From a virus (lineage: Duplodnaviria; Caudoviricetes), in IMG/VR virus record IMGVR_UViG_3300006789_000024, positions 1-59,906 of that record: DNA of 59,906 nucleotides, one strand, 5' to 3'. The translations under genes and the position numbers were made by a program. This document shows, piece by piece, positions 1 through 59,906 of this stretch. The first letter of the stretch is position 1. Each line of letters opens with the position of its first letter. The notes beneath the pieces were generated by a model, which saw only the letters and a program-made list of their open reading frames with translations, had not been told where the DNA came from and made no database searches.

Positions 1-339
1 GAAATCGCAACACGCGCACACAATTACGACCAACGTATTAGAGCAATCGTAACGGCTATTGACCTAATTCAAAAGAGACCAGCATTAGAGTATGCCACTG
101 AACATTTAACATTATCTTTGATGTTAGCTGAATATGAAGCCAAGCTCTTAGACCTTCATACACCCAAAGAGTACATGATTACCTTTGAGAAAGGAGGTTG
201 GAATACATGTTATAGTACCAACGACGAAGAAGCATTAGCCATAGCCAAAGAAGAATATGATGGAGAACACACTAAAGTTGAAAGTGTTAGAGTGGCAACC
301 AAGTCCGGAATAAAAGCAGCAATGAGAAGTTTTCACTAA
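1..339 (+). CDS. hypothetical protein, 5'-truncated by window edge
   Basis: Frame 1 is open from base 1 (EIATRAHNYDQR...) through the tracked 118..339 ORF. Confidence 0.75.
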   Translation, partial: EIATRAHNYDQRIRAIVTAIDLIQKRPALEYATEHLTLSLMLAEYEAKLLDLHTPKEYMITFEKGGWNTCYSTNDEEALAIAKEEYDGEHTKVESVRVATKSGIKAAMRSFH

Positions 340-375
340 AAAGAATTACTAATAATTTAATAAAATAAAAAAAGA

Positions 376-720
376 ATGGCTTACATTTCACCAGAACAGG
401 TAAAAGAAAAAAGAAAAGAAATTAGAACCAAGTATCCCTCAAAAGACGGTTGGAAAATCTCAGTAAGAGGTAGAGACTATTCATGTCTTGACATCTCGAT
501 ATTAGAAGCACCTAGAGACCTTGATTGTGGAGATTATAGTCAAATCAACCATTACAATTTAAGTGAACTGAAAGAACAGGAGTTATTTGAGGATATAACC
601 AGTATTGCAATGCGGGGTAATCACGATAATTCAGATGCGATGACAGATTACTTTGATGTTGGTTGGTATTTCCATTTAAGCGTTGGAAATTGGGACAAAC
701 CTTTCAAAACTAATTGTTAA
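376..720 (+). CDS. LPD29-like domain protein (polyvalent-protein associated)
   Basis: KYP...KISVR N-terminal part and DNSDAMTDYFDVGWY motif recalled as typical of LPD29. Confidence 0.6.
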   Translation: MAYISPEQVKEKRKEIRTKYPSKDGWKISVRGRDYSCLDISILEAPRDLDCGDYSQINHYNLSELKEQELFEDITSIAMRGNHDNSDAMTDYFDVGWYFHLSVGNWDKPFKTNC

Positions 721-795
721 TAACTTTAAGAAATTAAATGAAAATAAATCACCTGGATTTTTATATGTCGTTTATTTTTATTATATTTACTATGT
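712..795 (+). promoter_or_regulatory. early-type promoter repeat, copy 1
   Basis: AATTGTTAATAACTT at 712, ATGTCGT at 765, 9 nt, then TTATATTTAC at 781; recurs at 12.8, 16.0 and 16.5 kb. Confidence 0.8.
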
Positions 796-815
796 AAACA
801 AAAACAAATAAAACT

Positions 816-1130
816 ATGTCATACGAAGAAAACTTTCAAAAATCAAACTCAAGAGATTTATCTCAACACACTAAAGCTTTCCTTTTACAAGGTGCAAGCT
901 GTACAGGTTCTTTCTTAGAAGGACTTTACATGAATGAAGAACATTTATTTATTTCTGAACCTTTCGAAAAACTACAAGAATTTTGCGAATGGATAGACGT
1001 AGAAATTGGAGGAGCTGGTAGAATAAACATAGACCAATTATGGAGTAGCTTTAATAATCAAGAAGACCCACTTTGCCAGATGTTTATAGAAGATACTAAG
1101 AAGACAATGATGAAATACAAAAACCTTTAA
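816..1130 (+). CDS. hypothetical protein (early-type)
   Basis: ORF directly downstream of the promoter repeat, A-rich leader. Confidence 0.8.
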   Translation: MSYEENFQKSNSRDLSQHTKAFLLQGASCTGSFLEGLYMNEEHLFISEPFEKLQEFCEWIDVEIGGAGRINIDQLWSSFNNQEDPLCQMFIEDTKKTMMKYKNL

Positions 1131-1139
1131 TAATTATAT

Positions 1140-1322
1140 ATGGCACTTAAGAAAACAATAGGAACATTCGAAATCAAAGCATCAAACACTGGGTTAATTT
1201 CAGTATACAAAAATGGAGAAATACAAAAAGCAATAAGCTGTCAACCAGGACAATTAGAAGAGAGGTTCAATGCAGTATGCATTTCGGTCGAAAAATATAT
1301 TAACAAAAATAAAAAACAATAA
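1140..1322 (+). CDS. hypothetical protein
   Basis: ORF in operon context. Confidence 0.7.
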   Translation: MALKKTIGTFEIKASNTGLISVYKNGEIQKAISCQPGQLEERFNAVCISVEKYINKNKKQ

Positions 1323-1323
1323 T

Positions 1324-1578
1324 ATGAATTTATTACAAATCAAACAAGCAGTATTAGCATTAGACAATAGTGAATTAAGAGAATTAAATAGCTACATAGT
1401 AGACAGAAATAAACAAATAGCTATGCGCAAAAAATCAGATTTTTATGTAGGACAAAAGATTGAATGTCAAGGAGATATATTCGTAATCTCTAAACTTAAT
1501 AGAAGTAGAGCAAAATGTATAAAAGACAGTACAGGCGAAAGATATAATATTCCTTTCAGCATGATGTCAGTAGCTTAA
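1324..1578 (+). CDS. hypothetical protein (possible SH3-like C-terminus)
   Basis: Start moved to ATG 1324 to avoid overlap; FYVGQKIEC..FVISKLNR..AKC beta-rich pattern. Confidence 0.7.
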   Translation: MNLLQIKQAVLALDNSELRELNSYIVDRNKQIAMRKKSDFYVGQKIECQGDIFVISKLNRSRAKCIKDSTGERYNIPFSMMSVA

Positions 1579-1597
1579 TAAAGGTAATAAAGGTATT

Positions 1598-1728
1598 AGT
1601 GCTCCTGGAGTGTTCCTCAGGAGCACTTCTGAGTGCACTTGCCGGAGTGTTCCCTGGAGTGTTCTGGGAAGCACTTCTGAGAGTGTTCCCTGGAGTGTTT
1701 CTGAGAGTGTTCCCCTGTGCACTAATAG
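1598..1728. repeat. 10-bp inverted repeat overlapping a degenerate 12-bp tandem array (GAGTGTTCCCTG / GAGCACTTCTGA types)
   Basis: AGTGCTCCTG 1598-1607 pairs with CAGGAGCACT 1618-1627; nine 12-mers in register from 1621 to 1728. Confidence 0.85.
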
Positions 1729-2085
1729 TGAATAGTCACTCCAGTGTAAAATGGCCATAACTCACCAGGTGCACTATCACTCACTAGTGCACTACAGCAT
1801 CACTGTGGTCATCTCAATGTCTTGAGTGCCTTTAGTGCCTTTGAGTGATATAGTGACACTTGACTCTTTAAGTTGCCTAGGTGCACTCAGTGCACGCTGG
1901 CATCACTAGGCATGCTACAGCGTCGTACGTCACTCATCACTCAATGACTCACTTCATCATGCATCGTCACTCCATCACTCCAAGTCATCAGTGAGTCTCA
2001 TCACATGTCGCTACGATCACTACAGTGAGTTTAGTGAGTTTAAGTGAATATGTCACTCAGGTCACTAGGTGTCACTAGGTCACCG
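1729..2085. repeat. non-coding block dense in CACT/AGTG, GTGCAC palindromes and GTCACT repeats
   Basis: GTGCAC at 1769, 1787, 1881, 1890; TCACTC runs 1930-1980; AGTGAGTTT repeats from 2024; GTCAC(T/C) at 2052, 2061, 2071, 2079. Confidence 0.75.
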
Positions 2086-2325
2086 GCAGCGCAATGATGT
2101 CCCCCAGGTTCTCGTAGTTCGGCCAGTATTTTGGGGTTCTTCAGTGAATGTCATAGAAAGGCACGGCATCTCACGGTCCGTACCGGCACCCTGGACCCTT
2201 ATTCAGCAGGGACAAAAAAATAGAACTATAAAACCCAAATACTCAGACCCCTAACTGAGGCAATGTTACCGGACAGCCAAAAAATATACCCGGAAAATTT
2301 AAGCATATCGGAGCCTAAAGTAGAG

Positions 2326-2334
2326 AGATATATA
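2326..2334 (+). promoter_or_regulatory. late-type promoter motif AGATATATA
   Basis: Motif recurs upstream of many structural genes. Confidence 0.55.
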
Positions 2335-2367
2335 GACTATAATAACCTTAAAAAGAAAACCACCAAT

Positions 2368-2991
2368 ATGTTCGGATATACTCCACAGCAATTCTTAAAG
2401 AAAGCCGCAAACAATAGACCACCCGAAACTAATGATATTGAACATGGTGAAAGACCTAAAGCTTCTGAACAAGCAAACACTGAGGCAGAAACTAATCAAC
2501 TAAACATCGAAGGTACTCAGGTAGATTTAGAGAATAATAAAGAGGCTAATATAAGTGACGCAAACCTGGATAAACAAGCACTTAAAGATAATAGTGGACA
2601 AGGAGATACTAGAATAAAAGGTGACGAAGACTTAGGATGGTTCGCAACTATGAAGGAGAAGATAAAGAATAATGTTAAGAACGCTGCAATGGACAAAATG
2701 TCAGAGACTATGGGAGGAAAAAATGAGAAAAGCGGCGACGAAGGAACTCCTCCTTTAGAAAGCAATACAGCTCCTGGAGAAAATCGCCCTGGCCAACAGG
2801 AACTACCACAACCTGATAAAAACCGCCCAAAACCAGGTGTCCCGCAAACTGAAGGTATACTCACAAACCCAGGTTCTATGGAAACTCCAGTTACTGGTGG
2901 AGTAGAAATACCGCAAGCATCGATTCCTGGAAGCAACTTCAAAATGCCTTCATTAGGTAGAGTTGTACCTAAAATGCCTAGAATAGGATAA
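2368..2991 (+). CDS. low-complexity Pro/Gly/Asn-rich hypothetical protein
   Basis: ORF 2263..2991; ATG 2368 preferred because it lies downstream of the AGATATATA motif. Confidence 0.7.
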   Translation: MFGYTPQQFLKKAANNRPPETNDIEHGERPKASEQANTEAETNQLNIEGTQVDLENNKEANISDANLDKQALKDNSGQGDTRIKGDEDLGWFATMKEKIKNNVKNAAMDKMSETMGGKNEKSGDEGTPPLESNTAPGENRPGQQELPQPDKNRPKPGVPQTEGILTNPGSMETPVTGGVEIPQASIPGSNFKMPSLGRVVPKMPRIG

Positions 2992-3299
2992 CAAACCTCT
3001 AGACTCTGAATAAATTCTTATCGCATTATTATAAAAAGTAAGAGTATCTCAGAACTAATAGGAGTATTTGTATTGGTTTAGAGTACTATGACTACTAAAA
3101 GTCCCGCAAGCAAGGGGGTAAATTAGAGTATTTTTATTATTGGCCCGATATTTTTCAACCCGATATAGCATGCCTCCGGCCTGTCGGTCCCGTTGTCGCC
3201 GATATTGTAGAGTAATTTTTCCCTTTATTTAACTTGTAGTCACTACCAAAAATTTTTCGAACACACTTGAAATAACTTAAAAGGAAATATATAAACTAT

Positions 3300-3326
3300 A
3301 AACAATATAAGAATTTTTCATATAAT
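3300..3326 (+). promoter_or_regulatory. middle-type promoter AAAC-N17-TATAAT
   Basis: Exact spacing repeated five times in the window. Confidence 0.65.
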
Positions 3327-3352
3327 ACTATAATAACCTAAATAGAGAAAAC

Positions 3353-3595
3353 ATGACTACAGAATACGTATCTTGGAAAACCAAGAAAAAGAACGGAAGA
3401 ACACTAATGATTTGCCAGAACTCAAATCCAGAATTAAGTAAGTATCCTCAATGGGGACCAGAAAAGGGCATTTGTGAAGAGTGGTCAGAGGTCGGTCCAG
3501 ATACTACAGCATCTACATGTTGGAGATGTGCTGCAAGGTCAGTAAGTGATATGAATTATTTTAGAAATAATAGCTACATTGAAATAAATAAATAA
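3353..3595 (+). CDS. small Cys-rich putative Zn-binding protein
   Basis: Four Cys including a C-terminal CWRC; ends 2 nt before clpC. Confidence 0.75.
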   Translation: MTTEYVSWKTKKKNGRTLMICQNSNPELSKYPQWGPEKGICEEWSEVGPDTTASTCWRCAARSVSDMNYFRNNSYIEINK

Positions 3596-3597
3596 TT

Positions 3598-5595
3598 ATG
3601 AAAGAAAATGATAAATTCTCAAATAAACCTAAAGGTAATAATAGTATATTAGAACATTTCGGAGAAGACTTAACTGAAGCCGCTAGGTTGGGTGAACTTG
3701 ACCCTATTGTAGGTAGAGAAAGCGAAATAAATAGAATTTGCCAAATTCTTTCGAGAAGAAAGAAGAATAATCCTATAATATTAGGAGATGCTGGAGTAGG
3801 TAAAACCGCAATAGTAGAGGCAATTGCACAGAGAATCATAGATAAAAAGGTTGCAAGAACTCTATTTAATAAGAGGATAGTCTGTGTGAATATAAGTAGT
3901 CTAGTTGCTGGCACGAAATATAGAGGAGAGTTCGAAGAGAGAATGAAGTTATTAGTTGAAGAACTTAAAGGTAATAAAAACATAATTGTATTTTTTGATG
4001 AGATTCATACGTTAGTCGGGGCTGGAGGTGTTAGTGGAAGTTTAGACGCTTCTAATATATTAAAACCTTCGCTATCTTCTGGTAAAATCCAATGTGTTGG
4101 AGCAACGACACTAGATGAATATAGAGAAAATATAGAAAAAGATGCAGCTTTAACTAGACGATTCCAAGAAGTTATGATAGAACCTCCATCTGAAGCAGAT
4201 ACTATAGAGATTCTGAATCGATTAAAAGATTCATATGAAGAATTCCATGGTGTTTCTTATGATGATGAAGCTATCAAAGCATGTGTAACGCTATCTAATA
4301 GATATATTACTCAAAGAGAATTACCAGATAAAGCAATCGATATTATGGATGAGGCTGGTGCAAAAATTCATATGAGAGATATTATAGTACCTAAAAATAT
4401 TAAAGGATTAGAATTAAAATCGACAGAATACGGAAAACTTAAAAGAGATTCTGTAGTAAAACAAGATTACGAGGCAGCTGCAAAATTTAGAGATTTAGAA
4501 ATTCAAAAGAACAATGAACTTGATAAAAAAATTAAGAAATGGGAATCGTCAATAAAGACTAAAAGAAAGCCAGTAACGAGAGAACATATTGCTGCAATAA
4601 TTGAACATGCCACAGGAATTCCTGTCACTGCCCTAACAGATAAAGAAAATGACATAATGGTAAATATGGAGAAAAACCTCCACAAAAGAATTATCGGACA
4701 AAATGACGCAGTTTCAGCAGTATGTAAGGTTATTAAAAGAAGTAGAGCTGGTGTTTCATCTGCTAATAAGCCAATAGGTTCATTTATGTTTATCGGTCCT
4801 ACTGGAGTTGGTAAAAGCCATTTAGTAAAATATCTAACAGAAAGTTATTTTGGTTCAGAGGATAATTTGATAAGAATTGATATGTCAGAATATCAACAAA
4901 GCTTTAATGTTTCTCGACTAATTGGCTCTCCTCCAGGATATGTTGGTCATGATAGTGGAGGCCAATTAACGGAAGCTGTTCGTAGAAAACCATATTCTGT
5001 TATATTATTTGATGAGGTAGAAAAAGCACATCCAGATATTTTTAATACTTTGCTTCAAGTTTTAGATGAAGGTAGATTAACTGATTCTATTGGAAGAACA
5101 GTAGACTTTACTAATACAATGATTATTATGACTTCAAATATTGGAGCAAAAAAAGTTGCTGATTTTGGAAATGGTATAGGATTTGCTAGAAAGGGCGAAG
5201 ATACAAAAGCATCTAGAATAGAATCTATTATAACAAAGGAATTAAAACATAAATTTGCACCAGAATTTCTTAATAGATTAGATGACATAGTTTTGTTTAA
5301 TCATTTAGAAGAAGAAGATATTCTTAAGATTGTTGATATTGAATTAGGATTTGTTATTGATAGACTTGCTGCACAAGGATATAAAATTAGAATAAACAAA
5401 GCTTCTAAGTTATTTTTAATGACTGAAGGTTACGATAGAAAATACGGAGCTAGACCTATGAAGAGAGCAATACAAGCACATATTGAAGATTTATTAGCAG
5501 ATTCTATAATAAACAAGAAAATATCTAAAGATACTGGAGTAACGTATCAGATAGTCCATAATAAAAAGAATGAAACGCTAACGATTAAATCATAA
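3598..5595 (+). CDS. clpC: ClpC-type AAA+ unfoldase lacking the N-terminal domain
   Basis: Two Walker A motifs (GDAGVGKT, GPTGVGKS), pore loops GTKYRG and GYVG, short UVR-type M-domain (QDYEAAAKFRD), IGF ClpP-docking loop. Confidence 0.93.
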   Translation: MKENDKFSNKPKGNNSILEHFGEDLTEAARLGELDPIVGRESEINRICQILSRRKKNNPIILGDAGVGKTAIVEAIAQRIIDKKVARTLFNKRIVCVNISSLVAGTKYRGEFEERMKLLVEELKGNKNIIVFFDEIHTLVGAGGVSGSLDASNILKPSLSSGKIQCVGATTLDEYRENIEKDAALTRRFQEVMIEPPSEADTIEILNRLKDSYEEFHGVSYDDEAIKACVTLSNRYITQRELPDKAIDIMDEAGAKIHMRDIIVPKNIKGLELKSTEYGKLKRDSVVKQDYEAAAKFRDLEIQKNNELDKKIKKWESSIKTKRKPVTREHIAAIIEHATGIPVTALTDKENDIMVNMEKNLHKRIIGQNDAVSAVCKVIKRSRAGVSSANKPIGSFMFIGPTGVGKSHLVKYLTESYFGSEDNLIRIDMSEYQQSFNVSRLIGSPPGYVGHDSGGQLTEAVRRKPYSVILFDEVEKAHPDIFNTLLQVLDEGRLTDSIGRTVDFTNTMIIMTSNIGAKKVADFGNGIGFARKGEDTKASRIESIITKELKHKFAPEFLNRLDDIVLFNHLEEEDILKIVDIELGFVIDRLAAQGYKIRINKASKLFLMTEGYDRKYGARPMKRAIQAHIEDLLADSIINKKISKDTGVTYQIVHNKKNETLTIKS

Positions 5596-5620
5596 ACTTT
5601 AACTATAATTTCTATATAAT
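5594..5620 (+). promoter_or_regulatory. middle-type promoter AAAC-N17-TATAAT
   Basis: AAAC 5594, TATAAT 5615, ATG 5624. Confidence 0.65.
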
Positions 5621-5623
5621 AAT

Positions 5624-6538
5624 ATGAGTCAACCAACATTCACAGATACATTTAAGGGAATACTGTATGAGATTGAAAATTCTAAAATGGAAGCTAATCC
5701 AAGAGATTTGAAAGTTAAAGAATCTTTATTAACTACATTACCAATAGACCCTATATTTCCATTTGCAAACTTTAGAAATAGAAATTTTAATTTTGGTTAT
5801 TTCGCAGGAGAATTAGCATGGTATCTAAAAAAAGATAATGATGTTGATTATATTTCAGATTACTCAGGATTTTGGAAAAACATCACAAACCCTGGAACAA
5901 ATGAAATCAATTCTAATTATGGAAGTCTTTTATTTGGAGAACAATTAAATTGGGTGGTAGAATCCTTAAAGGCTGACAAGAATACTAGGCAGGCAATTGC
6001 ATTCTTAAATCAACCTAAATTTCAATTTGATGGAAATAAAGATTTTGTATGTACTATGTATTTAAACTTCTTTATTAGAAAAAATGAGTTGCACATGAAG
6101 GTTCAAATGAGGTCAAACGATATATTTTACGGTCTAACATTTGATGCTCCATTTTTTGCATTTGTTCATCAACATGTATTTTTATGGATTAAAGATACAT
6201 ATCCAAATTTAGAGCTTGGTACATATTACCATTCAGCAGATAATACTCATTTTTATGAAAGGCACTTCGAATTAGCTAACAGGATACTTTCAGAAAACAC
6301 TCATAGTAACGAAGAGTATTGTATGGAATTGACTGAACCTATGTTCAATGTTAATCCAGGTGGAATGGAGTTAACTTCTTCCGGTAAAAGATTTATTAAA
6401 ATGTTAGAAGGTTTCGATCCTAACGATGAAGATTCTTTATTTTATTTAAGATTACTTGCACCATTTTTAGGAATTACAAGAGTTGATGTAGAAGAAAACA
6501 ATATGGAGGATCAGAATAATCAGACATTTGCCGATTGA
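5624..6538 (+). CDS. thymidylate synthase-family enzyme, probable dCMP hydroxymethylase/methylase (T4 gp42-like)
   Basis: INSNYG, TRQA, DFVCT catalytic Cys, MRSNDIFYGLTFD with Asp at the specificity position, HFYERHF. Confidence 0.85.
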   Translation: MSQPTFTDTFKGILYEIENSKMEANPRDLKVKESLLTTLPIDPIFPFANFRNRNFNFGYFAGELAWYLKKDNDVDYISDYSGFWKNITNPGTNEINSNYGSLLFGEQLNWVVESLKADKNTRQAIAFLNQPKFQFDGNKDFVCTMYLNFFIRKNELHMKVQMRSNDIFYGLTFDAPFFAFVHQHVFLWIKDTYPNLELGTYYHSADNTHFYERHFELANRILSENTHSNEEYCMELTEPMFNVNPGGMELTSSGKRFIKMLEGFDPNDEDSLFYLRLLAPFLGITRVDVEENNMEDQNNQTFAD

Positions 6539-6539
6539 T

Positions 6540-6848
6540 ATGATACCTAATTTTAAAATAAATACCTTAAAAGGACCAAACCCTGATAATATGATTATAG
6601 ACCTAGATGGATTCTATAATCATATGATGTATTTTATATTATATGCAAAGATGTTACACCCAGAAGAAAATTCTTTATGGAATGATGAACAAGTTCTTTG
6701 TAGATTTATAGATGAAAAGAAAAACACATATACTTCTACATTAGAAGAGGATGGATATGGCGCATCACTAGAGAAGTGCTTAATTTATTTTGAAAGGATG
6801 GAAGAATATGAAAAATGTAAACTAATAAAACATATACAAAAACAATGA
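6540..6848 (+). CDS. small protein with C-terminal UVR-like motif
   Basis: YFERMEEYEKCKLIK; ATG 6540 preferred over TTG 6528. Confidence 0.75.
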   Translation: MIPNFKINTLKGPNPDNMIIDLDGFYNHMMYFILYAKMLHPEENSLWNDEQVLCRFIDEKKNTYTSTLEEDGYGASLEKCLIYFERMEEYEKCKLIKHIQKQ

Positions 6849-7051
6849 AAGAAACTCAGAAAAAAGAAATGAAACAAATTAAAGAAGCTAACAGTATTAT
6901 AGAAGAATATAATAAAATTAAAAAAAATTCTGATAGAATCCTTTATCTACAGAATGAGATGGCCGCACAAGGAAGACATGATGGATGGGTACTTGAAGGT
7001 CTTAAAGCTGAGCTAGATAAACTATTAAATGATAATAGTGAAACAAAATAA
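6845..7051 (+). CDS. hypothetical protein
   Basis: 4-nt start/stop overlap with the upstream ORF. Confidence 0.7.
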   Translation: MKETQKKEMKQIKEANSIIEEYNKIKKNSDRILYLQNEMAAQGRHDGWVLEGLKAELDKLLNDNSETK

Positions 7052-7067
7052 GAAATCTTGATATAAT
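7041..7067 (+). promoter_or_regulatory. middle-type promoter AAAC-N17-TATAAT
   Basis: AAAC 7041, TATAAT 7062, ATG 7071. Confidence 0.65.
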
Positions 7068-7070
7068 TAT

Positions 7071-7265
7071 ATGAGAATTACTATATATGTACATAAAGAA
7101 GATTTAGAAAATCTAAATAATGCATTAAATTCTGAAAATGAAATGGTTAAATCTATTAGAATTTTAAGGAATCCTGCTGAAGGTTTTATTGAAGTATCTT
7201 TATTATATGACGAATATGTTAAATGTACTGATTTAGGAATCTTTGAAGAATTACTATCGCTATGA
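7071..7265 (+). CDS. hypothetical protein (paralogue of 10058..10285)
   Basis: IxIYVH and GFIEVSLLY..Y motifs shared with 10058..10285. Confidence 0.75.
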   Translation: MRITIYVHKEDLENLNNALNSENEMVKSIRILRNPAEGFIEVSLLYDEYVKCTDLGIFEELLSL

Positions 7266-7567
7266 GTCGAGAGAAAAAGCAACAAAAATTATTTAGAGAA
7301 TTTATTGACTACCAGCTAAAGCCATTTAATTTAACATACGACAATGTTAAAGAAGACCCTCAATGGTACATGAGATATTCTACAACCCAAGAAAAAGAAA
7401 TTGAGTTCAAGAACTATATTATTGAGAGATGTATTAAAGTTCTAAAGCTTACTAAAAGAGAAGCTAAAGAGGAGGCAGGATGGTTTATTCTGCAATGGGG
7501 ACTTACAACGAACTCCCCTATTTCCGAAAAATTATATAAGGAAGCAAATCAAAAAAAGAAATCATAA
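7262..7567 (+). CDS. hypothetical protein
   Basis: ATGA overlap with the upstream gene. Confidence 0.8.
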   Translation: MSREKKQQKLFREFIDYQLKPFNLTYDNVKEDPQWYMRYSTTQEKEIEFKNYIIERCIKVLKLTKREAKEEAGWFILQWGLTTNSPISEKLYKEANQKKKS

Positions 7568-7603
7568 TTTCTTTTTACTTCGTTCTAAAAAGATAAATAC
7601 TAA

Positions 7604-8269
7604 ATGAACGAATTACCTAAAAATTGGCTTACTGAAATGCCGTTTGATTATGAGTTTAAGTACTATATTCTACTTGCTCAGGTTAAGCGACTTGAGGAGA
7701 GTATCTTAGAACATAAATTAGAATCAACATTAGAAGATATAGAATCTTCTTTAGTTATTTTATATGATATTAAATATGCTAAAGATAGTATAGAAAATAA
7801 AGACTCTAAAATAATTGGAATTGATTTCGATAATATGGAAATTGAATTTGATTATCCTGAAGATAATTTTACAGTAGAATCAATGTATGAATTATGTGAT
7901 GTTGCTATTGGACTATATGAAGGTCTTCATTCTAATTTAAGAAAAAGCTGGAGAATCGTATCTAAAAAACTCAAACTTTCAAATCTTACTATAGGTTCTA
8001 TAAAGAATAATGGATTCCTTTATATACACAATAAAGGAAAATTACTAAAATATAGTATTAGTATTCCATTGCCGTTTAATACATCATGGAAAGATGTTCG
8101 TGTTAGATATATTGATGAAATACCTGGTGATTTATCAGAACTCTCCCTTTTTATTAAAGAAAATAATGATGGCCTTAGACACTATTGGTGCGAATCAATT
8201 AATGATATTCCTCTTAATGATTGTCTTATTCCAGTTATAAAAAGTGTACTATATAAGAACTTAATCTAA
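7604..8269 (+). CDS. hypothetical protein
   Basis: 221-aa ORF preceded by AGATAAATA at 7591. Confidence 0.8.
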   Translation: MNELPKNWLTEMPFDYEFKYYILLAQVKRLEESILEHKLESTLEDIESSLVILYDIKYAKDSIENKDSKIIGIDFDNMEIEFDYPEDNFTVESMYELCDVAIGLYEGLHSNLRKSWRIVSKKLKLSNLTIGSIKNNGFLYIHNKGKLLKYSISIPLPFNTSWKDVRVRYIDEIPGDLSELSLFIKENNDGLRHYWCESINDIPLNDCLIPVIKSVLYKNLI

Positions 8270-8298
8270 ATATATAGAATATAAACAAAGATTAAAAC

Positions 8299-9318
8299 AT
8301 GGCTATATTATCGTTTGAACAATGGTCTATTACTGAAAAATCAGCATTAATAGAATCTTACATGAAGAAGGTTAACTTTCTGTTAGCTGGAGAAAAGATT
8401 GAAGGGTTAACAGGAAAGAATAATAAGAGGATTTACGGTGAAATAAACGATAAATGTCTAGATGATTTATATAATGCATTCTATGCAGAAGGAGACGATG
8501 GAAAAGATTTAGATGTTAATCCAAAATTACCTATTATTTATTATGGAGGAAATAAAAATGAATCATTAGATTTTATTAAGAAATATAAAATTGAAGAAGA
8601 TGTAATGTATAATATCCCGTCTCAAATGAAAATAAGTGGGTCTAAATCTAACTTCTATAAGATGTTTGATGGTGCATGGTGGCTTCCTAAATCTGTATAT
8701 AAAATTGAAGATACAAAAGAATTAGAATTTCCTGTTATTGGAAAACCTGATGATGAACATTCAGGAATAGGTATAGAGATATTTGATAAATTTGAGGATA
8801 TTAAGAAGAGTAAATTGACATTTGATAATTTCTCAGAAGCTAAAGATTTAGCTCAAGAATTTAGAGTTCTTTTAATGAATGATAAAATCTGTCTAGCAAA
8901 TGAAAGAATTTCATATTCAGATAATGAAATTGAAGATAAAGACCCTGATGAACAGACTGAATTTGTTTATGTCGATAATGATTTAAGTAAACTAGATTTT
9001 TTAGATGATGTGATAAAAATATCTAAAGAGATTAGAAAGAAGGTTAAATTAGGGTTATGGAGTATCGATATTATGATTGATTCTGATGGAAAACTCTGGG
9101 TTGCTGAAATCAATTCTGCCTCTGGAATGGCAGCTGATAAAATGGCGAAAGTTTACATTATGATATATGAGGATTTTTATGGAGAAGAACTTCCTAAAGT
9201 ATTCAAAACTTTCTTATTTGATGAGTACATTGAACCAGTATACAAAAAAAATCTAGAGGTAAATAGTGAGGCTATTAAAAGGTCTAAAGGCGCAGTAGAT
9301 TATCTTAAAAATAACTAA
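8299..9318 (+). CDS. ATP-grasp (RimK-like) ligase
   Basis: FPVIGKP..HSGIGI, QEFRV, SIDIM, VAEINSASG ATP-grasp motifs. Confidence 0.75.
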   Translation: MAILSFEQWSITEKSALIESYMKKVNFLLAGEKIEGLTGKNNKRIYGEINDKCLDDLYNAFYAEGDDGKDLDVNPKLPIIYYGGNKNESLDFIKKYKIEEDVMYNIPSQMKISGSKSNFYKMFDGAWWLPKSVYKIEDTKELEFPVIGKPDDEHSGIGIEIFDKFEDIKKSKLTFDNFSEAKDLAQEFRVLLMNDKICLANERISYSDNEIEDKDPDEQTEFVYVDNDLSKLDFLDDVIKISKEIRKKVKLGLWSIDIMIDSDGKLWVAEINSASGMAADKMAKVYIMIYEDFYGEELPKVFKTFLFDEYIEPVYKKNLEVNSEAIKRSKGAVDYLKNN

Positions 9319-9320
9319 TT

Positions 9321-10058
9321 ATGAAACATATAAAAACATATCAAGAATTTATAAACGAAGATATTCCTACTGTTGAAATTAACCCAACTAAATTTCCAGA
9401 ATATGGAAGCCCGAAAGATAAAAACTTTTGGAAAAGAGGTAAAACTGACGGAAATTTATATGATGATGTAGTACAAACTAAAGATGTAAAGATACCTGCA
9501 AAATCTCTAAATCCATCACAAAGCGCGATTTATCTAGGTAAAGCCCTTGGTCTTGCTATTGCTGGAGTTTCTGGAGGAGATTTACAAGCTGTAATTTCAG
9601 CTGATAATAGAATTTTAGATGGTCATCATAGATGGGCAGCAACAATGTTTAATAATCCTAAAGATAAAGTTGGAGGACTTAAAGCAGAGCTTAAAATTGG
9701 AGATTTAATTCCAGTTCTTAGACAAGCGGGAGATGTTCTTGGAAATAAAAGAGGATTAGAGCCAGCAGGAGGCGATGTTAATATATTCAAAGCTACTATT
9801 GAAGACGTCATTTCTGCAATTTATGATGGAGAGAATATGGACCCACAGTACTATAATAAAGAAAAATCAGTTAATTGGTTTGAAGGAATAGGTAAGGATA
9901 TTATAGCATCAAGGCTAATGACAATTCAAAGTAAACTTCCACCAGATGGAGCACCACCTAGAAAAGAAATGCCTAAGATTAAACCTAAACAAGTTAATAA
10001 AATTGCTAAACATTTAGCTGGAGGTAAAATAGATATTAGAGAACCATACAATAAGTAA
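9321..10058 (+). CDS. ParB/Srx-like domain protein with N-terminal capsid-targeting-like peptide
   Basis: LNPSQ and VISADNRILDGHHRWAA motifs; N-terminus MKHIKTYQEFINE. Confidence 0.75.
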   Translation: MKHIKTYQEFINEDIPTVEINPTKFPEYGSPKDKNFWKRGKTDGNLYDDVVQTKDVKIPAKSLNPSQSAIYLGKALGLAIAGVSGGDLQAVISADNRILDGHHRWAATMFNNPKDKVGGLKAELKIGDLIPVLRQAGDVLGNKRGLEPAGGDVNIFKATIEDVISAIYDGENMDPQYYNKEKSVNWFEGIGKDIIASRLMTIQSKLPPDGAPPRKEMPKIKPKQVNKIAKHLAGGKIDIREPYNK

Positions 10059-10285
10059 TGAAACCTCTGATAGAAATGAATATACGAATATTTGTACATC
10101 ACATGGAGGTAGATGCAGTATTTGATTTTGTAAATAAAAGAACAAAAGTTATGCCAAATTATTGGATTAACGAGGTGGATGTTCCATTTTCTGTTTCTGG
10201 AGGGTATGTTGAAATATGTATCGATTATACTTCATATTCGTACATAAGAAGTATGAAAGAACACCAATCACTATTAGATATATGA
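10058..10285 (+). CDS. hypothetical protein (paralogue of 7071..7265)
   Basis: TAATG coupling; shared motifs with 7071..7265. Confidence 0.75.
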   Translation: MKPLIEMNIRIFVHHMEVDAVFDFVNKRTKVMPNYWINEVDVPFSVSGGYVEICIDYTSYSYIRSMKEHQSLLDI

Positions 10286-10286
10286 T

Positions 10287-11345
10287 ATGAAAGAGATTTG
10301 GCCAAAACATAGTTATGTTATAATTACAGGTGGGGCAGGATATATTGGCTCACACACTGCAGTAGAACTGTGGGATGCTGGATATACTCCAATTATTGTT
10401 GATAATTTTTCAAATACAACTATAGATAATATTAAAGGAATTGAAGAAATAATAGGCCAAGAAGTTAAGTACTTCGAAGTAGACTGTACGGATGATGATG
10501 CATTAAATGAAGTATTCAAATCTGTTCAAACTCTCGGAGGACATGATTCAATTGTTGGTGCTATTCATTTTGCTGCATTTAAGTCAGTAGGAGATTCTGT
10601 TCTTAATCCAGAAAAATACCATAAAAATAATATAGGTTCTTTAGAAACTTTAATAAAGGTTATGTATAATTTCGACGTTAATAACCTTATATTCTCTTCA
10701 AGTTGTTCAGTATACGGTAATTCAGATATTTTGCCGGTTACTGAAAAAACTCCATTCAAGCCTGCTGAATCTCCTTATGCTGAAACAAAACAATTATGCG
10801 AGGAGATAGTAGCTATATCTAAACTTAATAGTGTCTCTTTAAGATATTTTAATCCTATTGGGTCGCACGATAGTTCGTTAATAGGAGATAGGTCGATAGA
10901 TAAACCAGCTGCTATAGTTCCAGTACTTTGTAAGTCGGTAATAGATAATACAGAAATGCTAGTTCATGGAGATGATTATAATACGAAAGATGGTACATGT
11001 ATTAGAGATTATATTCATGTTGTAGATTTAGCTAAATCTCACGTATCGTCGCTTGATTATTTAATAGGATCTGAGGGAAAGCACGTATATAACGTAGGAA
11101 CTGGCAATGGCGTTAGTGTGCTTGATGCTATTAAATCATTTGAAGAATCAAATGACCTTAAAGTAAATTACAAAATAGGACCTAAAAGAGAGGGTGATGT
11201 CATAGAAATTTATGCAGATTGTTCAAAGATTAATGAAGAGTTAAAATGGTCGGCAGAAAAAACACTTAAACATTGTATGAAAGATTCGTGGAATTGGGAA
11301 TTAAATAAAATTCAAAATTCTATAAATAAACTAACAAGCAAATAA
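10287..11345 (+). CDS. galE: UDP-glucose 4-epimerase
   Basis: TGGAGYIGSH, HFAAFKSVG, YAETK (YxxxK), LRYFNP, DGTCIRDYIHV. Confidence 0.95.
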   Translation: MKEIWPKHSYVIITGGAGYIGSHTAVELWDAGYTPIIVDNFSNTTIDNIKGIEEIIGQEVKYFEVDCTDDDALNEVFKSVQTLGGHDSIVGAIHFAAFKSVGDSVLNPEKYHKNNIGSLETLIKVMYNFDVNNLIFSSSCSVYGNSDILPVTEKTPFKPAESPYAETKQLCEEIVAISKLNSVSLRYFNPIGSHDSSLIGDRSIDKPAAIVPVLCKSVIDNTEMLVHGDDYNTKDGTCIRDYIHVVDLAKSHVSSLDYLIGSEGKHVYNVGTGNGVSVLDAIKSFEESNDLKVNYKIGPKREGDVIEIYADCSKINEELKWSAEKTLKHCMKDSWNWELNKIQNSINKLTSK

Positions 11346-11349
11346 TCTT

Positions 11350-11376
11350 AAACTTTTTTAATATTCTCTATATAAT
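11350..11376 (+). promoter_or_regulatory. middle-type promoter AAAC-N17-TATAAT
   Basis: AAAC 11350, TATAAT 11371, ATG 11380. Confidence 0.65.
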
Positions 11377-11379
11377 ACT

Positions 11380-11616
11380 ATGAGAAAGAAGAAGAAAGAC
11401 AATAAGATTTTCGTTAAAAAACCAAAAGTAGGTAAAAGCTACTGGTTTTGGTTTGCAGGATCTATTACACATGGAGAACTATATGATTCTGCTGATGGAT
11501 TAACGAAACACTATGGAGAACCATGGTATATGCTTATAGATAAAAATGGTACTAAATACCCTATAAGTATCTTTAGCCTAAGATACAATAAACCAAATTA
11601 TAAAGAAAATGTATAG
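11380..11616 (+). CDS. hypothetical basic protein
   Basis: ORF downstream of promoter motif. Confidence 0.75.
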   Translation: MRKKKKDNKIFVKKPKVGKSYWFWFAGSITHGELYDSADGLTKHYGEPWYMLIDKNGTKYPISIFSLRYNKPNYKENV

Positions 11617-12352
11617 TATAACAGACTTAAAGGGAATGCTATTCCTTGATATTGAGACATGTTCAGCAGCAAAAGATTTAGAAGGATTTATAGATATTAT
11701 AGGACCTAACGGAGAAGAGCATTGGGCTAGAAAGGCTAAATATATTAAAAAGGATTCTGAAGATTATTTAGATAAAACAGACGCTGAATTATATCCATTA
11801 AATGCTGCACTATACCCAGAATTTGGTAAAGTTTTAGTAATATCAATAGGTCAAATAACATATCCTGATGGCGTGACTGCAGTACCTAAAGTTAAATCAT
11901 TCTATGGAGATAATGAGAAAGAAATTCTTAAAGAATTTATGGGTACCATGATTAAGATATTTCAACTTAAGCCAAATATTAAAATAGTAGGACATAATAT
12001 TAAAGGATTTGATATTCCATATTTATTAAAAAGGTCTATCATTAACGATGTTAGTATTCCTAATCAATTACAATTACAGAAATTAAAACCATGGGAGAAT
12101 TGTTTATTAGATACTTATGATTTATGGAAATTTGGTGGATGGAATAGTTCGTCATTAAGTTTAATTTGTGACCTATTAAATATACCATCGCCTAAAGAAG
12201 CAATGAAGGCTGGAGATGTTAGTGCATCGTATTGGAATGGTATGTTAGAAGAAATAAAAGATTACTGTGAAGGCGATGTAGTAGCCACTATGAACGTAAT
12301 GTTAAGACTAGCAAAAATGCAAATAATAACTAAGGAAGAAGTTCCTTTCTAA
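11609..12352 (+). CDS. DEDD 3'-5' exonuclease (PolB-exonuclease-like)
   Basis: FLDIET, GHNIKGFDIP, DT, YCEGDV Exo I-III motifs. Confidence 0.88.
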   Translation: MYSITDLKGMLFLDIETCSAAKDLEGFIDIIGPNGEEHWARKAKYIKKDSEDYLDKTDAELYPLNAALYPEFGKVLVISIGQITYPDGVTAVPKVKSFYGDNEKEILKEFMGTMIKIFQLKPNIKIVGHNIKGFDIPYLLKRSIINDVSIPNQLQLQKLKPWENCLLDTYDLWKFGGWNSSSLSLICDLLNIPSPKEAMKAGDVSASYWNGMLEEIKDYCEGDVVATMNVMLRLAKMQIITKEEVPF

Positions 12353-12363
12353 ATATATAAAAT

Positions 12364-12459
12364 ATGTACGAATACTATAATCACTGGTTTCAAAAAGAAA
12401 ACGAAACAAAAACTCTTACCAATAAAGAAATAAAAGAATATTGGAATGGGAATAATTAA
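12364..12459 (+). CDS. putative 31-aa protein (not in ORF track)
   Basis: MYEYYNHWFQKENETKTLTNKEIKEYWNGNN, 4 nt after AAATATATA at 12351. Confidence 0.4.
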   Translation: MYEYYNHWFQKENETKTLTNKEIKEYWNGNN

Positions 12460-12769
12460 AAATATTAAAGAAGGTTGGGGTAATTATTTAAGATTTTTCT
12501 ATGATTCAAAAACTTTAGACCCTAAAATTCTAGAAGAGGGTAAAAGAAGAGCTGAAATCTGCAAAGATTGTCCATCTCTTGAAGAGTCTAAGGTATATTC
12601 AATTATTGAAACTGTTCTACCAGACGGCGATAAAAAAGAACATATATCTAATTTATTACCTAACTCAAATGGCGAGAAGATTAGAGGATACAAATGCAAG
12701 GAATGCGGCTGTGGATTTCCAGCTATGGTATTCTCTCCTAGTAAAAAATGTAAAATAAATAAATGGTAA
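12446..12769 (+). CDS. Cys-rich Zn-finger-like protein
   Basis: CKDCP...CKECGC...C..NKW pattern. Confidence 0.8.
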   Translation: MGIIKNIKEGWGNYLRFFYDSKTLDPKILEEGKRRAEICKDCPSLEESKVYSIIETVLPDGDKKEHISNLLPNSNGEKIRGYKCKECGCGFPAMVFSPSKKCKINKW

Positions 12770-12775
12770 AACTTT

Positions 12776-12820
12776 TCACGTCAGATTTTTTTATGTCGTA
12801 GAAATTGTTTATATTATACT
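12776..12820 (+). promoter_or_regulatory. early-type promoter repeat, copy 2 (lacks the upstream box)
   Basis: TCACGTCAGATTTTTTTATGTCGT-N9-TTATATTATAC. Confidence 0.75.
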
Positions 12821-12842
12821 AAATAACTAAAATAATAAATCA

Positions 12843-13112
12843 ATGAATGAAGAAATGATGGACTTCGAGAATGAAATGTACAGCGAAGATGTACAATCTC
12901 AAATTAAAGATAACTTAGCTAGAAAGAACTATGATGTTGTATCCTCTCGCGACATTAACTTTAGCGATTATTATGGAAAGGAAAATCAGATTGAAATAGA
13001 AAAGACATTAAATGATATGATAGAGCATTTCACCGAGACAGAAGAGTATGAGAAGTGTGGAATGATTCTTAAAGAACTTAAGAAGGTGCAAGGTAAAATA
13101 ATTTCAGTTTAA
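12843..13112 (+). CDS. small protein with C-terminal UVR-like motif
   Basis: HFTETEEYEKCGMILKELKK. Confidence 0.8.
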   Translation: MNEEMMDFENEMYSEDVQSQIKDNLARKNYDVVSSRDINFSDYYGKENQIEIEKTLNDMIEHFTETEEYEKCGMILKELKKVQGKIISV

Positions 13113-13339
13113 TGGGGTTCCACAGGAGACATATAGATAATAATCAAGTAATTACATTATTTAGAGAAGGTGGTGTTGATAGGGTTAAAGATTGGTATAC
13201 TAGAGGCGCTGATGCTCTCGTTACAGAAATTGGATTAGCATCTAATATAACTGATATAATAGATAGAAAGATGGATGAAACTGCAAAATGGAATTTAATT
13301 GCAGACATGATTGCCCATGAATCTATTAAAAATTTATAA
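13112..13339 (+). CDS. hypothetical protein
   Basis: TAATG coupling. Confidence 0.75.
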   Translation: MGFHRRHIDNNQVITLFREGGVDRVKDWYTRGADALVTEIGLASNITDIIDRKMDETAKWNLIADMIAHESIKNL

Positions 13340-13342
13340 CAT

Positions 13343-13468
13343 ATGAATACATTTATTATTTTAGGAATAGCATATTTTATTATGGTATTGTGGTTATTTT
13401 GGGAGGCATATAATGCTCCAGTGATGCCAGAAGAATATAATGAAAATGTTAAATCACGAAAAGAATAA
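13343..13468 (+). CDS. 41-aa single-pass membrane protein (not in ORF track)
   Basis: MNTFIILGIAYFIMVLWLFWEAYNAP...; fills the gap exactly. Confidence 0.65.
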   Translation: MNTFIILGIAYFIMVLWLFWEAYNAPVMPEEYNENVKSRKE

Positions 13469-13482
13469 GATATATATTATCT

Positions 13483-13647
13483 ATGGAAGAAATATTAGAA
13501 AAGATATTACATCAATTAACTCGAATCGCTAATTGTTATGAAAATAAAGAAAGTCGCGATGTTAATGAGGCTCGAAAAAAACTTAAATTCGAAAGAATAG
13601 ATAGAGGAGTTAACAAAAAAAAGGGTATTAAGCAAAAGGAAAAGTAG
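13483..13647 (+). CDS. 54-aa basic protein (not in ORF track)
   Basis: MEEILEKILHQLTRIANCYE...; follows AGATATATA 13468 and ends 2 nt before dnaJ. Confidence 0.65.
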   Translation: MEEILEKILHQLTRIANCYENKESRDVNEARKKLKFERIDRGVNKKKGIKQKEK

Positions 13648-13649
13648 TC

Positions 13650-14453
13650 ATGTCCTTTTATAAAACTCTTGGAATACTTGAAAATGCTACACAGGCTGAT
13701 ATAAAAACAGCATACCGAAAGTTAGCAAAAAAACACCATCCAGATACTAAAGGCGGAGACGCAAATAAGTTCAAAGAAATTTCTAAAGCTTATGAGCAGC
13801 TGGGGGATAAATTGAATAGGCAAAAATATGATGCTTCTAAGAGAATGGGAGCAGGACTTGGTGATGATTTTCTAGAAGCATTTAGGAATAGTTCAGATTT
13901 TGCAAGTATGTTTGATGGCGTATTTGGTACAAAGGTAAAAGGACCTGATATTCGAGTAAATATTCAACTTACACTCCATGAGGTATACTACGGTACTGAA
14001 AAACTTATAGATACTGGTGTATCTCGGTTTAGTCTAAAGATACCAAAAGGAATTTCCAATGGAACTAATCTTAAAATACGAGGAAGAGGTGGCAAACATC
14101 CAATAAACTCAAGCGCTCCGAATGGTGATATGATAGTTGTATGTAATGTATTATATAGTACTGAGATTATTATAAATGGTAGTGATATATGGGTAGAGGT
14201 TGATTTGCCATTTTATGATTTAATGTTAGGTACTACAATTACAGTTAGAAATATGTTTTATGTAGTTATGGTAGATGTTCCTAAGGGTTCGTATAACGGA
14301 AAAGTTTTAAGAATAGGTGGAAAAGGAATTCCTATATATAAAACAGATAGATATGGTAATTTAATGGTAAAATTAAATGCGATTAAACCCAACCTAAATG
14401 AAGAACAATATAGGCTATTAGAACAAATAAAATCAATTGATAAAAAAAATTAA
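13650..14453 (+). CDS. dnaJ: DnaJ/CbpA-class J-domain co-chaperone (no Zn finger)
   Basis: J-domain with HHPD motif, short G/F linker, DnaJ C-terminal domain. Confidence 0.92.
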   Translation: MSFYKTLGILENATQADIKTAYRKLAKKHHPDTKGGDANKFKEISKAYEQLGDKLNRQKYDASKRMGAGLGDDFLEAFRNSSDFASMFDGVFGTKVKGPDIRVNIQLTLHEVYYGTEKLIDTGVSRFSLKIPKGISNGTNLKIRGRGGKHPINSSAPNGDMIVVCNVLYSTEIIINGSDIWVEVDLPFYDLMLGTTITVRNMFYVVMVDVPKGSYNGKVLRIGGKGIPIYKTDRYGNLMVKLNAIKPNLNEEQYRLLEQIKSIDKKN

Positions 14454-14457
14454 AATT

Positions 14458-14733
14458 ATGATAGACGACGGTGATATGAATTTTGATTTTGAACCAGATG
14501 GGGAATGGGATTCTATGGATTATGTAGATAATATGGGTATTGACTCAAGGCAGATGATGATGGACGTCGTGTATACTTCAATTATAAATAATAAACTTGC
14601 TGTCTTAAATAGTATATCTACTGATAGTCTAAAAATAGCAGCTATAAAACACGTACTCACATTCTTTGAAGAACTTGAAGATTATGAAAAATGCGGAGAG
14701 CTTAAGAAAATAATAGATAAAATAAAGGAATAG
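14458..14733 (+). CDS. small protein with C-terminal UVR-like motif
   Basis: FFEELEDYEKCGELKKIIDK; ATG 14458 preferred over TTG 14437. Confidence 0.8.
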   Translation: MIDDGDMNFDFEPDGEWDSMDYVDNMGIDSRQMMMDVVYTSIINNKLAVLNSISTDSLKIAAIKHVLTFFEELEDYEKCGELKKIIDKIKE

Positions 14734-14737
14734 TATA

Positions 14738-14926
14738 ATGCTAATAGTGGAAGTTGTAAAGGGTAAGATTGATAAAGCTATAAAGCAAATGAGGCAAAAA
14801 GTCAATAAAACAAAGTTAAAGAAAACTCTTAGAGATAAAAAGCATTTCACTAAAAAATCTGAAGAAAAACGACTTAAAAAACAAAAAGCAATATATAATC
14901 AAAAGAAATTACGTGAAGAAGAGTAG
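14738..14926 (+). CDS. rpsU: 30S ribosomal protein bS21 (phage-encoded, Bacteroidota-type)
   Basis: MLIVEV..G.IDKAIK..R.K...LR..KHFTKKS..KR....KAIY bS21 signature. Confidence 0.9.
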   Translation: MLIVEVVKGKIDKAIKQMRQKVNKTKLKKTLRDKKHFTKKSEEKRLKKQKAIYNQKKLREEE

Positions 14927-15023
14927 TGATGTAATATCTTACTATTTTTTAAGTATTTATACTATTTAAGTTAGCTACTTTTAATTTTTAAATATATAAT
15001 ATCAAACATAGTCTATACAGCAG

Positions 15024-15278
15024 ATGAAAGAGAAGAATGGAGATAAAGACTCATTAATGAGAAATTGCTATTATACAATTACGCGTAATTTTACTAAAAC
15101 AGTTAATAAATTTGTAGTTTTCCAAAGTGAAGGAAACAGTATCGAAATATATAGTGGATCTGGTAATCGTAGCAAATTTATAGATATGATGATAGAGTAT
15201 TTTGTAGAAACTGAAGAATATGAGAAATGTGAAAAATTAATGAAACTTAAAAAGTTAGTATTAATGGCAGGTGATTAA
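15024..15278 (+). CDS. small protein with C-terminal UVR-like motif
   Basis: YFVETEEYEKCEKLMKLKK. Confidence 0.8.
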   Translation: MKEKNGDKDSLMRNCYYTITRNFTKTVNKFVVFQSEGNSIEIYSGSGNRSKFIDMMIEYFVETEEYEKCEKLMKLKKLVLMAGD

Positions 15279-15299
15279 GCCTATCATAAAAATAATTAA

Positions 15300-16028
15300 A
15301 TGATGAGCAAAAAAAATGGAAAGAACGGGAACGGAAAGAAGATAAAACCACCAACACAGAGAAGAAGCTATGCAAGAGTTAAAATAGAACATATACAACA
15401 TGTTAAATTAAGAAAATCTCAACAACAATATTCAAGAAATATAGAAAAACACGATGTGACATTCTGTCACGGACCAGCTGGAACAAGTAAAACATATACA
15501 GCATGTTATACTGCATTAAAGTTATTAGCTGAAAAGAAAATTAGAAAAATTATTTTATGTAAACCTATTCAAGAGTCTGGTGAAAAATTAGGTTTTTTAC
15601 CTGGTGGTATTGAAGAAAAGATTGACCCATTCATGCAGTCATTTATTTCTAATCTTAGAAAAATAGTAGGTGAAGAGATAACACAAAGACTTTTAGATAG
15701 AGGTATTATAGTATTTAAGCCCCTTGCCTATATGAGAGGAGATACGTTTGATGATAGTTTAATGATTTTAGATGAAGCTCAAAATGCTACATTCAAACAA
15801 TTAATGTTATTTATAACAAGAATGGGTAAGACTTCTAAAGTTTTAATTACTGGAGATATTAGTCAATATGATATTCCTAAGAAAAGTACTGGTCTTCCTG
15901 GTTTTATTAAACTTATGGATGGAATAGATGGTGTTAAGAACTTCATATTCACAGAAGAAGATATTGTTCGTGCTGAGATACTTAAGAAAATTGTTATCAG
16001 ATACGAAAAATATAAGCCTCTAAATTAA
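15300..16028 (+). CDS. phoH: PhoH-like ATPase
   Basis: GPAGTSKT, LGFLPG, YMRG.TF, ILDEAQN, GDISQYD. Confidence 0.93.
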   Translation: MMSKKNGKNGNGKKIKPPTQRRSYARVKIEHIQHVKLRKSQQQYSRNIEKHDVTFCHGPAGTSKTYTACYTALKLLAEKKIRKIILCKPIQESGEKLGFLPGGIEEKIDPFMQSFISNLRKIVGEEITQRLLDRGIIVFKPLAYMRGDTFDDSLMILDEAQNATFKQLMLFITRMGKTSKVLITGDISQYDIPKKSTGLPGFIKLMDGIDGVKNFIFTEEDIVRAEILKKIVIRYEKYKPLN

Positions 16029-16031
16029 CAT

Positions 16032-16115
16032 AATTGTTAATAACTTCTAAAACTTTTTTGAAAATAATCACCTCAGATTTTTATATGTCGTAAAAATTGT
16101 TTATATTTATACTAT
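16032..16115 (+). promoter_or_regulatory. early-type promoter repeat, copy 3
   Basis: AATTGTTAATAACTT 16032; ATGTCGT 16085; TTATATTT 16101. Confidence 0.8.
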
Positions 16116-16137
16116 AAATAAAAAACAATTAAACACT

Positions 16138-16296
16138 ATGGAACCAAAGATTAAAATCAATAGCAATAGATGGCAGACGACAGTCGAAGTATACTGGCCA
16201 ATGGACCAAGAAACTGAATACTTAGATGCTATTCAAGCTGTAAAGAGAAACCTGGTAACGGTAGTTAACGGCAAGCTAACCTTAATAAAGAAATAA
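16138..16296 (+). CDS. 52-aa hypothetical protein (not in ORF track)
   Basis: MEPKIKINSNRWQTTVEVYWPMDQETEYL...; first gene after the promoter repeat. Confidence 0.65.
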   Translation: MEPKIKINSNRWQTTVEVYWPMDQETEYLDAIQAVKRNLVTVVNGKLTLIKK

Positions 16297-16469
16297 TGGA
16301 TATGAATAAACAATTATATAGAGGAAACGGATACATAGGAGGTATTTGCGGTGGCTTAGGCGACTGGTCAGGGATACCTTCGATACTATGGAGAGTTGCA
16401 TTTTTATTTTTTATACCGGCTGCTATATGGATTTATCTTATACTGTGGGTTGTGTTAAAGAAGAAATAA
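16296..16469 (+). CDS. pspC: PspC-domain membrane protein (not in ORF track)
   Basis: MDMNKQLYRGNGYIGGICGGLGDWSGIPSILWRVAFLFFIPAAIWIYLILWVVLKKK matches the PspC pattern LYR..IxGVCGGL...R...Y.ILW. Confidence 0.85.
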   Translation: MDMNKQLYRGNGYIGGICGGLGDWSGIPSILWRVAFLFFIPAAIWIYLILWVVLKKK

Positions 16470-16553
16470 AATTGTTAATAACTTTTGAAAAAAAAGTAAA
16501 AATAATCACTCCAGGTTTTTATATGTCGTAAAAAATGATTATATTTACTATGT
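16470..16553 (+). promoter_or_regulatory. early-type promoter repeat, copy 4
   Basis: AATTGTTAATAACTT 16470; ATGTCGT 16523; TTATATTTAC 16539. Confidence 0.8.
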
Positions 16554-16569
16554 AAAACAAAAACAACTA

Positions 16570-16812
16570 ATGTTAACTAATAATAATATGACACAGCAAA
16601 CAACCCCTAATTACATCAACTTTGATAGACACGAAATCTATACAGAGGAAATGATGGACCTCAACATGGAACTGATTAACGATAGTTCTCTATCAGAATA
16701 CACAAATATCCTCTATGGATTATTTGATGGGTATCTCTACCCGAGACTTGAAGAGTCTACTAATCCTAAAGTTCAAAAACTAATTAACTTAATTAACCAA
16801 AAAATAAAATAA
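16570..16812 (+). CDS. hypothetical protein (early-type)
   Basis: First ORF after the promoter repeat. Confidence 0.75.
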   Translation: MLTNNNMTQQTTPNYINFDRHEIYTEEMMDLNMELINDSSLSEYTNILYGLFDGYLYPRLEESTNPKVQKLINLINQKIK

Positions 16813-17150
16813 TGACAGATAAAAATTACTTCTTCAAAAATTACGAAAGAAACTTAGCGTTCAACTCATTCCTTTACCACAATAGAGAATTCTTTAATAA
16901 CATTATAGAGACCATACCTGGTTGTACTAATGTTGTACAAGAAGATTTCTTTGATTGGCCAGGAATTCATATGGAAAAGGGTCAATGGAAATGGGGTTCT
17001 CAAGGTTTACAGAATTGGTTAGTTAAGAATGAATATGTAGTAGTAGACAGAGAAGACTATGATACATGTTGCTTAACAGCTACTCCAAAGCTGGTAAACA
17101 AAATACTAAAGAGACAAAATAGTTGGAACACACTTCAAGCAAATTATTAA
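16812..17150 (+). CDS. hypothetical protein
   Basis: TAATG coupling. Confidence 0.8.
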   Translation: MTDKNYFFKNYERNLAFNSFLYHNREFFNNIIETIPGCTNVVQEDFFDWPGIHMEKGQWKWGSQGLQNWLVKNEYVVVDREDYDTCCLTATPKLVNKILKRQNSWNTLQANY

Positions 17151-17167
17151 AAATAAAAATAAATAAT

Positions 17168-17497
17168 ATGATTTCACAAAAATTAAATACTTTAGGTCTT
17201 ATGGAGCAGACCTCAACGACTCAAGCAAATAATGGAACTAGATGTTTCTATGACCCAATAGCTAATTGCGATTATCTAAGTTATGAAAATGGTTATGTTC
17301 GTAGAGCATATACAGGCGCGTCATACTACGGTAATGTACATCGTACTATTTACCAACTAAACAAAACTAAAAAATATAAATCAGAATATGGTGATTGGTA
17401 TAATACTGCACGTATTATGATTCCATATCCATCAGCTCGTTTAGAAAGAATAGCTCATTGTGTAGTAGTATATCGTAATTACCTAAATAAAAAATAA
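17168..17497 (+). CDS. hypothetical protein
   Basis: ORF 17123..17497; ATG 17168 avoids overlap. Confidence 0.78.
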   Translation: MISQKLNTLGLMEQTSTTQANNGTRCFYDPIANCDYLSYENGYVRRAYTGASYYGNVHRTIYQLNKTKKYKSEYGDWYNTARIMIPYPSARLERIAHCVVVYRNYLNKK

Positions 17498-17498
17498 A

Positions 17499-17915
17499 AT
17501 GAAAGTAGAAAATATAATAAGTAACGGAATTAGTTATAATAAACCTGCTCAAAATACAGTAGGAGATATAATTAAAATTGCTGTATCATTATTCAGGATG
17601 AGACATACAGAAGAGGAAATCTTTGATATGTTTAAAGACAATTCTGATTATCATCCTGGTAGAAGATTTAACGATGATGATTCTATTACAACTAGAATAT
17701 GTAGTGCAATAACTCGAGCAGCCATAGATTTACATTTTCCATATAGCGACATTCAAGTTGGTTTAGACAGTAATGAAGAACTTTTACTCGAAGGAGTTAT
17801 TAAATCATTTGTCGATAGTTTAAGTGGTAGTGAAATGGATATTATCATATTAGATGGTATGAGAGATTGCGCATCAGCAGATCATTGGTATACATTTGAA
17901 AAAGACTGGAACTAG
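17499..17915 (+). CDS. hypothetical protein
   Basis: Operonic ORF. Confidence 0.8.
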   Translation: MKVENIISNGISYNKPAQNTVGDIIKIAVSLFRMRHTEEEIFDMFKDNSDYHPGRRFNDDDSITTRICSAITRAAIDLHFPYSDIQVGLDSNEELLLEGVIKSFVDSLSGSEMDIIILDGMRDCASADHWYTFEKDWN

Positions 17916-17928
17916 AGATATATACTAT

Positions 17929-18561
17929 ATGATTAAAAGAGTAAAACTATTCGAGGATTTTATTAACGAAAGAGAAGAAGGCCATCAATATGATGATATT
18001 AGTGGGGAATTATTAAAGCCTAAAAGAGGAAAATGGCTGAAAATTAACCCAAAAAAATATCCTGAATTAAATAAAGAATTTTTTGATTTAATCAATATAG
18101 CGTATGCTGAAATAGGAGGTCATGTAAAAATTAAATCTCCTGATGATGTATTTGCTGACCCTGACTGGACGTTTTGGAAAGGTGTAGACCTTAATGGTTC
18201 TCCAGACCTTGATTTAATTATATGGGGACAGCACACAAAATATGGAATTAAATTTAGTGGAGTTGGGCATGATGGAGAAAAAACTTCAACTAGAGAATAC
18301 TTAGACGCAAAAGCTAAATCATTATTAAAGAAAGGGTTTTATGGAGAAGTTAGTGGTGTACTTGCAGATATTATGATGGATAAATATGGAGTTCCTTCAG
18401 TAGATAATAAAGAAGATGTTCAAGATTTACTTAAAGGAAAAGATATTGAGTGGCATGGAAAAGACCCGAGTAATCCAAATAGAAGTGGAGATGGATGGTA
18501 CACTAGAAATTTAGGAGGAAATAGACATACTAAAATAATGATTGGGAAACCAAAAGTATAA
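17929..18561 (+). CDS. hypothetical protein with capsid-targeting-like N-terminus
   Basis: MIKRVKLFEDFINE start, 4 nt after AGATATATA 17916-17924. Confidence 0.8.
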   Translation: MIKRVKLFEDFINEREEGHQYDDISGELLKPKRGKWLKINPKKYPELNKEFFDLINIAYAEIGGHVKIKSPDDVFADPDWTFWKGVDLNGSPDLDLIIWGQHTKYGIKFSGVGHDGEKTSTREYLDAKAKSLLKKGFYGEVSGVLADIMMDKYGVPSVDNKEDVQDLLKGKDIEWHGKDPSNPNRSGDGWYTRNLGGNRHTKIMIGKPKV

Positions 18562-18562
18562 T

Positions 18563-19564
18563 ATGAAGGTATCGTATTTACATGGACTTGAGAGTCCAAA
18601 TTATGGACCTAAGGTCGATTGGTTAAATGATAAATTTGATACCTACGTTCCTAAGCTAGACTATCATAGTAAAACTGTATTTGAAGAGGCTCTTGATGGA
18701 TGTAGAGGTTCTAGTTTAATTGTAGGTTCTTCTATGGGAGGATATTTTGCATATATTATAGGACAACATTTAAGAATACCTACACTCTTATTTAACCCAG
18801 CTGTGGTGAGTAGGAATTTTGACCCAATTGTACAGTTATCTAATAGAAACGGTACTAAAAATACAGTATATCTTGGTAAAAATGATAATGTAATTAAAGG
18901 TTCTAAAATTAGAAAATATTTTTCTAATGAAGGTGTAGGTTCCTTTAAGTATAATACATATGATGGAGGACATAGAGTTCCAGAAGATGTTTTTATTGGC
19001 GCAATTTCTAAAGTTCTTAAAGTAAAAGAATCTAGGGTACACTCATTTGAATCATTTCATAATTCATTAAATGAATATAGCATACCATATTCTATTGGTT
19101 TTAAGAAAAGACCAGACTTTAAGCATGGATTAGTAAAAGAATTCTTTAAGTTTTTCTATATGGAGGGTGACCAACCTATAGGGAATTATATGGATATGGC
19201 TGAAGTAGTTCATGATAGATATGCTGGCGAATTAGACAAAGATATTCAGAAAGTTGGAGATATAGCTCAAGAAATTCATGATTATCTTAAACCGCCAGGT
19301 GGAAAATCTCCAGCATACGACTTAAATGATATGCATCAAGAAGGAGCAGCAGAAACAGTATTTAGTTATATGGACCAAGCAAATGAATTGGCTAAAAAAG
19401 TATATGATGGTGCAGCAAGAGGTGGAGCAGCTAAAGAAAAGAAAATAATACAAGGTCTTAAAGGTTTAGAGGCTACATTAGAAAGAGCTAGAGATATATT
19501 TACTTCTAGTTTTGGTAGTATTAAACATAGAAAAATCGGATTTAAGTTTAGTACGGATAAATAA
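18563..19564 (+). CDS. YqiA/YcfP-like alpha/beta hydrolase fused to an unknown C-terminal domain
   Basis: YLHGLES, GSSMGG nucleophile elbow, LLFNPA, D..I, GGHR; internal SFESFHNSLNE. Confidence 0.8.
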   Translation: MKVSYLHGLESPNYGPKVDWLNDKFDTYVPKLDYHSKTVFEEALDGCRGSSLIVGSSMGGYFAYIIGQHLRIPTLLFNPAVVSRNFDPIVQLSNRNGTKNTVYLGKNDNVIKGSKIRKYFSNEGVGSFKYNTYDGGHRVPEDVFIGAISKVLKVKESRVHSFESFHNSLNEYSIPYSIGFKKRPDFKHGLVKEFFKFFYMEGDQPIGNYMDMAEVVHDRYAGELDKDIQKVGDIAQEIHDYLKPPGGKSPAYDLNDMHQEGAAETVFSYMDQANELAKKVYDGAARGGAAKEKKIIQGLKGLEATLERARDIFTSSFGSIKHRKIGFKFSTDK

Positions 19565-19596
19565 GGAAAGATATATAATAAAATAAAACATTACAA

Positions 19597-20646
19597 ATGG
19601 CAAATAAAGATTTAGATAAAGTTAACAAAATGAAGGTTGAGCTTACACGAGCTCTTGATACTATTAGTGGAGACCTTGAAACAGCAAGAAATCAATTTGA
19701 TTATAATAGACACGGTAGAGACTATGGTAAAGATGCTGCATACGAGTTCGACGTAAAGATGAATGCAGGTCCTCATTTCGACCCTGAAGATTTAGCAAAT
19801 ACATATTTTGACGGTAGTACTGAATCTTTAGATTTCGAATACATGGAGCATTTAGGTAGAGAAGTAGAACATTTTGTTGAAATGCTGCAAAATGACCAAA
19901 AAATAGATTGGATTAAAGATTATTTTCAAGTTGGTCGAAGCGGAGGATGGTTAGTATTAACACTTAACGATTACACATGGTCAGAAGGCGATGTTGAAGA
20001 TAGATATAATGAAATAGAATCTGGATTCCAGGATGAGGTTGAGGATTATTCTGATGAAGATGATATTGATTTGAGTTCTATTAGAAAAGCATTTAAGAAA
20101 TGTATGAAAGAAGTTAAGAAATTTAATGATGACGCTGATAAACATATATCGCAATTACAAGAAATTAAAAAAATGATACCAACTGCGAAAGAACAAGCTG
20201 ACCATAATTTCGAAGCTGACCTTGAAAGAAATATAGGAGAATCTAAAAAATTATCATTTAATAAAATGAAAACGTTCGAATCTTTTGTATCTGAAAATAG
20301 CCATGAGGAAGTTGTATCAACTGATGATAAATATAAAGTTGCTGATAAACTTAATGAATGTTATAAAGAGGCTGTAGGAGAGGCTAAAGAATGGAGTGAA
20401 GATGTGCATGATGACCATACTGTCGAATCATATATGAATGAAAATGCAGCTCTTGTTGCTTCTTTAGCGGCAGATACTCTTAAAGAATGTAACGAAGATT
20501 ACACTAAAGAACAATACGAAAGCGCATTAAATAATTTGAAAGAAGCTTATATTAAAAAGATAGATGAGAAGATTGAAATGGAGTTAGAATTAGCTGATGA
20601 ATTACCTTATAATATGGAAGCCTCTATTGAGCTCAAAAGGAGCTAA
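19597..20646 (+). CDS. acidic hypothetical protein, probable internal head protein
   Basis: Late motif at 19569; internal KMKTFESFVSE. Confidence 0.8.
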   Translation: MANKDLDKVNKMKVELTRALDTISGDLETARNQFDYNRHGRDYGKDAAYEFDVKMNAGPHFDPEDLANTYFDGSTESLDFEYMEHLGREVEHFVEMLQNDQKIDWIKDYFQVGRSGGWLVLTLNDYTWSEGDVEDRYNEIESGFQDEVEDYSDEDDIDLSSIRKAFKKCMKEVKKFNDDADKHISQLQEIKKMIPTAKEQADHNFEADLERNIGESKKLSFNKMKTFESFVSENSHEEVVSTDDKYKVADKLNECYKEAVGEAKEWSEDVHDDHTVESYMNENAALVASLAADTLKECNEDYTKEQYESALNNLKEAYIKKIDEKIEMELELADELPYNMEASIELKRS

Positions 20647-20662
20647 TATCTAAAATACTATT

Positions 20663-20689
20663 AAACAAACTTAATGGTCTCTATATAAT
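20663..20689 (+). promoter_or_regulatory. middle-type promoter AAAC-N17-TATAAT overlapping a hairpin
   Basis: AAAC 20663, TATAAT 20684. Confidence 0.6.
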
Positions 20690-20707
20690 ATAGAGACCGT
20701 TTTTATT
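20673..20707 (+). terminator. intrinsic terminator
   Basis: GGTCTCTATA-TAA-TATAGAGACC stem followed by GTTTTTATT. Confidence 0.75.
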
Positions 20708-21175
20708 ATGCCCAGATTACCAATAGAGAAAATATATATGCAGGTTGCCTATCAATTCGCAAAGCTTAGTTATGCTGAACGTAGAAAAGTTGGTAGCGTT
20801 ATTGTAAAAGATGAGCAGATAGTTTCATTTGGATATAATGGAACACCTACTGGTTTTGATAATTGCTGTGAAGAAACTCACTATCATAGCTGGGACTATG
20901 AAGAAACTTCTGAAGGATATGAAGCAACTAAATCTGAGGTTCTACATGCAGAATCAAATGCACTCGCAAAATTAGCAAAAAGTACTATGAGTTCAGATGG
21001 TGCAGACTTATATGTCACAATGAGTCCATGTTTTGAATGTTCTAAATTGATAATACAATCTGGTATTAAGAATGTATTTTATTGTGAAGAATATAGAGAT
21101 ACAAGAGGATTAGAATTATTAAAGAAAGCAAATATCAGTACAAGTAAAGTAATAGTCTGGAATGACTTTAATTAA
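20708..21175 (+). CDS. dCMP deaminase
   Basis: KVGSVIV, GYNGTP, HAESNA, SPCFEC Zn-deaminase motifs. Confidence 0.93.
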   Translation: MPRLPIEKIYMQVAYQFAKLSYAERRKVGSVIVKDEQIVSFGYNGTPTGFDNCCEETHYHSWDYEETSEGYEATKSEVLHAESNALAKLAKSTMSSDGADLYVTMSPCFECSKLIIQSGIKNVFYCEEYRDTRGLELLKKANISTSKVIVWNDFN

Positions 21176-21206
21176 ACCATATATATAATATAACAAAACA
21201 AATAAA

Positions 21207-21758
21207 ATGGCGAAAACAAAAGAAGAAAAAGCTAAACAATATCAATGGAATAAATCAGATAATTTTGGAAAGATTGTCGAAGTAGAATCATCAGATGATA
21301 AAATGACATTTTTTACAGACGGTTCTCAAATGTTTAATGATGTTATAGATGAATTTTTAACTGAAGTTGTTGATGGAATTATTCCATTTCCAGGCGCAGA
21401 AACAGCATTAATAGGTGGCCTATCGGATTCAGCAGACAAACTAACTGAAGGAGTTAATATAAATAATGCTTTAGAAAATGAAAATAAAGAGGTGGCTTCT
21501 AGCGAATTAAAAGACTCGACTTTAGTTTCCTTAATAATGAAATTATCTACTAAAAATATAGTTCCTTTAGATACTAAACTCAATATAAACATACCTAAAA
21601 AAGATGTTGCTAATCTATTGATTGAAAATTCAGACGATAGTAAAGAAGATATAATAGAATCTATAGCTTCGGTTGCAGTAAAACAAATTGAGATAAATAA
21701 ACTACAAGAATTCTTAAAAGAAGAAATTACTAACTTTATAAATAAATACTATGAGTAA
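21207..21758 (+). CDS. hypothetical protein
   Basis: 183-aa ORF. Confidence 0.82.
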   Translation: MAKTKEEKAKQYQWNKSDNFGKIVEVESSDDKMTFFTDGSQMFNDVIDEFLTEVVDGIIPFPGAETALIGGLSDSADKLTEGVNINNALENENKEVASSELKDSTLVSLIMKLSTKNIVPLDTKLNINIPKKDVANLLIENSDDSKEDIIESIASVAVKQIEINKLQEFLKEEITNFINKYYE

Positions 21759-22155
21759 AGAGACACCACAGCAACAGCACATGAGCAGGCCTCAAAAAAG
21801 AAAAATGTATAAACAATTTGGTATTCTTAAGAAAAAGAATAGAAGTACAGAAGAAGGTCGTGAGTTATATAGAAGACTTAGAGAAGAAGGACTAGACGCA
21901 CATGAAAAGCATGTTAAGATGGTAAATGATTCTATAGGTGACCAACTACAGGTAAAATTAGATTCAATCAAAAAAACATGGAAGAAAGACTTTGGGTATA
22001 ACGATGCTGAGATTAAATTATTAGAAGAGGCATGGGTATTAACTTCATTCAAAGATAAAGAAACCTATAGAGCTGACAAGAAAGAAGCAAAAAGACTTAA
22101 TAGAAAGGCACAAGAATTAAAGGCTAATAGACTTAATGCAAACGATAACTCTTAA
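21751..22155 (+). CDS. hypothetical basic helical protein
   Basis: Overlapping operonic ORF. Confidence 0.8.
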   Translation: MSKETPQQQHMSRPQKRKMYKQFGILKKKNRSTEEGRELYRRLREEGLDAHEKHVKMVNDSIGDQLQVKLDSIKKTWKKDFGYNDAEIKLLEEAWVLTSFKDKETYRADKKEAKRLNRKAQELKANRLNANDNS

Positions 22156-22453
22156 AATAGCAGATAATGGTGTCATCAAAGAGATTCATGATGATAATAT
22201 AAATGCAGGAGGCGATACTTACGAATCAGTAAGATTGTATGAGTGGAGTGGCGGACCTGAGAATAAAAAGAAATTCATGCGCGATATATGTTTAGATATT
22301 GGTATGGATTTTGGTAATTCAAGATTAGTAAATCAAATTAAAATTATAGAAGATTGGGGCATACACTATGAACCAACAAAACCTGAAGTTCTGTCAAGGA
22401 TTGAAAAACTAGAGACTGAAATTATAGAACTTCGTAATAGAATTAAAAAATAG
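22136..22453 (+). CDS. hypothetical protein with C-terminal coiled coil
   Basis: Operonic ORF. Confidence 0.8.
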   Translation: MQTITLKIADNGVIKEIHDDNINAGGDTYESVRLYEWSGGPENKKKFMRDICLDIGMDFGNSRLVNQIKIIEDWGIHYEPTKPEVLSRIEKLETEIIELRNRIKK

Positions 22454-22848
22454 TGGAAGTGACTTCAATAGATTGTGTGATGTGCGGTTCTAAGCGAGAG
22501 TTTAATAAATACGTGAGAATAGAAAGCGATAATTCTACAACATCCGTAGACTATATCTCTATTATTACTAAGTTAATCAAATCTGATTTTCATGATGTAG
22601 AGCCTCATCCATTCATCGTTGGAATGGCAATTAAAAATGCATTAAATAATATTCGCAAAAAACAAAACAGCGATAGAGTAATATATCTTATGAAGCATGA
22701 TGATGGCGAAACTATAGAAAACTTTAAGGAACTTGCATACAATATGTTTGATAACTTAAAAGAAATAAATTTAATTGCTATCAATATGGAAAGTATAGAC
22801 GAAGATACTATATGCATGTTTGATAATTACGAAAATTTAGAATTTTGA
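22453..22848 (+). CDS. hypothetical protein
   Basis: GTG start coupled to the upstream stop. Confidence 0.75.
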   Translation: MEVTSIDCVMCGSKREFNKYVRIESDNSTTSVDYISIITKLIKSDFHDVEPHPFIVGMAIKNALNNIRKKQNSDRVIYLMKHDDGETIENFKELAYNMFDNLKEINLIAINMESIDEDTICMFDNYENLEF

Positions 22849-23426
22849 TAAGAAATAGAGTATATGATAAAGGTACTATAGTCTATGCGTTAATATCGCC
22901 AAAGGGTAAATATGATACCCTATTCCCTGTTAAAGGAATTATATATGATGTTAGGCACAGTGATAGTATTGTCGAATATCAGATTAGAATAAGTCATTTC
23001 TATGATGACATAAATTTCATAAAAAGACATTTTATATCAGCTCAGTTTGAAAGAGATTTTGGCGGTAAAATGATACATCTTAGAACTAAATATAGTAGAT
23101 TTAAGTCTATTAAAGAATTTAACGAACATATATCATCTTCTAACTTTATTGTAGTTGTTGATGGACCTATGGTACACAAGCGTAGGCATGAGATGCAGAC
23201 ATTATTCAATAATATACATGATTTTTTTATTGAGAAGAAGATAGCTAATATGTATGATGTATGTAGTAGAAGTTATTACAATAATGGAACATATTACTAT
23301 AAAAGTAAAGGAGTTTTCAAAGCACATCTCAAAAAGTTTTTAGGCGATAGAGGATATGGAACAGATTCGTTTTTAGATGACATACTATACAGACCTTCAG
23401 CCGACAGATTAGATAAGACTAGTTAA
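22845..23426 (+). CDS. hypothetical protein
   Basis: TTGA overlap with the upstream gene. Confidence 0.78.
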   Translation: MIRNRVYDKGTIVYALISPKGKYDTLFPVKGIIYDVRHSDSIVEYQIRISHFYDDINFIKRHFISAQFERDFGGKMIHLRTKYSRFKSIKEFNEHISSSNFIVVVDGPMVHKRRHEMQTLFNNIHDFFIEKKIANMYDVCSRSYYNNGTYYYKSKGVFKAHLKKFLGDRGYGTDSFLDDILYRPSADRLDKTS

Positions 23427-23433
23427 CAAATTT

Positions 23434-23442
23434 AGATATATA
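23434..23442 (+). promoter_or_regulatory. late-type promoter motif AGATATATA at start of tail module
   Basis: Recurrent motif upstream of structural genes. Confidence 0.6.
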
Positions 23443-23462
23443 AACTAAATACAACTAGTTAT

Positions 23463-25169
23463 ATGCCACTTACTTTTGGAAATTTTATGGACGGTCTTAA
23501 GACCAACATCGTTAAATTCGGTGATCGAGTAGGATTAGGAGCTGATGATGATGAACAATCATCAGGCGAGGATAATAAATCAAGGTCTGAAAATAATACG
23601 ACAGCTGATCCGAATATAGTTATGAGAACTGTAGCTGAGGGTCAATACCCCACTGCAAAAGCCGGAGAGGGATCAGATTACAACATATATTATACAAAAG
23701 AAATAGATTCTGTAGTGTATCAGCGTAAGGGTGAAGATGGGAAATCCACTGATATACCAGTATCTGACGGTCCTAGACCTTATTCAATTTTTAATAAATA
23801 TAGTTTAATGAACTATAAGGGTAATATAGCTACCGCAACCGATACTGAAGGCGTTCCATTGGCGCAGTTTAATAAGATAGACACGAAGACTTTAGTAAAT
23901 CCAACAGCTACTAAAATTGTAGAATTTTGTAAAGATTTAGGTAAAGATAACCTAGCGTATAGATACAATTATGCTGATTTTGCGTTATGTAAATATTTTG
24001 GTAAGATTCCGGCAAATCAAATGATAACACTTAGAAGATTTCCATTTCCAGTTGGTGATGATATTATATCTCCTAAAGAACTTGATGGTGCTGGTAATCC
24101 TGTAAAAATGACAATGCCAGATATCGCAAGAGCTATTACTTGGATGGGTGAAGCTCCAGGTAACGCAATGAATGAAATATTAGGATTTAAGCTTGGATTT
24201 GAATATGAAGAACTTGAATCTAAGATACAAGAAATGCAAGCAAAAACTAGTGCAAGGTCTGGAACATTTGGAGCTTTTGTTAATAATAATCCTATTGCTA
24301 AAGCAGCATATGGCGCGGTGTCAAATCAAAACGCACATCAGATGAAGACCAAAGAAGCAAATGCAGGATTTGATTCATTCAAAGAAACATATCCTAACCA
24401 TGTATTCGGTCCATTAAATGTTATTAAGCAAATATATGCTAGAAAACAAGGTCTAAAGTTTGAACAATCGTTTACTCTAAAATTTGAATATGAGATGCGT
24501 TCGTTGGGTGGGGCTAATCCTAAAGTTATGTTTTTGGACCAACTATCAAATATACTGGCCTTAACATATAATAATGCGCCATTTTGGGGAGGTTCTACTA
24601 GATGGACTGGAGATGGTAGTATTGCTAAACCTCTTGGAGATATAGATAAACTTAAGAATGGAGATATTTCAGGATTTTTTGGAAGTGTTGTTGATGATAT
24701 AAAGGGTATGTTCTCTGGTCAGTCATTTGGAGAGATGTTAGGTAAAGGTGTAAAGAATCTTATTGGTGGTAAATTAATGGAGATGATGAATACTCCTCAA
24801 GGTGGACAAGCTGTTCAAGCATTTTTAAGTGGTGACCCTACAGGCCAATGGCATTTAACTATCGGTAATCCATTAAATCCTATGATAGTTATGGGAAATC
24901 TTTGTTGTGAGAGCACTGATATTTCCTTTGAAGGACCTCTTGGTGTTCAAGATTTTCCTGAAAGATTGGTTGTAACGATATCATTAAAACCAGGCAGGCC
25001 TAGAGATAAAACAGATGTTGAGAGTATGTTTAATTGTGGGAAGGGTAGATTCTATTTACAACCTAAAGAGGGTGTTGATGTTGATAAAACAGTAAATGTT
25101 GATTCATACGGTAGATCGATAGGAGACTCAGCTACCTTAGAAGAGTTTAGAAAAATTACTAATGGATAA
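23463..25169 (+). CDS. putative baseplate / tube-initiator-type structural protein
   Basis: First gene of tail module; tube-fold-like C-terminus (WHLTIGNP..MGNL....ISFEG..FPERLVVTISLK). Confidence 0.55.
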   Translation: MPLTFGNFMDGLKTNIVKFGDRVGLGADDDEQSSGEDNKSRSENNTTADPNIVMRTVAEGQYPTAKAGEGSDYNIYYTKEIDSVVYQRKGEDGKSTDIPVSDGPRPYSIFNKYSLMNYKGNIATATDTEGVPLAQFNKIDTKTLVNPTATKIVEFCKDLGKDNLAYRYNYADFALCKYFGKIPANQMITLRRFPFPVGDDIISPKELDGAGNPVKMTMPDIARAITWMGEAPGNAMNEILGFKLGFEYEELESKIQEMQAKTSARSGTFGAFVNNNPIAKAAYGAVSNQNAHQMKTKEANAGFDSFKETYPNHVFGPLNVIKQIYARKQGLKFEQSFTLKFEYEMRSLGGANPKVMFLDQLSNILALTYNNAPFWGGSTRWTGDGSIAKPLGDIDKLKNGDISGFFGSVVDDIKGMFSGQSFGEMLGKGVKNLIGGKLMEMMNTPQGGQAVQAFLSGDPTGQWHLTIGNPLNPMIVMGNLCCESTDISFEGPLGVQDFPERLVVTISLKPGRPRDKTDVESMFNCGKGRFYLQPKEGVDVDKTVNVDSYGRSIGDSATLEEFRKITNG

Positions 25170-25759
25170 TGAAATTACAGAGTATAAATAAAAAAGTAAT
25201 AGATGGTGTAGTTCAAATAGCTAGACCTACTGTTATATTTGCTAAAATAGAGGGTGAAGCATACACAGAACATTACATAACTAAACATGAAGTGTGTAGA
25301 GTAGACTTAATATCCTTAGCTAAATATGGCACTGATGCTATGGGTGATATTATATTAAAATTTAATAAAATATCTAATCCTTTTTCATTTAATGAAGGAG
25401 ATATTATGTTAATTCCTGATAGGAATATTGGACTAATAGCTTGGAAAGAGATTGTAGGGTTTGATATTCCTGAACTTAATGAAATTAAAGCTCAATTTTT
25501 AGAAACTAAAAGACTTACCGAAAAGGACGCAAAAAGAGTTGAATATCTCAAGCAGAAAGCAGATAAAAAATCAAATGGGTCAAGCGCTCCTGCTCCTCCA
25601 AATATATTAAAACCAGGAGATAGTAATATTGTTATTTCTGGTGGTAAGATTTCTCTTAACCCAAGTGCGTTCACTAAATATAAGAATAAAAAAGATGCTG
25701 CTAAACGCGACGAAGAAATAAGAAGAGAAAGAAGTAGAAGAGACGAATCACCAGGATAA
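25169..25759 (+). CDS. LysM-like baseplate wedge protein (T4 gp53-like)
   Basis: RVDLISLAKYG....DIILKFNKISNPF...GD.MLIP. Confidence 0.7.
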   Translation: MKLQSINKKVIDGVVQIARPTVIFAKIEGEAYTEHYITKHEVCRVDLISLAKYGTDAMGDIILKFNKISNPFSFNEGDIMLIPDRNIGLIAWKEIVGFDIPELNEIKAQFLETKRLTEKDAKRVEYLKQKADKKSNGSSAPAPPNILKPGDSNIVISGGKISLNPSAFTKYKNKKDAAKRDEEIRRERSRRDESPG

Positions 25760-25768
25760 TAGAATAAG

Positions 25769-27772
25769 ATGGCATTAGAAAGACAAATTTTAACAAGAAC
25801 TGAGCCAACAATAGCACTTGACGATTTAGAATTCAAATCATTTGAGGAAGAAAATCAAAAGGCTGTAGTTTCAAAAGATTTAGGAGGTAGAACTCCTTTA
25901 ATTCATATAAATGGCTATGTGTTTCAGGAGGGTGATGTGACAAGCATGCTACTAGATATGAATGGTAAAATACCTAAAATTACTGTTAGTATTACTGATA
26001 GCAGTGGGCATTTTGTTGTTGATACTTTCCCAAGAAGCGGAGATGTTTTAAGTCTTAGAATAGCGTCAAGACAGACTGATACATATAAAGATATTAGAAT
26101 AGATTTTGATATTGATAAAGTTATAGGTTCTCCTAAGGGAGCAAAAGAACAAAGTGCAGAAGGAGCAAAATATACCTTTATGGGAGTTATGAAGATTCCA
26201 GGTCTTTTTGCGGATGTTTGTAAAAAATATGATGAAGGTAGTTCATTAGACCATCTAGAAGCAATGGCCACAGACCTTCAATTAGGTTTTGCTACAAATG
26301 TAGATACACCAGACCCTGAAGATTTAATGAATTTACTTATACCATTCAAAACAATGAATGAAGTAATTAAAGAAACAGTAGAACATTCTTATACTGGAGA
26401 CGAAGGATTTCAAACATATTCAATCGATCCGTTTTACTACTTAACATATGTTGATATTAACAAGGCATTAAATGCCGAAGATGGTATCGATGTGTCATTT
26501 GCAAGTTATGCTGAAAGATATGACGAAAATGCTGGAGAAGATGATGATAAAATGCTATCAGCTCTAGTGTTAACAACATATGAGCAGACAGAAGGAACGA
26601 ATCATCATATATCTAAATATGCTCTAAAGCACGGTGCAGGTGCGGTCGCTAGAACCCAAGGATTCAAAAAAGTTTTGCAGTTTTATGAAGATAATCCAAT
26701 GCATGATAATGGAGGTCTTGGAGAAATTAGAACTGATGTTGAGCCTCTATCTAGCGATACTATGAAGGATATTGAAGAACCATTAAAGGGTAGAAGAGGA
26801 GAAGAAAGGTATCTTTCTGAGATTAAATATGAATATATGGGAAGGGCAAGTAATACGGCTAATACACACCCACAGTGGAAGTTTGCAGAGACTCATAATA
26901 AGCAAAACATGACAGAGCTTAATAAATTAAGTCTTGAGGTTGAATTACCAGTAGTTAATCCGTCAATTTATAAGTATCAAAAAATACCTGTTATTATATT
27001 CACAGAAGGTCTTGAACAAAAATTAAGCTCTGATCAGGTTGAAACTAAAAAAGCTGATGAAGGATTTGAGAGTGGTGGTGTTTCTACTTCTGCGACTGAG
27101 GGAAACAATATTACAACTGGAGAACAAAAGATAAATGAATTCTTATCAGGATATTATATTGTTGGCGGTATTCAATATGTATATAGTAGTAGAGATGAGA
27201 CAATAAAAATGAAGTTAATTCTGTGGAGAAGAGAATGGCCTAGTAGAACTAATAATCTGGATGGCGCATTGTTAGATGCTAAACCTACAGATACATCAAC
27301 ACCAGAACCTATTCCACCCGTTCCAGAACCAGAGCCGGAACCTGAGCCAGATCCAGAACCAGATCCGGAACCAGATCCGGAACCAGAGCCAGAAGAAGAT
27401 GAAACTGTAATAACAGTAACCCCAACAACTCCATTGAATTATTCAGTAGTTGAAGATGGAGATTCTGAAGCGAGGCTAATAAATGTTAAGGCAACCGGTT
27501 TAGATATTTATGCATTAACTGTAGATATGCCAGCACAATCAGCTGACTTTTACTTCGATTTTAAGCTTCCTGGATATGATAAAAATTATGGAGAATCGCG
27601 CTTTCATTTTTCATCATCTGATTTTCCAGATTTACCTGACGGAGAAATAGATGTAGATATAGAAGTATACTGTGAAGACACAATGGATGATGGTGCTGTT
27701 GGAGATATAGAAATTAGCGGTGGAGATGCTCCTACTGTTCGTATACCGGTGACAGTTACGTTTATAACATAA
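25769..27772 (+). CDS. putative baseplate hub (gp27-like) with Pro-Glu linker and C-terminal beta domain
   Basis: Position between gp53-like and gp5-like genes; LSGYYIVGGIQY hub-type C-terminal motif. Confidence 0.55.
   Translation: MALERQILTRTEPTIALDDLEFKSFEEENQKAVVSKDLGGRTPLIHINGYVFQEGDVTSMLLDMNGKIPKITVSITDSSGHFVVDTFPRSGDVLSLRIASRQTDTYKDIRIDFDIDKVIGSPKGAKEQSAEGAKYTFMGVMKIPGLFADVCKKYDEGSSLDHLEAMATDLQLGFATNVDTPDPEDLMNLLIPFKTMNEVIKETVEHSYTGDEGFQTYSIDPFYYLTYVDINKALNAEDGIDVSFASYAERYDENAGEDDDKMLSALVLTTYEQTEGTNHHISKYALKHGAGAVARTQGFKKVLQFYEDNPMHDNGGLGEIRTDVEPLSSDTMKDIEEPLKGRRGEERYLSEIKYEYMGRASNTANTHPQWKFAETHNKQNMTELNKLSLEVELPVVNPSIYKYQKIPVIIFTEGLEQKLSSDQVETKKADEGFESGGVSTSATEGNNITTGEQKINEFLSGYYIVGGIQYVYSSRDETIKMKLILWRREWPSRTNNLDGALLDAKPTDTSTPEPIPPVPEPEPEPEPDPEPDPEPDPEPEPEEDETVITVTPTTPLNYSVVEDGDSEARLINVKATGLDIYALTVDMPAQSADFYFDFKLPGYDKNYGESRFHFSSSDFPDLPDGEIDVDIEVYCEDTMDDGAVGDIEISGGDAPTVRIPVTVTFIT
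27323..27394 (+). repeat. 6-bp coding tandem repeat encoding (PE/PD)x12
   Basis: CCAGAA/CCAGAT/CCGGAA/CCAGAG units. Confidence 0.9.
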
Positions 27773-27788
27773 AAAGAATATATAGTAT

Positions 27789-29150
27789 ATGGCAGACTTT
27801 AGTACATGGAACGATTTTAGAAAAGGACATTCTTTAGATAAGAAAAATCAATACGCAGACCCTACGTATCTTTCATTTTCTCTTATGTTTGATTTCTTTG
27901 AAGGATTTTCATCTCCTTTATTAGCTGGACCCGCAAGACTATTTCTCACGGAACAATTAGAGGCAAGTGGAAAAGCACCAGAAGTAACGGATAATGATGA
28001 ACTTACAGAGCAGGCAGAAGTACAATATGATGGTAAGAAGCAATATGGTCATAGGCTTAAAGCTCTCGATGATTTTATATTTACATTAAAGAAAATAAAT
28101 AGAGAAATGCCATGGTATTGGCAATCTCTATCAGGAGTAGACACACTTCTAAAATATGACCCACTTAAACCATATAGAGGTGGTGAAGAGGCTAAGATGG
28201 CAATAGGTACATTAGAATCTATTGATTTAACAATAGCAGGTTTAATGCATTTATATAGAACCGCATGTTTTGATGAAAAGAGATGGAGCTATATTTTACC
28301 ACCAAATCTACGAGAATTTAGAATGTGGATTTACGTTACTGAATGCAGACCTATTAAAAATTTGTCTAAAATACAGGCTACTCTCGGGTTTGACAAAGGC
28401 GCGGCTAAAGATTCTTTAAGAGGTCTTACTTCGGGCGGTGGACTCAAGGGTACTAAAGACATATTTGACCCGTCAATTGGTGTACAAAACGCAAATGCCG
28501 GTATCAGCGGAGGAGACCATAGACCATATTTCTTTTTTGAATTAAGTGGTTGTGAATGGGATATACAGGGAGGAACTGCTCAATTTGCTGATTTACTAAA
28601 AACACCAGAAGGTTTTGCAGCATCTGAAATAGGTCTTTCGTATAAAAAAGTAGGTAAGGTAGATGGAAGAGTTCTTAATGGAACGATTATAGAATCTGAT
28701 AAAGATGCAGCTAGAGTATCTCCCGCAACCGAAGAAGAATCTAAACATTATGAACCTGGTGATTTTGGAGGTTTGATTGGAGATAAAGTTATGGATAAGA
28801 TTGGAGAGATGGGTGATCGTTTTGTTGATGATGCTTCGTTGTTTATGGAGAAAAAGAAACAACAGATTGGTCAGTTAGGTAGCGACATATATCGAGCGAA
28901 TGTTCCAAATTTTGAAAACATATATACGAATATGGTAGCAGACGCTGATAAAGCTACTGATATTAGTACTCTTTCTAAAAATATGCCAGAAAATGTCTTA
29001 GGTCTTAAGAAAGGAGGCACTGTTAAGGATGGTTTCGACCAAAGTGCAGTAGCTGGTTTGAATATTGGAGAGAACGTTAATGCCGATTCAAACACAACAG
29101 ATGGAGGTACTAGTGGCGATAACAACTTAGGAAATATTCACGATGAGTAA
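27789..29150 (+). CDS. putative tail tube-like / baseplate protein
   Basis: Tail-module context; ILPPNLREFRMWIYVTE motif; late motif at 27776. Confidence 0.5.
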   Translation: MADFSTWNDFRKGHSLDKKNQYADPTYLSFSLMFDFFEGFSSPLLAGPARLFLTEQLEASGKAPEVTDNDELTEQAEVQYDGKKQYGHRLKALDDFIFTLKKINREMPWYWQSLSGVDTLLKYDPLKPYRGGEEAKMAIGTLESIDLTIAGLMHLYRTACFDEKRWSYILPPNLREFRMWIYVTECRPIKNLSKIQATLGFDKGAAKDSLRGLTSGGGLKGTKDIFDPSIGVQNANAGISGGDHRPYFFFELSGCEWDIQGGTAQFADLLKTPEGFAASEIGLSYKKVGKVDGRVLNGTIIESDKDAARVSPATEEESKHYEPGDFGGLIGDKVMDKIGEMGDRFVDDASLFMEKKKQQIGQLGSDIYRANVPNFENIYTNMVADADKATDISTLSKNMPENVLGLKKGGTVKDGFDQSAVAGLNIGENVNADSNTTDGGTSGDNNLGNIHDE

Positions 29151-29874
29151 AAAAACAGCAAAAAAGGATAAAATAAGAGATACTCACTGGCTTGGTACTG
29201 TTGTAGATAATCAAGACCCTGAGAATTTTGGTAGATGTAAAGTTAAGGTTTTTGGTAAATTTGATTTACTAGAAAATGAAGCTATTCCATGGGCAACTCC
29301 AATGAATCGTAACAATGTAGGTTCTCATTATATTCCTCATGTTGGTGATGTTGTTTCTGTTAGATTTGATAATGGAAACATATACCACCCAGAATATTGG
29401 TTTCAAATCAATCAAAATAAAGAACTTAAAGACGAGGTATTAGATTCTTCTGGAGAGCCTGAAAATGTGGTATCATTAGTATATGATGCTAAACGAAATA
29501 TTAGAATATATCAATCTGAAACCGATGGTCTAGTTATAGCTCATGGAAAAGATGGTAAAGATTCTGAGCCGCTTATTAGATTATCTGATGATGGCAAGAT
29601 ATTTTTATATGCTGCTAATATTTATTTAGCAACACCAGAAGGAGATGACTTTAATGATATGGGTAATACTAGTCAGCCAGCAGTTAGAGGAGGAAGCTTA
29701 GAAGAGTGGTTAGATGAATATCTAAAGTTATTTGAGGACCATATACACCCAACAGGAGTTGGACCGTCAGGACCTGCAAAAGCCCTACCGCCAACGACTG
29801 TTCAAGTTCCTATTTTGAAAAGTAAACACATAAATTATCAACAAGACAATAAGTCTACAAACGCTAACTCATAA
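29143..29874 (+). CDS. baseplate central spike (gp5/gpV-like, OB-fold)
   Basis: GTVVDNQDPENFGRCKVKV, IPWA, P.VGDVV.V.F..G; C-terminal HIH motif. Confidence 0.85.
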   Translation: MSKKTAKKDKIRDTHWLGTVVDNQDPENFGRCKVKVFGKFDLLENEAIPWATPMNRNNVGSHYIPHVGDVVSVRFDNGNIYHPEYWFQINQNKELKDEVLDSSGEPENVVSLVYDAKRNIRIYQSETDGLVIAHGKDGKDSEPLIRLSDDGKIFLYAANIYLATPEGDDFNDMGNTSQPAVRGGSLEEWLDEYLKLFEDHIHPTGVGPSGPAKALPPTTVQVPILKSKHINYQQDNKSTNANS

Positions 29875-31391
29875 TGCCTGCAAATTGGAGTTCATTTATA
29901 AGTAATGTCGAGAGTTATATTATCTCTCAACCCCCTTCTCCTACTGAATTAGGAAAGCATATAGCTAGGGAGTATCATACAGCAATTAAACAATCACAAT
30001 CAATGTGGGGACAAACTCATGTTTCTGGTAGTAATAGCGGTTTATTATCTACATATGGAACTCAATTTGAAAGAATGAAAGCAGATGAGGACCCTATTGA
30101 ACTAGAACCAGTACTTACTAACGCGTTAGATGAGGATGGAAACGAAATACCATTTACTGGTAGAACAAGCGATCCGAATAATCCAAATCCTGCACCACCA
30201 GACCCTGAATATGCCGACCCTGATATGGAAGAGGTTGAACCTCCTCCAATAGACCCTGAAAAGATGCGTCTATTTATAGATGAATATAGTTCAGAATATA
30301 ATCTATATGAATATGAGTTTTTTGAATTTGGTTTAACTGGAAGTGAAACAAAAGACCAATTAGTTGCTATAATATCTAATAGAATGTTATTTACCCTAAT
30401 GTCGGAATCAAGTGGAGGTACTCGAGAAAAGATATTAAATTGGATTAATAGCTTTGGAACATGGGAAACTGGAACTACAACCGTTGGCGGTACTTCATCT
30501 GATTTTGCTGCATTTAAGAGTAAGGTCGAATCAGCGATAGGAGACGGTGGTTATGATGTATCATATATTTTAAGTAAAGTAAAATATAGAACTATTGAAA
30601 AACTTAAGACTTCTTATGGTGTAAGTTCTTTAGAAGGTACAACTAATAATATAGGCTTAAGGACATCTGTAAAGAATGGTAAACCGGCTGAAATGACATA
30701 TCATAACTCAGTTAAAAAAGATTTTCTTTTTGAATATGCACAAGAAGAGTTTGATAAAGATAATACCAATGAAGATTACAAAGTTTCTCCAGTTTTATTA
30801 AAAGAATTTATAGTTTATTTTTCATTTACTGGTAGAGAAAAATCTTCTGAATGGAAAGATATTCAAGTTACGACTGAATATGTAGATGGTGAAATGAAAA
30901 ATAAATGGGCAAAGCAGGTAATTCCACAAACGGTTGAAGATGTTAAGAATAATAAAAATAGAGCTGCTCCTTATATGTATGTTAGACAACAGACAGTAGA
31001 TGCCCTTGAAGATGCAGAAGGAGGTGAAGGAGGTGATGACCCATATGAACTATGCGCAAGAGAAACTATAAAATATTGGAAGGATACTACAACACAGCCA
31101 TTAAAATCTATGCCTCCTGCCCCGCCATGTTTATCAAAGATGCCATTAGGTGGAACTTATATTCCAATATATCATGGAACTGAAAAGAAATTAGCTGAAG
31201 GATTAAGAAAAGCATTAAATGCAGGTAAAGATTCTGATAATATACAGCAAGCTGCTAAGATGGTTGCAACCGCTCTTTCAGTGGCGTATGCTAAACATTT
31301 AATGGAACTAAAGTTCATATATCAAGGAGGAATACCCGTACCAACTGTTCCATATGTGCCAATGATTGGTTTTGTACCAAATGTCTTTTAG
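29874..31391 (+). CDS. putative virion structural protein
   Basis: Coupled to the spike gene; Pro-rich linker. Confidence 0.6.
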   Translation: MPANWSSFISNVESYIISQPPSPTELGKHIAREYHTAIKQSQSMWGQTHVSGSNSGLLSTYGTQFERMKADEDPIELEPVLTNALDEDGNEIPFTGRTSDPNNPNPAPPDPEYADPDMEEVEPPPIDPEKMRLFIDEYSSEYNLYEYEFFEFGLTGSETKDQLVAIISNRMLFTLMSESSGGTREKILNWINSFGTWETGTTTVGGTSSDFAAFKSKVESAIGDGGYDVSYILSKVKYRTIEKLKTSYGVSSLEGTTNNIGLRTSVKNGKPAEMTYHNSVKKDFLFEYAQEEFDKDNTNEDYKVSPVLLKEFIVYFSFTGREKSSEWKDIQVTTEYVDGEMKNKWAKQVIPQTVEDVKNNKNRAAPYMYVRQQTVDALEDAEGGEGGDDPYELCARETIKYWKDTTTQPLKSMPPAPPCLSKMPLGGTYIPIYHGTEKKLAEGLRKALNAGKDSDNIQQAAKMVATALSVAYAKHLMELKFIYQGGIPVPTVPYVPMIGFVPNVF

Positions 31392-31446
31392 ATTTTAGAT
31401 ATATAATAAGATATTATAAATTAAATAACCCTTAAAAATAAAACAA

Positions 31447-32643
31447 ATGTCAAAGGAAAAAGTTGTCGATACTGACAACAAAACCCCAGAATTCGACTGG
31501 AATGCGTATGAAGCAAGTTGCACAAGTTCAAAGAGAAAATCAGTTAAGCGAATGTCAGATGGAACAAAGTTATATTGTACTGAACCATACGCTGAAGAAT
31601 TACTAAAACTTTATAACCAAGATTTTACTGAAAATAATAGGATAGTTGGTGTTGAATTAAATAAATCCTATGAAGGAACTGTAGATTCAATTAGCGTTGA
31701 GTGGTGTATTATTGATATTGGGGCCAGAGACTCTGTATATGTAGATATGTCAAAAGAAGCAGAAGAGTACAAGAACTTATTAAAACCTGGAGAAAAGATT
31801 AATGTTCAAATCATAGAATCTAAAGGTTCTAAACAAGGAAAATATATATTAGGTTCAGTTGAAGCTGGATTTAAGCGCGCGGTATTTAATGAAATTTTAG
31901 ATAGTGTAGATAATTCTAAAACTGCGTATAACTCTACTGTAAAAAGTATTATACCAGGTGGAGGTTATATTATAGAAATACAGGGTATAGAATGTTTTAT
32001 GCCAGGTTCTTTAGCTGGAATAAATAAGCTACATGATTTTGAATCTATATTAGGAACTGAAATGTATGTAGTACCTATGAATTATTCTTCTGATAGAGGA
32101 ACTATTGTAGTTTCTCATAGAGAATATTTGAAAGCAATGATTCCTACTAAAATTGCTGAAATAAAAGAATATGAAAATGGAGTTGTAGTTAAAGGTAGCG
32201 TAACAGGTTCTGCTAAATTTGGAGTGTTCTGTGAATTTAATGAGTGCTTAACTGGTATGATTCATATAAATGATTTAGATGAAGAAACTCTAAAAAGACA
32301 TAAAGATAGAGAGATTACACCAGGAGAGGAAATAGAATTCTTTATTAAGAAAATTATTTCAGATACTAAGATTACGTTATCTCAAAAGCCCGTTGAGGCG
32401 GTGACTGATCCGTGGTTTAATGCTTCTGAAAGATTTAAGACTCCTGTTGTGGTTGTCGGTAAGGTTAGATCGGTTAAAGATTATGGTGTGTTTGTTGATA
32501 TTGGAGATGGCCTTGTGGGGTTGCTGCATGTATCTGAATTCCCTGAAGGACATGATTTGAATGAACTTATAAAAGGAAATGACATCACTGTCACTGTTAC
32601 GAGAATTGATGAAGAGACTCGTAAAGTTTTCCTTAAATTGTGA
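31447..32643 (+). CDS. rpsA: ribosomal protein bS1-like protein with four S1 domains
   Basis: FDWNAYE N-terminus; S1 motifs CFMPGS..IVVSHR, FGVF..GMIHINDL, DYGVFVDIG..GLLHVSE. Confidence 0.85.
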   Translation: MSKEKVVDTDNKTPEFDWNAYEASCTSSKRKSVKRMSDGTKLYCTEPYAEELLKLYNQDFTENNRIVGVELNKSYEGTVDSISVEWCIIDIGARDSVYVDMSKEAEEYKNLLKPGEKINVQIIESKGSKQGKYILGSVEAGFKRAVFNEILDSVDNSKTAYNSTVKSIIPGGGYIIEIQGIECFMPGSLAGINKLHDFESILGTEMYVVPMNYSSDRGTIVVSHREYLKAMIPTKIAEIKEYENGVVVKGSVTGSAKFGVFCEFNECLTGMIHINDLDEETLKRHKDREITPGEEIEFFIKKIISDTKITLSQKPVEAVTDPWFNASERFKTPVVVVGKVRSVKDYGVFVDIGDGLVGLLHVSEFPEGHDLNELIKGNDITVTVTRIDEETRKVFLKL

Positions 32644-32698
32644 AACATATAATAGATATATAGACTATAAAATAATAACAAAAATAAAATTATTAAAT

Positions 32699-33088
32699 AT
32701 GAAACTAACAGAAAAAAGACTAAGAGAAATCATTAGAGAGGAACTAACTTCTACAGATGTTAAAGTAGATGAATTAGCTCCTGTAATTGCTACAGTAGCA
32801 AGACAAGCGGCAGCTGGAGCGGTTGCTGATAAATTATCAGAAGGACTAGGTACTTTAATAAAGAAGGTTACTGAAGGTATTGTACCTGAACCTAAAGATT
32901 TAGTTAGTTTAGTTACGGATTCTGCTGAAATGCATGCCGCTGATGAGGATGAAGAACATACATACGAAGGATTTATGGGAGCTGCTAAAGAATTGGTAGA
33001 AAACGCTATTGCTAAAGTTGTTGGAGATGCAGCAAAAGATGCGGCTGCTGATGCGGTTAAAGATAAAATAGCGGCAAAAATAGGTTAA
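32699..33088 (+). CDS. Ala-rich probable internal head protein
   Basis: MKLTEKRLREIIREEL N-terminus; ATG 32699 downstream of AGATATATA 32654. Confidence 0.7.
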   Translation: MKLTEKRLREIIREELTSTDVKVDELAPVIATVARQAAAGAVADKLSEGLGTLIKKVTEGIVPEPKDLVSLVTDSAEMHAADEDEEHTYEGFMGAAKELVENAIAKVVGDAAKDAAADAVKDKIAAKIG

Positions 33089-33119
33089 TAAATACCAACA
33101 CTAGTCGTTTATAATAAAT

Positions 33120-33150
33120 AATCCCATTCGTATGAGTGGGATTTTTTTAT
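33120..33150 (+). terminator. intrinsic terminator
   Basis: ATCCCATTC-GTAT-GAGTGGGAT stem followed by a T-run. Confidence 0.85.
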
Positions 33151-33201
33151 GTTCAAAAAATTAAGATATATAAATCAACTTAAGTTATATAAATAGCAAT
33201 A

Positions 33202-34491
33202 ATGAACAGATTTAACGACGCAGAAATATTATCAAAATCTCTAGTCGGGATAGAGTTTGAATTCTACTCGAATAAAGATATAAAAGCGACAGCAAAAGAG
33301 CTTGGTGCGTTATTATATAGAAAGATTAGAGTTGAAGAAAAAGCTCATAGTGATTTTTCTCCTACAGCAAAAGAATTTAAGATAGAACCTGACATGAGCG
33401 GTGGAGAGAAACTTATGGAGCTAGTTACGGGTGCTATAGAATATAAAGACGCAAGACTTATTATCATTATAGTTTCTAAGTGGATTGAAGAGAATGGATA
33501 TACTAATGATATGTCATCAATACATCTTAATATCTCATTTGATAATAAAAAGGGTGGAGAAAGAAGAATTGAAAATATGAATGTTCTAAAATTCATATTA
33601 GAGTTTGATGAAGATTATGTATTTAATTTATTCCCACAAAGAGAAAACTCAACATACGCAAAATCTATAAAATATGTAGTTCCAAATACAGAAGTTTTTA
33701 ATATTGATGGTGGTTTAATCGATGAGAATAATTTTGGGTTTCCTAATTCAAAATACTATGGTATAAATTTTGAAAAGAGAATAAAAGATTATTTGGAGTT
33801 TAGATATATTGGTGGGAAGGATTGGGAAAAGAAGACTAGTAAGATATTACATCTGTTAGATTCATTTATAGTTCAATTATGGAAAAGTACAGAATCTAAA
33901 AAACTTAATCATTTTAACTCATTAGAACTTAAAAGAATACTTTCTAATAATAGGAGAATTATAGATGCTAAGATTGATTGGAGAGTTATTGAAACTGAGT
34001 GGAAGAATATTGAATTCACAGTTGACCTAAGCAAGGCCACAGAGATTATACAGAATTATTGGTCAAAGATACAAAAAAGAGTTATAAAGCTATTCACTCA
34101 CGGTTCTCTTACAAAAGGACATATAAATTATGATTCAGATACAGGGAAAGTCCAAGTTAAAGATGGTGAACTTTCGTATTGCGTTAATATCGATGGATAC
34201 GATTTTATAGACTGTGATATAAAGGGAGAACTTATTAACTGCGATATATTTGGCGGTAATATCAATAATTCAGATATTACAATTTGTAATTTCTATAATG
34301 GTGTTAAAATTGAATCCTCAAAAATTAAAAGTTCGTATATTAGCCAAGATTCCACGGTAAAAGATTGCTATATCTATGGTAAGGGTGTATTAAAAGGAGA
34401 GATGATAGGAGGAATATTTAGAGATGGTATATATGATAAAAAAAGAGCGAGGTTTAAGAAAACTGAGAAAATAAAATATGAAGAAAAATAA
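33202..34491 (+). CDS. putative amidoligase (COOH-NH2 ligase) with C-terminal beta-helix-like repeats
   Basis: GIEFEF, IEPD.SGG, ELVT, SIHLN, KYYGIN, YLEFR; C-terminal 5-residue periodicity. Confidence 0.7.
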   Translation: MNRFNDAEILSKSLVGIEFEFYSNKDIKATAKELGALLYRKIRVEEKAHSDFSPTAKEFKIEPDMSGGEKLMELVTGAIEYKDARLIIIIVSKWIEENGYTNDMSSIHLNISFDNKKGGERRIENMNVLKFILEFDEDYVFNLFPQRENSTYAKSIKYVVPNTEVFNIDGGLIDENNFGFPNSKYYGINFEKRIKDYLEFRYIGGKDWEKKTSKILHLLDSFIVQLWKSTESKKLNHFNSLELKRILSNNRRIIDAKIDWRVIETEWKNIEFTVDLSKATEIIQNYWSKIQKRVIKLFTHGSLTKGHINYDSDTGKVQVKDGELSYCVNIDGYDFIDCDIKGELINCDIFGGNINNSDITICNFYNGVKIESSKIKSSYISQDSTVKDCYIYGKGVLKGEMIGGIFRDGIYDKKRARFKKTEKIKYEEK

Positions 34492-34502
34492 AATAAAAAG
34501 AT

Positions 34503-35312
34503 ATGAGTGATATATTTTTAGGTGGGGCGTCGGGTATGGAAACTGAACATGTATTTAGTTCAACATGCTTAAATAATTTTGTTGAGGAGCTGGCAAATGA
34601 AATTACAGGAGCATGTATGGTTCCTATGAATTTGCCAAAAATTGAAGTAGAGGCTATTATAAATAGAGCTAGAAAATGGTTTTATAAAAAATATGAATAC
34701 TCTGTTCAAGAGAATTTCTTTGTAATACCAAAAGCTGCGTTTGATTCAACATACTTCAAAAGTTCAAGAACTATTAACATGCCAAACGGTGTATATTCTG
34801 TTTTTGGTGTTCATAAAACTAATGCAAGTTCTATAAGTAATGATGTGGACTTCCAAGCCGGTGGAGATTTTAATGTGGAGCGAATGTTTACTTCAAATAT
34901 GTATGGAAATGCTGGAGTAGCAGGTGCAGCAGAGCAATTAGAATATTATATAGTAAGTCAGAAGTTTTTTGATTTAGCACGACAAGTATTACAGAACCCG
35001 TATAGTTTTGACTATAATAGACTTAATAGAGCCTTAAGATTTACTGGAGAAACTCCAACATCTGATATTATATTAGAAGTTTATGAAACTATTCCAGATT
35101 GTGCGCTATATGAGGATGAGATGTTTTTTAGATATTGTTCAGCTAAAATAAAAGTTTCTCTTGGTGCTAAGCTAAGTATTTTTGAGTTCCAATTACCGGG
35201 TAATATAGCAGTTAATGGTGCTGATATACGAGATATGGGACAGAGCGAGCTTGAAGGTATAATAGAAGAAATAAATGAGGATGAGGGAACTGACTGGATG
35301 ATGCACTCGTAA
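34503..35312 (+). CDS. neck / head-tail adaptor protein (T4 gp13-like)
   Basis: FDYNRL...L and LGAKLSIFEFQLPGNIAVNG motifs. Confidence 0.7.
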   Translation: MSDIFLGGASGMETEHVFSSTCLNNFVEELANEITGACMVPMNLPKIEVEAIINRARKWFYKKYEYSVQENFFVIPKAAFDSTYFKSSRTINMPNGVYSVFGVHKTNASSISNDVDFQAGGDFNVERMFTSNMYGNAGVAGAAEQLEYYIVSQKFFDLARQVLQNPYSFDYNRLNRALRFTGETPTSDIILEVYETIPDCALYEDEMFFRYCSAKIKVSLGAKLSIFEFQLPGNIAVNGADIRDMGQSELEGIIEEINEDEGTDWMMHS

Positions 35313-35329
35313 ATTAGATATATAGTTAT

Positions 35330-35683
35330 ATGGAATTTTATATTAAAAAAGAAGGAGACCCTAGGTTTGATGTTAGTCAAATGGAAATCGATGATGAGAT
35401 TACAGAGCTTTTGATTCAAATAGAGACTTTGTTTTTTACAAGTAAAGGTTCTGTTTTAGGTGATGCAGATTTTGGTCTAAATTTAGATGATTATGTATAT
35501 TCTTTTAGATATAACGATGATATGCTGGTTAAGGTTGTTAAAGAAGCGATTAATAGATATATACCATTATCAAAAAAATACAGTGTAGACGTGACTGTTG
35601 ATTTTACAGAGGAGGTTGATAGACATATTGTGTTTATCAGCGTTGTTGTAGATTCTAAATATCAGGTGGGTCTTTACATATAA
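35330..35683 (+). CDS. baseplate wedge protein (gp25-like)
   Basis: QIETLFFTSKGSVLGDADFGLNL...I.RYIP. Confidence 0.8.
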   Translation: MEFYIKKEGDPRFDVSQMEIDDEITELLIQIETLFFTSKGSVLGDADFGLNLDDYVYSFRYNDDMLVKVVKEAINRYIPLSKKYSVDVTVDFTEEVDRHIVFISVVVDSKYQVGLYI

Positions 35684-35699
35684 ACATTAATAAATAAAA

Positions 35700-37520
35700 A
35701 TGGCAGATTTCAAATATTTACAAAAGTCTAGAATTAAGACAAAAGAAATGATAAGTGATACTCAAACTTTTATAAGTAGAGTATACAGTAGAGCGGGTAC
35801 TTTGTTTACTTCAGCCTCACCATTTGCTCAAATATTAAATGTATTACAAGAGCTTTCAACTTTTATTTTCCACTACATAGAAGATGCGATGGTGGAACAA
35901 AACATATTAACAGCTCAACATAAAGAATCTATATATGGTTTATCAAGGCTTGCAGGTCACGATCCATTTAGAGGCACTGCAGCACAGGGTGAAATAAGAA
36001 TTAGATTAAATCCAACAACTATTTCTGAAGTAGCTGGAGATGCTATCAACATATTACCAGATAGTATAATTAAAATGGAAGCTAATAGTCTAAAATATAC
36101 TATGCTAACTAATTCAGATAAATTTAGAATTTCAAAAACATCTACTAATTTTATTAGAATACCTATAATTCAAGGAGAAGTTGAGAGACAAACAGTTACC
36201 GGTACCGGAGAAAAGTTTCAATCTTTTAATATAATAACTAAAGAAAATACCGACCACAATCATGTTAAAGTTTCTGTAAATAGTATTGTATGGCAGAAAT
36301 ATGATTCTATATATGATATGAAAGTTGGAACTGCAGGGTTTATTGTAAAAACTGGAATTACTGGAGGGTTAGATGTTTATTTTGGAAATGGAAGTTTTGG
36401 AGCTCTTCCCCCTTTAGGAAGTTCTATAGAGATTCAATATATTAAAAATAAAGGAGATAACGGTAATTTAATTGGAGGTAAAAACTTAAAATTTAAGTTT
36501 GAAGATGATGGGTTTGATAGTATAGGAAATTCATATGACCTAAACGAACTACTAGAGACTGAAGTATCAGTAACGCCTAGAATGGGTTCAAATCCTGAAA
36601 GTATAGAACTTACAAAACTTATTGCCCCACTACAATCACATGCATTTGTATTAGCGACTCCAGATAATTATGAGGCATTTTTATCTCAATATGGTATGTT
36701 TTCATATTTAGATGCATATAGTACTACCGATGACGGATATTTAGATGATGATAATGTTATTTATTTATTTATGTTGCCTGATATTAAGAGAAAACTTATT
36801 AAAAATAAAGATTATTTTAGTCTAGCTATTGATGAATTTTTCTTTTCTGAGGACGAGGAAAATGCGGTGTTGGATATAATTGAAAAATCAGGTAGACAAA
36901 TGCTGACTTCAGAAGTTAAAATTACTCCGCCATCCCCTCAATATTTTAGAATGGATATTAAGGTAAGGTATTTTGAAGGATATGATAAACACGGTATTTT
37001 TAATGATATAAGAAGTAAAATATCAGAATATCTTATGAACATTACTCGTAGGGATAGATTACCAAAATCTGATATAATTGCTATACTAGAAGGTGTTAAA
37101 GGTATTGACTCGGTTAATGTGCGTTTTGTCAGTAAGGCGGAAGAAGATGCTAGAAAAAATGGTTATTATGTTTCAGAAACTGTGACTATTACCCCAAATA
37201 CTCCAATACTTGAAGATATAGGAAATGGACAACAAAAGATGGTTTACTTCAAAAGAACAGTTAAGACCAAAAATGTTAGATTTGAAGAAGGTGCAGCTCT
37301 TCCAGAATATGTAATAAACTTAGATTCATTTGGAGATATTCTTTTAGAAAAAGATGAGGTAGCATTATTTAGAGGCGGCTGGGAAGATAGAGATGGAATA
37401 TTAGTAGATGATGATGCTTTAATCGGGGAGATGGGAGCACTTTCAGTTTATTTTGATGACCCACCAGTTCCTCAAACTATATTTACTAGGATTCAGGCAA
37501 AAAATAGAAAATCAATATAA
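35700..37520 (+). CDS. baseplate wedge protein (gp6/J-like)
   Basis: EQNILTAQ..SIY.L..LAG, VYFGNGSFG..P, G.NPES, LATPDNYE. Confidence 0.85.
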   Translation: MADFKYLQKSRIKTKEMISDTQTFISRVYSRAGTLFTSASPFAQILNVLQELSTFIFHYIEDAMVEQNILTAQHKESIYGLSRLAGHDPFRGTAAQGEIRIRLNPTTISEVAGDAINILPDSIIKMEANSLKYTMLTNSDKFRISKTSTNFIRIPIIQGEVERQTVTGTGEKFQSFNIITKENTDHNHVKVSVNSIVWQKYDSIYDMKVGTAGFIVKTGITGGLDVYFGNGSFGALPPLGSSIEIQYIKNKGDNGNLIGGKNLKFKFEDDGFDSIGNSYDLNELLETEVSVTPRMGSNPESIELTKLIAPLQSHAFVLATPDNYEAFLSQYGMFSYLDAYSTTDDGYLDDDNVIYLFMLPDIKRKLIKNKDYFSLAIDEFFFSEDEENAVLDIIEKSGRQMLTSEVKITPPSPQYFRMDIKVRYFEGYDKHGIFNDIRSKISEYLMNITRRDRLPKSDIIAILEGVKGIDSVNVRFVSKAEEDARKNGYYVSETVTITPNTPILEDIGNGQQKMVYFKRTVKTKNVRFEEGAALPEYVINLDSFGDILLEKDEVALFRGGWEDRDGILVDDDALIGEMGALSVYFDDPPVPQTIFTRIQAKNRKSI

Positions 37521-37795
37521 TGGCTGTTAAATTAACTGATGGTTTATTCAAAAGTAGAAGAGTTAAGATATATCAGGTTTCAAGACAAATTTCAGATGAT
37601 AGAAAAAACTTACCTAATAATTATAGAATAAATATACTAAAGAACTCTATATCGTCTCATATTTTTAGAAATAATCAAATGTGGGATTTTATAACCTATA
37701 TACAAGATGTTGTTGCAAATTGGGTTGATGCTGTCAACGAAATAAAAGTGTTCAAATCTTTCACTGTAAAAAAGGACTATAAAAATATTAGGTAA
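37520..37795 (+). CDS. small baseplate-associated protein
   Basis: TAATG-coupled on both sides. Confidence 0.65.
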   Translation: MAVKLTDGLFKSRRVKIYQVSRQISDDRKNLPNNYRINILKNSISSHIFRNNQMWDFITYIQDVVANWVDAVNEIKVFKSFTVKKDYKNIR

Positions 37796-40700
37796 TGAGT
37801 AGATATTCAAATCTTAAATTCTTTGATAGTAATTCCGATGAATTGAATCTTAATTATGATTCAATTACACAGGCATGGGACGGTATAGTATATCTTCCTG
37901 AAGTCTCTGTTGGTTTATACGAAACTCTAACTATTTATATTTTAGAAGAAGTTAGGGGAGAACTTGGTGAAACTAAGTATATTAAACCAATAACACCAAC
38001 AACGTCTTTATTAAATGACACGATATTAGTAAGCTTTGAAGGCGGGTATGATACAAGTATCGAGTCTAATGGAGTTAACAATGATATTTCGCTATATTCT
38101 ACAACAACAGAAATTATTAAGGTTAATGGAGAGCAAATTCCAGAACTTTATATCAAACATGAAGAATCTCAAAATAAAACAAGGAATCCTCAAAGTATAG
38201 TTACTGGAACCGATCCTTCAGGAATTTTTGATACAGTCTTAAGTTTAGTACCAAATGAACCTATTCAAATTAACGTGTCATTAAGGTCCGAATTAGAAAC
38301 GTATCATAAAAGAAATTTAGTAATACATGAAGTAGATGCTAGTGGAAATATAACACATGTTATAGCGACAATTAGAATATACGGAGAGACTGTTGCTGAA
38401 GATGAAAGATTAGAGGCTTTAATATCTAATATTGGTATGTCTCTTTCGCCATCTGACCATTTTGTTTTTGAAGATGCTAACTTAAGAGAGTCTAGCCCTG
38501 ATTGGAACCTTATTAACAGGAAAAGAAGAGAACTTCTTTTAGAAGCTTCAAATATTAAACCATTTATAGGAACATATAAAGCTCTATTAAATGCTATTAA
38601 ATATTTTGGATATGAAAATATAACTCTTAAAGAGTATTATCTAAATATAAATGAGCAGGCTGAAAACTTTGGTAAACTAAAGGCGGTAGCTGTACCAAAT
38701 CAAGAGATTAAAGGATTCTTAGCTGCAAAAAGTACACTGAGCGGCGGCTTGCTGCCAAACTCAAATCTAAAAAAGACTTCAAGATTCTCATTAGTTTATA
38801 GATTAAATAATGCTACAGGAGAATATGACAAATGGGATATTCCAAAAGTTAAAGAAGCATTATTGTTTTCTCCTGATGAAATTTTAATTAAATTATATGG
38901 GCTTAAAGATAGATTACAATTATCTTACATTCCGATGCATGCTAAAATAGTTGATATTTGCGGTGAAGGAGATTACTTTGCTCAATTCAATATAAATACA
39001 TGGAATAATCAACAAAACATTTATAGTGTAAATGAAGGTGTAGATGTTGGATATAAACTTTTCCCAGAAAGACCACTATTCCTAGAAGACTTAAGAAAAG
39101 TTAGCCCATTATTTACTGGAATAAATCAAGATTTTACAGAACTTACAGGCATATATGATATAGATGCTGGAGCGCAAGCATGGTGGAAATTGGGAGAGGG
39201 TGATAATCACCCAAAAGCGATTGACCATATAGGTAATAATATTGGTATATTAAAGGATATGGCTGCTGGTGTAGATACTATATTTGCAGTTGACCATGTT
39301 GCTGGATCGGAAATATTATACGTAGAAGACGCAAGCACTTGGTCAGATACTCATAATATAACATACGATGGAGCTGTAATTAAGCCAGCAAATCTGATTT
39401 CATGGTCAGAAGTTGATAATTCGACTCTTATTACTGCTGTTACGACAAGTGGTGCATATAATACAACAGCTGCCGGTAATTTAACTTTATCAGGAAACTT
39501 AGCGGATTGGCCACATAAAGGAAGTATATTAGTAGACGGTGAAACTATTGATTATTCCGGAATTATAGGACAGAATTTAACAGTTACGTCATGTACCACA
39601 GTTAACACTGGTTCTCCTTATAATATTCCATCTGGTACAGCTATTACACAATCTACTGTGCTGTATCATCCTAACAGTTGGGTGACTAATAGCGGTACTT
39701 GTTATTATACTCATGCAGGTGGGGTTGCTGGTTTTGGTGGAACAACAGTGCCTCCAGTTCATTCATCTGGAAGCGTATTAGATGGACCAACTGGAGTTTT
39801 ATGGGTACATGTACCAAATGGAACTGCAAATAATGACGCAATTGCTAGGTCTACGCCAATAGGTATTTATCCTAAAAATGCAGCGCTAACGGTTACGGAT
39901 TATACTCCAGAAATATCATTTACAACAACATTAAATAATGGTGGTGTACTTGGGTTTGCTGATACTGAGTGTACATTAACTTCAGTCACGGGCTTAAGAA
40001 ATGCAGGAATAATAACAATTTCTGGTGGTACAACCATTAGATATTCAGGAATAACTGGGTTAAAGCTTACTGGATGTGTTTCTTCTATTACATCAGGTTT
40101 TATACTAGATGGCAGCGCAACAGTATCACAGCGAGGTTTTTGGGAAATAGCTACTCTTCGATCGAAGACACAAACTTCTATTGTTAGAGGAGCTAAAGTT
40201 TCTAATACCGCTTTTTCAAACGATAGTCCGCATCAAACAAAAAGTACTAAATCTCTATCATTTGACGCTAAAAGTGATTATGTTTCTGTACCGTTCGTTA
40301 ATAAGAATATTAGACCTGAGAATGCGTTAACTCTGAATGTTTGGGTAAAACATGATAGTTGGCTACCGTCCAATACAACATCATACAACCCAAATAACGC
40401 AATACAGCATATAATTAGTTGTCATACTGCTCCTGGCGGGTTTAAGATATATTACGAAGGTGGTAGAATATACGCTTCAGTTACGGTAAGAGATGATTCT
40501 GCTTCAGGGTATACAAATAAAATGGTTGGAACATCATACAATGTATTTAATGCTACAATTAATGGAAATCAATCTACATCGGGGCAGAATGCTAACGTTC
40601 CAGTTGGAGGGGTTGCCCTTAACTATCTTGGGGATGCTGCTAATAATGATTGGTTCATGTTAACATGTACGTTCGATGGAAGGTATATAAAATTATATGT

Positions 40701-43662
40701 AAATGGCGAGCTAGTTGACCAGCCTGGAACTGTAGTTAATGGTATTATGGTAGGTGGACCTGCAATATCTGATTTAGGGTCATATGGCAACGAAATATAT
40801 TATGACAAAGACGAACCTATAGACTTACATCTTGGTGGTCAAGCGAAATGGAATGTTAATACAACTATAAATAATTTTTTACATTGGGATGGTCTAATAG
40901 ACGATGCTTCAATATGGAATACACCATTAAGCGCGGCTAGAATTAAAGAATTATATAGTGGGGTCGAGCCAAGTAATACGCCTTCTCTTACTGATAATCC
41001 TATAGATGATATTACTTTATTTTATACAAACTATACAGACACTGATTTATCTACATTTTCTGAATTTGATATTCCAGTAGGATGTCCAATCGTACTTAGA
41101 GCTAATTCTTTATTAGATACATTTGATGATTGTAATTTTACATGGGAAGATGGAGAAGATGAAGGAGAACTTACAACATCATGGAATAAATGGTGGCATA
41201 GAAACGTATATGAAATTCAATGGAGGTTAATAGGACCTACGGTTAATGGAGTAAAATATGATAGAAGTTTTAGAGGAGATACAAATAGTTTTTATGAGAT
41301 AGCACTGACACTTCCATATATTGGTAAATATGATATTGAGCTTTCATTATATGATTTGTATAATGTTAGAAGTGTTAAATTTGAAAAAGAAGCAATTGAA
41401 GTAAAATCTAAAGAAATTGAAACATATGCAATTACCCAAATGCATGTTCCAAAAAGAGATTGGAATGAATATGTTCTATATTCATGGGAAGATTCAGCTA
41501 CAAATTGGGATACTGCCAATGAAAATGAAGAGAATCTTGAAGAATTTGAAGCTTCATATTATCTTACATTAGATAGAGCGAATTATGCAAATTCTGATGC
41601 TGATTGGAAAAAATCAACAATAGTTAGATATTCAGACGCAAGTCAGGCTAGTGGCTTTAACAGTACTCCTGGTCCATATGTTTGGGAAAACCTTACATCA
41701 CATAATTGGAATAGCGGAGCAACAATGTCTTGGAGCACAACATATGTTGGCGCTGATATAAACGCAGCATTCTCATTTGATATTGCAGATAATCAAAATG
41801 TAAATTTAACGTTAACTTGGTATGAAGGGATTAGTACAACTTTATCTACTGATACATACACAGCATCAATACAACCAACTGCAAATACAGATTTAACAAA
41901 TTGGGATTTAATAGCGGATGAATTAAATAATCTAAAAGGTAATACTATAGCAGACTATGGTCTAATGGCTACCACGGTTTCTATTAACAATGGTGTTGTT
42001 TCAGATTGTCCTACTCAAATTGCTTCTGCATCGGCGTCAGGAGATACTATATTATACGCAAAAAATGCAAGCAACTATCTAGCAACTGGTACTAATAATA
42101 TAACATATACAAATGCGGCTCCAGCTGTCGTAAATGCGACATGTACTGCGATAGTTAATTATACAGTACAGAATTTTATGGATTCTACAGATATAACTGC
42201 TAACGTAACAGCTCTAACATGTGCTGCTTATACTAAAGGTGCGTTTGGTACCGTAACTATAAGTGGTGCTATGACAAATTGGCCAAATGCGGGTGCCGTG
42301 TCTGTTACGGGCGGAGGAACTCTTAGATATAGTAGTAGAACATCAACACAGTTAACTGTTATTTCAGATAGTGGTATTACTATGACTAAAGATTCTCCTA
42401 ATAGTACTTTTGTTTCTGCACCATCTACTGGTGATACTACAATATATGTTGCTAACGCAGCTGATTGGATTCAAAATAGTACAAATACTATAACATATCA
42501 AACTAATGCGCCAGCTCCAGTAACGCTTTCACCAACAACAATAACAAACCATTCGACAACTGATTCTTCTGGTATTGTGACAGCTGTTTCTGTAGACGGT
42601 GCGTATAACACAACTGCCGCAGGTAATATAACTTTAACTGGAAATTTAACACAATGGCCAACTAAAGGAACTTTGGTAGTAGATGGAGAAAGTATTGTTT
42701 ACTCTGCAATAACAGGGCAGGTATTAACTGTTACTTCATGTACTACGGTTAATGCTGGTTCTCCTTATAATATTCCTGATACTACAGCTTGTACGAACGT
42801 AACAGGAATAGGATGGGAAGTAGACCTTGATATTCCTTTTCCTGCTGGCGCTACAAATAATGGTAATACTATTAAAGGAACTGTTTATGGCTGGGTTGCG
42901 GCTACAGCTTGTGTATCTGTAATGGGATATTACGAACTAACAGTTGGAGCTATTCCTGCAGCTACATTAGAAGCTGACCCACTTAATGGACAATCTCTTG
43001 GGTTTGCTAGTGGTGGAGCAACACTAACGTTAGCTGGAACATTAACTAATTGGCCTAACACGGGTTCTATAGTTGTTGATGGATATACTATTGAATATAA
43101 TGATATAGCTGGACAGGTACTTACTATAATGTCAGATAATGTCCTATGTTCACCAGTGGCAGATACTACATTTATTACTTCTGTTAAAGAAAAAGAATAT
43201 CCACAACTATCTAAATATACATACAATGCTGTAAAGGTTGATACAAATAACGATGGTATTTTAGATACATGTGATTGGATGCTGGCGACTGCCAATGGTG
43301 CAGATAAAATGCATGACTATGATACTATAACAATAGGTGCGGGTACTGGTGTTTTATTAAAACATAATAAATTTGAACCATGTAATCCAACATATGACAA
43401 TGCTAAAATAATAAAACAGCATGAGATACATAATATACTTAATCATTTTACTTTTTCATGTGATAATTCAGAAGTACCGGGTATTAAGAAACAGGAATGG
43501 ACATTGAAAAATAACTCAAAAAATATTAATGATATATACTATAATAATAGGTGGTTAACTTATGTGTTTGACGAAACTGGAGATTATACAGTAGGTTTGA
43601 AAATAACAGACGTTAATGGCAATGAAATTAAAACAACAAAAAACATATTAACAATAAAATAA
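37795..43662 (+). CDS. large baseplate wedge / attachment protein (gp7-like) with LamG, repeats and PKD-like end
   Basis: IGTYKALLNAIKYFG wedge-like motif; LamG (TLNVWVK, WFMLTCTFDG..KLYVNG, GLIDDASIWN); F.ETGDYTVGLKITD.NG. Confidence 0.7.
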   Translation: MSRYSNLKFFDSNSDELNLNYDSITQAWDGIVYLPEVSVGLYETLTIYILEEVRGELGETKYIKPITPTTSLLNDTILVSFEGGYDTSIESNGVNNDISLYSTTTEIIKVNGEQIPELYIKHEESQNKTRNPQSIVTGTDPSGIFDTVLSLVPNEPIQINVSLRSELETYHKRNLVIHEVDASGNITHVIATIRIYGETVAEDERLEALISNIGMSLSPSDHFVFEDANLRESSPDWNLINRKRRELLLEASNIKPFIGTYKALLNAIKYFGYENITLKEYYLNINEQAENFGKLKAVAVPNQEIKGFLAAKSTLSGGLLPNSNLKKTSRFSLVYRLNNATGEYDKWDIPKVKEALLFSPDEILIKLYGLKDRLQLSYIPMHAKIVDICGEGDYFAQFNINTWNNQQNIYSVNEGVDVGYKLFPERPLFLEDLRKVSPLFTGINQDFTELTGIYDIDAGAQAWWKLGEGDNHPKAIDHIGNNIGILKDMAAGVDTIFAVDHVAGSEILYVEDASTWSDTHNITYDGAVIKPANLISWSEVDNSTLITAVTTSGAYNTTAAGNLTLSGNLADWPHKGSILVDGETIDYSGIIGQNLTVTSCTTVNTGSPYNIPSGTAITQSTVLYHPNSWVTNSGTCYYTHAGGVAGFGGTTVPPVHSSGSVLDGPTGVLWVHVPNGTANNDAIARSTPIGIYPKNAALTVTDYTPEISFTTTLNNGGVLGFADTECTLTSVTGLRNAGIITISGGTTIRYSGITGLKLTGCVSSITSGFILDGSATVSQRGFWEIATLRSKTQTSIVRGAKVSNTAFSNDSPHQTKSTKSLSFDAKSDYVSVPFVNKNIRPENALTLNVWVKHDSWLPSNTTSYNPNNAIQHIISCHTAPGGFKIYYEGGRIYASVTVRDDSASGYTNKMVGTSYNVFNATINGNQSTSGQNANVPVGGVALNYLGDAANNDWFMLTCTFDGRYIKLYVNGELVDQPGTVVNGIMVGGPAISDLGSYGNEIYYDKDEPIDLHLGGQAKWNVNTTINNFLHWDGLIDDASIWNTPLSAARIKELYSGVEPSNTPSLTDNPIDDITLFYTNYTDTDLSTFSEFDIPVGCPIVLRANSLLDTFDDCNFTWEDGEDEGELTTSWNKWWHRNVYEIQWRLIGPTVNGVKYDRSFRGDTNSFYEIALTLPYIGKYDIELSLYDLYNVRSVKFEKEAIEVKSKEIETYAITQMHVPKRDWNEYVLYSWEDSATNWDTANENEENLEEFEASYYLTLDRANYANSDADWKKSTIVRYSDASQASGFNSTPGPYVWENLTSHNWNSGATMSWSTTYVGADINAAFSFDIADNQNVNLTLTWYEGISTTLSTDTYTASIQPTANTDLTNWDLIADELNNLKGNTIADYGLMATTVSINNGVVSDCPTQIASASASGDTILYAKNASNYLATGTNNITYTNAAPAVVNATCTAIVNYTVQNFMDSTDITANVTALTCAAYTKGAFGTVTISGAMTNWPNAGAVSVTGGGTLRYSSRTSTQLTVISDSGITMTKDSPNSTFVSAPSTGDTTIYVANAADWIQNSTNTITYQTNAPAPVTLSPTTITNHSTTDSSGIVTAVSVDGAYNTTAAGNITLTGNLTQWPTKGTLVVDGESIVYSAITGQVLTVTSCTTVNAGSPYNIPDTTACTNVTGIGWEVDLDIPFPAGATNNGNTIKGTVYGWVAATACVSVMGYYELTVGAIPAATLEADPLNGQSLGFASGGATLTLAGTLTNWPNTGSIVVDGYTIEYNDIAGQVLTIMSDNVLCSPVADTTFITSVKEKEYPQLSKYTYNAVKVDTNNDGILDTCDWMLATANGADKMHDYDTITIGAGTGVLLKHNKFEPCNPTYDNAKIIKQHEIHNILNHFTFSCDNSEVPGIKKQEWTLKNNSKNINDIYYNNRWLTYVFDETGDYTVGLKITDVNGNEIKTTKNILTIK
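39433..39642 (+). repeat. internal ~70-aa duplicated module, copy 1 (copy 2 at 42580..42789)
   Basis: GAYNTTAAGN.TL.GNL..WP.KG...VDGE.I.YS.I.GQ.LTVTSCTTVN.GSPYNIP present in both copies. Confidence 0.85.
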
Positions 43663-43666
43663 AACT

Positions 43667-44224
43667 ATGGCGACAATTTACACTATACTAGGAACAGACA
43701 GTATTTCTTCATCAAGATTACACTTGAACAATAACTTTGATTCTATAAATACAGAGCTTACTGATCTGGGTTTGTTATTGAATACTGCTGCGCAGAATTT
43801 GACATTGACTGGAAATGTTAGTGCATATGATGGAACTTTTACAAATAATCTAAACGTTACTGCTACAACTACATTAGCAGGAGCCTTAAACGTTACTGGT
43901 AATGTTTCAACAAGTGGAGCAATACAACAAAGCGTAATTGGACCGGCAACTACATTACCAACAGTGAACGGAACCTTTAACCACTATTCTTATTTAATGA
44001 CAAACACGGGTAACCTTGCTCTTAACTTAGTTGATGGTTCTCAAGGACAAGAGATTATGATAGTTTCTGATAGTAATGCTGGAAACTGTGTAATTACTGA
44101 AGTATCTTCAAATTTAGCAGAATATACTACGATTACACTGGTTGCTTATGCTCACGTTACTTTAAGATTTATTAACAGTATCTGGTATGTTGTGGGTAGC
44201 TCTGCAAATACGGTATTAGCTTAA
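43667..44224 (+). CDS. virion structural protein
   Basis: ILGTDSISSSR..LN.NF N-terminal anchor-like segment, beta-rich repeats. Confidence 0.65.
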   Translation: MATIYTILGTDSISSSRLHLNNNFDSINTELTDLGLLLNTAAQNLTLTGNVSAYDGTFTNNLNVTATTTLAGALNVTGNVSTSGAIQQSVIGPATTLPTVNGTFNHYSYLMTNTGNLALNLVDGSQGQEIMIVSDSNAGNCVITEVSSNLAEYTTITLVAYAHVTLRFINSIWYVVGSSANTVLA

Positions 44225-44250
44225 TAATAAAAATTAAATAAACTCTATAG

Positions 44251-46251
44251 ATGGCTACTCCACTAATTAGAACACCAAAAGACCAAGGAGGTACTATGTA
44301 CGCATTTGCAAGTGCTGCAAAGGACCTTACTAGGGCTTATTATAATCCAGACATAAACTTTGAATACTCAAAGTTTGCTTTGATTGATTTACCTGTCGTT
44401 GATTCACCGTCTGGTGCTGATAATTTCATACAATTTGAAAGACTTAGAAATTCTACAGTAGGTGGAGCAGGAGCAAGTTATTTGACAGCGAATGCAGACG
44501 CAAATGTAGATTGGGCGTTGACTTTTCAAAATTATGCATTAAATTTAGAAGATTACATATTATCTGATGATGATTATGATTCAGTGTTATTTGAGAGTGA
44601 TGCAGAAAAAATATTCTTCAAATACTTAAATCAAATTGGAGCATTTAGAACTCGTGCGGCGACATCACAAGAGGCTGTAAATAGTAGATTAGTTGAAGAA
44701 GATAATTCTTCTGCTGCTGGTACGGAATATAGTAGAGTTGTAAAATATTTAGGTAATATAGACGTATCAAATGATAAACAATACGGTGGAGAGGCATATA
44801 ACGAAATTTTTATAAACGTTCCTTCTGCTGTTGGATATACTCCTAATATTTTATTTAAGGAATCAAACTATAATACAACAGAAACTGACTATATACCACA
44901 AACTTTATTTATAAATGGTAGAACTAGTCAAATCCACCCTGACCCAAATTTAGATATGCAACCTATTGTCGATTATACTGATGCGACTGGTGGAAATGGT
45001 TCAGCAAATCCAAATGCAGCTGGGGTATATAATGTAGACCCAAACCAAGTGACGCATTGCGGTCTTGAGTGGGGTAACGAAGAGTATGCTAAAATTGTAA
45101 GCGACGCTGAACTTGATAATTTACAAGACTATGCAAAAAGAGGTGGAGATTTTAGGTTTAATGCTATATTAGTATACTATGACATATATTCTAAGTCTCA
45201 GCCAAGTAATAGAGCTACAAACTTATATGGTGTTATATTATTAGATAATTTTAAGGACGATCCTAATTCTACAGGATGGTATATTCCTGAGCTGACAAAG
45301 AATAAACCAAATGATATTACAGGATTAAATGGTAATTCTTTTGCTCTTAAGTTGAATGTTAAATTTAATTCATCATTAGATAATGTTGGTGTTGAAACAA
45401 ATATAAATGACTTTTCTACATTTTCAATGGATATATTCTTTGATACAACATCCTCACTTGAAAACGCTACAAAATTATTATTAGATGCTAACAAAAGATA
45501 TGCTGATGTTGCGGCTAGACTTGTAGACCTTGAAAATATAACTTTAACAAAAACAACATCTGAAGATTTAGAAACTAGAATACTTTCTTTAGAAACAAGC
45601 GTATCAAATGCTGTTCTAAATTATGCTGATTCTACATCAATACTTGATTTAATTACAAGCGCGAACGATAGAATTAACCAGTTAATATCTGGTGAAATAG
45701 ACGCAACAGTTCAAATCAATACTGATATTATTGTAGCTGGAGGAGATAGTGGTATTGCTATAACGAGGTCTGAAACTGACAATATAATTAAATTATCATC
45801 AAACAATGATGGTTATAATTTAAGTGGTAGTTATATTTTTGATAAAGCTGCACAAACACTTGATAGCGGTATAACATCTACTAATAAATTTCTTGGAGGT
45901 CTTGCAAGTACTAAGGGTGTTTGGTTAGGTCTTAGACCATTTAATAATATAATTAGAATTTACAATGATGGTACTCCGCTTTCAGATAATTTGAATATAT
46001 ACATAGACGATAGTAAATCAGGTTGGACCAAAGGACATGTTGTTAGAATTACATTCAGAGATAATATAGATATTCCTTCTGGGAAAACTATTAACATATT
46101 AATGGATAAACTGAATGGATGGGTAACGACAATAACAATACCAACAACTGAGCTAACGTTAAAAACCGGTACTTCAATATATAAACCATATATTGAAATA
46201 ATATGTACTGACCCGATTAACAAAACATTTGAAACCGACATTATTAGATAA
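44251..46251 (+). CDS. virion structural protein
   Basis: Structural module context; coiled-coil segment. Confidence 0.65.
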   Translation: MATPLIRTPKDQGGTMYAFASAAKDLTRAYYNPDINFEYSKFALIDLPVVDSPSGADNFIQFERLRNSTVGGAGASYLTANADANVDWALTFQNYALNLEDYILSDDDYDSVLFESDAEKIFFKYLNQIGAFRTRAATSQEAVNSRLVEEDNSSAAGTEYSRVVKYLGNIDVSNDKQYGGEAYNEIFINVPSAVGYTPNILFKESNYNTTETDYIPQTLFINGRTSQIHPDPNLDMQPIVDYTDATGGNGSANPNAAGVYNVDPNQVTHCGLEWGNEEYAKIVSDAELDNLQDYAKRGGDFRFNAILVYYDIYSKSQPSNRATNLYGVILLDNFKDDPNSTGWYIPELTKNKPNDITGLNGNSFALKLNVKFNSSLDNVGVETNINDFSTFSMDIFFDTTSSLENATKLLLDANKRYADVAARLVDLENITLTKTTSEDLETRILSLETSVSNAVLNYADSTSILDLITSANDRINQLISGEIDATVQINTDIIVAGGDSGIAITRSETDNIIKLSSNNDGYNLSGSYIFDKAAQTLDSGITSTNKFLGGLASTKGVWLGLRPFNNIIRIYNDGTPLSDNLNIYIDDSKSGWTKGHVVRITFRDNIDIPSGKTINILMDKLNGWVTTITIPTTELTLKTGTSIYKPYIEIICTDPINKTFETDIIR

Positions 46252-46256
46252 AAAAT

Positions 46257-49200
46257 ATGAGTACTAACAATTCAATATCACAGCTTTTAGAGCAATTCTT
46301 AGAATTAAATACAAACGCTTTAGAGACATTTGAGCGTATTAACGAGGCTATAACAACAGATAAAGAAACTGTTTCTATAACCTTGTATGACGGCAAAACT
46401 GATACAAAAACGCCTATTCAAATTCCAGCATTTGGGTATTTGAAAAGAGAGATTGAAAGATTAGATACTAATTATAAAGCACTTAGTGGAGTAGATGGAG
46501 GAAATGCAAATGTGAGGCTTAAAGATGGTTCTTTCAGAAGAATACATACTTCTAAAATTAAAGGCCCTTCAAAACCTATTAAAAGACTTTTAGCTCCAGT
46601 TGCGTTTAATACAAAGCTTAACGATTTCTTTGAGGATTTTCTTAATCCATTATTAACTATAGAACTAAATGTAGATGGGCAAATACCAGTAGAAACTGAA
46701 AGAGTATATGTTGAAAGATATTTATTTGATTCTAATGATAGTAATACTGCTGATAATTTTGATGAAAATTATAAAGGTAGAAGCGATATATCTCACACTA
46801 ATTTATTGTATAAAATAAAAGAAGATGGTGTCGTATATTCTTTAGATTCTAATATTATAGATATGCCAGTTAGGCAAATCCAATATACTGGAGATTTTGA
46901 TGTTGTCAATATAGTTAACACACAGAAGACCGTGGTTGTAGACAATTCTAATCTAACTAAATCTATCAAATTATTTACGTTAAATAAACTGAGTTATTCT
47001 GATACATCGAAAACAATGAAAGATACAGAAACTCTAAGAATTGGAGATTCTTTAGTTGTTAATAGCGAATCATATTCTACTCGATACCAAATTATAAGTA
47101 TTGATGGTGCTACTTCGCAAATCGAAGTTAAGTTAATTGAAGGGTTTGAGCCTATTAAAATAGGGTCTAACGCTGTAAAGATTTATAAGGAAATAGATAC
47201 TGGATTAAATGTAGATGTTAATGTTGGTTATAACGAAAGACAGGTTGTTTTTATTAAGCCAGTAGACCCTGTATCTAAAATACAGGCTGAGACATATTCA
47301 CCAGGGATAGGATTCTTTTCTAATGAACTTACAATGTTAAAGAAAGACGGTATAGAGACTACTCTTGCTAAATATTATAAAGATGAGGTTGCAGATTTTG
47401 GACAATTTATTAAAGCACTTAAGGTTGATTATATACCGCCTGCTGCGGTTGCATTAAAACCAAATCCGCCTAATTTAGATGTAGATAATTTTAAGGTAGT
47501 TCAAATAAATAAGCACTTAACAGATAATTCGACTACTAAAAAGATTATAAAATTAAAATCTGATAAAAAAGCAGCTGAACAATCTATTTCTAAATCTGAT
47601 GCCGCTATTAAAAGGAAAAGAACTTTCATTAATAGAAAGAAATTCAAATCAATTTCAGAGAAAAGAAGACATAGAGGAGAGCTTTCAGCGTTAATAAGTA
47701 AAAGAGTAGACCATTCTAAGATGTTTTCTTCTCTTGTTAGCGATATTAAAGCAACAGCAGAATCGACACAGGTAGCTACTGTAGCACCTAAATTCAGAAC
47801 TAGAGGTTTTTGGTCAGTACCAACGCCTAAAACTTTAGGAGATGAAGTTTCTCAAGATGTTGTTATGTTTATTTTAAGATATAGATACCTTTCTAATAAT
47901 GGAGCATCTTCTAATATAGAACAAATACAGTTTAATGATAGTGTAAACGATACGATAAAGACTGGTGCTTTTTCAAATTGGATTGAAATAGAAACATCAG
48001 TAAAGAAAAGAAGATTAAATGAAACTACAGGTAAATATGAATGGTATTTTGAAAATGAAGAAGACGGTTCAGCAGTAAACTTTAATTCATTAGACCTTCC
48101 TATATCTGTTGGTGAGTCAATTGAGGTAATGATTAAATCAGTTTCTGAAGCAGGTTATCCTGCAAACCCAGTAACCTCTGAATGGTCTGATTCTGTAAAG
48201 ATTGAATTTCCAGAAGAGTTTGTTGTCGATGCCGTTACTGGTTTAGTTAAAGATAATGAAAGAGATTCTATTAAGGTTGAAATTATGGATGACTTAGAAT
48301 CTAAAGGAATATATTCTCACGTAGATGATAGCACAGAGGATTATACACATACTGCAAATACAATTGCGTCTGGATTCTTAAGTCCTGAACAAACACCAAT
48401 ATCATTATTTGATAAATTAACTGAAATGGCACTTGAAATTGAGAGATTACAAGCATCTCTTGTACAAGCTATTGGAGAGTTAATGGTTAAAATTATCGAT
48501 GAGGCTGGTAATACAACAGTTGTAAACGCAAATTCAGTTGTTAAACTACATGGTGGATATTATACTCAAGAAGTTTCAGAAGCTATAAATTATAAAGGTG
48601 AAATCGTAACTAAAATATTTAAGATAGAAATTTCAAATACAAAAGCTACTCAATTAGAGCTATCTGCAATAATTAATGGTACTAGAACGTCTGAGGCATT
48701 TTCATCTACTAATACTACTTTCTTTGGTGGAGGAATAGGTAATACCGTAGGAAGTACAAGTGATTACTATAAAGATGAGGGTAGGTATGATTTAGTTCCA
48801 GTAGGTTATCAAAACGTAGCAGCATCAGATTTAGATACTGCCCAATTCTTTAATAAAATACCGAGCCAGTCATCCCAAACAATTGGACAATATATTTATT
48901 CTAGGTTTAAGAACCTTTCAGGAGATAAAGATTTATATGACTTAAACACTCAGGCTCTTAGTTTAACTGGGTTTGATAGTACTGAGAATGGGGTAGATTT
49001 ATTATATTATGCTTTAGCTGGACCGGCGACGTATACCCCACCAGATTGGAGTTTAATGGGTACCGCAACTGCAGCAAATGCAAATACGGGTACAGGAACT
49101 TCACATAGCGTTTGGGATGGAGTTGCAGCTACAACACCAACCGCGTCAACAAATCCTGATAATAATAGCTATGATACTCATATATTCCCACATACAGAAC

Positions 49201-49793
49201 ATCCTTTTGCTAAGTTTATGTCTATAGAGACATTAGTTTCAAATGGGTATATTGGTATACCAGAAACTGCTACTAGGAGAACTGGTACTGGAGGTAATGA
49301 ACAACAAACACCATTCAAAAGAGTTGCTTTTGCGATAAATAATACTAGTACTGCTTCATATAGAAGAGCTAATAAAGTTTCATTTGACTCTGGAGATAAA
49401 TATACTGTTGGTGGTAAATCATGTGGTTCATTTTTATATCTTTCACCGGTTGACAAATATGTATTAACAGTAGATGCTGATAATAAATTTGGTAAAAAGA
49501 GAATAAGTACAGGAGACGCAAACGCAATAACTATCGATCTAGTATGGCAATATAGAATGACTGATTATAATGGTACAGGTACTAATGGAAAGGGTAGACT
49601 TGGTGGTTTAATAGGAACTACACTAACAAACTTGACATACACTAAGGTTGTTGGGTTAGATATTCTTGCGCATGATGAAAGATTCAGTTTTGATGTTGAG
49701 GTAACGTCAACATACAAGCCAGTAGGAAATAAAATTTCTACAATACCATCTGCATCTTTACAAAATTTTAGTCCAACGACGTCTAGGGCGTAG
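46257..49793 (+). CDS. large virion structural protein
   Basis: 1178-aa ORF in tail module; coiled coil and FN3-like SEWS motif. Confidence 0.65.
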   Translation: MSTNNSISQLLEQFLELNTNALETFERINEAITTDKETVSITLYDGKTDTKTPIQIPAFGYLKREIERLDTNYKALSGVDGGNANVRLKDGSFRRIHTSKIKGPSKPIKRLLAPVAFNTKLNDFFEDFLNPLLTIELNVDGQIPVETERVYVERYLFDSNDSNTADNFDENYKGRSDISHTNLLYKIKEDGVVYSLDSNIIDMPVRQIQYTGDFDVVNIVNTQKTVVVDNSNLTKSIKLFTLNKLSYSDTSKTMKDTETLRIGDSLVVNSESYSTRYQIISIDGATSQIEVKLIEGFEPIKIGSNAVKIYKEIDTGLNVDVNVGYNERQVVFIKPVDPVSKIQAETYSPGIGFFSNELTMLKKDGIETTLAKYYKDEVADFGQFIKALKVDYIPPAAVALKPNPPNLDVDNFKVVQINKHLTDNSTTKKIIKLKSDKKAAEQSISKSDAAIKRKRTFINRKKFKSISEKRRHRGELSALISKRVDHSKMFSSLVSDIKATAESTQVATVAPKFRTRGFWSVPTPKTLGDEVSQDVVMFILRYRYLSNNGASSNIEQIQFNDSVNDTIKTGAFSNWIEIETSVKKRRLNETTGKYEWYFENEEDGSAVNFNSLDLPISVGESIEVMIKSVSEAGYPANPVTSEWSDSVKIEFPEEFVVDAVTGLVKDNERDSIKVEIMDDLESKGIYSHVDDSTEDYTHTANTIASGFLSPEQTPISLFDKLTEMALEIERLQASLVQAIGELMVKIIDEAGNTTVVNANSVVKLHGGYYTQEVSEAINYKGEIVTKIFKIEISNTKATQLELSAIINGTRTSEAFSSTNTTFFGGGIGNTVGSTSDYYKDEGRYDLVPVGYQNVAASDLDTAQFFNKIPSQSSQTIGQYIYSRFKNLSGDKDLYDLNTQALSLTGFDSTENGVDLLYYALAGPATYTPPDWSLMGTATAANANTGTGTSHSVWDGVAATTPTASTNPDNNSYDTHIFPHTEHPFAKFMSIETLVSNGYIGIPETATRRTGTGGNEQQTPFKRVAFAINNTSTASYRRANKVSFDSGDKYTVGGKSCGSFLYLSPVDKYVLTVDADNKFGKKRISTGDANAITIDLVWQYRMTDYNGTGTNGKGRLGGLIGTTLTNLTYTKVVGLDILAHDERFSFDVEVTSTYKPVGNKISTIPSASLQNFSPTTSRA

Positions 49794-49864
49794 TCAAACT
49801 TCTAGAATTGTAATCAATCTTAATAGGATATATAGAGTATAGCATATAAAAAGTTATACCTAAC

Positions 49865-52800
49865 ATGTCAAAATTAAATACTAGTATAAAGTACAATGAT
49901 TTTCCTAATAAATCATTTGGACTTCTTAGAACAAATCCTAAACTAACAAGTAATGTTAAGCTTGTCGTAGACTCTAGCGATAGTATATCTTTGAGTTCAT
50001 TTGACGCTAATAAAGAATTATCATCATCTGAATATAAAAGATTTGAACTACATTCTCTTGGTAAATATTCATCTGACATTTCGCGGTTTTATAAAAAGCT
50101 ACCAATGATTAGCAGGTATAGCGTTATGCGAGAAAATCCAGACCTTTCAGTATATTCTGAATATTCTAAACAATACGAGAATCAATATAATTTTGGTGCA
50201 GAGGCTAATACAATAAAACTATATAAAGAACAGTATAGGTTTTTAGCGCCATTATGGTTAAATAAGCAGGTGCCATCGATGTTTGTTGTCTATAGGGTTG
50301 AAAGAACAGCGTATGGCGAAAATGAAATTGTAGATAAAGACAATTATAAGGGTCAAAATAATAGAATAATGGAAATGCTAAAATCGTCCACTATTGTTAA
50401 AACATTTGACCTAACAAGAAATTCAGCAGCTGGTACTTATATAAGAAACCATATAGAAGATTCAGAATTTCCAAGCGGGGCAATAAATTTTGATTTTAAT
50501 GATGGAGAACCTTGTGTGTATCATGGTATTGATTTATTTAATGGTGGTTTTGTCAGTAAAGAAGATTATATTTATGACGATTATATTAGAACCGATGGAA
50601 CTGAAATAGATAAAAATGAAATATTGTCTGACGGGTTTGAAAGAAATGGGATGGTGTTCTCTAATATATTAAACATGGAGTTTATGTTTGATGATCCGCA
50701 TGCGGTAAAATATAAAACATACAGATATTTTGGATTATATGTTGATAATATAGAAGAAGGTTCTTTTGAGGCTGTTGGTGCAAGGGCTGATGGTATTGGA
50801 TTTAAGCCAGGTTCTGTTGATACGGTATATGACCTTACAGGTCTTTCTATATCACAGGATGATATGCTACCAAATCTTTCTGATTTCCAATTACCAACAT
50901 TAAATTATATTACTGACAAAGTCGGCAATTTTTATCATATTAAAAATAAAGGAGTTGCTCTTGGAAATAGTTTAGCAGTTGAGATAAATGATTTCTCATT
51001 GTTTAGCGGGTTTCAAAAGAAAAAAGGAACAATAACATATAATAGACGTAATAGAACATTCAAGAGTTTTATAAAAATAAAAATTAATGAGGTACCAAAC
51101 CATTTAGATAAGATTTTTGTTGGAAATAGATACACGATGGCAGATGCGTCATACAACATGTTTGATTATATAATATCTGCAGATTCATCTCTTGCTGCTG
51201 GGTTTTCAAGTGGATTAACATTCTCGAACCAAGGAGATATGGGTCAAATTATATCTGCTATTTGTGATTCTATAAGGTATGTTACGAAAGAAGACCAACT
51301 AGGCGTTAGAGCGACTAGTGATGGTATTATTATAGAAGGTTTTGTAGCTGGTTCTGATAGAGATATGATAATGTTTGGTATTTACAAAAATAATGTTTCT
51401 GATTTTGTAGAGTATGATGGAGCTAAGAATGATAATATGGGTCTTGGTGGTGGTTCTCAATGGGCGCCTGGCGTTTATGGTCCTGGAAGTTTTGCAACTA
51501 ATGTAGGTTTACATTATTATACTGAATTAGGAGGAACTAGTGCAGCAGCCGGTCCTACTCATTCGACTTATAATTCAACTCCAGATGGAGGTGGTGTTGT
51601 ATGGACACACATAATAGATTTTACTGATTGGGATATTAGAACGATGGTCGGCGGTGCTGGTAAAAACCAAGGATTACTTATAAAGGGTAATGATTTTGGA
51701 GATATTGTTGTTGGTGATTATATAAAAATATTCCAAGAAAAAAACTATGTTAAAATAATTGGCATATCTTTAGATACTGGTACTAATTATCGTAGAGTTA
51801 TTTTAGAAAAAGGCATAGAAATATCTAGTGATAGTGTATGTGAGGCATATAAAGTATTTAGACCTTCTTTTGGTAAGTTTAGCGCGTATGATATTAAAGA
51901 TTTAGGTTTTGATTTTCATAGAGATTTATCATCTGAAATTGGAGAACTTGATCGCGATGTGGCGCACTCTGGAATATTAGATACAGCGACTGGATTAACA
52001 GATGACAAAGGCTTTGGTTATTTTATTACTGATTTCCCAAACATGACAGAAGAGGATTTAATTACTAAAAATTTGGAACAATACTATAATATAAATTCAA
52101 ACATAGTAGATGATAGTGCAACGTATAGAATAAAAAATCAATATGATAGACTTGAGGAAAATAGCTTAAAAGAACATGCAATAGAATCTAGAGTAGTTCC
52201 ATATATTTGTGAATTTGAATTAAAAGATTTTAGTAATATTAGAGGAGGTAAATATATCCTAAATGCAAACGAATCTATGGGTATTTATAACGCGTCTGTT
52301 GATTTAGGAAAAACGGAAGTAGATGGTAATTCTGGTAATTTAGAGTATTTTGATATAAATATGGTAGGATATTGGACACTAGCTTTGGCTGACCCAAGTT
52401 CTACATTTTATACATCTGGTAGTACTACGTTTACTCTTTCTGAAGCAACTAATCCAATAAACATAAAGAATAATTTAATGTTTTCAATGGAAGAGTCTAG
52501 TATTGGACTTCCTGGAACATATCATAAATTCGATAAAACAAAAGCTCAAGATATAACTTTTGATTATTTTAGCTTATTTTCAATATTTAATGGTTATCAT
52601 AGTGAGTATGATGAGGTTAGCCCTGCGGAAGCAATTCATACAATATATAATCTTCCAAGGAAATGGAGAGATAATGAAAATATACGTAAGTATAGTTTTG
52701 TTGATGGTGATGAGCTTTTTCATAAAGGATTAAAATATATCCTTAGCGAAGATATGGACGAATATAAGTTCATGTGTATTGTTAATTTTGAAGATGATGT

Positions 52801-54817
52801 TAACGATATGTCGACTTCAATAAATATAACTAAAAATGAAAAGTGGAAAACATTAAGTATTGTTATAGATGTTAGGTATTCTCAAGCAACATATACTAAA
52901 GATACGATGACTCATGGATTTATGTACCAATTCCCTGATTTAATGGTGGCGAATACTACAACATATGTCGATACTCCAATATTTTCAAACTTTGATTTTG
53001 CTCAAAGCGATTGGCCAAGCGCATCTTCACCAGGAGATAATGCAATTCTTAGGGCAGACCAAGCTTCAATAGATGCTGGAAATGCAAAATTTAATTCACA
53101 ATTTACTAGAAATGCAGCTGGAGAATATTCTAAAATATTGTTTGATATAGCTGGTGTGGATTATGAAATACAAGTATTAGATATTATAAATGATACTGAG
53201 CTTTTAGTTCAAGGATTTCCTTGGGATATTACAAATAACGCATATGAAACTAATATAGCGTCATTTAACGGTTTAACTGCAGGACCTTATACTTATAAAG
53301 AGGGAGGAAACACTGCCCTTAAAGGTCTAATGGACAATATTACAGCAAATAGAATTAAAGAAAGATTAGTTGAATCAGATGGTGTAAGCTATGTTAGAGT
53401 TAAAGAGGATGGTACTGTGTCATTAGATGATTTCAAGCTTAAAATTGAAGACCCTGTTGAATTTATTAAACCATCTGTATTGATGGTTGAAAGTGATAAT
53501 GATAAACCTTCTGTATTTGCCATGACTGCAGGTTCTGTTGGTAATAGTTTAATAGATAAAAATCATAAATATTATACAACGCTAAAAAGATTTAATGGAA
53601 CATACGTACCATTAACTAAAAATATTGTAACGTTTGATTCTATATACAACATGCATAAATTAAGCTATCCGTATAGAACTAGTGTAGCTGCGGATTTTCA
53701 ACTCACAGGCATAGCTGCTGTAATATCAGTTAAAGATGCTACTGGATGGGCGACTAATGGTACTCTTATAATAGGTTCAGATACTATTCAATGGATTACT
53801 GCTAATAATCCGACTGGCCCTGTTTATAATGCTGGTACCGACTCTTGGGATATATCCATTGGCGTTGTACCTAATCCTCAATTTACATCAGCAATAAAAA
53901 GTGGTGCTATAGTTTATTACAATGAAAACTTTACTACAACGTTTACAGTACAGAGTGCTATTGAAGAAGAAAGGCAAAAACTAATACATGCCAAGTTTAA
54001 TGGATATGGTATTGCTTTTGAATCATATAAAGATAATATAAAAGATTATGGAATAATAAAAAATATGTATTTCCATAAGGTTAATGATGATGCTGATAAT
54101 CCAATTATTAAATTATCTGAATCTTCAGAAAAACAGCCACTATATCCTATGGTTGGTGAGATTGCAATTGATAAGAAGGATGTTAATATATTTGACTCTA
54201 AATATACTACATCATTTTTTACAAAAAGTTTTTCTGGGTTAGTTAGGGAAAGTGTACATGGAACTTTAAGTCCAGTTGAGGATAAGACGTTTATGGCATC
54301 AAATGTTATGAAGGTAAACGATGAATATTCTTTAGATTTATATAATCACTATAAGATGGATTCTATAGATAGTTTAGAAAAGATACAAAATTCAGGTAAT
54401 AATAAATATACAATACATTGGTATGAAGATGAAGGAAGGGTTTTCGCTGATTTCTACTTAGCTAATATGGTTTATGATAAATTAACTAGTGATGGTATAT
54501 TATCTAGCTTCCAGACGACAGTTATACCAGCAAATTCATATGGAGATATAACGACAGTAGAGGATGATTTATTAGAATATATAAAACATAATATTACCCC
54601 TAGGTTTATAATTGATAGCGTTGATGTTTATATTATAGAATCTAAAATAATAACTACAACATTTACACAAGATATATCAAACACTGCTGGTTATACAAAA
54701 TCAAAATCTCATAGTATTGAAGTATTTGGACAAGGTAAACCTGGTTTTAGATTGATTTACGCAAAACGACCTGGATATAATTATGATTTTAAAGTATGTG
54801 TTAAAATAATAGCTTAA
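49865..54817 (+). CDS. large virion structural protein
   Basis: 1650-aa ORF after GGATATATA 49826; shares small modules with the 1955-aa protein. Confidence 0.65.
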   Translation: MSKLNTSIKYNDFPNKSFGLLRTNPKLTSNVKLVVDSSDSISLSSFDANKELSSSEYKRFELHSLGKYSSDISRFYKKLPMISRYSVMRENPDLSVYSEYSKQYENQYNFGAEANTIKLYKEQYRFLAPLWLNKQVPSMFVVYRVERTAYGENEIVDKDNYKGQNNRIMEMLKSSTIVKTFDLTRNSAAGTYIRNHIEDSEFPSGAINFDFNDGEPCVYHGIDLFNGGFVSKEDYIYDDYIRTDGTEIDKNEILSDGFERNGMVFSNILNMEFMFDDPHAVKYKTYRYFGLYVDNIEEGSFEAVGARADGIGFKPGSVDTVYDLTGLSISQDDMLPNLSDFQLPTLNYITDKVGNFYHIKNKGVALGNSLAVEINDFSLFSGFQKKKGTITYNRRNRTFKSFIKIKINEVPNHLDKIFVGNRYTMADASYNMFDYIISADSSLAAGFSSGLTFSNQGDMGQIISAICDSIRYVTKEDQLGVRATSDGIIIEGFVAGSDRDMIMFGIYKNNVSDFVEYDGAKNDNMGLGGGSQWAPGVYGPGSFATNVGLHYYTELGGTSAAAGPTHSTYNSTPDGGGVVWTHIIDFTDWDIRTMVGGAGKNQGLLIKGNDFGDIVVGDYIKIFQEKNYVKIIGISLDTGTNYRRVILEKGIEISSDSVCEAYKVFRPSFGKFSAYDIKDLGFDFHRDLSSEIGELDRDVAHSGILDTATGLTDDKGFGYFITDFPNMTEEDLITKNLEQYYNINSNIVDDSATYRIKNQYDRLEENSLKEHAIESRVVPYICEFELKDFSNIRGGKYILNANESMGIYNASVDLGKTEVDGNSGNLEYFDINMVGYWTLALADPSSTFYTSGSTTFTLSEATNPINIKNNLMFSMEESSIGLPGTYHKFDKTKAQDITFDYFSLFSIFNGYHSEYDEVSPAEAIHTIYNLPRKWRDNENIRKYSFVDGDELFHKGLKYILSEDMDEYKFMCIVNFEDDVNDMSTSINITKNEKWKTLSIVIDVRYSQATYTKDTMTHGFMYQFPDLMVANTTTYVDTPIFSNFDFAQSDWPSASSPGDNAILRADQASIDAGNAKFNSQFTRNAAGEYSKILFDIAGVDYEIQVLDIINDTELLVQGFPWDITNNAYETNIASFNGLTAGPYTYKEGGNTALKGLMDNITANRIKERLVESDGVSYVRVKEDGTVSLDDFKLKIEDPVEFIKPSVLMVESDNDKPSVFAMTAGSVGNSLIDKNHKYYTTLKRFNGTYVPLTKNIVTFDSIYNMHKLSYPYRTSVAADFQLTGIAAVISVKDATGWATNGTLIIGSDTIQWITANNPTGPVYNAGTDSWDISIGVVPNPQFTSAIKSGAIVYYNENFTTTFTVQSAIEEERQKLIHAKFNGYGIAFESYKDNIKDYGIIKNMYFHKVNDDADNPIIKLSESSEKQPLYPMVGEIAIDKKDVNIFDSKYTTSFFTKSFSGLVRESVHGTLSPVEDKTFMASNVMKVNDEYSLDLYNHYKMDSIDSLEKIQNSGNNKYTIHWYEDEGRVFADFYLANMVYDKLTSDGILSSFQTTVIPANSYGDITTVEDDLLEYIKHNITPRFIIDSVDVYIIESKIITTTFTQDISNTAGYTKSKSHSIEVFGQGKPGFRLIYAKRPGYNYDFKVCVKIIA

Positions 54818-54818
54818 G

Positions 54819-56405
54819 ATGAAGATAAGAGAACTATATATAACAGATGTAAATAATAACGGGGATTTCTGGTCACAGAGTAAGATTGATAAACTAAATG
54901 ATATGTTTACTCAACTTGCAAGTGGATTACAGCAGGGTATTCCTGGTAATGCAGGTCCTGGCGGTGCTCCGGGTGGAGATGGTACTCTAGGTGGACAAGG
55001 AGCAACAGGAGCAACTGGAGCTATAGGATTACAAGGATTATCTGGTCAAAGTATATGGACTAGAACGATTCAGCAAAATGGAGTAGAAACACTTTCATTA
55101 ACATCGCCAAAGGCTAGTGTTTATTTAGGAGGTACTTCTACTTTAACTAATCCTCTAACATGTGATGATGGAACAGTAATAAGTACAACAAGTAATGAAA
55201 AAGTACCGATATCAGGCGCGTCTAAACCAAGTGCATTAAGAATTCATGCAATAAACGATACGGGAGGTACACAAAGACATCATATACGATTAAAGTCATT
55301 TATACATAATACTGCTACTGCAACAGAAGCTTTTATAGATTTGAATGCGGTTACAGAAACTGTAACGTTTGATAATCCTAAAATTACATTAAAGGCTTCG
55401 AATATATTGATATACGATGGTTTAAGTGCGGTTGCAGCGTTTACGGATGCTGGTATTGTAGTTTCTTCAGATTTAACATTTGATACTGGAACAATACAAG
55501 TGTTTGACACCACATCAGATGTTATTCTTAGTTCAGGCTTATGGACTAATCATGCATCATCAAGACTGTGGTCTCTACTTGTAAGTGCGTCTGCTTATGA
55601 TTTTATTCAGAACCAAACTCAAGTTATTTATGGAGAGAATTTATATGTGTTTGTAGACCCACCTATTACATACGACATAACCGTATCAACAGGACCTACT
55701 CATACATCAGGGGTCGCGACAGTTGATAACTTAAATTTTGAATATGTTGGAAAGGCTAGTGTAGCTGCTAAATATAAAGCAGCCAACCCTGGGGTACCAT
55801 TAACTGGGAAACAACTGCAAATTGATACTTCATTAACTGAAGGAAATGTTAAGTTTAGTGACCTTGCTAGTAATTATGTTAATCTTCCAGAGGGTTCAAT
55901 AGTACAAATAGGTAAAGAAACTTTAGAAAATTATTTTCAAGTAAATTTCGCGGTTCAATCGTTTCCATCTACAAGTCAAGGGTATGAGGTGACAATTGGA
56001 GCTGGAACTGGAGTATGGGAGGGTTGGTATCTTATGAATGGAAGGTATTGGAGGCATCCAATCGGTGGGAATATTTCTGGTGGGCATACATTAAAAGCCA
56101 TGACCACTACTAATAATATTGTTGGGGCAGAAATGCAGCCAAGTACGTATTCTCAAAGGCAATTATGGCAAACTGGCGGCATGAGAACTTTTTCTTTATC
56201 AGGTGGAGAATTAGATATGTCAAGGAACCTTCAAGAAAACGTATATCAATATAATACTGATATACTATATTTGAAAGATGGAACTTATTCAGGTATGAAT
56301 GTATGGGAAACTGCATATGTTTGTTATTTGAATATACCAGGTCTTGTCTTTTATATGGACCCGCCACCACCACCTATTCAGAATAGTTTCACAATAGCTC
56401 CATAA
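54819..56405 (+). CDS. collagen-like tail fibre protein, paralogue 1
   Basis: 13 Gly-X-Y triplets (54936-55052); GTGVWEGWYLMNG collar-like motif. Confidence 0.75.
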   Translation: MKIRELYITDVNNNGDFWSQSKIDKLNDMFTQLASGLQQGIPGNAGPGGAPGGDGTLGGQGATGATGAIGLQGLSGQSIWTRTIQQNGVETLSLTSPKASVYLGGTSTLTNPLTCDDGTVISTTSNEKVPISGASKPSALRIHAINDTGGTQRHHIRLKSFIHNTATATEAFIDLNAVTETVTFDNPKITLKASNILIYDGLSAVAAFTDAGIVVSSDLTFDTGTIQVFDTTSDVILSSGLWTNHASSRLWSLLVSASAYDFIQNQTQVIYGENLYVFVDPPITYDITVSTGPTHTSGVATVDNLNFEYVGKASVAAKYKAANPGVPLTGKQLQIDTSLTEGNVKFSDLASNYVNLPEGSIVQIGKETLENYFQVNFAVQSFPSTSQGYEVTIGAGTGVWEGWYLMNGRYWRHPIGGNISGGHTLKAMTTTNNIVGAEMQPSTYSQRQLWQTGGMRTFSLSGGELDMSRNLQENVYQYNTDILYLKDGTYSGMNVWETAYVCYLNIPGLVFYMDPPPPPIQNSFTIAP

Positions 56406-56421
56406 AATTATTAGAAATTAA

Positions 56422-58149
56422 ATGAATATAAAACACATACCATACAATATATCTGATAAAGAAAATATTATAGATTTATTAAACTATAATTTTGACCAGT
56501 TTTTTGCTAATTCATATGGCGTTCCTGGCTCTGTTGGGGCTGGCGGTGCTGTTGGAGGGGTAGGAGCTACAGGAGCCACAGGAGCTATTGGTTTAGGAGG
56601 GTCTACGGGTCCTCAAGGAGCAGTGGGCAACGATGGAAACCTGCAGTGGGCTGAAGATACAACAACACTTGCAAATGTTGATGTGGTAATACCTAAAGCT
56701 ATTACATCATATAGTACTAGAGCTGCATTAGTTATTGGAAAATCCGCATTGGTTGCTACTGATGATGACTCACAATTAACTATAGATTCATATAGCTCTT
56801 CTACTTCAGATTCATTACAAACATATAGTTCTCATATCCAACTAACAAATCCAGGTTCTCCTACATATTTCGATATAAAATTAAATATCGATACGTTAGA
56901 GTTAGCATTTAACGGACTTGCTACTAATAATGTTTTGAAATTTAACACTGACGACGGTGTGACGTTTGCAGATAATGCAGGGAATGATATTGCTGTTTTT
57001 GATAATAATAATGGTTCAACTATTTATGAAGATATTTACTTTCAAGATTCTGTAAATATCAATCATGGGTTTGAGATAGCAGGAGGTACTGATACTTTTT
57101 TAGTCCAATCTTCTGATAATGATGGTACTTTTTCTAGTGTTGATTCCAATACATTAGGTACTGGTGTTATGGTTGGTACTATTATTGCTATTGACAAATG
57201 GCAGTTTAATGATACTAATTTTCATACTAGTGACTCTCCAACTGTGGTGACTTTAGGTAATGGTAGTATTGAAAATTATGAAACTAAATTAGGTAGAGGT
57301 AAAAATGGGACAGAATGGGAAGGATGGTATTATTGCCATGGTTATACATGGGCTACAACTCACGCTTTAGGTGGAGAAGCATATAATACGCCAGATATGG
57401 TTACAAAAACATTTACTTCATCTACGGCAGGACCTCTTATACAAGACGATCAGATTAAAAGAGTTATTGGTGCACAAGGAGGTTCTATTTATCAAGCAAA
57501 TACATCTACTAATCTATGGAAGATGGATAGATTTAATAAAGATGGAGTTTTGACGAAATTACAAGCCTCTACAGTTGATGACTTTAACCATGGTCAGAAA
57601 GAGATTTACCATGTTGCTATGGATTATGTTATGTATTTAGGTAGAGATGATTTAACTTGGAGAATAACTGATGTAGATGACGCTGAAGGCTTGCGGGCAA
57701 ATGGACCTGGCGGTTTTAACTATGCAAATCCGAATGCAACTTCCGTAAACTGGAATACTTCTTCTTTGGCTTGGCATTGGTGGGAATCCCTCGAAGATAA
57801 CGCGTTCTTTAACAATACTAATATAAATTGCTGTGGTACTGCTGATGGGACTTGTACATCTGGAAATGCTAGTGGGTCTTTCTGGTGGGGCGGTGGTTGG
57901 CTTCCGCAATTAAACAAAATACCATTTCAACTATATAGAGAGTATAATTATAATATTTTTAATAACAATCTTAGTACATTGGGTGCTTCACAAGGAGTTT
58001 TATATATGTCCGCCGGTAGAATGGCACCAACAGGATATTATAGAGTACCAGAGGATTCTGGAAATGTTTTTAATGGGGTTTCAGGTTTTGAATATTGTTT
58101 ACTTGACTGGAACCTTGAAACATGTACGCTGACTAAAACATGGTGTTAG
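56422..58149 (+). CDS. collagen-like tail fibre protein, paralogue 2
   Basis: 14 Gly-X-Y triplets (56518-56643); GRG...WEGWYYCHG. Confidence 0.75.
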   Translation: MNIKHIPYNISDKENIIDLLNYNFDQFFANSYGVPGSVGAGGAVGGVGATGATGAIGLGGSTGPQGAVGNDGNLQWAEDTTTLANVDVVIPKAITSYSTRAALVIGKSALVATDDDSQLTIDSYSSSTSDSLQTYSSHIQLTNPGSPTYFDIKLNIDTLELAFNGLATNNVLKFNTDDGVTFADNAGNDIAVFDNNNGSTIYEDIYFQDSVNINHGFEIAGGTDTFLVQSSDNDGTFSSVDSNTLGTGVMVGTIIAIDKWQFNDTNFHTSDSPTVVTLGNGSIENYETKLGRGKNGTEWEGWYYCHGYTWATTHALGGEAYNTPDMVTKTFTSSTAGPLIQDDQIKRVIGAQGGSIYQANTSTNLWKMDRFNKDGVLTKLQASTVDDFNHGQKEIYHVAMDYVMYLGRDDLTWRITDVDDAEGLRANGPGGFNYANPNATSVNWNTSSLAWHWWESLEDNAFFNNTNINCCGTADGTCTSGNASGSFWWGGGWLPQLNKIPFQLYREYNYNIFNNNLSTLGASQGVLYMSAGRMAPTGYYRVPEDSGNVFNGVSGFEYCLLDWNLETCTLTKTWC

Positions 58150-58168
58150 TAATAAAAATATATAATAA

Positions 58169-59791
58169 ATGAACATAAAGACTATAATATACGATCCTAG
58201 CAATCCAAATGATATAATTGATTTAATTAACTATAATTACGACCAATTAATTGCTAATGGGTATGGCGCTGCAGGTACATCTGGTGCTGCTGGTCAGTCG
58301 GGTGTAATTGGCGTACAGGGGCAAGAAGGAGCTACTGGACCTATTGGTGCGGTAGGAGCTACAGGAGCTACAGGGTTTGATGATATAGAAACACATGAAC
58401 CAGATACTACAACTGTAAATAATACAAACATACTTAAGCCTATTCAGACATTAGTATATGATAATCATTTACCAAATTTAATTATAGGGGAAGATTTAAT
58501 AAATAATAGAGCCCATCTAACGGTTGAAAACAACCTATTGGAAATGGATTCTAATATAAGGCTGACTACTGCTGTAAATGATAAATACTTTGATGTATCA
58601 TTGGGCCAAGGTTCTATTGAAATGTCGTTTGGCGGAACTACTTCTAGTAAAATACTATTACAAGGAGACGAGTCAACGTTAGCAGATTCTTCGGACCAAG
58701 AAGTTTTTGCCTTATTTGATAAAACAAACACAAAGGTAGAATTCAAAAAAAATACAATAATAGATAAAACAATTGAAGTATTATCAAACTCAAGGATGGA
58801 GTCTAATAACCCTCAAACTGGAAAAATTATTACAGCAGCAAATGAAGACGGTAAACTAGAGTGGTCTCCTTCTAATATATTAGGTTCAAATGTTAATTAT
58901 GGTACTATAGTTCCAATTCTTAGTTCTGAGTTTTTTAATTCTTTAAACTTTGAACAAACATATACTGGAAATACAAACAATACTATGGGTCGCGGTAAAA
59001 ATACATATACTGGGTGGTATTTATGTCATGGGTATACTTGGTATAAAGGAGGTGGAGTACATCACTATAGGACCCCAAGATTTAAGAACGATACCTCAGA
59101 GTGGGTTGGTGGAGTTAACCCAGGAATAATGGGGTTAGACATTATCAATAATATAAGAACAGGCTTGCGAACTCATATTGATGTTCCTGCTCCGAATCCA
59201 AACACTGACCCATGGGTAGCAACACCTCATCATTGGGATGTGAACACCGATCAGGCGCCATCAATGCACGTTGATTGGCGATATGCAACCACTCCACCAG
59301 CAAATCACGAGTGGTTAAGGTTAGATAATGACATAATGAATATTGTTTATTTAGGTAGAGATGATTTATATTGGAAATATCAAGATACGTCTAGCTATAA
59401 TAGTAAATCTCAATGCTATTATATAGATGCTCATAAAATGGCAAACACAATGTTTAACCTCCAACAAAACGATGTAAAAGACCATTTTCAAAGTCAGACA
59501 GACATTAATTGTAATTACCTTGGTGTATCAAATGGATTGATCGTACCGCATCACGTACCAGAAAGAATAAAATTTCAAATGTTGTCTTGGAATGTATATC
59601 AATCTGGTGCTAGTGATTGGAAAATTAGAACTAATCAAGATTTATGGGAAGCGCCAGGCGTGCTGGCTAGACCAGGGTGGTATGGTTCAAACACTAGTGG
59701 GGGTAATAATTGGTCGTCCCATCCGTACGGTTATTGGACTGGCGACGGATGGGGTAGTGGATTCCTTCTAAATCAAACAGGAAATTTATAA
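58169..59791 (+). CDS. collagen-like tail fibre protein, paralogue 3
   Basis: 13 Gly-X-Y triplets (58265-58381); GRG..YTGWYLCHG. Confidence 0.75.
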   Translation: MNIKTIIYDPSNPNDIIDLINYNYDQLIANGYGAAGTSGAAGQSGVIGVQGQEGATGPIGAVGATGATGFDDIETHEPDTTTVNNTNILKPIQTLVYDNHLPNLIIGEDLINNRAHLTVENNLLEMDSNIRLTTAVNDKYFDVSLGQGSIEMSFGGTTSSKILLQGDESTLADSSDQEVFALFDKTNTKVEFKKNTIIDKTIEVLSNSRMESNNPQTGKIITAANEDGKLEWSPSNILGSNVNYGTIVPILSSEFFNSLNFEQTYTGNTNNTMGRGKNTYTGWYLCHGYTWYKGGGVHHYRTPRFKNDTSEWVGGVNPGIMGLDIINNIRTGLRTHIDVPAPNPNTDPWVATPHHWDVNTDQAPSMHVDWRYATTPPANHEWLRLDNDIMNIVYLGRDDLYWKYQDTSSYNSKSQCYYIDAHKMANTMFNLQQNDVKDHFQSQTDINCNYLGVSNGLIVPHHVPERIKFQMLSWNVYQSGASDWKIRTNQDLWEAPGVLARPGWYGSNTSGGNNWSSHPYGYWTGDGWGSGFLLNQTGNL

Positions 59792-59815
59792 AATAAAAAT
59801 AAGATAAATAATTAA

Positions 59816-59906
59816 ATGGCTCAATCATCAAAATATGCGTTAATAGACGAAGATGTCTTGGTAGAATTTATCTACCATGACCAAAGTGCTTTGACTTTGG
59901 CAGAAA
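59816..59906 (+). CDS. structural-module protein, 3'-truncated by window edge
   Basis: MAQSSKYALIDEDVLVEFIY..., open to the end, after AGATAAATA 59802. Confidence 0.7.
   Translation, partial: MAQSSKYALIDEDVLVEFIYHDQSALTLAE

Follow-up and report, generated by a model that had tools for sequence, protein, structure and literature searches.

What serves a ClpC that has no N-domain? This domain is the binding site for MecA, for McsB-phosphorylated substrates and for cyclic-peptide antibiotics, and known ClpC adaptors mostly depend on it. The question is raised by the window, a 59,906-nt stretch of DNA that makes up about one-fifth of the genome of a marine jumbo phage of some 300 kb. Here the original prediction saw an N-domain-less ClpC together with four small proteins that share a C-terminal motif, and took these to be its adaptors.

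The N-domain-less phage ClpC is real and conserved. The open reading frame at 3598–5595 (plus strand) encodes a ClpC-type AAA+ unfoldase of 665 aa. Domain matches and the alignment with Staphylococcus aureus ClpC show D1 and D2, a short M-domain and a ClpP-docking loop that reads GIGF. Pfam finds two Clp/Hsp100 ATPase modules (AAA, E 3.1e-21; AAA_lid_9, E 4.8e-30; AAA_2, E 1.9e-67; ClpB_D2-small, E 2.4e-21), and Clp_N is not found among the matches listed, which comprise 25 families. Residues 152–785 of S. aureus ClpC (6em8/6em9) align with phage residues 8–641 in one stretch (E 1.4e-209), whereas the alignment with ClpB is broken into two; the phage protein is thus ClpC-type and begins at the end of the N-domain. 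The N-domain is absent from all nine viral ClpC homologues inspected. Two other predicted traits hold as well. The UVR-type part of the M-domain (…QDYEAAAKFRD…, 4441–4503, plus strand) gives a PF02151 match that stays under the 21.5-bit cut-off (17.9 bits; E 2.1e-4 for this genome), and Y291, E292, A294, R298 and D299 are invariant in seven of seven aligned sequences. In the docking loop GIGF pairs with AGF of S. aureus ClpC, and G-x-G-F is invariant in the seven viral homologues aligned; Walker A and B and the pore loops KYRG and GYVG are also readable.

The gene stands in a conserved early proteostasis block. Its first half consists of a four-cysteine protein, ClpC, a thymidylate-synthase-like gene, a small protein of the 6540-type (the four are named after their start positions) and ClpP, which is missing in the window; its second half holds the 12843-type, DnaJ, the 14458-type, the 15024-type and PhoH. 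The four-cysteine protein (3353–3595, plus strand; 80 aa, basic, C-x19-C-x14-C-x2-C) has its stop 2 nt ahead of the ClpC start and may be a partner of ClpC that binds Zn. It belongs to no Pfam or NCBIfam family, and only 15 homologues were found, all close; they lie directly upstream of ClpC in contigs G003 and G002 and one gene off in G030, and are absent upstream of ClpC in G035 and G008. The thymidylate-synthase-like gene (5624–6538, plus strand; PF00303, E 3e-16) lies between ClpC and the first small protein, a place that it keeps in G003, G002, G030 and G035. In these same contigs, the four that carry ClpC, this gene and ClpP, the 6540-type orthologue sits between the thymidylate-synthase-like gene and ClpP (4/4). 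ClpP itself is found 0.4–1.3 kb downstream of ClpC in these four and in G008; there is none within the 59.9-kb window. Further along, DnaJ (13650–14453, plus strand; J domain PF00226, E 3.5e-20, and C-terminal domain PF01556, E 8.7e-27) adjoins or overlaps the 14458-type gene, and a PhoH-like ATPase (15300–16028, plus strand; PF02562, E 3.4e-64) directly follows the 15024-type gene, both in five of five contigs (window, G003, G002, G034, G019). All these neighbourhoods are drawn from one lineage with conserved synteny and are therefore not independent observations.

What are the four small proteins? They are very probably paralogues of one very large, unnamed phage family of compact three-helix bundles with a conserved hairpin. 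All are on the plus strand: the 6540-type (6540–6848, 102 aa, C-terminus …LIYFERMEEYEKCKLIK…), the 12843-type (12843–13112, 89 aa, pI 4.5), the 14458-type (14458–14733, 91 aa, pI 4.2) and the 15024-type (15024–15278, 84 aa, pI 7.7). E[ED]YEKC occurs exactly four times in the six-frame translation of the window (6801, 13041, 14677 and 15213; all on the plus strand), each time 10–25 residues ahead of the stop, so that the common ending claimed at the outset is borne out. The longer form F-x3-E-[ED]-YEKC, also seen four times, has an expectation of 0.0006 from residue composition. Its codons vary at synonymous sites, and the motif is thus conserved as protein and not as a DNA repeat. The N-termini had been called unrelated, which proves apt only for the first ~50 residues of the 6540-type, a protein that aligns with the 15024-type over 54 columns (hhalign probability 96.2). 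The 15024-, 14458- and 12843-type subfamilies align with one another over 63–68 columns, N-terminal helix included (probability 97–98%; 97 for the 12843-type against the other two), and as homologues over this length do not have unrelated N-termini.

The family is made of small (70–125 aa), mostly acidic proteins with a median pI of 4.73. Relatives at E<=0.01 number 118 among 497 candidates, E<=1e-3 gives 810 clusters at 50% identity, and two scans of IMG/VR found at least 598 and at least 120 motif stretches; no Pfam or PHROG family matches significantly. The last two helices form a hairpin with the pattern [IL]-x3-[ILM]-x-[YHF]-F-x3-E-[ED]-Y-E-K-C-x2-[LI], and all 267 members retrieved have its cysteine. 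AlphaFold2 models the 15024-type as a three-helix bundle with an inserted beta-hairpin (pLDDT 91.5, pTM 0.80; helices 3–20, 23–28, 48–62 and 66–81, strands 31–35 and 38–41). The 14458-type model (pLDDT 76.0, pTM 0.59) has a disordered acidic-aromatic N-terminal tail, with residues 1–14 below 50, and then a three-helix core (28–44, 56–72, 76–90). In both models the hairpin is packed against the N-terminal helix instead of standing free as a UVR hairpin; the notion of a hairpin bearing variable substrate-binding heads gives way to that of compact bundles.

Is the hairpin nonetheless related to the UVR motif? Judged from its sequence, it is probably a diverged UVR hairpin. A direct search answers for none of the four window proteins, as PF02151 does not match them even at E<=10; among 52 distinct family members scanned, it matches two just below the 21.5-bit cut-off (P0263, E 4.7e-4, 20.3 bits; P0218, E 7.9e-4, 19.5 bits). 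Both carry EEYEKCA..RD and are two of the four members with C-x3-RD. The UVR nature claimed for the C-termini fares better in profile comparison: 264 family C-termini align with 14 UVR segments over 28 columns in the predicted register (hhalign, P 0.0021), with a score of 14.43 that no column shuffle reaches (0/200; mean 6.9, sd 1.5, maximum 12.06); the reversed alignment scores 9.88. The hhalign probabilities are low (13.5% pooled, 1–12% per subfamily), and a family profile search of PDB sequences returns no UvrB, UvrC or ClpC at E<=10. In the ESM-Atlas the closest cluster with a name consists of viral proteins and has PF02151 on 32% of its members (score 0.83), a lead only; in BFVD, rank 42 falls to an entry titled 'UVR domain-containing protein [uncultured marine phage]' (E 2.2; rmsd 1.3 over 37 columns).

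These low probabilities would also be expected if the likeness were convergent, with a hairpin that is no more than the core on which a small helical protein folds and with paralogues of unrelated roles. The motif F, C and L are typical hairpin-packing residues, helix 1 closes the bundle, and fold searches return generic helical bundles only (best VIA Z 6.9; no Foldseek match in the PDB at E<=1e-3). The constant places of the 14458-type beside DnaJ and of the 15024-type before PhoH agree with such separate roles; the proteins might, for example, assist the neighbouring DnaJ or PhoH as co-factors, or be early proteins that self-associate. However, E-E-Y-E-K at the hairpin turn varies no more than the core residues do, a sign of a conserved surface, and the two PF02151 matches and a profile score above all 200 shuffles also speak against convergence, which we regard as doubtful.

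Are the small proteins tied to ClpC? The linkage is not obligate. EEYEKC proteins had been expected to go with ClpC, yet they are largely found apart from it: of five virus records that bear the motif and are rated at least 90% complete, four have no ClpC (G007, 120 kb; G012, 65 kb; G014, 94 kb with terminal repeats; G031, 59 kb), and ClpP is also absent from G007 and G014. Conversely, no family member was found in LR756508.1, a 484-kb phage with an N-domain-less ClpC. In the related jumbo-phage contigs G034 and G019 the trio of 12843-, 14458- and 15024-types is kept with DnaJ and PhoH, and there is no ClpC block within ~20 kb (G034) and ~13 kb (G019) upstream, the syntenic place. Copy number does differ, with two to four copies in the seven records that have ClpC against a single copy in each of the 11 that lack it and are rated at least 60% complete, and in the jumbo-phage lineage of the window the family is expanded to three to six copies.

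The presence of the family in ClpC-free phages means that it is not, as a whole, a ClpC-specific adaptor set. This weighs on the model first put forward, in which the four proteins are dedicated, interchangeable adaptors of the N-domain-less ClpC, docked on its M-domain by UVR–UVR contacts and acting in stages to feed ClpP. The ClpC itself, with its UVR-type M-domain and IGF loop, the adjoining ClpP of relatives and the 6540-type gene between the two are in favour, as are precedents in the available text of PMC8889267 (UVR proteins trapped on plastid CLPC1) and PMC6873191 (SPO1 Gp53 on host ClpC). A complex prediction for one pair, ClpC(1–350) with the 15024-type, falls in the 'weak support' class with a score of 0.42 (runs 0.40, 0.42 and 0.43) against a best of 0.00 among three controls; in calibration, 58 of the 80 solved complexes pass the support mark, against 2 of the 110 mismatched pairs; those that pass with scores <=0.60 are only seven of the 80 and both of these mismatches. 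By the tool's own account, a call of this class is wrong oftener than right save where the pairing is likely a priori. Contact agreement of the runs is at least 100% and partner pLDDT at least 78; for this pair no interface was reported. As to staging, the late-type box predicted before the 15024-type gene is there (ATATATAAT at 14991, ~23 nt ahead of the ATG) and turns up again ahead of structural genes at 19572, 20682, 21182, 31400 and 58159. Only this one of the four genes has it, and staged targeting is left with that box as its footing. Against the model stand, besides the ClpC-free phages and the 484-kb phage, the three paralogues that remain where the ClpC block is missing, their common whole fold, the closed bundle around the hairpin and the lack of ClpP in the window. 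In its full form the model is improbable; the simpler idea of an adaptor for the phage ClpC is plausible.

The best overall explanation, to which we give a probability of roughly 0.4, is a diverged-UVR family with a regulator, adaptor or substrate role towards ClpC in this lineage. The hairpin tip E-E-Y-E-K-C would be where a coiled-coil or UVR-type partner docks; here that partner would most plausibly be the UVR-type M-domain of the phage's own ClpC. A second protein would be selected or blocked through the surfaces and tails that vary between paralogues. This mode of working, docking to a UVR-type partner and likeliest to the ClpC M-domain, is put forward tentatively. At least the ClpC/ClpP-linked 6540-type copy may regulate the phage ClpC(P) machine, serve it as an adaptor or be its substrate; the single copy of smaller ClpC-free phages must have another target or work on a protein of the host. 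That the proteins are instead host-directed decoys, mimicking the UVR motif of UvrB/UvrC or of another host UVR protein such as ClpC or McsA and so blocking nucleotide excision repair or host proteolysis (shielding modified phage DNA from UvrABC, for example), is quite unlikely. In favour of this reading, UvrB–UvrC pairing through UVR motifs is their textbook role (PMC8889267, available text), PF02151 matches in 13 of 14 control genomes attest to nearly universal UvrB/UvrC, a target that fits the spread of the family over many phage types, ClpC-free ones included, and the thymidylate-synthase-like gene, if cytosine-specific, would fit modified DNA. Against it, any host partner is putative, none of the four complete genomes inspected has repair genes next to a family member, and the R-D pair is mostly lost.

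How does the preferred diverged-UVR, ClpC-linked family compare with known systems? The ClpC of Firmicutes and Actinobacteria (S. aureus 6em8, Bacillus subtilis 3j3s, Mycobacterium tuberculosis ClpC1) likewise has two AAA+ modules, a short UVR-type M-domain and an x-G-F ClpP-docking loop; the phage protein, like all nine viral homologues inspected, differs in missing the ~150-residue N-domain. With the UVR motif (PF02151: UvrB, UvrC, ClpC M-domain, McsA, bifunctional-nuclease proteins) the family shares a helical hairpin of ~35 residues, frequently at the extreme C-terminus of small proteins. It matches the spacing A-x5-[FY]-E-x-A-A-x-L-R-D, with hydrophobic and acidic positions at x(-7), x(-3), A/F(0), E(4), [FY](6), E(7), A/C(9), A(10) and L(12). 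It departs from UVR in an invariant Cys at the invariant Ala, in Phe at the first Ala, in the loss of most R-D pairs (R is nearly invariant in 14 true UVR sequences) and in packing on an N-terminal helix. Genuine UVR motifs end small proteins of the huge-phage records G023 and LR756502.1.

Jumbo-phage Clp parts (ClpP, ClpS, ClpA, ClpX) and DnaJ co-chaperones have already been described (Iyer et al., 2021; PMC7824862); the available text of that paper makes no mention of an N-domain-less ClpC-type ATPase or of a paralogous UVR-like small-protein family beside ClpC. The ClpC adaptors MecA, McsA/McsB, plastid ClpF/ClpS1 and SPO1 Gp53 likewise are small and accessory, and their binding redirects ClpC or activates it; the four paralogues have no sequence similarity to any of them, and unlike theirs, the binding of the phage proteins to ClpC is a weak prediction by modelling. 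McsA and ClpF bear UVR motifs (for ClpF, the available text of PMC8889267, where UVR is also carried by CLPC1/2 and five UVR-domain proteins, EXE1, EXE2 and UVR2–4, are enriched in the Arabidopsis CLPC1 trap). A McsA-like open reading frame with a UVR motif adjoins ClpC in G039. Gp53 is a phage adaptor-like protein acting on host ClpC (PMC6873191, available text). Set beside these systems, the present family is new to annotation, probably diverged from UVR and expanded in a ClpC–ClpP–DnaJ jumbo-phage lineage.

Six-frame translation of the window gives four occurrences of the motif E[ED]YEKC, each near the C-terminus of a + strand open reading frame (at 6540, 12843, 14458 and 15024); 0.0006 occurrences are expected from composition. 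The codons of the four copies differ, which argues for selection at the protein level. Four scattered proteins with a common C-terminal motif, as the original prediction had it, are thus borne out. The description of their N-termini as unrelated has to be given up: profiles of the 15024-, 14458- and 12843-type proteins align over 63-68 columns that include the N-terminal helix, with probabilities of 97-98%. The 6540-type alone has separate first ~50 residues, and its profile aligns over 54 columns with the 15024-type and over 29-37 columns with the other types.

How large is the family? With the four proteins as queries, a word-seeded search gives 118 relatives at E ≤ 0.01 among 497 candidates, and an index-free HMM search gives 810 clusters at 50% identity (E ≤ 1e-3). 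More than 598 IMG/VR stretches encode [TML]E[ED]YEKC, and more than 120 encode YF-x3-EEYEKC. Members range from 45 to 256 aa (70-125 for most) and are acidic, with a median pI of 4.73; a few (P0191, P0253, P0260 and P0266) have an extra N-terminal domain, and the motif Cys is present in all 267 members retrieved. Pfam, PHROG and NCBIfam searches with the four proteins and 48 further members return no significant family, only two sub-threshold UVR matches. A tblastn search with the 15024 protein and the family protein P0111 against 50,697 deposited phage records gives nothing at E ≤ 1, and no cultured phage with the family was found there. ESM-Atlas neighbours are viral 'hypothetical protein' clusters throughout, and a full-text literature search for EEYEKC and EYEKCA gave no paper containing either. 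Two candidate assignments were dropped: DUF5760, a weak match of the 12843 protein (E 0.035) that other members do not reproduce (one of 33), and UPF0297 (IreB-like), judged a chance match, from a profile search of PDB sequences (E 0.56 and 1.1) that ends before the motif.

The AlphaFold2 model of the 15024 protein, built with a 52-sequence alignment, is a compact domain (pLDDT 91.5, pTM 0.80) consisting of helix 3-20, a short helix, a beta-hairpin at 31-41 and helices 48-62 and 66-81. The 14458 model (pLDDT 76, pTM 0.59) has the same three-helix core without the beta-hairpin, and its residues 1-14, below pLDDT 50, form a disordered acidic-aromatic tail. In these models the motif maps to the final pair of helices with the turn between them, and these pack against helix 1. 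At the turn, E-E-Y-E-K is no less invariant than the core residues, which suggests a docking surface that the members share. It is fairly secure that the four genes are paralogues within one abundant and new phage family, built as three helices with a hairpin that resembles UVR. The tail of the 14458-type (window 14458-14520), rich in D/E with F, W and Y and conserved throughout the subfamily, looks like a short linear motif for binding. Structure searches led to no fold assignment: Foldseek against the PDB gives no match at E ≤ 1e-3, a wide VIA-align search gives generic helical bundles throughout (best Z 6.9), and BFVD gives uncharacterised phage proteins only (best E 8e-3).

Is the hairpin a UVR motif? 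The original prediction had named the four proteins as UVR-motif adaptors, and the Pfam profile itself does not bear this out: none of the four proteins matches PF02151 at E ≤ 10, none of 33 representatives matches it, and the ClpC M-domain is the sole match in the window. A profile search of PDB sequences with the family does not find UvrB, UvrC or ClpC either. Three less direct comparisons are more favourable. Fourteen true UVR segments were collected with PF02151 from UvrB-, UvrC-, McsA- and ClpC-like ORFs of four bacterial MAGs, a 508-kb virus record and the window ClpC, and were compared with 264 family C-termini. The hhalign alignment spans 28 columns over both helices (P 0.0021, score 14.43), with a probability of 13.5%, low as one would expect of so short a motif. 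Its register is the one predicted by eye: F falls on the first Ala, Y on [FY], E on E, C on the invariant Ala and L on L. None of 200 column-shuffled UVR alignments reaches the observed score (6.9 ± 1.5, maximum 12.06), and a reversed alignment scores 9.88; for single subfamilies P is 0.0025-0.053. Four of the 264 members carry R-D after the Cys (EEYEKCA..RD), and two of these four, P0263 and P0218, match PF02151 at E 4.7e-4 and 7.9e-4 (20.3 and 19.5 bits). These two, among 52 distinct members scanned, outscore the window's own ClpC M-domain and, as the best in the family, stay below the gathering score of 21.5 bits. The nearest named Atlas cluster is viral and has UVR on 32% of its members (score 0.83), a lead only, and a BFVD 'UVR domain-containing protein [uncultured marine phage]' matches the hairpin in structure with an rmsd of 1.3 over 37 columns (E 2.2). 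From these lines of evidence the hairpin is probably a diverged UVR motif; since it lies below the PF02151 threshold, it is not filed as a UVR member.

In the phage ClpC (3598-5595, + strand, 665 aa) Pfam finds AAA, AAA_lid_9, AAA_2 and ClpB_D2-small, which make up two AAA+ modules, and the Walker and pore-loop motifs can be read in the sequence (GVGKT, DEIH, KYRG, GVGKS, DEVEKAH and GYVG). Its best solved relatives are the ClpC proteins of Staphylococcus aureus and Bacillus subtilis. Residues 8-641 align with ClpC 152-785 in a single stretch, whereas ClpB aligns in two because its M-domain is longer; the ORF is therefore of ClpC type and starts where the N-domain ends. Clp_N is absent from the 25 Pfam families listed. 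The M-domain sequence QDYEAAAKFRD matches PF02151 at 17.9 bits, sub-threshold to the cut-off of 21.5, and GIGF, invariant in seven of seven sequences, aligns with AGF of the ClpP-docking loop of S. aureus ClpC. Pfam and the S. aureus alignment thus agree with the original prediction of an N-domain-less ClpC that keeps a UVR-type M-domain and the IGF loop, the PF02151 match being sub-threshold. Nor is the window alone in this. The N-domain is missing in all nine viral ClpC homologues inspected (the window, virus records G003, G002, G030, G035 and G008, the 508-kb G023, LR756502.1 and LR756508.1), which start 10-55 residues before the LDxFGxDLT box; three bacterial ClpC relatives have the usual N-terminal extension. 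A scan of bacterial contigs with the phage ClpC found only four loci (36-44% identity), which served as a source of true UVR segments and not for host assignment. To our knowledge, the well-studied ClpC adaptors all use the N-domain. One solved chain of 696 aa, PDB 8xon_S, carries the depositors' name 'NDP-hexose 4-ketoreductase'; its alignment with the phage ClpC begins at its own residue 35 (E 3.4e-200), and it may be a cellular ClpC-like protein without the N-domain.

The window has 59,906 bases, ~31% G+C and genes nearly all on the + strand, and CheckV takes it as 19% of its genome, which would thus be ~300 kb. Baseplate, tail-fibre and further structural genes occupy its right half. ClpC and the paralogues sit in the left, early-looking section, where Pfam matches include the Clp/Hsp100 ATPase, a thymidylate-synthase-like gene, an ATP-grasp protein, an epimerase, a PolB-type exonuclease, DnaJ and PhoH. 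Six copies of AAAC-N15-19-TATAAT lie in the first 20 kb, among them one ahead of the pair of ClpC and its upstream ORF (3300) and one ahead of the thymidylate-synthase-like gene (5594). A box (A/G)ATATATAA(T/A) precedes 15024 and many structural genes by 20-45 nt (window 14991, 19572, 20682, 21182, 23430, 31400, 33160 and 58159) and looks like a late promoter. A close 15024-type relative, P0122, on a 138-kb contig, was deposited within a Pelagibacterales MAG, which is either a weak host hint or a binning artefact. A 107-aa protein with C-x2-C … C-x2-C pairs (12446-12769) has homologues in two unrelated complete phages, G014 (663-1058 of stretch L173) and G007 (524-943 of L174), each a few kb from that phage's single family member.

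Gene order ties one paralogue to the protease. G003 and G002 share the order of an 80-aa Cys4 protein (3353-3595), ClpC, the thymidylate-synthase-like gene (5624-6538), the 6540-type gene and ClpP; G030 has one gene between the Cys4 protein and ClpC, and G035 keeps the last four without a Cys4 homologue. The 6540-type is thereby linked by position to ClpC and ClpP. ClpP follows ClpC by 0.4-1.3 kb in G003, G002, G030, G035 and G008, and is located elsewhere in G023. There is no ClpP within the 59.9-kb window: compared with G003, whose ClpC is 83% identical, ClpP and one further gene are missing between the 6540-type and the next shared ORF, and ClpP was either lost from this locus or lies in the remaining four fifths of the genome. 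At window 6848-7070, set against 5513-6941 of the G003 stretch L168, the relatives' ClpP (224-231 aa) comes directly after the 6540-type; G003 has an extra 243-aa gene beside it, and the window passes straight to a shared small ORF. The Cys4 protein is basic (MICQNS…C…C-x2-C) and ends 2 nt ahead of the start of ClpC. G003, G002 and G030 conserve it upstream of ClpC, and only 15 close homologues are known; it may be a Zn-binding partner of ClpC or a substitute for the missing N-domain. As a detached ClpC N-domain it was rejected, having no Clp_N match and being a Cys4 protein.

What might the paralogues bind? UVR hairpins dock onto other UVR or coiled-coil elements, and head-to-head contacts between M-domains hold S. 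aureus ClpC in its resting state. In the jumbo lineage the M-domain of a Clp/Hsp100 protein is the leading, if doubtful, candidate. A fuller scheme, to which we give a probability of roughly 0.17, is that marine jumbo phages carry a self-contained protease of N-less ClpC and their own ClpP, controlled by the paralogues as 'M-domain mimics'. The diverged UVR hairpin with its invariant Cys would cap the ClpC M-domain and break or replace the head-to-head contacts; the unfoldase would be switched on, and stage-specific host or phage substrates would be brought in. Single-copy members in smaller phages would act alike on host Hsp100 proteins. A complex of ClpC residues 1-350 (D1 and M-domain, alignment of 7 rows) with the 15024-type protein (alignment of 52 rows) was predicted with 'weak support': it scored 0.42 (runs 0.40, 0.42 and 0.43), against 0.00 for the best of three controls. 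A pass of this class is wrong more often than not, except where the guess was already likely. The mark is passed by 58 of 80 solved complexes and two of 110 mismatched pairs; passes at ≤0.60 comprise only seven of those 80 and both mismatches. Between runs the contacts agree to at least 100%, with a partner pLDDT of 78 or more. No interface was reported for this weakly supported complex.

The search for ClpC covered the 32 contigs of at least 30 kb among 80 listed motif-bearing IMG/VR contigs, the 48 shorter ones being left out. ClpC was found in four of the 32 and in one of the five estimated to be at least 90% complete. Four complete genomes have the family and are ClpC-free: G007 (120 kb), G012 (65 kb), G014 (94 kb, with terminal repeats) and G031 (59 kb); ClpP was also not found in G007 and G014. 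Each of the four genomes encodes a clear member (77-113 aa) whose motif lies 11-25 residues from its end, and inspection of ORFs around the four showed no common Clp, DnaJ or Uvr neighbour. Host ClpC may be the partner; one alternative reading is a host-directed UVR decoy, acting against UvrB/UvrC or host Clp. Among viruses with N-less ClpC, LR756502.1 (642 kb) has one clear and one weak family member and two UVR proteins, and in LR756508.1 (484 kb) no family member was found. G023 (L152, L158 and L161) and LR756502.1 (L186 and L188) encode small proteins of 135-154 aa that end in genuine UVR motifs, and also a protein that combines a bifunctional nuclease with UVR, a type that was trapped on plastid CLPC1.

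Seven ClpC-bearing records have 2-4 copies and low-completeness fragments resembling the same group have 2-6, and exactly one copy is found in each of 11 ClpC-free records estimated to be at least 60% complete. Copy number thus tracks lineage, which is compatible with a ClpC link and equally with genome size or descent. With a gene order that matches the window's into the structural genes, G034 and G019 are members of its jumbo lineage; both keep three paralogues with DnaJ and PhoH and have unrelated genes at the site of the ClpC block, over 20 and 13 kb. The order 12843-type, small ORF, DnaJ, 14458-type, small ORF, 15024-type, PhoH is found in the window, G003, G002, G034 and G019. The 14458-type abuts the end of DnaJ, or overlaps it by 8 nt in relatives, in five of five contigs (window 13650-14733; L169, L177 and L179), which suggests translational coupling with the co-chaperone. 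A second alternative is a convergent scaffold, with DnaJ, PhoH or others as the partners of its members; this gene order would suit it. The stronger reading of the original prediction, a dedicated four-adaptor system for ClpC, is rejected, since the family is found where ClpC is not, and ClpC where the family is not.

Control through M-domain mimics would, if true, define a new class of AAA+ adaptor that acts through the M-domain alone. The N-less ClpC with ClpP is itself a natural experiment on the working of a ClpC that lacks the domain used by all well-studied adaptors. Should the small proteins regulate ClpC, they would offer a case of M-domain-only Hsp100 control and of viral re-targeting of proteolysis; if they do not, they still constitute a new, abundant marine-phage family with an invariant Cys that needs explanation. 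With 810 clusters it is among the larger unannotated groups of small phage proteins, and the tentative UVR link makes these 'hypothetical proteins' testable, the coiled-coil or UVR surfaces of ClpC, UvrB and UvrC being candidate partners.

How does the family compare with known systems? Phage Clp components and UVR motifs are already known. Published work describes ClpP, ClpS, ClpA, ClpX and DnaJ in jumbo phages (PMC7824862), the SPO1 protein Gp53 as an adaptor-like protein for host ClpC (PMC6873191) and an over-representation of UVR proteins among those trapped on plastid CLPC1 (PMC8889267). In the literature searched, supplements excluded, there seems to be no description yet of the Cys-bearing diverged UVR-like family, of its size, of its expansion in a jumbo lineage with ClpC, ClpP and DnaJ, or of a ClpC that has uniformly lost its N-domain. 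Family proteins have no Pfam, NCBIfam or PHROG match to MecA, McsA/B, ClpS/ClpF or Gp53. ClpC is present in only one of five near-complete genomes that carry the family motif. Compared with the UVR signature (PF02151) [FY]-E-x-A-A-x-L-R-D, the family keeps Y-E-K-C-[A/x]-x-L; it has Cys at the UVR Ala position in 267 of 267 members and the R-D pair in only 4 of 264. The AlphaFold2 hairpin (helices 48-62 and 66-81) is a helix-turn-helix, but is packed on helix 1.
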